30,733 nucleotides of DNA from Selaginella moellendorffii (lineage: Eukaryota > Plantae > Lycopodiophyta), in the NCBI RefSeq assembly GCF_000143415.4, contig NW_003314292.1, positions 1,816,221 to 1,846,953 of the forward strand. Direction: 5' to 3'. The notes below the pieces were generated by a model. It saw nothing but the letters and a program-made list of their open reading frames with translations, was not told the DNA's origin and ran no database searches. The position numbers and the translations under genes were made by a program. Shown piece by piece: positions 1 through 30,733 of this stretch (positions are counted from its first letter, which is position 1; every line of letters starts with the position of its first letter).

Positions 1-1400
1 GTATTGAGACTTTGTAAAGCTTGCTTTCGTCCCTCACCAAAGAAGGTCCATCCACAAATCTTACCGAACAATCTCTTATTGAACCTAGTCAGACAGGTCA
101 CTTTAGTAAATTGAAATAAACAGATAATGAATAGCCACACATACAGGATTCAAGCGATGGCAATGCCATATCCAGCTGCCGTCAAGTGGCGGGCAAACCA
201 GATCAAACATGTAAAATGTTTTACCTCTTAATTGCCCGGTCCAAAACAGGCCTCTCAAACAGCTTGAAATTGGCATGTACTAGCGAAAGAAGCTCCAACT
301 GTGATTGTGCAGCTGCTACCACATCCAGAGAGACCACAATTTCTTGAGCCTTGCACCATTCATTCACTCGATTCATGGAAAGCGAAGCCATTGTTGTAGT
401 CTGAGAGTTGAGCTCAAGGCTTGGGGTGCTTAAAAGTTCTGTCCTGACGCAGCCTGTTTTGACTATTCCAAGGATGGATGATTTGTTTGGAATTTCCTCT
501 TCAAGTGATGTGCCTTGGAGCCTTTGGGTACTTGAGGGCCCGTTTACCGTTTCAATATCATCGTGTAGGCTTGAAGATAGTTGACCCACGTGGCAGAACT
601 TGCTTTTGTCGTCAACTCGAGTACTTTGACAAGTTTTGCATATATGCAATTTGCCGTGGTACCAGCTAGAAAACAATAGATAGTTTAGATTCAACTGTAC
701 TCTCAATCTTTTGAGCCAAGAGAAGCTCAAAGGGAGGAAAGACGTACTCTTTCATGTCCTTTTACACTCGCTACTTCGTGCCGAGGCAGTAAAAACACAC
801 AGAATTAGAGATAGCCAGAAATATTGCTCGCCACGGAGGATCAATGCATAGAACACGTCTGACCTGTACATCGGGAGAAATGCTGTCGAAACTAGCGGTG
901 ACGACTTGGAAAGTCTCGCACTTTGTGGATGTGAGATGTGCCCCAGACGACGTTTCTCGAGCACTCGTAAAGTGAGAGAAATCTAAAACAAGGATCCTGT
1001 CGAAGCAAACAAAAGAAAACAAGACATACCAGCTAGTTTCATGTTTGTGCTCAAGTGACTCTCTCAGTTGTGCCAAGAGCACTTCACACCTTTACGAAAC
1101 AAAGAAAAGAAAGCTCGTCAGATGTAGAGCCACTGACTTAAACTTTGACGAGGCTTCTGCCGGAAGATCGCCACCGTCGCTGCTAAACTCTTGAAGCTCT
1201 TGCACAGAAATCTTGCTCAAGGATGCATCCTTATCGAGAGGAGAAGAAAGAGACGAGCCAGGCTATGTCTCGTTACCTCGGACGTGGTGTCACTATCGAT
1301 CGGATCAATGCTAGAATCCATGAATGATTGCTAGCAATGAAGAATAGAATCACTGGAAATGCAGCTTGCCTTGCGCTCAAGATCGTCGTCGTCGGCATCC
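1..1400 (-). pseudogene. GRDP/DUF1399 glycine-rich domain protein paralog, 5' part, probably a pseudogene; runs off the window start
   Basis: Exon ...MASLSMNRVNEWCKAQEIVVSLDVVAAAQSQLELLSLVHANFKLFERPVLDRAIKR (224-667) is homologous to 27434-27601. Relative to that copy, about 70 bp is missing near 190, removing a splice acceptor and YQYCCLPLLANSSGNFF. Upstream exons (MDSSIDPIDSDTTSE from 1321) match 28615-28664. Confidence 0.75.
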
Positions 1401-1504
1401 GAGATTCCAGCAGTCAACCACCCTGGGGAGATCTCGCGCTTCCAAACAACGCGCTTCCATTTCCAGTTGAGCGCAAAGAAGAAAATGAGCGACCTTTCTT
1501 TCCA

Positions 1505-4297
1505 TCAAAACTTGAAGTCGACTTTCTTTGCGCGAAAATCTTTCTCGGCTTTGCGCTTTCGTTTCTTTTCGGCCTGAATGGAAAAAGCTTAGACAATCCG
1601 CAATAAACATGGAACTTCCTTTCACTTACCGACGCAACCATGTCGCTGAAGTCTTCCGTTACGGTTTCCTGCTGCTTCTCTTTTCTGGCCTCCTCAAACC
1701 TGTGAAGAAATCAAAAGAAAAAGTGAATGAAGAAATTCAACTAGAAAAATGTTCGCAAACCTTGCAGCCAGGGCAGCTTCATCCAGTTTTTCGAGTTCCT
1801 CGGGCAGTAGAGTGATGTCCACGTTGCCGGTTCTTTGACTCTTCAGCAAATCCACCTAAAAGAAGAACCGTAAGAAAATTCAAACAAAGTTTACTGCCAG
1901 GATACCTTCTTGACACCAGGCTTTTCCACCGAAGGCAGGACATACCTACACAGACAGCATCACGTATGGAAATGAAATCCAAACTTTTATCGAACAACGT
2001 ACGTATGAGTATTTCCCAGAAGGATTCCTGCTCGAGCACTTTCTTTCTTTTCCTCTAAAACCTGTAAAAAGACAAAAGAGTAAGCATACATACATAGGAA
2101 GGTCGATGACAACCTGATATAGCCTGATATCTGGTTCACTACGTTTTGACTTTCGAAGGTTGATCGCGTTGGGAGTTTCATCACCGGCTGGAGTCCTGGA
2201 GACATTACAAGGATTAGAAAACGAGCCTAGGATTCGTGAAGTAAATAGAATGTACTCCAAAGGTGCAACGCTCGCTTCTTCAACAGGAGCGGCCTCCACC
2301 TCTTCCCGTTGCTCTTCTTCTTCCGGTCCCTCTTCTTCTTCTTCGTCCTCATCTTCCAACTCACCCCAGTGCTTAAAGCGATCGACAGGCTCCTCCTACA
2401 TTTAAGTAGAAATCAACAGCAATTTACACGGTCAAACCTCACCTCGTAATGCACTAGTTCCTGCCGTTGTGCACCGAATAAATCTCCATATAGAGGCCTT
2501 CCATACTACAAAAGAACTTCCATACTTCGGCGTACTTGGAGCATTGGCTGGCTTACCTCGTCGACAGGAGCCCTACCCCAGCCTCCAGGATGATAACCGA
2601 AGGACGCACCGACGGGAATAGGTGCGTTCAATCCAGGAATCCTGAGCTGAGGATAAGAAGGCGGTGGCCCGTATCTCTGCAATCAGTCCGCTTTGCTTTA
2701 GAGTTTATAGAATGTAGTGTAGTGACTACGTACCTGCATGTTGAAAAGCCATGGAGGTGGAGCACCGTCGTCCATGCCAAGTGCACTCCGCAACTCACGA
2801 GAGAGATACCCGGGTCTCATGTTTCTTAGTTTTATCTGCGAAACCATTTTCAGGACGACTACCTGTACCGAAAGCACGCTCACCTCGAATTCTTTTCCTT
2901 CGTGATACAAATCCCCGAGGGATGTCAGCTTGGGTTTAGTTTGGTACTTGAAAAATGCGTCATGCAGGATCTGCGAGACAAGAAGAAACAAGTAAGTACA
3001 AGCACCAGGGTGTCAACATGATTACCTGATAATCGATGCTCATTTTTCCCACTTTTGGTTGCATGCGAGATCTTTGAACTTGTTTCGACTTTTTTGCATT
3101 TTCCTTGTCAACGTAGGCCTGAGAAAAACAGAGAAAAAGGATTAGTCGAGTCGCTAGAGACATATCCTGGCACCTGTCTGATTTTTTGAATTCCCGTCGA
3201 AGCAATGAACTCCGGTAAATGAAATGGCAACTTTTCGACACCACGCTTTCCCTGCAAGGACATGCATCATTTCAGAGCCGAGAAAAAACACTTAGCTACT
3301 GTATGATTTAGAAGAAATGCAGACCATCTCATACAATGCAACACGAAAAATGCAGCTTCTAAAAATGCGTACCCTGTAAATCACTGCCTCCCTTTTGGAT
3401 GGACCGTCCTCCGGCATCCTGCAAGCACCAGGCACTGCAATTTAAGATGCAAGCCGTTCATGCAAACAATCGCGAACGATGCAAGCACGACCAGTAGGGA
3501 AAAGAAACAAAAAGAATGTCGAAAACAACACTACAAACCTGTAGAAATTTCCGCTTTTGACACCAATGCCTCGGTACAGGCACGGTGTTGCGATAGGCCT
3601 TCAAAAAAACAAGCAGCCGGGGATCCGCAGCTGTAGCGTCCCACACCTGTGGAGAGCCACTATTCAAGAAATTTTTTCATCTCTAGGCCTAGCATCGAAT
3701 ACCTCGACAACATCCGGTTTGCCACAGTAGTCCTTAAGATCTGCAAGCGTCATTCTTCGTTTCATCTGAAGAAAGGAAAGAAGACAGGCACGGAAATTGC
3801 AGTGATCAAACAAAAACTTCTTGTCCACCTTTTTCTTCTTGTTAGACAGCACCACCTCTTTCACTCTCACGTCGGGCTTGTCATCTTCGTCTTCGGACGA
3901 GCTCATTTGCATTTTCTCCGTCTTCACGGCTTCCTTAGGCTTCTACACAGGCCAAGCATGAGCATGACTCTCAAGCAAAGCGCGCTCTACCTTTTTCGAC
4001 GATTCCAGGCCCGAGAACTTGTCAAAAATCCGCTGGAACTCGACCAATCCATCGCCGTCGAGAGGCGATTTGTCTGGAACGTACTCGATCTCCGCGCTTC
4101 CGGCATTCACCTGGAGCAAAGCAAGCAATTCCAATAGCACAAAAAAGAGGGTGGACTACCCTGCTCTCGCCGCCAGAATCACGAGGCGCAGCAGGGTTTT
4201 CCTTCTTCCGCATCCTTCTGCGCCTTCTTTTCTCAGCCTCCCTGGCGCGCTTGCTGCTGCTCGCATCCGCACCGCACGGAGAAGCAACCATCGCCAT
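1505..4297 (-). CDS. SF3B2: Splicing factor 3B subunit 2 (SAP145/CUS1 family; DUF382 + PSP domains), multi-exon
   Basis: Exons joined by hand at GT-AG introns give VWDATAADPRLLVFLKAYRNTVPVPRHWCQKRKFLQ|GKRGVEK, RMQPKVGKMSIDYQ|ILHDAFFKYQTKPKLTSLGDLYHEGKEFE, PPPWLFNMQ|RYGPPPSYPQLRIPGLNAPIP and C-terminal EDFSDMVAS...KKVDFKF*. ATG at 4297, TGA at 1505-1507. Confidence 0.95.
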
Positions 4298-4314
4298 TTC
4301 TCCCTCATTCAAAC

Positions 4315-4322
4315 AAACCCTA
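4315..4322 (+). promoter_or_regulatory. Telo-box AAACCCTA just upstream of the SF3B2 start
   Basis: Exact motif about 20 nt upstream of the ATG. Telo-boxes are common near plant RNA-processing and translation genes. Confidence 0.45.
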
Positions 4323-4353
4323 ATATCAATATCTAAGCAAATCTTCAATTGAG

Positions 4354-4545
4354 GCTACACTCATAGCAAGATATAAAAAGGTTGCTTCCACATTTCATTT
4401 CACTAGTATACATTCTCTGTTTAATATAAGAAAAAGAACATTATGGATTTTATATATATTTTTTAATGAGGCTAAGCCGCTACACTCATAGCAAGATAGA
4501 AAACACATTTGATTTCACTCGTATACATTCTCTTTGTTTAAGTAA
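4354..4545. repeat. Imperfect direct duplication (about 125-bp spacing)
   Basis: gctacactcatagcaagata...cacattt.atttcact.gtatacattctct..gtttaa occurs at about 4354 and about 4479. Confidence 0.7.
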
Positions 4546-4561
4546 TGGGGTTTTTGAGGAG

Positions 4562-4911
4562 CTAGTCGCCCTCAAAAACCCCCACCTCTTCCTCGAATCT
4601 CAGCAACCTGCCTTCGTACTCTGCTGGGATTGGATAACCCGCTGCATGCAACGCCTCTCTTGCCTCCGGCACCACAAGCATCTGCATCTTGCCACGAATG
4701 GCCTCGTCCGGCTCGGAGATTGCATACATGCCTCGTGACCCCCTAAGCACCTTCTCAAGGCTGGTGCCTCTCAGCCCAAACTCGTTGCCATAGTACGTGA
4801 TAATAGCATCTTTGGAGAATTGATAGATAGGTCCGCCACACAAAAGTCATGGAGTGGATCGCAATCCGAGCATGAAAAGAACAAGGCTGGAAAGCAAAAC
4901 AATGCTGCCAT
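4562..4911 (-). pseudogene. Truncated germin-like N-terminus joined out of frame to an unrelated coding-like fragment
   Basis: ATG at 4911 gives MAALFCFPALFFSCSDCDPLHDFCVADLSINSPK (germin box A, DPLxDFCVADL), with a stop at 4771-4773. A different frame (about 4820-4562) reads KDAIITYYGNEFG...EEEVGVFEGD*. Confidence 0.65.
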
Positions 4912-5403
4912 TTTGTTGCTGATCACCGAGTGTACCTTTACCACCATTCACTGCATAGATCAAAAGGCTGCCGCCTTGCAAATCGAAAGTATTTAAGTGG
5001 ACTAGATATCATCTGAAGAATTTATATAAAATATGTATTATTGTTCTACAATGAATCTCCGCAATGAGTGCCCGCCGAAGAAGCGGGAGTTAATCACAAC
5101 CTTACCATGCCTCGGATGAATTCAGCAATGGGAACAAACTCTTCGACAAGCCTGTTCACAGTCCGAGCATCCAGCCAAAATGCCTTTTGGAGAACTTCTT
5201 CCATGACACCAATCCCCAACATGGATGGAGCTATGGTCTGAAACCTGGGCTTCTCACTGTTTAGCACTGCAAAAGCTGACACTGGACCCTCTCCTATGTT
5301 GAGCTGCAAGTGGATGAGACCCCTCGATAAGATCATCACCTTACCCTTGGAGTAAACAAAGTTTGATGTCACTTTGTAAAATTTTTCTAGACTCTATCCT
5401 TCA

Positions 5404-5419
5404 CCGCCAATCCCTAGTT

Positions 5420-5451
<32 letters not shown>

Positions 5452-5463
5452 TTGATCGTCTTT

Positions 5464-5497
<34 letters not shown>
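5404..5497 (-). pseudogene. 18S rRNA gene fragment (about 94 bp)
   Basis: The reverse complement reads GTTTTCATTAATCAAGAACGAAAGTTGGGGGCTCAAAGACGATCAAATACCGTCCTAGTCTCAACCATAAACGATGCCAACTAGGGATTGGCGG. This matches plant 18S rRNA as I recall it, with about three G>A changes. Confidence 0.9.
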
Positions 5498-5599
5498 TGC
5501 TGCCGCACCAACGGATGTCAATTTGGCCGATTTGGGGATCACTCTTTGGGGAATCCCTCTCTTGGATGGGTAGCATATCATGAAGAATCTCTACAAGGG

Positions 5600-5794
5600 T
5601 GTAAGTAACTAAAGAGAACGACTTGAGAGACGATCCATGGGGTTCAAATATAGAGGGAAAGGGCCCATGAACAAGAGTGCACCCCTTTTTCCAATTGGTT
5701 AAGGGTCTTGGGATATTTAGAGTTAAGCGTCCTTAGGTTTGAATAGTACTGGGTTGGGTGACCTCGCAGGAAGTCCAAACTCAGGAGTTTTACA
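5600..5794 (+). mobile_element. Solo LTR (195 bp) containing a 5S rRNA internal promoter region; Cassandra-like TRIM
   Basis: Termini TGTAA...TTACA with a perfect 5-bp TSD AAGGG (5595-5599, 5795-5799). Internal 5721-5776 AGTTAAGCGTCCTTAGGTTTGAATAGTACTGGGTTGGGTGACCTCGCAGGAAGTCC resembles the A-box to C-box part of plant 5S rRNA. Confidence 0.8.
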
Positions 5795-5870
5795 AAGGGC
5801 TTCATCCATGAGTTTATCCAAAAGTTTGTACCCTAAGATATAGACAATATTTATGCTTATATCTTGCAAG

Positions 5871-6000
5871 TGCCCTATTGGCTGTGTCGATGAATCCAGT
5901 GTACAAGCGACACTGGGTGATGTAGATGAACTCACAAATGCCCTATTAGCTGTGTCGATGAATCCAGTGTACAAGCGACCCTGGGTGATGTAGATGAACT
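5871..6000. repeat. 68-bp-period tandem duplication inside the germin coding remnant
   Basis: tgccctatt.gctgtgtcgatgaatccagtgtacaagcgac.ctgggtgatgtagatgaact at 5871 and 5939. Confidence 0.9.
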
Positions 6001-7409
6001 TAGAGGCACAAGGATGCATGTGAGGCAGGATGAGGACACCCTCCACAAAGTCGAGCCTGTTACATGACACACCTCGCCATGTAGACATTAGGGTTTTCCT
6101 GTTCTATCCACTAGTGCAGTGCGCTTTGATCCCGATTTGTCTCATAGTATTAGAGCTGGGATAGCACTATGGAAGGAAAGCCATCCATCTGCAAGCTTGA
6201 TGGAGAAGGGTTTGAGGGATTCAAGATTCATCTTGAATCCTATCTCTTGCTTCATGGTTTGTTGGGGATTGTAGATGGGACAGAGTCATCACCGGCTCCA
6301 GGCTCTAGTGCTACTGAGGTGCATGATTGGAACCTTTGGGATTCCAAGTCTAGAGGGAGATGTGCTTGTCCTTGAATGTTCTCTTTGTTGCACCATTAAT
6401 TCAAAAGTGCATTATGGCAATGCTCTGTAAGTGACTAAATTTTCCATTCTACTTTAGTCACTTAACCACACCTCCAACCACTTGGAAAAGTCTCACTCAC
6501 AACCTCCATAAGTTCTATTCCGAACTTGGGCTTGCTAGCCCCGAGAATGGCATCCATGCCACTCAAACTATGCACATGGTCTAAGTGCTCTGTGTGTTCG
6601 ATCCCATGACCGACACTCAAGGGTATCACCAACATATCAGCCTATTATGCTTATTCACCTTTGCCACACTGGTGATCCAACTCCATCTGCATCACAATCC
6701 CATCTCTCAAAAATTGGGCCATCCATCCACGAATGGTCATCCTTTGATCACGCTTTAGCACCCTTAGAATGTCCAAAGACATAGAAAACACCCTTCCCCA
6801 ATGTCCCTTCTTCCGTCCCTATCAAGTCCCTCTTCATCCACGGCCATACTTGCCAACACTGCCACTAGGTCAAGGCCCAAAGGCCCGATCACTAAGTCCC
6901 ACTGTCCTCTAGGACTTCTTCACCATGTGATTGTATCCTTGGTCACTACACTAGAGGATTGTTCCTCTTCTTTTCCACAGTCTAGGACTTTGGGATGAAA
7001 TTTTAAAACACCATGGCCCTATGCAAGCCTTGTGGGTACTCTCCCCACTTTCCGCTTTTAGGTGCCCTAGCCATGTGGCTAGAGCAAGGTTCTGATGAGC
7101 CATGCTAGGTATCCAAGTAGGTAATGCCATCCACATTTGGATTGGGAGTATTGACCATTCAATCTCCCAGAGGAGCTAGAGTTGGCTCTTGAAAACTTCA
7201 CTAAGCTACCCCACTTGTCTGTACTCACTTTAGCCTTGGACTCCTTAATGGTTTTATCATCACCCACCACATGAGTATAACCTTCCTTGGTCACATTAAA
7301 CTTTCTTGGCCAAACTGGCTCCACTAGAGTCTGCCTTCTACTATACTTTTGGAGTTCACCAAACCCTCCAAGGTTTGGAAGACGAACACTTTGGGCTTTC
7401 ACCTTCAGA

Positions 7410-7685
7410 ATCAGACTCGGACTCAAACTCAGACTCGGATTCAGTCTCAATCTCAGTCTCAGTCTCCGTCTTGGCCTCGGTCTCGGTCTTAGTCTTTGTC
7501 TTGGTCACGACCTCGGACTCCATCTTGGGTCCTTCTCGGACTCCATCTTGGACTCCATCTTTGGTCCATCTCGAGCTCCATCTCATGTCCATCTTGGACT
7601 CCATCTCGAGTCTATCTCGGGTCCATCTCGGACTCCATCTCAGATCCATCTCAGACTCCATCTCAGGTCCATTTCGGGTCCATCT
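7410..7685. repeat. 12-bp minisatellite (GACTCCATCTCG-like; 6-bp subunits at the left end)
   Basis: Tandem gactccatct(c/t)g units are visible; they explain the low-complexity ORFs here. Confidence 0.85.
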
Positions 7686-8053
7686 TCTTGCAAAACATAC
7701 ATAGATTGCAACATTTCCTCTCTCTCACTTTGCATGGCCTCAATGTTGTGAAGACTCCTTACGGCATCTACCCAAGTCATCCCTGGTTGGAGAAGTAGGC
7801 TCTCAATTGCATACTTCCAGCTAGCTAGCAAGGACCTATAGAGCGACAGCCTTTGCTGTTCATCTGTGAGATAGTGCTTCGCCCCAGTAGCCGTAAGTTG
7901 TGTGAAAAAGCCCTGAAGTTTGGCAATGTGAGTCTGGATACTGCAATTTTCCTCTAACCTCAAGGAATCCATTTGTGAATAGATGTTGAAGACATCCATT
8001 TCACTCTTGGTGTAGTAGGTGTTGCTTAACCACTTCCAGAGCATGTGAGACAC
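7680..8053 (-). mobile_element. Copia gag (UBN2-like) segment in inverted orientation
   Basis: LWKWLSNTY...MDSLRLEENCSIQTHIAKLQGFFTQLTATG...LYRSLLASW resembles a copia gag core but lies opposite to the rest of the element. Confidence 0.8.
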
Positions 8054-8277
8054 AAGTCCCTATGCCCCAAAGTAGAGCCGAAAGGGTGCCATGTGGTAGT
8101 GGTTGAAGCAGAAGCCAAACAAGTGTAACATGTTTGAACTAAAAGCTCTAACTTGAAAAGTCAAGAGCAAGAGTGGAACTCTCAACAAAAGGGTCAAGAA
8201 ACAAGCTCGAAGTGAGCAATAAGTGAGTCTCTAGAAAAAGGACTCAAGAGGACCAACACAGGACACATGGAAGTGTC

Positions 8278-8395
8278 GAGATGGACTTGAAATGGAGTCT
8301 GAGATGGAATCTGAGATGGACCTGAGATAGACCTGAGATAGAGTTTGAGATGGACCCAAGATAGAGTCCGAGATGGAGTCTGAGATGGAGTCCAT
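8278..8395. repeat. 12-bp minisatellite, reverse orientation (GAGATGGAGTCT-like)
   Basis: Tandem gagatggagtct/gagatggacct units; reverse complement of the 7410-7685 array. Confidence 0.85.
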
Positions 8396-9855
8396 TCTGG
8401 TGATGCCAAGGTGGCAAAACCACATACAGCTGCAAATGCCCAGAAAGGGCAAAATTCCATGGTATCTGGGCATGCCAAGCCCAGACTTGCCAAGAATCAG
8501 TGCGTTCGCTACTTGGAGATGGGTCACTGGGCTTGAGATTGCATTGCTCCAAAGCTTGTCAAGCGATTAGCTACAATGGCAAAAGCCAACCTATTTAAGG
8601 GTGATGGAATTGTTACAGCAAATGAGGCTGTTGAGGAGCTCTACAACACAGAGGCAATTACAGCACCAAGTAAGTGGCTTCTAAACTCTAGTTGTACTAA
8701 TCTTTGGGCAATAAGAAGAGTCTTTTTAAGTGTTATCAATTGAGCATTGGAAAACATGGTATTTATTTAGGTGACAATACCACTATCCCTGTGGAAGGCA
8801 TTGGGCAATTTAGGCTCTCACTTTATCATGAGAGAATCATGGCATTTGGTGGTGCCATGCATGTCTCCATCTTGCAATGAAACTTAATGTCCGTTGCCAA
8901 GATATGTAATCAAAATGTAGTGGTAGTCTTTGATGCAAAGGGAGTCTCTTTGGTTGACTCTAGCGACTTTCACATACTTGGCACACAATTGCTTCATGGG
9001 CCACGCATTAGGGACTTGTATGAGATTACTATTGCCAACCAGGTTCAAGCCTTTCAAATTGTGGAGGCAGATTCTCGTGTAGAGCTTTGGCATAAAAGAC
9101 TTGGTCATGTCCATTACAAATCTCTTTAATAGATGAAATCCTAAGATATTGTTACTGGATATTTACATTTTGTGAAGCTTGCGTTTTAGGGAAGCATTAC
9201 TGCTGGAATTTCTCGCCAAGCAAGCACCAAGCAATTGAACTTGTGGACTTGGTCCATTCTAATCTTTGCAGCCTCATGGATGTGCCAAGTCACGATAGTG
9301 CAAGATATTTCATCACATTTATTAATGGCTATAGCCGTCGAATATGCATCCACTTCTTGATGTATAAGAGTGATGCAGTTGCTGCCTTTCAAACGTACAA
9401 GACTTACATTGAAAATCTCCTTGATCGAAAGATAAAAGCTATTTAAGTTGACAATGGTGGTGAATACCTCAACAATGAGCTTTAGGGCATCTATCGTGAT
9501 ATAGGTATATGATTGCAAGCCACAACCTGCTACACCCCCCAGAAAAATAGTGTTGCAAAAAGGAAGAATCGCATTCTTATCAATGCTGCTCATGCTTTGT
9601 TAGCTGATGCACATCTTGACAAGATGTTTTGGCAAGAGGCTATAGCCACAACAATGCATGTCCAAAATCACCTTGCCACAGTTGCTTTGGATGGAAAAAC
9701 CCTTGAGGCATTTTGGATAGGTTTTACTCTTAATGTGTCCCACTTTCGGGTCTTTGGTTGTGCAACATATGCATATACCTTTGATCAACTTTGGAAAAGC
9801 TACATCCCAAAAGTAAAAAATTCATCTTCTTGGGATATGCACAGGATGACACCAT

Positions 9856-11152
9856 TGTAAGCCACAAATTTTTCCTTTCCAATTTGCCAGCTTACCTCAT
9901 CTATCCGACCAATACTGCCTTGGCTTTTGCTAAGTTCCCTCGCCAAGGTTCCCACTTATGGTACCAGCTCTTACTTGGTCCTACTTGGTTTTAGCTACTC
10001 ACTACACAAGCAACAGAGCGTTAGCCATCCATCCACAAATTCCCAAATCTCTCTCAATCCCCTTCCCCGGGTTAAACTAGATTTAAGGTTCAGCTACACT
10101 CCCCGCAGGCACAAGCAACCAAGCACACCAAGCCTCCAGGTTTTTAACATCCTTTGGTACCACAAGACTTGATCATGGGACCCTCTAAATCCCAAGTCTT
10201 GAGTGCAACACATGCTTCGGGATGCCGGGGCGAAACACCATGGCCTAACGGCTTGGTATGGGTACCTCTACCCCCCCCCCCCACTTCCATCCCAAAAGGA
10301 AGGACCAGGCCCCTAGGAAGGGCAAGGACCAATGAGCCACAAGGAACTCAAATGGGGCACCACTCCACATGAGCTGGGAGCACTGTAGTCAGTTCCCCTT
10401 TCGGGAGTGGGAGTTGCTCTTGAGCACTTCCTTGGGTGGCCCCTCCAGTACCACCCGAGTCCATGCTCACTCCCACCCAAGGCCCCTCGGGCCTCAATCT
10501 CAACTTCAAGTCAGTTTGGAAGCGCTACTGGAGAGTTCCTTCAAAACTAGTTCCTAGACCTCACTATCCCTACTANNNNNNNNNNNNNNNNNNNNNNNNN
10601 NNNNNNNNNNNNNNNNNNNNNNNNNNNNNNNNNNNNNNNNNNNNNNNNNNNNNNNNNNNNNNNNNNNNNNNNNNNNNNCACCCTGTTGGGAGACACACGC
10701 TTTGGGCTTTGGGCTAATACAGGTATACTAATACCTGTATCAATATTAGTATACAGGTCAATACTAATACAGACCTGTATTAGTACTTGGACTCGGTCTC
10801 GAACTCAATCTCGGACTCGATCTCGAACCCGACTTCGGACTCGGTCTTGGACTCGATCTCGGACTCGATCTTGGACCCAATCTCGGACTCGACTTCGGAC
10901 TCGACCTCGGACTCGGTCTTGGACCCAATCTCGGATCTCGGACTCTGTCTCGAACTTGGTCTCAAACTTGGTCTTGAACTCGGTCTCTGAGTCGGCCTCG
11001 GCCTCGATCCCGGACTCTATCTTGAACTCGGTCTCAAAGTTGGTCTTGGACTCGATCTCAGACTCGGTCCCATCCGATGAACTCTTTGTCATTTCGGTCA
11101 AGCTTTTGGGGATCTTTTAGCCTACGACACTTTGGGGAGTTGGTTCCTTACA
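9856..11152. mobile_element. Nested LTR-type insertion within the copia integrase C-terminal region
   Basis: Termini TGTAAG...CTTACA with a perfect TSD ACCAT (9851-9855, 11153-11157). Removing it restores FIFLGYAQDDTIRRKTYKLWD...VSTDIMF. Contains an N gap. Confidence 0.85.
10787..11070. repeat. 12-bp minisatellite (GACTCGATCTCG/GACTCGGTCTTG)
   Basis: Tandem units related to the 7410 and 8278 arrays, preceded by a short TAATACAG/CTGTATTA inverted-repeat cluster (10715-10786). Confidence 0.85.
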
Positions 11153-13441
11153 ACCATTAGGAGAAAAACTTACAAGTTGTGGGATTTTGCATCTCACAAG
11201 GCTCTTGTAAGCACAGACATCATGTTCAACAAAGATGACTCAAGATCCTTCTTTCATTATTGAGACTCGACTTGTTCCTTTGATCCCACTTATGGGAGAT
11301 GGTCCACTCTTACCTCCACCTCAAGATCCTATTCATGAGTTGCCACTAGAGATTCCATTGGGGAATCCTCCACTTCTAGACAGTTGATGCTCCTCTAGTC
11401 GAGGATAGGCCTGGAACACCTCCACCACTTTGTCGACATCATGGCATGCCTGATCCAATGCTAGTTCTTGATCACCCCTGGGAACATCGGCCCTCATTGA
11501 AAGTCCAGGAAAATGCTGAAGCAGATGCTGCAGAGCTTGATAACTTTTGTGGCCTTGTTGACATCGGCATCCCCATGACCTATGATGAGGCTGTCTCACA
11601 TCTTGGATGGAAGCCATTGTGGAAGAAGTTGCTTCCATTTGGGTTAATGGAACTTATGTTCTAGTTGATTCAGCGCCACTGGGACAACGTGTTTTGGATC
11701 CAAAATGGAGTTTTTCCAAAAAGTATGGGAAAGATGGTCAGGTTATACATTATAAGGCATGGTTGGTTGTTTGCGGTTTTTGCCAAGTCCATGGCCTTGA
11801 CTACAATGAAACATTCTCACTGGTTGTAAAAATGGCTAGCATCCATACCCTTTTTGCACTTACGGCTGCTTGCAAATGGCAAGTCCACCATATGGATGTC
11901 AAAATTGTATTTTTGAATGGGGATTTGCAAGAGGACATCTATATGCATATACCTCCTGGTTTTGAGGATGATGTTGCCCCTTGTGGCCCTATATGGCAAT
12001 TGGGAAAGCTTTGTATAACAAGCTCCTGTATTTGGTATCAAAAATTTTATTACGTGCTCAGGGCTTTCATCACTACCATGTGTATGTGAATGGTCATGCT
12101 AAGAGCATGCTTATTGTGGCCCTCTATGTTGATGATTTGCTCATCATGGGTGATGACACCAATGCCATTGCTACTCTAAAAGCTGCTCTCAACCAGCAAT
12201 TCCAAATGAAGGACCTTGGCCAAGTCTCCTACTTTCTTGGCTTTGAAGTCACCCGCAATCCTGAGTTTGGTGGCTATATGCTTAGCCAACGACGTAAAGT
12301 CAAAGTCTTACTGGATCCATTTGGTATGCGTGATTGCCATCCCGTCAAGACCCCAATAGTTGTTGGTGCTATTGACCTCACAATTGAACAATTTGGTGAG
12401 CCTCTACCCACTAGGACTCCCTATCAACATCTCATTGGTTACCTCACATATTTGGCCTTGATGACTCGCTCTAATATCACATATGCAACTTGCCTTGAGT
12501 CAATACAACACATCACTAACCACTATATATTGGCAAGCTGCCAAGCATATCGTGAGATACCTCTAGGGCACTATGGACTACAGCATTACTTATTCAGGGG
12601 GTGATGCATCATTGATATGCTATATAGATGCTAGTTTTGCCAACAACAAAGGCCATCACTCTACTTCTAGCATTTGACTTTCCTTCTCAGGAGGTGCCAT
12701 ATGGGCCTCCAAGTGACAATCTGTGGTGGCACTTTCTAGTGCAGAAGTAGAGTACATTGCACTCACTACTAGTAGTAGGGACGTGGTCTGGGCTCGAGGG
12801 TTACTTGCTGAGCTGGGATGTGCACAAGCTGGCCCCACTACCTCTTGGTGTGACAACCGAAGTAGCATTGCCATGTCCAAGAACCCTGTCCACCATGCTT
12901 GCCTGAAGCACATTGAAGTCCAATTTCACTACGTGCATGAGTTGGTTGACGGTGGCACCCTGGCCATCCAACATCTCAGGACACAGGACATGCCAGCCAA
13001 CCTTCTCACCAAGCCATTGCTCCTACACGACAGATTTGGTTTGGTGAGTGGCTTTAGTTTGGGGGGGAGTGTTACAACACACTTTGCCATGTAGACATTA
13101 GGGTTTTCCTATTCTGTCGGTGCGCTTTGATCAGCCCTGTGTATGGAGTCCCAGAAAGTCTCGACGAAGGCTGGAGTGATACTGGTGCCCGAGGGGCCCA
13201 GGCTGGGGTCAGCAGGAGTGAGCAAGCCGCTGAAGACGAAGTCATCAATCGTCACGTTGGCATACGGCTTGTAGGGATACTTGTTGAGCTGCAGATAGTC
13301 GAGGTCCACCACACAAAAGTCCCGGACAGTATCTGGATCGGAAGTCAAAACTTGTAGAGTAGACATAGACGCATACAAGACTGCAAAACAAAACAAGAAC
13401 GTTGCCATATGGTTATGTCGCTGGATTTGGAGGGGATCAAA

Positions 13442-14490
13442 CTACATACCTTTGCAAGGTCCAAGGTCTAGAATATAATGCAGCTTCGAAAAACATATGT
13501 GCTGCCACGTTGCTCCCAACTTTAGCAAGTGGATGATAGCATGCAAACGTTGTAAAATCTTTTTTGCTTTCTCATTGGCCTTTAACTTCTGCCTCGCCGC
13601 AAAGAGGCCAAGGATCTCTTGGTGAGTATGCCTGGAGTTGCATGGGCAACATTTCTTAAATAAACAAAAAGGAAGAAATCTTGAAGATGGTGTTGCAGCA
13701 TTGATTGAAACCGCAAAGGATGGAACAATTATTGATTGTTGCTGTGTGACTTGCTTGATTTTCTCATATGAGGCTTGAGCATTCTTCTTGGACTTGATTT
13801 TGTTGGCATTGTTGCTGCTACTCCTCCATCCAAAGCAGCTGATGAGCTTGTTGGAACTGAGATCCTGTTGATTGTCCTTCATCTCCACAGCAAGAACTTG
13901 ACCCATGGGTTTCCAAATTACATATTTTTTATATCCCGGCTTTGTATAAAACGTTTCGTGAAAACCAAACAAATGAGTCCTCTACATGCAAACATGACTA
14001 ACATATCTTGAATGTTGTCCCTGTCCTGGAGATCACTGCGCACGGCTGCGAGAACCTCAAGTTCTAGGAAAGGCATCCAACATTTAAGATATCTTGGTAC
14101 AGTTTTGGTCAAAATGAGTCGTTGTTGCTTGACTGCGCATGAAAAAATGACCTCTGAATCAAGAAGCGAGTGAATCATCTACTACCAGTCAATGGACTTC
14201 TATGATGATACCATAACCTCATTGTTGTAAGATTGAGAGCTGTTCCAAAAAAGCTTGAGATACCTGTTGCAAGACCGAACTTAAACCAAAACACTTTCTC
14301 ATACCCAATTGCTCTCCATTACGAGCACTTGCCAGCATGCATTAGCCGTTGCTTTCGTCAAAAAGCTCACAGCTGGGTTGGACTCAGTCTGCAAAGAAGA
14401 GCCTTAGCGCTTATGTAGACTTGGCACGTTCACTAGTTCTTGCTAGCGAGTGTGGCTTCCCGTAGATGCTACCAAGTAATTCTTCCTTCT
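13442..14490 (-). pseudogene. Decayed coding region, possibly F-box/F-box-associated
   Basis: Weak motifs only, in different frames: EELLGSIYGKPHSLAR, FACRGLICL, YVIWKP. Includes a 176-aa ORF at 13442-13972. Confidence 0.25.
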
Positions 14491-14531
14491 ATCACTTTTG
14501 ACTTGGTGATGACATGAGAACTCGCTTCTGG

Positions 14532-15180
14532 GGCGAAGAACAAAAGAAGCTGGACGTGCAAGTCTTCACCAAAGCACTGTCCAGCAGTAAGGTTCTTTTA
14601 TCTCTTCCTCTTTGTGGCAGGTACTGCATGGTTTTTGATCCCCTCGATGGTATAGATTGCAGCATAAACGGTGAGAAAATGGTGGATTAAAAGATGGAAA
14701 GTCAGGTGTTGTCAGTGATGTCTTACACTGGTGGATACTGCTTATATGGAACCTTAAGCAGCTATTTCCTTCTTTTGGCTTGAGTTTAGAGCATGTTGAA
14801 ATCCTTATTGGCTTGTTTTGAGTATAATGTTTTGCAGTGGGATGATTGAGATTGCTAAGTTTCTTACGGGCAAAGTCTCTGGAGGGTTTGTATGATTAGA
14901 AATAACTGAATATGTTTCTTTTCTATTTCATACCGTATGGTGGCAGATGTTCACAAGACTTCACTCTACGGTGGCTATCCTGCTGATAAAAAAAAGTCCA
15001 TTTCCAGAGTTTCGTTTTCTCCTTTCACCATCTGCAGCCTTTTGTTCAAGGTTTTAAATCAAGCAGGCACGTAAGAACTCTTTTCTTTCGTACATCTATT
15101 ATTTCTTCTCTTGATTTACAGGCATTTGACATTGTTCGAATTTGGAAGCTTTGAAGACGTTGAAGAGATCAAAGCTCTTA
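14532..15180 (+). pseudogene. Cytosolic fructose-1,6-bisphosphatase pseudogene
   Basis: Collinear motifs: GEEQKKLDV/VFTKALSSS (14532), YCMVFDPLDG/IDC (14622), GYCLYG, MVADVHKTSLYGG/YPADKKSP (14937), FGSFEDVEEIKAL (15141). Intron remnants are present. Not in the ORF track. Confidence 0.88.
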
Positions 15181-18100
15181 GGTTCCTGCTGGATATCTTT
15201 ACAATTTGATAACGTCAAGCAAAGGGGCATCTTTTGAAAAAAACAAGAAAGAGGCTTAGGGCAATGTATATATATTCTAAAGCTTTATATGTATGTATAT
15301 ATGTATGTATATATATACATGTATTACCTTGCCTAAATAATATATTAATTATAATATTATAGTATATAAACCATCCATTTGGGACCAAGCCCATATGTAA
15401 TGTGTGGGTCAAAATGTATGGCTACAATGTTATATACTAATATTGTATAATTAATCTAATAATTATCAGATTACTTTCAATTCAAACCACTCGCTCCTGT
15501 ATATAAGCTAGGGTCAATTGAATATATATATTTTATATTCCATTCTATATTCCATGGACTCATATTAAAGGGGAACTTTAATTGTCCCTAAAGAGTGTTT
15601 GGATTTGGGTTTTTGGTTCAGATGTAACTTTTACATTGTCTAGATTTCACTTTTCTTATAATTTTTTAATTTCTTCTCTTTTGTAGCTTTTATCCTTTCA
15701 TTCATTTTTATGGTAGAGCAACAATTTCCTTCTCCTCCTTTTTGTAATTTCTTGATACTATGTAGTTGCAATTGAACAATCAAATTTGGTTAATGACGGC
15801 ATTTATGATATGTGGTATAGCTTCTGCTCTTACTGCCAATCCCCATATGCAGCCTGCTGCCAATAGCACTTTTAAATGAAGAAGTACTAAAGAAAAAGCA
15901 ATATAAATATTTAACTTTTGTTAAAATAGTAGTAAAACATAATAAAAATAATAATTATAGATATATATTTTAGCATGGAAGGAAGAGTCAAATTGAAAAC
16001 ATGGTTAAATATTATACACAAAATCATAAGTAAAAATAATGTTCATTCTATATTGATAAGAAGTAAATTTTTCACTAAATCTCATAGAGAACATAAAAAA
16101 TTTAGATGCAACAGCACTAGCTCAAAGAGGAATAAGAAATACTCATCCATGAGGATTGTGAGGTGTCCTCCTAGCTGTCCCAAGATATGTTGCGCTCAAA
16201 TTGGAGTTCCATGCACCTGAGGAGTATAGTGATGGATCATATCAAATGTAAGCTCTTGGAAGATGAGGATAGAATCAACAAGGTTTGGTCTCAAGAGGGC
16301 ATTTCAAACCTCTACAAAAAAGATGGCATGGAAGAGTCATTTATAGAGTCATACTTGGTTTTGTTAGGGTTTAGGGTTTATTAGCGGCCATTCTCACGAT
16401 GGAGTGATCACTAGAATTCATGGTCAACGAAGTGAGTGACAAGCATTGCTGCTATGCTATCATTTGTACCAACATTCTCCTACTCACTAGCCATAGATCT
16501 TAGGGGTGTTTAGCCTTCCAGGCAAGATACATGGTGGCTTACATCTATTCCAAAGGCAGGCTCATAGGGATCTTTCCCAATGACGATGAAGTTGCGAGAT
16601 TGGGAATGTCAACCATGAGCATGTCGTGATCCAAGCTCAACCTTTTCTGCTTGACAATGTGATTCAAAACAAGAAAAAATAGAAGAACTTCTTGAAACCA
16701 ATAACTATTCAATTTCAAGTAAGCATTTGCGTTTTTCATCTTTCTCTCAGTCATATCAAATTTTGGATTATCATCCTCCAGTCACTCATGCGATAGGACC
16801 ATTATCCACATCCTCCCTCACCTTCTTAGTGGTAGTATTTCAACATCACTGCCTTCAACCCAGCAAGGCTTGAAGGATCCAAGATCCCATTTTGCCATGA
16901 TGGATCAAGAGTCTTGTGTCCAACGATCACTACCTTAATTTCTTTTTTCAACCATGTGGACTCTAGAAGAATATCTTTGATGACTTTATTGAAAATGACA
17001 AGGTAATTAAATTAGGTTGTTTCATAATAGACTATTTATATTATGATTGTGTATGTGAGAATAACATTGTTGGCAACAAAGTGAGTTGTTACACAATATT
17101 CATAAATAAATATATAGTAATTAAAATATTTTTAAAAAAAATTGAAATTTTTATTACAAAATAGTCGTTCAATAACATAATATGATGTCTCATTCTTGAC
17201 CTGTTTTAATTTTTGAGGATGCTATGTGTCATTAGAAACCCCATAAATTCCATCTATAACAACCAAATATGAAATAAAATTTATAAACCTAAACATATCC
17301 TCATTTATAATATAATTAATATAAAATAATTATTAAAAAAGTATAAATTAAAAGAGTTACAAGGAAAATTACTTATAAAATGACCTATAGGACAATTTTC
17401 TTTGCTATATATATATATATTAACTAATTTATTTATTTATAAAGTTTTTAAAAATAATTTTCAATAATAAATTTATTAAGAAAAATAAATATTGGTAGCA
17501 TATATTATATTTTATATATATATAAAACTATTATTCTTTAATATAAATTTGTTAAATTATTCTAGAAAATCTACAATCATTTTTAAAATGTGTAAACTAT
17601 AAGGAACATATAATACTCTTACACTTACTTTTTTTATCTTTATATTTAATTTATCTTCCCACTAGAATGAAACTAATTTTGTATCTATTAATGTTAGGAA
17701 AACTAAGTTTTACATGTTTAATTATAAAAACAAAACTAAATATATTTTAAAAAAATTCATTGTGAAATTTAGTTTTAAGGGATTTCAATTTAGTTTTTCT
17801 AGAATTTTACATTTTATATATGAAATTAAATGGCACTTTTATACTTTGATTACATAGAAAAATTTACAGTTAAAAACTTTTCAATATGGTTAGATAAAAC
17901 TTTTTATGAATAGATGATTGAACGAAGTAAATTAATAGTAAATATTTTGTGAATTTTTTAACTTAAATTTACTTTTAGTTATTTTATTAATATAATTCTT
18001 CTTTTGTCAACTATAGGAGAAAAGATGAACTAAAAAGTACTTTTTAATTATGTTTTAAATATATTTTTATATTTAGTTATTTTTGTAAAATTCTAATTCT

Positions 18101-18199
18101 TCAAAAGCTTAGCTCTATATCTAATAACAATGCAAGTATAATAAGTTGATTATCCTTTTAACAAAGAACTAAGCTATATTAATTTAAATTATTATATCT

Positions 18200-19900
18200 G
18201 TAAAAAAACAAGTAATTAGCACTTTCTCTTTTTGACCCAAAATCAATAGAAATTTTAAAACATATTGTCAAAATTCCAAGAAGAAAAAAATGTGGTTATG
18301 ACAAAAAATGAAAAAAGGATAACTGAATTTATCCTCTATTTTTTATGTGAAAAAATAATTTGCATTTTATATGATATCAAAGTTAATAGATGGGTTTTAT
18401 TTGAGAAAAAACAACTCCCAAGAATACAACCAAGAAGTAAAAATATAGGAGCATGAAGTGACAATAATATAATTCTAAAGCATCTAACATCCCACTAATA
18501 TATAAACCAAAGTTAAATATAATTTAATGCTATTTCAACATACCTAATGTAAATATATAAATATTCCACCAACTAATATGGTATGGAGGTTAGGTTTATA
18601 CCTAAGCGGAATATAGAACAAATATAAACATCCCTAACAAGAAGCTAAACAATATTTCTAAACCTAATTTACCCCCTTATATGAAAGCATACTTTAACCC
18701 CAATTCTAAGAGCTAGTCTCCAGGATAATTATGAAAATTTGTTAAATATAGAATGGTGTTAGATTGTGAATCTAAAAATAATATCATCATGTTCAAAACA
18801 ATCTCTACATTCCATAAATATGCCTTATTAGTAGATCTAGACACTTTCTATAAATAGTTAATAGGATTAAAAAAAGATTAGCATATAGCAAGAGTCTCTT
18901 AGTAGATATAGTAAGTTATTATGTAGTGATATTAAAGTACTAAAGCTCAATATACAAGAGTTTTTATCATTAACTAATGAAAGATATAACAAAATAGAAA
19001 TTCTTTATTAGGTTATGTTTATTTACGTAATAACACAAAAAAATTCTATCTATATACTCGTCCAGTTTAAATACACTTGAATTGCCAGTTAACTCCACTA
19101 ATACAAAAGGGATTAATAAAGGGTTTAACATTACCAATCCCCTGCCTAAAGAAGAATATTTGGAATGACTTGTTAACAAAAAGTTTTTGATACCCATAAT
19201 TTTATTTATGACAATTAAAGGTTTTAAGATATATGTAAAAAGTTTACAATAGCCTTCAAAAAATATAACAATGAATAAGTAGTCAAGAAAATTTCTCACT
19301 AATATGAGAATCTATTTAAAGCACTATTGAATTAGATATCACTTATCACAATATAGTCAAAAGGACCTTCAACTATTATAAAATAGGCATATACATTTGC
19401 TGTTAGAGAGAGTTATGTATTTTACCACAAAAATTATAAAAGTACTTACCCAACAAGATTTATCACTAATTGATTGTCATGCTGCTGTATCCTTTAGAGT
19501 TTGCAAGATCTATTATACTTTTAAGACCATAACTTTAAAAGGTATATTAATTATTATTATTTATATTAAAGCATATCCAAAAAGTATCAAGCAAACCATC
19601 ATAATATATTTAACTTTAAATTCTAGTAATTTCTCCACAAGATAGATGCTGTGCAAATAATGTGCTATATTATATTAAGGTTATTTTATGAAATGAAGGG
19701 TGTTCTTTGCTTCTTAATTGTATATCTTTACATTATTTTTATTTGAGGTCTGTCTGGTATGATTTGTGTTGTGCAATCTTCTAATTTTTCTTTTCCTTTT
19801 GTTTTTATGGTGAAGGGTGGACAATTCTCTGCATCATGTAAAAATGTAAGGCTGTGGTATAAAGCAGAATTATGAGCAGATTGTCCTCCTAGCAAAAAAT
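18200..19900 (-). mobile_element. Highly decayed AT-rich LINE-like relic
   Basis: Faint, correctly ordered RT-like motifs: YITLSNS (about 19410), SLGRGLVMLNPLLIPFVLVE (about 19130) and a GG.LGL-like stretch (about 18670). Confidence 0.3.
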
Positions 19901-20203
19901 CAAGTTTCATAATTTTAAATGATCATATCTCAAATGGTAATGGGGTTGGTTATTTTTTCTAGATGTAGACTCTTCAGGCTAATAGTAATGGATATCATTT
20001 TATCAAATGTAAAACAAAAGTAGTAGTACTACTGACCCAAAACCAACAACAGGACTTGGAGCATACTGTGAGAATTTTAAGAAGAAAGAAGAGTGGTCAA
20101 CTATAAATCTTGATGAGTTCATTGAAAATAATCAGGGTAAATTAAAGTGGGTGGTTGTATAATTACATAATATTTTAATTTGTTTTTTTATGTTTCTAGG
20201 AGA

Positions 20204-20479
20204 TTAGATGGTGGTGCATGCCAGAACGTTGGTGGAGTCTGTCTGCTGGCAGCAAGCAGGAGTCCCTCCGCACTTGCTACCCACATTTACCGCACAATTT
20301 GCAGCATTGACAGTCACAAGTGTACCAGGAGGTGCAGCAGGGAAATTCGAGCAGCAGTAAGAAGTGGAATCATTTCCACAAGTTTGGTTGCCCTGTCCCA
20401 AGGCAGGATTGAGAAAGAGAGCAGCACTCAGGGCCAAGAATGTGGCAATAAGCTTAATTGAAGAAGAAGAAAAAGCCAT
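20204..20479 (-). CDS. Small secreted 8-cysteine protein with hydrophobin-like spacing (91 aa)
   Basis: ATG at 20479; predicted signal peptide MAFSSSSIKLIATFLALSAALFLNPALG. Mature part is C-X7-CC-X18-C-X7-C-X5-CC-X10-C-X3. Intronless and GC-richer than its AT-rich flank. Confidence 0.8.
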   Translation of the reverse strand: MAFSSSSIKLIATFLALSAALFLNPALGQGNQTCGNDSTSYCCSNFPAAPPGTLVTVNAANCAVNVGSKCGGTPACCQQTDSTNVLACTTI

Positions 20480-21096
20480 GATTGTAAGAGCAGCTGAATG
20501 AGAATGGGTTTGTCTCTTTGGACGCTTAGAATTTATTGAGTTAAGATTGTCCTTCTTCAAGGGTGTAAGTTGTATGATCGTCCTTTGTCATCNNNNNNNN
20601 NNNNNNNNNNNNNNNNNNNNNNNNNNNNNNNNNNNNNNNNNNNNNNNNNNNNNNNNNNNNNNNNNNNNNNNNNNNNNNNNNNNNNNNNNNNNNNNNNNNN
20701 NNNNNNNNNNNNNNNNNNNNNNNNNNNNNNNNNNNNNNNNNNNNNNNNNNNNNNNNNNNNNNNNNNNNNNNNNNNNNNNNNNNNNNNNNNNNNNNNNNNN
20801 NNNNNNNNNNNNNNNNNNNNNNNNNNNNNNNNNNNNNNNNNNNNNNNNNNNNNNNNNNNNNNNNNNNNNNNNNNNNNNNNNNNNNNNNNNNNNNNNNNNN
20901 NNNNNNNNNNNNNNNNNNNNNNNNNNNNNNNNNNNNNNNNNNNNNNNNNNNNNNNNNNNNNNNNNNNNNNNNNNNNNNNGTTAGAGCATGATCTCCAGAA
21001 AACGAGTGAAGTGCAGCCAGTGAGAAATGCAGCTGGACACGAATCAACCTCCATTTTTGAGCCTGATATAATAGTATAGTGTTCTATATAATATTA

Positions 21097-21099
<3 letters not shown>

Positions 21100-21172
<73 letters not shown>
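21100..21172. repeat. (TA)n microsatellite
   Basis: About 36 uninterrupted TA/AT units. Confidence 0.97.
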
Positions 21173-21178
<6 letters not shown>

Positions 21179-21512
21179 TTATATCAATATTATTTAATAT
21201 ATTTATAATTAAAAAAATTAAACACTATTTAAATGTGTCCTATGTTTTAAAACTTTTATCAATGGGAATAAATTAGATTTTCCTATTCCATTTAAATCTC
21301 TAAAATTCTCTACATATTGTAATATGCTTCTAACATAAATGATTATATCTCAAATGATAACATACAAATAAGTGAAATGTGGTTAAAGTATATATGTTGA
21401 TGACTTCATTCAAAACGTTTTAACTATGCGTGTTTATAGGACTAGGGTTACAGAGGGATGGAGAAAGGTATGGGGTTAGCGGGCCTAGCTCTTGCACATT
21501 CCCTCCCATGTC

Positions 21513-23900
21513 ATGGCTGTGGTGCCGGCGGCTCGCAGTTCGCCGTTTTTCTCGAGAGAAAGGAGAGGCTATGGCGCTTCCAGCACCAGCGGCGAAGGAA
21601 TGCAAGGAAGGACTTTCACAAAAACAGGCAGCAGTGGCTCAGAGGATCAAAAAATTCTCAGCTGGAACAAGATCAAACAAGAGGAGGACAAGAGGAAAAA
21701 GGAGATGGTGCTGGAGCTCATTGCTGCATTGAAGGCGGCGAGCGGCTCAAGAGCGATCGAGAGGGGAAGGCAGCTCCATGCCGCAGCGATTGAGAGTGGC
21801 AACGGTTCCAACTTCTACGTTGCGAGCTCTCTCGTGAGCATGTACGCGAGATGTGGCTGCATGGGCGAGGCTCGCTCGGTGTTTGATGCCATGGAGCACC
21901 ACGATGTGGTTCTCTGGACAGCGCTCATGCTCGGCTACTCCAAGAACGGCCAGGGAGAAGTGACTTTGGAGCTCTTCTCGCGGATGCTGCTCGTCGCAAG
22001 GCCGAATTCTCAGACGTTTCTGGCTGTGCTCAAGGGCCTTTCGAGCTTGGCTGCAAGGGAGGAAGGCAGGAGATTCGGTGGAAAGGTGGTGAAGACAAGG
22101 ACTCTGGAAAGAGTCATGGCTGTCCACTTGCAAGCCGAGGGATTTGGATGCGAGCTGGATAACTTTGTGGCGAGCTCGCTGGTGGACATTTATGCCAGGT
22201 GTGGGAGCATGAGGGATGCTCGCAGAGTTTTCGATCGAATGCCGAGCCACAACTTGGTGGCCTGGACGGCATTGATCCTGGGCTATGCTACGAACGGGGA
22301 GAATGAGGTTGGCCTCAGGCTCTTCGCTCGGGTGCTTGGCGAAGAAGGACGCAGGACAGATTCGCAGGCTTTTGTTGCTGCGCTCAAAGCTTGCACGGGG
22401 CTGACGGACAGAGAGGTGGCAAACGACTCAGGTGTAAAGATCCAGTGCTTGGAGAAAGGCATGGCTGTGCATCGTGAAGCTGCCAAGAGTGGAGTTGCAA
22501 CGGAGATGTTCGTGGGAAGTGTCCTGGTGGATACATACGCGAAGTGCGGAAGCATGGAGGACTCCCGCATCGTATTTGAGAAGATGGTGGCTCAGGACGT
22601 GGTCTCGTGGACCGCTCTCCTGTTTGGCTACGCGCAGAATGGCGAGAGCGAGCTGACCCTTGGGATGTTTGAGAGAATGAAAGCCTCGGGGTGTGCACCG
22701 AACGCTCAGACGTTCGTGGCAGTTCTTCACGCGTGCACGAACTTGGCTTTGCGAGAGGACGGCATTGAAGAGGACGGCAAAGTCCTCAAGGTGAAAGCTC
22801 TGGAGAAAGGCATGGCTGTTCATCGGGAAGCTTTCAAGGGCGGGTTTGAGCCGGACATCTGTGTGAGCAGCACGCTGGTGGATATGTACTCCAAGTGCGG
22901 CAGCGTCCTCCAGGCTCGCCGGGTGTTTGACAGGATGAAGCGCCACGATGTGGTGTCATGGACAGCGCTCATACTCGGCTGTGCTCAAAACGACGAGGGA
23001 GATATGGCACTGGAGCTCTTCACAAAGATGAGGCTTGAAGAGAAACGTTGCCAGCCCGACGATCAGACGTTCGTTGCCGCGCTGAAGGCCTGCTCCACAG
23101 TTGCATCGCTCGAGTTTGGAAAGAAAATCCATGCAGATATATGCCGGTGTGGACTCGAGGCTGGCAGGCTTGTCACGAACTCGGTGGTGGATTTCTACGG
23201 CAAGTGCGGGAGCATGGTCGTGGCTCACCAGGTTTTCGATTCCGCTAGAACAAGAGCCCGGGATATAGTCTCGTGGAACTCGCTCATCACAGGCTACAGC
23301 CGCCACGGTGAAACCGACGCCGTCCTCGAGCTCTTTGCAAGGATGGTGGAAGAAGGCTTCCAACCGGATGGCATCACCACACTGGCGGTCTTGAACGCGT
23401 GCTGCCATGCCGGGCTGGTTGAAAGAGGGAGGAAGCTCTTCCAGGAGATGTGCTCCCGGAAGGCTGCAAGCGTGACTATGGAGCACTACCACGTCGTGGT
23501 GGACATGCTAGGCCGGGCAAACAAACTCCAGGAGGCGGTGGAGATGGCGGACTCGATGCCTTTCGCAGCGAATGTGGTGACATGGACCATCGTGCTGAGC
23601 TCGTGTCACAAGTGGAAGAGCTTGGAATTTGGAAGGCTGGCGTTTGAGGCACTGGTGAAGCTGGATGAGAAGCAGGCTGCTACTTACGTTCTCATGGCCA
23701 ACATCTATGGAAGCTTGGGCATGGTTGAGGAAAAAGCTAGAGTTCATGCGATGAGCAAGAGGATTGGTGCGTGGAAGAGGGGATCAGTGGTAGTCAATCT
23801 CGATTCGTTTGTCAATTGTGGTGATCATCCTCAAAAGGAAGAGGAGAAGAACTATTATCAAACTTGTGACAGACATACTTGTAAAATAGAACTTCTATAA
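21513..23900 (+). CDS. PLS-class pentatricopeptide repeat protein with E extension, no DYW domain; probable organellar RNA-editing factor
   Basis: Intronless ORF, first ATG at 21513. Repeated SSLVxMYxKCG / DVVSWTAL / PxxQTFVAxLxAC motifs; C-terminal EHYHVVVDMLGRA...ATYVLMANIY...; the E+ region is truncated. Confidence 0.93.
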   Translation: MAVVPAARSSPFFSRERRGYGASSTSGEGMQGRTFTKTGSSGSEDQKILSWNKIKQEEDKRKKEMVLELIAALKAASGSRAIERGRQLHAAAIESGNGSNFYVASSLVSMYARCGCMGEARSVFDAMEHHDVVLWTALMLGYSKNGQGEVTLELFSRMLLVARPNSQTFLAVLKGLSSLAAREEGRRFGGKVVKTRTLERVMAVHLQAEGFGCELDNFVASSLVDIYARCGSMRDARRVFDRMPSHNLVAWTALILGYATNGENEVGLRLFARVLGEEGRRTDSQAFVAALKACTGLTDREVANDSGVKIQCLEKGMAVHREAAKSGVATEMFVGSVLVDTYAKCGSMEDSRIVFEKMVAQDVVSWTALLFGYAQNGESELTLGMFERMKASGCAPNAQTFVAVLHACTNLALREDGIEEDGKVLKVKALEKGMAVHREAFKGGFEPDICVSSTLVDMYSKCGSVLQARRVFDRMKRHDVVSWTALILGCAQNDEGDMALELFTKMRLEEKRCQPDDQTFVAALKACSTVASLEFGKKIHADICRCGLEAGRLVTNSVVDFYGKCGSMVVAHQVFDSARTRARDIVSWNSLITGYSRHGETDAVLELFARMVEEGFQPDGITTLAVLNACCHAGLVERGRKLFQEMCSRKAASVTMEHYHVVVDMLGRANKLQEAVEMADSMPFAANVVTWTIVLSSCHKWKSLEFGRLAFEALVKLDEKQAATYVLMANIYGSLGMVEEKARVHAMSKRIGAWKRGSVVVNLDSFVNCGDHPQKEEEKNYYQTCDRHTCKIELL

Positions 23901-24096
23901 ACTCTCTCCATTTTGTGTCAAGCTTTCTTTTGGTAGGAAAGAGGTTTTTGGAAGTGAAAGAAAATGGTTTGAGAACAAACCTGGCGGATAGCATGACCCA
24001 GTGACGTGCATATGTAGGTAGTCATGAATCAGCTAGAACTGTAAAGGTGACAATCTTAAACAAGTCATTTGATCATACAAACCACGCAGGAGCCCC

Positions 24097-24105
24097 TATA
24101 TAAAA
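24097..24105 (+). promoter_or_regulatory. TATA box of the second hydrophobin-like gene
   Basis: CCTATATAAAAG about 65 nt upstream of ATG 24166. Confidence 0.6.
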
Positions 24106-24165
24106 GCCCTTGGTGATCAGGACTATGAATCCATCAGTGCTCCATATTTACAAAAGAGAGTGTCA

Positions 24166-24407
24166 ATGGCTTCCTCCACTCAGTTTGTTCTTGCATTCTT
24201 TCTAGTGGCAATAAGCCTTATCAACGTTGAATCCCATGATTCAGAAAAATGTAGCGGGGGTACTATTGTCTGTTGCTCCAATATCGATTCTTCTAAAGAT
24301 CTTGTTGATATCGATCTTTAGGATTCAAAAACTTCGCCTGCATACTCAATCAGGTTAAGTGTGAAAACACTAAAATCTGCTGCAAGGAGAAATGCAAAGC
24401 TATTTAG
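24166..24407 (+). pseudogene. Second hydrophobin-like secreted 8-Cys gene with a 1-nt frameshift
   Basis: MASSTQFVLAFFLVAISLINVESHDSEKCSGGTIVCCSNIDSSKDLVDIDL* (stop 24319-24321) continues in another frame as GFKNFACILNQVKCENTKICCKEKCKAI* (to 24407). Restored pattern: C-X6-CC-X21-C-X6-C-X5-CC-X3-C. Confidence 0.75.
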
Positions 24408-24627
24408 GCCAATCAAGCACCAAGAAACAAAAGCATAAATAAATTCCTCTTAAATCAATAAATCGACAAAGCTTTCTTTCTCAATGTTTTTGACCTAGTG
24501 CGTTTCTACTGAATTTTTTTTATCAACTATTTTAAACAAAGCTGCATTTATCGTTCATTACATAATGAGTCTGAACTCGCAGATATCCAAAAACTCTTAG
24601 CTTCTAGTCAATGATCATAATTTCCCT

Positions 24628-27601
24628 TCAGCTAGATACTCCGCCACCGCCGCCACCACCACCACAACCACCGCCGCCACCACCACCACCTCCTCCGCCA
24701 CACCCGCCACCACCTCCTCCGCCACACCCGCCACCACCTCCTCCGCCACACCCGCCACCACCTCCTCCGCCACCTCCTCCACAACCTCCGCCTCCGCCTC
24801 CGCCACCTCCTGCTCCACCACATCCCCCACCTCCACTGATGCCACACCCGCCTCCACCAGCACCACCTCCGCCACAATACGATCCACCTCCATCATACCA
24901 GCACTGGCCATCACCACCGAAACCATCACCACCACCAACATCATCGCCACCGTCACCACCGTCGCCCCCGTGCTCTTCCCCGTGCTCTCCCCCGTGCTCT
25001 CCCCCGCCCTCTCCGCCACCGCCTCTGTCCTTGCGGCGACGGCGATCAACTGTCACAGCACCTGGTCAAGCAGCAATGTTCTTAGAATTTGCGTGCAAAG
25101 AAACTTGTTTCTCACCCCAATGATCTTGTTCTTCTTCTGAGACCATCACTCGTTTCCTCGTATTCGTCCACGAAGGAATGGCTTTGCCGAGCATATCCGA
25201 CACGGACATGCTTATGGTTGCCGATAAAAGAAGCACAAGCAGCACATCCTCATTGCGATCAATCTGAGACAAATCATATCACAAAATTGGAGCTAAATTT
25301 CGATTAAAGTCTACCTGCATGCCACCAGACCGCCAGTTGAAAAGAGCTGTCGCCTTGCCTTGAGGAGCGTCTCTTGTGAATCTTACCATTGTCACAAACC
25401 ACGCTTCCTGTCGCTCGGATGCACCAGGAACAGCAAATTCCAGGTGACGACCCGAGAAGAGCATGATCTACAATCAAGTTTTCCAGAGAATCAGCCACTA
25501 TATCAGAGAATCTGTACCACTATATATGCAGACTAACTCACCGGACAGTCGTGGGATTTCATTTCAACGCGGAGCTGTGGTTTCATGTTCCAGTGCTTAT
25601 CCTTGACATCTCTGTTAACAGTTAAAATAGCCTTCCCGTTCATTAGAGACCATCTCCTAGACACTGAAGATGGTTTCTCTAGTTGCCATGCAGATCCTAG
25701 AATTTCACCTGAGAAAACAAAGCAACACTATAAACCTTTTGCAAAACATGTCCAGAAGATGCTCATACCATTTACGGAGCCAGTGTTGTAAGAACCGTCG
25801 TATGTCCACCCTCCTTTGTGAACATGGATAACTTTATCGGTGTCGAGAATGCTCCTTAGCAAAAGCCCCCCACCCTTGTATCTAAAGCAAAAGTTGCCAC
25901 ATTAGTTCTAGAAAAAGTGGCTCAATTTGCAAACCTGCAACGGACGACGAAGGATTCGTTTCTGGTGTGATCGAAAACATTCCTTGTTATCCACATGCCT
26001 TCTCTGTGACTGTGGAGGCTGTGAGTGGCACAGTCGTCTCCCGTGTCTCTCACTCTCACGCTTCTGAAGAGATAAGGCGCAGTGACTGGAGGAGTAACGG
26101 AGATGTAAACCAGCACCGACACTTCTCGGTCCTTCTTTGTCTCCAGCAATGGAAACCAGCCGCTGAGTGATTGCGTTTCCGAGCGGATGACAGTTTTCCA
26201 TGGAATCAGGAGCAGGCCCACGGTTTTGGATATCAAAAAGCGCTTCTGTCGAACTGCGAGCACCAGCCCTTCGGTGGAGAGTTCAGCTGTTATGGTTGAG
26301 ACTACGCTCAGATGAGAGGAAGCCTTCCCTCGTTGGCTCTCGAGATTCAGATACTTTTGATGGTTTAACGAGGTTATCACGTAGTAGATGGTCCTATCGT
26401 CTGGCAAACCTCTGGTACCTCTTACGGAGAGATGAACCTGCATAAATCGAATAGAATCGGATCAGACGAGATTGACAATAAGACTGCGAACTCCAATACC
26501 TGAATAGTCTTTCGCTCAGCCAAGTCATAATCGTTTTTACTAGCGAGCCTGGCGAGTTTGGCTGGATCATAAGCAGGTGTTTTGGGAACGGATGCTGGTG
26601 GCTCCCCTCTGTACATGCACCCTGCTTTCTCGTATGGAAGGCCATACGTGTCTTCCCACATAGATCGAGTCTTTGTGAATCCATTGTCCAGTTTTCCTCC
26701 GGAATCTCGGTTGCTATCTGTGTCGTCATGCTCGAAGATCCTTCCCAGTACCTGTGTGAGATCGTTGTGGTAGCTCACAGGGTGAAGCTGATGTGTATGC
26801 CATATTAAATCGATGTCGTAAGAGGGAACGAAAAATGTTGACGTGCCAGACGTGCGTATGAGATGGAGAAACGCCTTGTAACGTGCAACAGCAACTACCA
26901 AGAAGCTCTCGCCCAGGTAATGCGGCTCAGAAACCTGCATACTCAAAGTTAATTTGCTTCCAAGGAAAGATCATCACTTGCCTGATAGTAGAAACTTTTC
27001 TGCCTGAGAGCTGCTTCTGCCAAGTCGTAAAAGATATTGGTTGGTCTTTCGGTATATCGTCTTGTTAAGTCTCCACCGTAAATGTCAAGAGTGTATGGTT
27101 CGTCTGGAAAATTCGAAGCCCATGTACTGGCGCTTTGTTGGAGATCATTTCTGTGCCTCGCCAAAGAAGGTCCCTCCACAATTTTACCGAACAATCTCTT
27201 ACAGTCGTCAGCATATTGAACCTAGTCAGACACGTAACTTTGGTAAATTGAAGTGGACAGATAATGGAATAGCCACACTTACAGGATTCAAGCGATGGCA
27301 ATGCCATATCCAGTCGCAGTCGAGTGGCGGGAAAAAATTCCCAGAAGAATTTGCTAACAGCGGGAGGCAGCAGTACTGGTACCTAGAATCCAAGAAGAAA
27401 TCAGCAAACTAGATCAAACAAGTAAATATCTCACCTCTCAATTGCCCTTTCCAGAACAGGCCTCTCAAACAGCTTGAAATTGGCATGTACCAGCGAAAGG
27501 AACTCCAACTGTGATTTTGCAGCTGCTACCACATCCAGAGAGAGCGTAATTTCTTGAGCCTTGCGCCATTCATTCACTTGATTCACGGAAAGCGAAGCCA
27601 T
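24628..27601 (-). CDS. Glycine-rich domain-containing protein (GRDP1/2-like, DUF1399), multi-exon
   Basis: EWRKAQEITLSLDVVAAAKSQLEFL, PPLDCDWIWHCHRLNP, RQKSFYYQ|VSEPHY, VPSYDIDLIWHTHQLHP, HDDTDSNR, GCMYRGEPP, KATALFNW, then a C-terminal GGGGC repeat tail ending in TGA at 24628-24630. Confidence 0.88.
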
Positions 27602-28812
27602 TGTTGTAGTCTGTGAGTCGAGCACACTGCTTGGTCTGCTTAAATAAGCGGGAAGAAGCTGCCGGCTTTGACTCTTCGAAGGATGCGTAGAGAGTTCGGA
27701 AATTCGATGTGTCTTAGAGCTTTTGGATGTTCAGGCTGGTTGACGGCGACGGCCAATGATCTCGCAATCCACGCGGGGCTTGTAGAGAGTTTCAAGATCA
27801 GTGTGTATCATTGACTGGCGTCGCAGGATCGTCGAACTTGCTTTTTTCGTCAAGTCGTCTTTACCAAGACTTTTTTTGTTACTGTGTCAAAGGATGTGCG
27901 TCCACGATAGCCTGAAACAAACATAAAAAAAAAAAAAAAAAATTCAGCAGGAGAAGTTTCGACTGTACTTTCAAGGGAAATCCACGTCCTTTTGGGCCAA
28001 GAGAAGCTCAAAACGAGGAACGAGAAGTACTCTTCCATGTCCTTTAACACTCGCTACTTCGTGCCTGGGTTGGAAAAAAGAAACGGCACAAAATTAGAGA
28101 GACTGTCCTCAGCGAAGATCTTTCCTTACCATGGAGGATGGATGGATACAACACATCCGACCTGTACATCGGGAGAAAGGCTATCGAAAATAGCGGTGAC
28201 AGCTTCAAAGGTCTCCAAAACNNNNNNNNNNNNNNNNNNNNNNNNNNNNNNNNNNNNNNNNNNNNNNNNNNNNNNNNNNNNNNNNNNNNNNNNNNNNNNN
28301 NNNNNNNNNNNNNNNNNNNNNNNNNNNNNNNNNNNNNNNNNNNNNNNNNNNNNNNNNNNNNNNNNNNNNNNNNNNNNNNNNNNNNNNNNNNNNNNNNNNN
28401 NNNNNNNNNNNNNNNNNNNNNNNNNNNNNNNNNNNNNNNNNNNNNNNNNNNNNNNNNNNNNNNNNNNNNNNNNNNNNNNNNNNNNNNNNNNNNNNNNNNN
28501 NNNNNNNNNNNNNNNNNNNNNNNNNNNNNNNNNNNNNNNNNNNNNNNNNNNNNNNNNNNNNNNNNNNNNNNNNNNNNNNNNNNNNNNNNNNNNNNNNNNN
28601 NNNNNCTATGTCTCGTTACCTCGGACGTGGTATCACTATCGATCGGATCAAGGCTAGAATCCACCCTGCAAGAGAATGATCGCTAGAAATGAAGAATAGA
28701 ATCACTGGAAATGCAGCTACCTCGTGCTTGCCTTGCACCCAACATCGTCGTCGTCGTCGTCGGCATCTGAGATTCCATCCTCCAGCTCCAGTGGCCGTCG
28801 CGGGCGCTTCAT
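27602..28812 (-). other. Upstream exon set of the GRDP locus (N-terminal extension or separate decayed gene)
   Basis: ATG at 28812 gives MKRPRRPLELEDGISDADDDDDDVGCKASTR|VDSSLDPIDSDTTSE, with a telo-box just upstream. Homologous to 390-1400. Frameshifted in 27640-27910; includes an N gap. Confidence 0.5.
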
Positions 28813-29299
28813 GCCCCCTAGGGTTTAAACGAGAATATTGTTGACATATCATATCATGTTTAAGTAGTTCTATTCGAAATGAATATGAACCGTTGGATGA
28901 ATTCTAGAACATAGACTTTTATAGGTCGGCATGTTGTCTTTGTTCAGGTACACAGAAAGCATGAGCTCGTAGATGAGATGACACAGTTTGCGATCTTTCT
29001 GTTGCTTGTACTGGAAGATATCCTGGTTCACAGGCAGTGGTGAACGAACGTACTCATCAAAAAACATTCCTCGCTTTTTGTCCAGGAACTAACTAAAAAA
29101 CTTCCACCTTGGAGAAGGGAGCACTGGCGCTGGCTAGGTGTACGGGGCTCTGCTACTGGAGGAGCTCCCACACATCTGCCAGCATAAAAGAGCTGAATGG
29201 CTTCCTCGATCTACCACACAAAATTTTCTTCAAGAAATTGGTAGCCCTAAATGTACTTTAATATGCCTTTTTTTAAAGTTAACTTTATTTCTGGCATGG

Positions 29300-30225
29300 C
29301 AGGCCAAAAGCCATTTGACCTACATTCCCAAGAAGAGAGATGAAGTGATTGTAATGATTAAATATGTATGAACATTCCCTAGGGATTAATACAAAAATCA
29401 ATTGTGTCACCCTAATGATGCATCCCTATTGCAACCAAAACACCAAGAGTGCAAACCTCAACCTCCAGCCAAGGCTTTCCAAGGTTGAAGGCCTTGATCA
29501 TGAAGTTCCTCCCTCCAAAATCTATCTCACTCCACTTCTAATCCTTATTAGAGCATAGTCACTACCATGACTTGTAAAGGCAAGGAGTATATAAGTATTG
29601 TATCCCTATAATACAATATTGAATGAAACAAGGCTGAATGAAATAGAGCTTGGGAAGTTGTCCCTAAAGTAATGAAAAAAATACAAAAAGTGTGTAGATG
29701 ATTTCATCTGCTACATTGATCGTGGCTGCTCATTATCAAAGCACCTGCCCCACATCACTGCTTAAAACACAAACGGCTGTACAACTGCTACAAGGGCACT
29801 TCTCATTCTAGGATTGAATAAAAAGTACTAAGAGTGGAGCTTCAAAAAGGAAGACAATGTCTAGGACTAAACACCACTAATTGCTATATCAAGATCAATT
29901 GGCTCATGGCATCATGGTTTGAGTAGGCCAAATTGCCAAGTCATCCTAAACATATTCAAGCATCATTAATCTTTGGAGGAATGGCTATACAACCAATAAG
30001 TTTACTAGACTATACAAATTTATAATTCTATAGAAAGGGAAGACCGAGAACTTTGAATTTAGTGAGTGTAACACATGTTTAATCCCATTATAGACAGCCA
30101 AGGGTATCCCCAACATCCAGCCTATTATACTAATGTTGAGAGGGGAGCCTTTTAACAGTGATGAAAATACTCTATCATACTCTAAAATCCAACTCAAAAC
30201 ATATCTTATTCTCACAATAGAGCAC
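29300..30225 (-). mobile_element. Possible decayed LINE fragment
   Basis: WMLGIPL (like the L1 YLGxPL motif) near 30110 and a downstream WCFGC; weak. Confidence 0.25.
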
Positions 30226-30733
30226 CCATGCCGGGCTGGTTGAAAGAGGGAGGAAGCTCTTCCAGGAGATGTGCTCCCGGAAGGCTGCAAGCGTGACTAT
30301 GGAGCACTACCACGTCGTGGTGGACATGCTAGGCCGGGCAAACAAACTCCAGGAGGCGGTGGAGATGGCGGACTCGATGCCTTTCGCAGCGAATGTGGTG
30401 ACATGGACCATCGTGCTGAGCTCGTGTCACAAGTGGAAGAGCTTGGAATTTGGAAGGCTGGCGTTTGAGGCACTGGTGAAGCTGGATGAGAAGCAGGCTG
30501 CTACTTACGTTCTCATGGCCAACATCTATGGAAGCTTGGGCATGGTTGAGGAAAAAGCTAGAGTTCATGCGATGAGCAAGAGGATTGGTGCGTGGAAGAG
30601 GGGATCAGTGGTAGTCAATCTCGATTCGTTTGTCAATTGTGGTGATCATCCTCAAAAGGAAGAGGAGAAGAACTATTATCAAACTTGTGACAGACATACT
30701 GTAAAATAGAACTTCTATAAACTCTCTCCATTT
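30226..30733 (+). pseudogene. 5'-truncated near-identical duplicate of the PPR gene 3' end
   Basis: Matches 23405-23913 (offset 6821). The only difference I saw is a 1-nt deletion near 30700 (RHTVK* vs RHTCKIELL*). Continues past the window end. Confidence 0.95.

Follow-up and report, generated by a model that had tools for sequence, protein, structure and literature searches.

The stretch of Selaginella moellendorffii DNA analysed here (30,733 nt, referred to below as the window) is the terminal 30.7 kb of scaffold GL377596.1 (1,846,953 bp; GCA_000143415.2). It carries a small intronless gene on the reverse strand, hyd1, which is flanked by fructose-1,6-bisphosphatase (FBPase)/copia sequence and by a PPR gene, and a decayed second gene of related type, hyd2. 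Additional copies of the same region were fetched via the cluster mates of the PPR protein, and are referred to as loci L002 and L004, both on GL377733.1, and L003, on GL377705.1. The GenBank record of GL377596.1 has no gene called over hyd1. The coordinates of all features are given in Table 1.

Table 1. Features of the hyd1 locus and of the intact hyd2 copy; positions are those of the window unless another locus is named.
Feature	Position	Strand	Remarks
hyd1, intronless CDS	20204..20479	-	91 codons + stop; = GL377596.1:1836424-1836699
hyd1 predicted signal peptide, residues 1-28 (MAFSSSSIKLIATFLALSAALFLNPALG)	20396..20479	-	leader judged by eye
hyd1 mature chain, 63 aa	20207..20395	-	C-X7-CC-X18-C-X7-C-X5-CC-X10-C-X3
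Minimal putative transcribed span of hyd1	20163..20492	-	short contigs, three runs guessed to be RNA
Contigs over hyd1 from runs guessed to be RNA	20163-20492 (depth 139), 20183-20482, 20199-20436		strand not given by contigs
Assembly gap, 387 N	20593..20979	.	begins 113 nt upstream of hyd1 start codon
PPR gene, intronless, PLS/E-type	21513..23900	+	anchors window to Selaginella and to duplicated units
Decayed hyd2 (type b)	24166..24404	+	three-frame translation; DNA alignment with L002, L003 and L004 copies
Intact hyd2, 87 aa	L004 12061-12324 = GL377733.1:172907-173170	+	C-X6-CC-X19-C-X8-C-X5-CC-X10-C-X3

The leader of hyd1, as read from the sequence, is of the n-h-c type (MAFSSSSIK / LIATFLALSAALFL / NPALG), with a lysine as its single basic residue, a 14-residue hydrophobic core and then A-L-G, after which cleavage is likely to occur. 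The mature chain has eight cysteines in the order C-CC-C-C-CC-C, those at positions 2/3 and 6/7 being adjacent, and the exact spacing that an earlier note on this DNA had given for an intact secreted-protein ORF was confirmed over the 91-aa product and its 63-aa chain. Both doublets are followed by hydrophilic residues (CC-SN and CC-QQ), five residues (GGTPA) separate Cys5 from Cys6, and the Cys7-Cys8 loop is formed by the ten residues QQTDSTNVLA. The chain is rather polar, with a GRAVY of -0.02, 40% of its residues being N, Q, S or T and 27% aliphatic or aromatic; the Cys3-Cys4 loop, described in the same note as partly aliphatic, is so to a modest degree (loop GRAVY 0.24). Base composition of the gene is GC 0.49 and GC3 0.45. 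When a deliberately loose form of the full eight-cysteine pattern was searched for in the six-frame translation, hyd1 was the single instance in the window, and the pattern was found in none of 400 block-shuffles of the window; the pattern is thus real and not a product of chance.

Hydrophobins are small (<= 20 kDa) secreted proteins with an N-terminal signal peptide (PMC3364958), a description that hyd1 fits with its 91 aa and a leader judged by eye. In class I members Cys5 and Cys6 are separated by five residues and each doublet is followed by hydrophilic residues (PMC3020181), and hyd1 has both of these traits. The closest known protein is EAS, a class I hydrophobin from Neurospora crassa (2fmc, PF22354), which like hyd1 is small and secreted, with the order C-CC-C-C-CC-C, a Cys5-Cys6 loop of five residues, polar residues after both doublets and an acidic pI of ~4.2. 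Outside the cysteines the two have the motifs YCC, PA..PG.L, V..A..C.V.V.GS.CG...CC and D.TN in common. However, hyd1 is encoded by a plant and its loops are shorter than those of EAS: 18 residues against 25 between Cys3 and Cys4, and 10 against 17 between Cys7 and Cys8, whilst the Cys4-Cys5 loop has seven residues in hyd1, nine in EAS and 16 in one Aspergillus class I example. It is also less hydrophobic, EAS having a GRAVY of 0.42 and 37% aliphatic or aromatic residues. Class I hydrophobins as a group are moderately to highly hydrophobic, expose a hydrophobic patch, and assemble at hydrophobic-hydrophilic interfaces into rodlet films that are amphipathic and acid-resistant. The amyloid-forming F72-I75 segment of EAS, which drives rodlet assembly (PMC4644811, PMC3364958), is missing from the Cys7-Cys8 loop of hyd1; a look-alike, TLVTVNAAN, stands before Cys4 instead.

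A Pfam search with hyd1 gave a single match, to the Eas hydrophobin family PF22354 (E 0.13-0.21, 12-13 bits); the comparison with hydrophobin HMMs proposed in the earlier note therefore does return an Eas match, but one that at best reaches 12.9 bits against a gathering threshold of 27 bits. There was no listed match between hyd1 itself and PF01185, the L002 allele of hyd1 scoring 9.9 bits (E 1.5) against this family, and no Pfam match to the class II family PF06766 or to plant LTP families. Among 177,635 PDB sequences the best match of hyd1 was EAS (E 0.011), and a three-row family profile matched EAS at E 0.0019, though the same profile matches an antibody heavy chain at E 0.007 by a chance match to 'GTLVTVSAAK', and E-values near 0.01 are therefore soft for a protein of this composition. 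The residues GTLVTVNAA (mature-chain residues 24-31) mimic the junction from J-region to CH1 of antibody heavy chains, and give spurious PDB matches with E-values of 0.007-1.

A direct comparison of the hyd1 mature chain with EAS found 23 of 57 positions identical (40%; pairwise BLASTP E 2e-6) and an hhalign probability of 85%. When only the non-cysteine residues were permuted, the Smith-Waterman score of 88 was reached once in one set of 5,000 shuffles and never in another 5,000 (mean 38, sd 8, z 6.3-6.6). As EAS was chosen from among the hydrophobins in the PDB, of which there are roughly a dozen, this corresponds to a p of ~0.002 after allowing for that choice, the number of hydrophobins being our estimate. 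The likeness to class I hydrophobins put forward in the earlier note thus goes beyond the cysteine skeleton, with one in 10,000 cysteine-fixed shuffles attaining the score against EAS.

The class II hydrophobins (PF06766; HFBI/HFBII, cerato-ulmin) have the same order of eight cysteines as hyd1 and, among the matches listed, are its top language-model neighbours, those neighbours that carry family names being fungal hydrophobin clusters with a weak score of 0.83. However, in one class II example Cys3-Cys4, Cys4-Cys5 and Cys5-Cys6 are separated by X11, X16 and X8, and class II doublets are followed by hydrophobic residues (PMC3020181), unlike the X18, X7 and X5 and the polar residues after the doublets of hyd1. 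In the classical class I family PF01185 (SC3 type, mainly Basidiomycota), hyd2 comes near the cut-off while hyd1 has no listed match.

Structure prediction was of limited help. The AlphaFold models of hyd1 are of low confidence (pLDDT 66.7 from the single sequence and 61.0 from a five-row alignment), and in both the chain is all-beta, with four to five strands, at both doublets and before Cys4 and Cys8. The class I arrangement is a small beta-barrel core with disulfides C1-C6, C2-C5, C3-C4 and C7-C8. Foldseek searches with these low-confidence models placed HFBI and EAS at E 2-7, with TM of 0.3-0.4 only; VIA-align of the poor model against 48,161 chains found nothing above Z 2.2, the entries of Foldseek's own list falling below Z 2, and a shape search of the ESM Atlas with the same poor model returned unrelated rows only. 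We do not count these outcomes against a hydrophobin fold.

The second sequence type, hyd2, is intact at L004. Its leader resembles that of hyd1, and the two have the cysteine skeleton and a C-x-x-I end in common, with 28% identity and a pairwise E of 9e-5. In cysteine-fixed shuffles hyd1 is nearer to EAS (z 6.6) than to hyd2 (z 2.4). Intact hyd2 instead covers the whole PF01185 'Fungal hydrophobin' profile (positions 1-79) at 21.6 bits, and its mature chain alone reaches 22.9 bits (E 1.4e-4), 0.1 bit short of the cut-off of 23. The top language-model neighbours of hyd2 are, among the matches listed, PF01185 clusters at 0.85, the top three of which share 171-178 features. GenBank places over this gene a 388-aa product on the opposite strand (L004 12075-13930), which is without any Pfam family and may be a wrong model. 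The L003 copy lies beside a gap; its C-terminal half matches PF01185 (E 0.0011) and has hydrophobins as its sole PDB matches, though these are weak, and the 45-aa fragment of L003, used for a feature search of the Atlas, gave no usable match.

The hyd2 copy in the window had been considered as a hidden second paralogue, but it is a pseudogene of a diverged type: a signal peptide and C-X6-CC are followed by a 10-nt deletion that shifts the frame, and then by C-X6-C-X5-CC-X3-C-KAI. The L002 copy (12639-12886) is in frame at the site of this deletion and has a separate 1-nt deletion of its own, while both broken copies have a Cys7-Cys8 loop that is 21 nt shorter than in intact hyd2. As the broken copies carry separate lesions, the family shows birth-and-death turnover. 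Selaginella has, then, a small unannotated family of secreted eight-cysteine proteins. It comprises a hyd1 and a hyd2 sequence type, the latter both intact and decayed.

The main alternative to a relationship with hydrophobins is that this family is a lineage-specific group of plant cysteine-rich peptides, with for example an antimicrobial or signalling role, that has converged on C-CC-C-C-CC-C. Such convergence would be in keeping with hydrophobin matches of hyd1 that all lie under curated thresholds, with poor models that find no fold match, with a polar chain of low hydropathy, and with an unrelated antibody matching at a similar E-value. It would also accord with the outcome of an exhaustive phmmer search of hyd1 against 1.84 billion representative proteins, in which no true relative was found at E <= 0.001 (the lone match, a 361-aa repeat protein, is not a relative). 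However, these missing relatives say little, since the Selaginella genes lack annotation and significance is out of reach for a 20-bit match in a database of 1.84 billion. The exact hyd1 protein is absent from a collection of ~15 billion predicted proteins. Other searches were equally unproductive: a word-index protein search with hyd1 scored no candidate, a metagenome scan with the alignment of hyd1 and EAS gave 111 pattern matches of which none was confirmed, and a protein search seeded with an EAS fragment recovered three Neurospora entries only, too few for a deep fungal alignment.

Against convergence, the similarity to EAS lies largely outside the cysteines (shuffle p ~1e-4, before allowing for the choice of EAS), and two divergent paralogues pick hydrophobin families only in Pfam, one of them at 22.9 of the required 23 bits over a whole profile. 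Nor does hyd1 fit the known plant motif. The plant eight-cysteine-motif proteins (nsLTP, 2S albumin, HyPRP) are, like hyd1, small and secreted with eight cysteines, which in the plant motif form four disulfides; that motif, C-C-CC-CXC-C-C, contains a single doublet together with a CXC, and its fold is helical. As the earlier note had argued, hyd1 differs in having two doublets and no CXC. It also has no Pfam LTP match, and its low-confidence models are all-beta. We therefore regard convergence as unlikely, and homology of the hyd1/hyd2 family with the fungal class I hydrophobins as the probable explanation of the sequence comparisons. Of the hydrophobin types, the EAS type (PF22354) is most likely the nearest to hyd1, and PF01185 the nearest to hyd2. 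As the gathering threshold was missed and the fold models are of low confidence, hyd1 should be called a hydrophobin-like protein of class I character and not a Pfam-grade member.

The genes occur in a repeated unit with the order hyd1 (-) / PPR (+) / hyd2 (+), which is found in the window, at two places on GL377733.1 (L002 and L004, 96-97% alike) and, in part, on GL377705.1 (L003). In copies where the region after hyd2 is seen, a proline-rich ORF and/or a GRDP-like gene follows. The former is represented in the window by a long proline-run ORF at 24611-25123 (+) (PPPPPPPQPPPP..., then SPPPS-like repeats), also present in L003 from ~12110, which may encode a wall protein similar to extensins or formins, or may be low-complexity DNA. 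Further intact copies of hyd1 lie at L002 3100-3372 and L004 1217-1489; their CDS are identical to each other; relative to that of the window, their leader lacks 3 nt in frame and two residues are replaced, K by E and A by V. Two 'CCSNFP' occurrences, at L002 ~19260 and L003 ~1600, were examined as third copies and proved on six-frame reading to be chance matches.

Across the three copies, 2 of 273 CDS sites are variable compared with 22 of 312 sites in the 3' flank (386 columns), which has in addition eight indels of 1, 1, 1, 2, 9, 15, 22 and 23 nt. The CDS thus varies ~10 times less than the flank (Fisher p = 8e-5), a difference that speaks for a constrained coding sequence, or else for gene conversion limited to the hyd1 CDS. 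The dN/dS between copies is uninformative, as there are two replacement and no silent changes.

Words of the stretch containing the gene are present in sequencing runs of six studies, and four of these runs were aligned to 15000-20592: one DNA run, and three which we guess to be RNA, their contigs giving neither strand nor transcript ends. In the DNA run, which has the same organism label, the contig over 20208-20586 is 98.7% alike and the flank contigs are 93-96% alike. At 15374-15934 and 18740-19113 the summed contig depth of this run rises to ~2,000, compared with 10-50 elsewhere, with many partial alignments; these intervals are dispersed repeats that flank hyd1 and have copies in L002 at 4599-4772 and 9348-9621. 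The three runs guessed to be RNA come from three studies with three organism labels, and each yields one short contig (240-330 nt) exactly over hyd1, with none from the AT-rich flank at 17618-20048; in one of them the depth over hyd1 is 139 compared with 63 in a neighbouring region whose contig passes into unlike sequence. These contigs are collinear with the genome, and hyd1 is therefore without an intron. Two of the three runs also cover 16517-16954, where the contigs pass into unlike sequence at 16517 as they would at an exon junction, which makes an RNA origin of the runs plausible. The coverage of 16517-16954 is suggestive of a spliced transcript that lies, without annotation, between FBPase and hyd1, although no convincing ORF was found in that interval. 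Taken as RNA, the contigs indicate that hyd1 is probably expressed.

These observations bear on the possibility that hyd1 is a chance or decaying ORF without function, a relic like its neighbouring hyd2 copy. The broken hyd2 copies in the window and L002, the lack of annotation and the non-synonymous nature of both substitutions between hyd1 copies could all be read in this way. However, hyd1 is intact in all three copies with nothing more disruptive than an in-frame indel, its CDS is ten times less variable than its 3' flank, and RNA-like runs have contigs that coincide exactly with it, at good depth, so that decay appears very improbable. We are accordingly confident, short of certainty, that hyd1 is a real, expressed nuclear gene of S. 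moellendorffii.

The surroundings of hyd1 are those of a plant genome. Runs of N are present in the window at 10576-10678, 20593-20979 and 28222-28605, and between the first two, over 10679-20592, the sequence is without N, so that hyd1 shares an unbroken 9.9 kb with a copia-type reverse transcriptase (RVT_2, Pfam E 2e-20) and an FBPase exon fragment (Pfam E 0.002), both upstream in the window. The earlier note had drawn attention to this gap-free stretch and to the plant sequence in it; the lack of N and the copia and FBPase matches were borne out, but its germin-like ORF at 13109-13408 has no Pfam match and is at most a putative germin. The PPR ORF (21513-23897, 2.4 kb) matches a 789-aa product on GL377596.1 with 100% identity across 99% of its length; this product begins six codons downstream of our 795-aa reading, for which an exact look-up gave no entry, and the next best relatives of the ORF all carry the name Selaginella moellendorffii. 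With this neighbour, and with hyd1 intact at three loci on two scaffolds, the placing of the gene in a plant genome holds.

The intergenic DNA around hyd1 (17000-21000) is very AT-rich, with a GC of 0.18-0.27 compared with 0.44-0.56 in neighbouring genes. Long (TA)n / (TATATA)n microsatellites stand beside the gap upstream of hyd1 (window 21079-21276; L002 3790-3900) and were probably its cause. Because this gap of 387 N starts 113 nt upstream of the ATG, the hyd1 promoter is hidden in the window; in L002 the corresponding interval measures 6.6 kb, and a TATAAG occurs there ~130 nt before the ATG. The proximity of the gap, and a GC3 that differs from that of the PPR gene (0.66), might be cited in favour of contamination by a fungus or of a chimeric join in the assembly. 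This reading is excluded in practice, since intact hyd1 occurs three times, on two Selaginella scaffolds, in an order relative to PPR genes that is conserved, and is further opposed by the 9.9 kb of contiguity with FBPase and copia sequence, by the presence of the stretch in runs of six studies, and by the intronless state of the gene within AT-rich, plant-like intergenic DNA.

If the family is homologous to the class I hydrophobins, the simplest origin would be an old gene transfer from a fungus into the Selaginella lineage. Transfer is suggested since hydrophobins are known as restricted to fungi and hyd1 is 40% identical to an ascomycete protein; on these comparisons we give it somewhat better than an even chance. 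Segmental duplication of the hyd1 / PPR / hyd2 unit would then have followed, with birth-and-death turnover of the family copies. The hyd1 protein would enter the secretory pathway, lose its 28-residue leader and fold into a small, beta-structured core that four disulfides hold together. By analogy with the class I hydrophobins, it may act extracellularly, as an amphipathic protein that adsorbs to or coats the wall, the cuticle or the surface of spores. That hyd1 is a true film or rodlet former is doubtful. Taken as a whole, the reading of hyd1 as an intact, probably expressed member of a family homologous to the class I hydrophobins is a good working explanation and in our opinion probably the right one.

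Hydrophobins are, to our knowledge, described in textbooks as unique to fungi, and a full-text search of the literature found no report of a hydrophobin in a plant. A bolder and distinctly speculative scenario, which we hold to be rather improbable, is that of a land plant with working hydrophobins: one or two fungal genes, EAS-like and SC3-like, would have been captured, multiplied together with the PPR segment and put to use in coating and wetting plant surfaces. If true, the surfaces concerned would be spores, ligule, cuticle or air spaces, and the rule that hydrophobins belong to fungi only would be broken. The absence of the family from the genome annotation and from the collection of 15 billion proteins indicates that surveys of predicted proteins can miss small intronless genes. 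A plant-made member would be added to a class of proteins employed in coatings and emulsions, and the hydrophobin-like family of this lycophyte, conserved and apparently expressed, would be a clear candidate for a gene passed from a fungus to an early-diverging vascular plant.

Follow-up and report, generated by a model that had tools for sequence, protein, structure and literature searches.

Organization of the locus

The window, as the whole 30,733-nt stretch of Selaginella moellendorffii DNA analysed here is called, forms the final 30.7 kb of scaffold GL377596.1. It holds two hydrophobin-like small genes (Table 1). One is the 20204 gene of subfamily H2, which is intact. The other, referred to below as the window copy, lies in a segment bounded by Ns (20980-28221), with an ORF for a PPR protein as its left neighbour and a convergent GRDP gene as its right neighbour, as an earlier note on this DNA had described. 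The Gly-rich C-terminal tail of the GRDP-like gene corresponds to a PPPP/GGGG repeat at ~24637-25056.

Table 1. Features of the window and their coordinates
Feature	Position	Strand	Details
Hydrophobin-like gene, H2 (20204 gene)	20207..20479	-	Intact, 91 aa; same window
PPR gene, left neighbour	21513..23900	+	ORF; handle for retrieving other units
Conserved promoter block including TATA box TATATAAAA	24011..24110	+	TATA at 24097-24105
Transcript-like contigs, unspliced and genome-colinear (extent)	24129..24574	+ (strand inferred)	Logan contigs, runs X1 and X2
First piece of the ORF, with signal peptide (24166-24234) and Cys1-Cys3 (C-x6-CC)	24166..24321	+	ATG 24166, TAG 24319-21
Frame-break zone	24309..24320	+	-1 frame TGA 24306-08; 10 nt absent between 24316 and 24317; G>A at 24320
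Second piece, -1 frame: Cys4-Cys8 (C-x6-C-x5-CC-x3-C)	24321..24407	+	28 codons, TAG 24405-07
GRDP-like gene, right neighbour	24628..27601	-	Called gene in L004 at 13116-16089 (-), PF07173 and PF25335

The window copy is split between two reading frames. Its ATG starts MASSTQFVLAFFLVAISLINVES, followed by a mature part beginning HDSEKC, and the leader consists of MASSTQ, a 13-residue hydrophobic core and V-E-S, which fits V-x-S, ahead of the likely cleavage site. Both the signal peptide and the TATA box claimed in the earlier note are thus present. This first piece is 51 aa long and has 3 Cys in its mature part. The second piece reads GFKNFAC...CKAI, with 5 Cys in 28 aa and a C-terminal C-K-A-I; when the 84 nt of this piece were shuffled, none of 20,000 shuffles gave at least five Cys without a stop, and the piece is thus no product of chance. 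As read from the sequence, the read-through product would comprise ~80 aa and, like a class I hydrophobin, would be small and secreted by way of a signal peptide. The C-CC-C-C-X5-CC-C skeleton reported earlier exists across the two frames, with 6 residues between C4 and C5, and no single ORF contains it, since three Cys lie in frame one and five in frame two with the TAG between them. The TGA upstream in the -1 frame confines any frame switch to the frame-break zone.

The sole match in an Rfam scan of 23800-24700 was a chance-level one to mir-927 (E 0.41, 21.8 bits vs a cut-off of 60), and a Pfam match of the second piece to Toxin_23 (E 0.11) was rejected as noise from cysteine spacing.

At the scaffold end, the 508 nt that close the window (30226-30733) duplicate the 3'-terminal PPR sequence (23405-23913) with 99.8% identity and stop just short of where the next small-gene cassette would begin. 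The NCBI PPR model (789 aa, L004:10001-19188) spans the window copy and the entire GRDP gene to reach this repeat. It looks like a mis-joined model, with an assembly break within a tandem repeat.

Repeated units and paralogs

The protein of the PPR gene is 100% identical to one from S. moellendorffii assembly GCA_000143415.2. Further loci were retrieved via this PPR gene, whose 90%-identity cluster has three other members. The S. moellendorffii assembly contains at least four units with the PPR / small gene / GRDP arrangement: one in the window, L001 and L002, which lie 30 kb apart on GL377733.1, and L003 on GL377705.1. The hydrophobin-like small gene is unannotated in every unit. An annotated 388-aa gene model in L002 (12075-13930, minus strand), which has no Pfam match, overlaps the small-gene ORF of that unit on the opposite strand.

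The small genes in this slot make up subfamily H1 and are of two types. Type A comprises the window and L001 copies, which are near-identical (~97% identity in aligned columns). Type B comprises the copies in L002 and L003. The L002 copy (L002:12061-12321) is an intact gene for an 87-aa protein with the pattern C-x6-CC-x18-C-x8-C-x5-CC-x10-C, and the L003 copy is interrupted by a 174-N gap, its 45 visible codons being open.

The window copy belongs with the H1 genes both by homology and by its position between PPR and GRDP genes. Its first piece shares 51% identity with the type B paralog over residues 1-51 of the latter (E 7e-16), and its second piece aligns with residues 65-76 (E 4e-4), so that both pieces are colinear with the paralog. 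The DNA is likewise colinear with L002 over the promoter, CDS and 3' UTR. In BLASTP, the first piece aligns with the 20204 protein only locally, to the second C-x5-CC motif of the latter. The earlier note had called the window copy a paralog of the 20204 gene. Membership in the same family stands, but the nearest relative is the intact type B gene in the same slot.

The 20204 protein and the type B paralog are 28% identical over their full length (E 9e-5). The 20204-type gene is intact in three units, namely the window, L001 (3103-3372) and L002 (1220-1489), always on the minus strand. Its CDS is identical in L001 and L002. Relative to these, the copy in the window has two amino-acid replacements and an additional codon, and there is no synonymous difference. 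The ~5 kb between the 20204-type and PPR genes (L001:4598-9622 and L002:4199-9208) are 97% identical between these two units and have no counterpart in the window, where a 387-N gap is found (20593-20979).

Type A and type B are deeply diverged. The Nei-Gojobori method (NG86) gives dN 0.39 and dS 0.89 for type A vs type B, with an omega of 0.44 overall and 0.21 for the mature part, which points to former coding constraint; this is the dN/dS comparison among copies that the earlier note had proposed. The flanks tell a different story. When the window is compared with L002 in 100-nt bins, identity is 95-100% in the PPR gene up to ~23780 and mostly 91-99% from ~24733, vs 57-86% in the ~900-bp cassette between them (window 23780-24730, L002:11700-12760), and the boundaries are sharp. 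Because a divergent cassette sits inside near-identical flanks, the A/B split must be much older than the flanks appear. This suggests that the flanks may have been homogenised by gene conversion or that the cassette may have been exchanged.

When type A (window) is compared with type B (L002) within the cassette, the promoter block is the best-preserved 100-nt stretch, at 86% identity vs 57-71% in the adjacent bins.

These comparisons bear out the proposal of an old, locally clustered and diversified family, with type B genes in L002 and L003, 20204-type genes in three units, and a dS of ~0.9 between types whose flanks are 95-100% identical. The earlier note had made the existence of other family members a test of its reading, and such members are found in L001, L002 and L003.

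The lesion in the window copy

DNA alignment with L001 and L002 places the loss of 10 nt in the frame-break zone, at a position ambiguous by a few nt. The deletion is unique to the window copy. The nearby G>A change generates the TAG that ends the first piece. The earlier note had attributed the split to one missing base in a T run; the alignment instead gives 10 missing nt together with this substitution.

The other type A copy is broken elsewhere. L001 retains the 10 nt, reading DIDLVALLGFKNFAC, and lacks one A in the run at window position 24364, which shifts the frame after Cys5. This 1-nt deletion is unique to L001, sits in an A run and is known from the assembly alone. The break at a different place in L001 indicates decay rather than recoding. 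The window copy thus bears the marks of a non-processed pseudogene, with its 10-nt deletion and TAG, the independent 1-nt deletion in its sister copy, and no rescue by splicing in the contigs described below, and loss of function would be expected to follow.

The remaining indels between type A and type B measure 3, 12 and 21 nt, all multiples of three. The 21-nt (7-codon) deletion lies after 24389, in the Cys7-Cys8 loop, and is common to the window and L001. Type A also differs in composition, having 8 K+R and 8 D+E and a GRAVY of -0.11 vs +0.45 for type B, in agreement with the earlier description of the window copy as more charged. The short loop and the higher charge predate the frameshifts: the type A lineage had lost the seven codons and become more charged and less hydrophobic before either copy was broken. 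The preservation of frame by the other indels, together with a dN/dS of ~0.4, makes the loss of type A recent. For most of its history, type A was thus a coding gene under constraint, and it has been disabled recently, and independently, in two copies.

Transcript-like contigs

Logan contigs from two runs of two different studies, X1 and X2, cover the window copy; the RNA nature of these runs is a guess. X1 contributes one 440-nt contig (24135-24574) with a depth of 62.5. X2 contributes contigs at 24129-24260 and 24231-24504 with a k-mer depth of 2244-2416. The X1 contig and the second X2 contig (274 nt) bridge the lesion, and there are no gaps in either run; the unspliced sequence so covered amounts to ~380-440 nt. 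Depth is zero in both runs on the flanks within 23900-24620. The runs look like transcriptomes, because with 26-41 Mb of contigs in total they cover only this island. In the raw RNA run X19, sampled at ~12%, 0 reads were found.

The contigs reveal neither the strand nor the true ends of a transcript. The contigs have their left ends ~32-38 nt past the TATA box, and AATAAA motifs lie at 24438 and 24457. The X2 contig at 24129-24260 (record 2, 160 nt) runs antisense down to 24129 and then sense from 24233. Self-primed cDNA synthesis at the 5' end of an mRNA would give a fold-back of this kind, which weakly suggests a plus-strand RNA with its start near 24129. On the other hand, the signal may come from a minus-strand 3' UTR of the convergent GRDP gene.

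The X1 contig carries C at 24458, as L001 does, and therefore represents a slightly different allele in which the 10-nt deletion is still present. This A/C difference falls in the second AATAAA (24457-24462); the X1 contig with C reaches 24574, and the X2 contig with A stops at 24504. The difference could reflect a choice of poly(A) site, these being contigs without true ends.

The contigs also bear on whether the frame change is real. The earlier note had left it as either a recent loss or a sequencing error, and an assembly or sequencing error, or a bypass by splicing, editing or -1 frameshifting, would allow a full 8-Cys protein to be made. The second frame is open and contains all five cysteines, and the break adjoins a short T run, as this explanation would have it. 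However, the lesion is bridged without gap or joint in contigs of two studies, which argues against an assembly or sequencing error, and 10 nt rather than 1 are absent relative to L001 and L002. An intron was rejected as the cause because the contigs are colinear with the genome and show 0 joints. Programmed -1 frameshifting was rejected because the zone at 24309-24320 holds no in-frame X XXY YYZ slippery heptamer and because the break in L001 lies elsewhere, which leaves the two copies with no recoding signal in common. Error or bypass is thus very improbable, and of the two possibilities in the earlier note it is the loss that survives.

A probably inactivated gene that appears to be transcribed

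Taken together, these data make it probable that the window copy is a recently inactivated type A (H1) pseudogene of a small secreted 8-Cys gene, and that it is apparently still strongly transcribed. The 10-nt deletion and the G>A change end its reading frame after codon 51. Translation would then yield a 51-aa precursor and, after cleavage of the signal peptide, a 28-aa peptide with three Cys. Because such a peptide lacks Cys4-Cys8, the four-disulfide core of the ancestral protein could not form, and the copy would not be expected to work as its intact relatives do. The very high apparent transcript depth sits less easily with a pseudogene, since dead genes seldom show it, and could mean that the truncated product, or the RNA itself, is put to use. 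The window and L001 copies may be either alleles or paralogous units.

In an alternative reading, the truncated ORF encodes a functional new short secreted peptide (28 aa, 3 Cys), or the RNA itself has a role. The k-mer depth in X2 and the conservation of the promoter block are in keeping with this, as is the finding that only two residues differ between the window and L001 in the first 51 codons. However, the L001 frame stays open for another 18 codons before it enters a different tail, so that no common short product is conserved. Over the CDS, four codons differ between the two copies (five base changes), giving three amino-acid changes and one stop with 0 synonymous changes, and the density of change is about that of the flanks (about 2-3%), the level to be expected if there is no constraint. 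For a secreted peptide, an odd cysteine count is also unfavourable. A functional short peptide or RNA is accordingly unlikely, and a transcribed pseudogene remains the preferred reading of the window copy.

Resemblance to fungal hydrophobins

Several lines of sequence evidence connect the family to class I hydrophobins. Pfam PF01185 (Fungal hydrophobin) aligns with the type B paralog from end to end (profile positions 1-79 of 79; E 3.6e-4, 21.6 bits) and matches the L003 fragment (E 1.1e-3, 20 bits). The gathering threshold of 23 bits is not reached by any family member scored. The 20204 protein matches PDB entry 2fmc (EAS) with E 0.012 and Pfam Eas with E 0.21. The pieces of the window copy, searched separately and each in its own frame, gave no Pfam hydrophobin match, nor did the type A copy of L001.

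Searches of the PDB (177,635 sequences) at E<=10 were consistent in what they returned. All seven matches of a family profile are hydrophobins, the best being EAS (E 0.076). The L001 type A copy has two matches, both to class I hydrophobins (E 0.06 and 0.075), and all three matches of the first piece of the window copy are fungal hydrophobins (E 1.1-3.6). In the ESM Atlas, the feature matches went exclusively to hydrophobin clusters (score 0.85). Some of the similarity lies beyond the cysteines. After the first CC pair, the L001 copy shares ALLG with SC16-type proteins, in the segment that is deleted from the window copy, and the 20204 protein has YCC, PA..PG.L and GS.CG in common with EAS.

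Class I hydrophobins follow the consensus C-x5-8-CC-x17-39-C-x8-23-C-x5-6-CC-x6-18-C. The loops of the type B paralog (6/18/8/5/10) all fall within these ranges. In the window copy, C1-C2 (6) and C5-C6 (5) are in range and C4-C5 (6) and C7-C8 (3) are outside; the 3-residue C7-C8 loop was rightly noted before as short.

Broader searches returned no relatives. An HMMER search with the family profile against 1.84 billion representative proteins gave 0 matches at E<=1e-3, and no match came from word-indexed searches for homologues of the 20204 protein or of the 51-aa piece. The family members are themselves absent from the 15-billion-protein collection, and the blank HMMER search therefore says little.

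Hydrophobins fold into a beta-barrel with four disulfides (C1-C6, C2-C5, C3-C4, C7-C8), and structure models added no support for such a fold. The AF2 model of the type B paralog has a pLDDT of 41 and is unusable, and that of the mature 20204 protein reaches 64.7. With the latter model, Foldseek ranks HFBI, EAS and HFBII best, at E 2.4-8.4 and TM 0.38-0.44 (HFBI, E 2.4 and TM 0.44), and five of the top nine weak matches are hydrophobins. Z values from VIA-align of the same model (pLDDT 64.7) against hydrophobin chains are below 2.2, and an ESM Atlas shape search with it found nothing. The superposition on hydrophobins that the earlier note had set as a criterion is not convincing with this model.

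One explanation for these results is convergence, in which the family would consist of plant-born cysteine-rich peptides that mimic the hydrophobin Cys pattern and would be misnamed as hydrophobin-like; this is compatible with the window copy being a pseudogene. No hydrophobin match reaches its curated threshold, and a large share of such scores comes from cysteines. The 20204 model (pLDDT 64.7) gives VIA-align Z < 2 against hydrophobin chains, the Atlas shape search is blank, and there are 0 relatives among the 1.84 billion proteins. Against convergence stand the exclusively hydrophobin matches in the PDB and the top feature clusters in the ESM Atlas, the matches beyond the cysteines, the end-to-end Pfam alignment, and the share of hydrophobins among the top weak Foldseek matches. 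Convergence is a possibility to be taken seriously, if a somewhat doubtful one. With modest confidence, we lean toward true homology to fungal hydrophobins, through a putative link that is sub-threshold at the level of sequence. If it holds, the ancestral function may have been that of a secreted amphipathic protein assembling at interfaces, as the sub-threshold class I resemblance would imply.

Evolutionary implications

Hydrophobins are generally considered to have arisen in fungi, and a full-text literature search found no paper that reports them from Selaginella or describes their transfer from a fungus to a plant. The small genes recur in units flanked by plant PPR and GRDP genes and are therefore not contamination. 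Should true homology to the class I hydrophobins of fungi hold, the family would have been acquired or retained long ago and would be neither a contaminant nor a one-off insert. The locus might then represent birth-and-death evolution of a true hydrophobin family in a vascular plant, with type A decaying independently twice while still strongly transcribed; this combined reading is tentative, its chances being a little short of even.

The broken copy reveals deep within-plant divergence under coding constraint and the ongoing loss of members. Because the small genes are unannotated and missing from the 15-billion-protein collection, protein-based surveys would miss the family entirely.

Comparison with known systems

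Plant nsLTP and 2S albumin-type proteins resemble the family in being small and secreted and in having eight cysteines. Their pattern, C..C..CC..CxC..C..C, lacks the double CC arrangement of this family, and the Pfam, PDB and Atlas searches gave no match pointing to them.

Fungal class I hydrophobins (PF01185; SC3/SC16, EAS, RodA and MPG1) are likewise small and secreted and share the C..CC..C..C..CC..C arrangement. They differ from the family in that its host is a vascular plant, its Pfam scores lie under the cut-off, and it is known here from sequence.

Within the family, the 20204 gene (H2) shares with the window copy a signal peptide, the eight-Cys skeleton and, as the earlier note had observed, CCSN and a terminal C-x-x-I*. 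It differs in having C-x8-CC, an 11-residue C7-C8 loop and an EAS-like best match, and in being intact.

The closest counterpart of the window copy is the type B paralog of L002. The two occupy the same PPR/GRDP slot and have in common the MASSTQ.VLAFF signal peptide, the TATA box, the promoter block, the C-x6-CC start and the C-x5-CC...C-x-A-I* end. In the type B paralog, which is intact, 10 residues separate Cys7 from Cys8 and the mature part is hydrophobic, whereas the window copy has a loop shorter by 7 codons, is more charged and is frameshifted.
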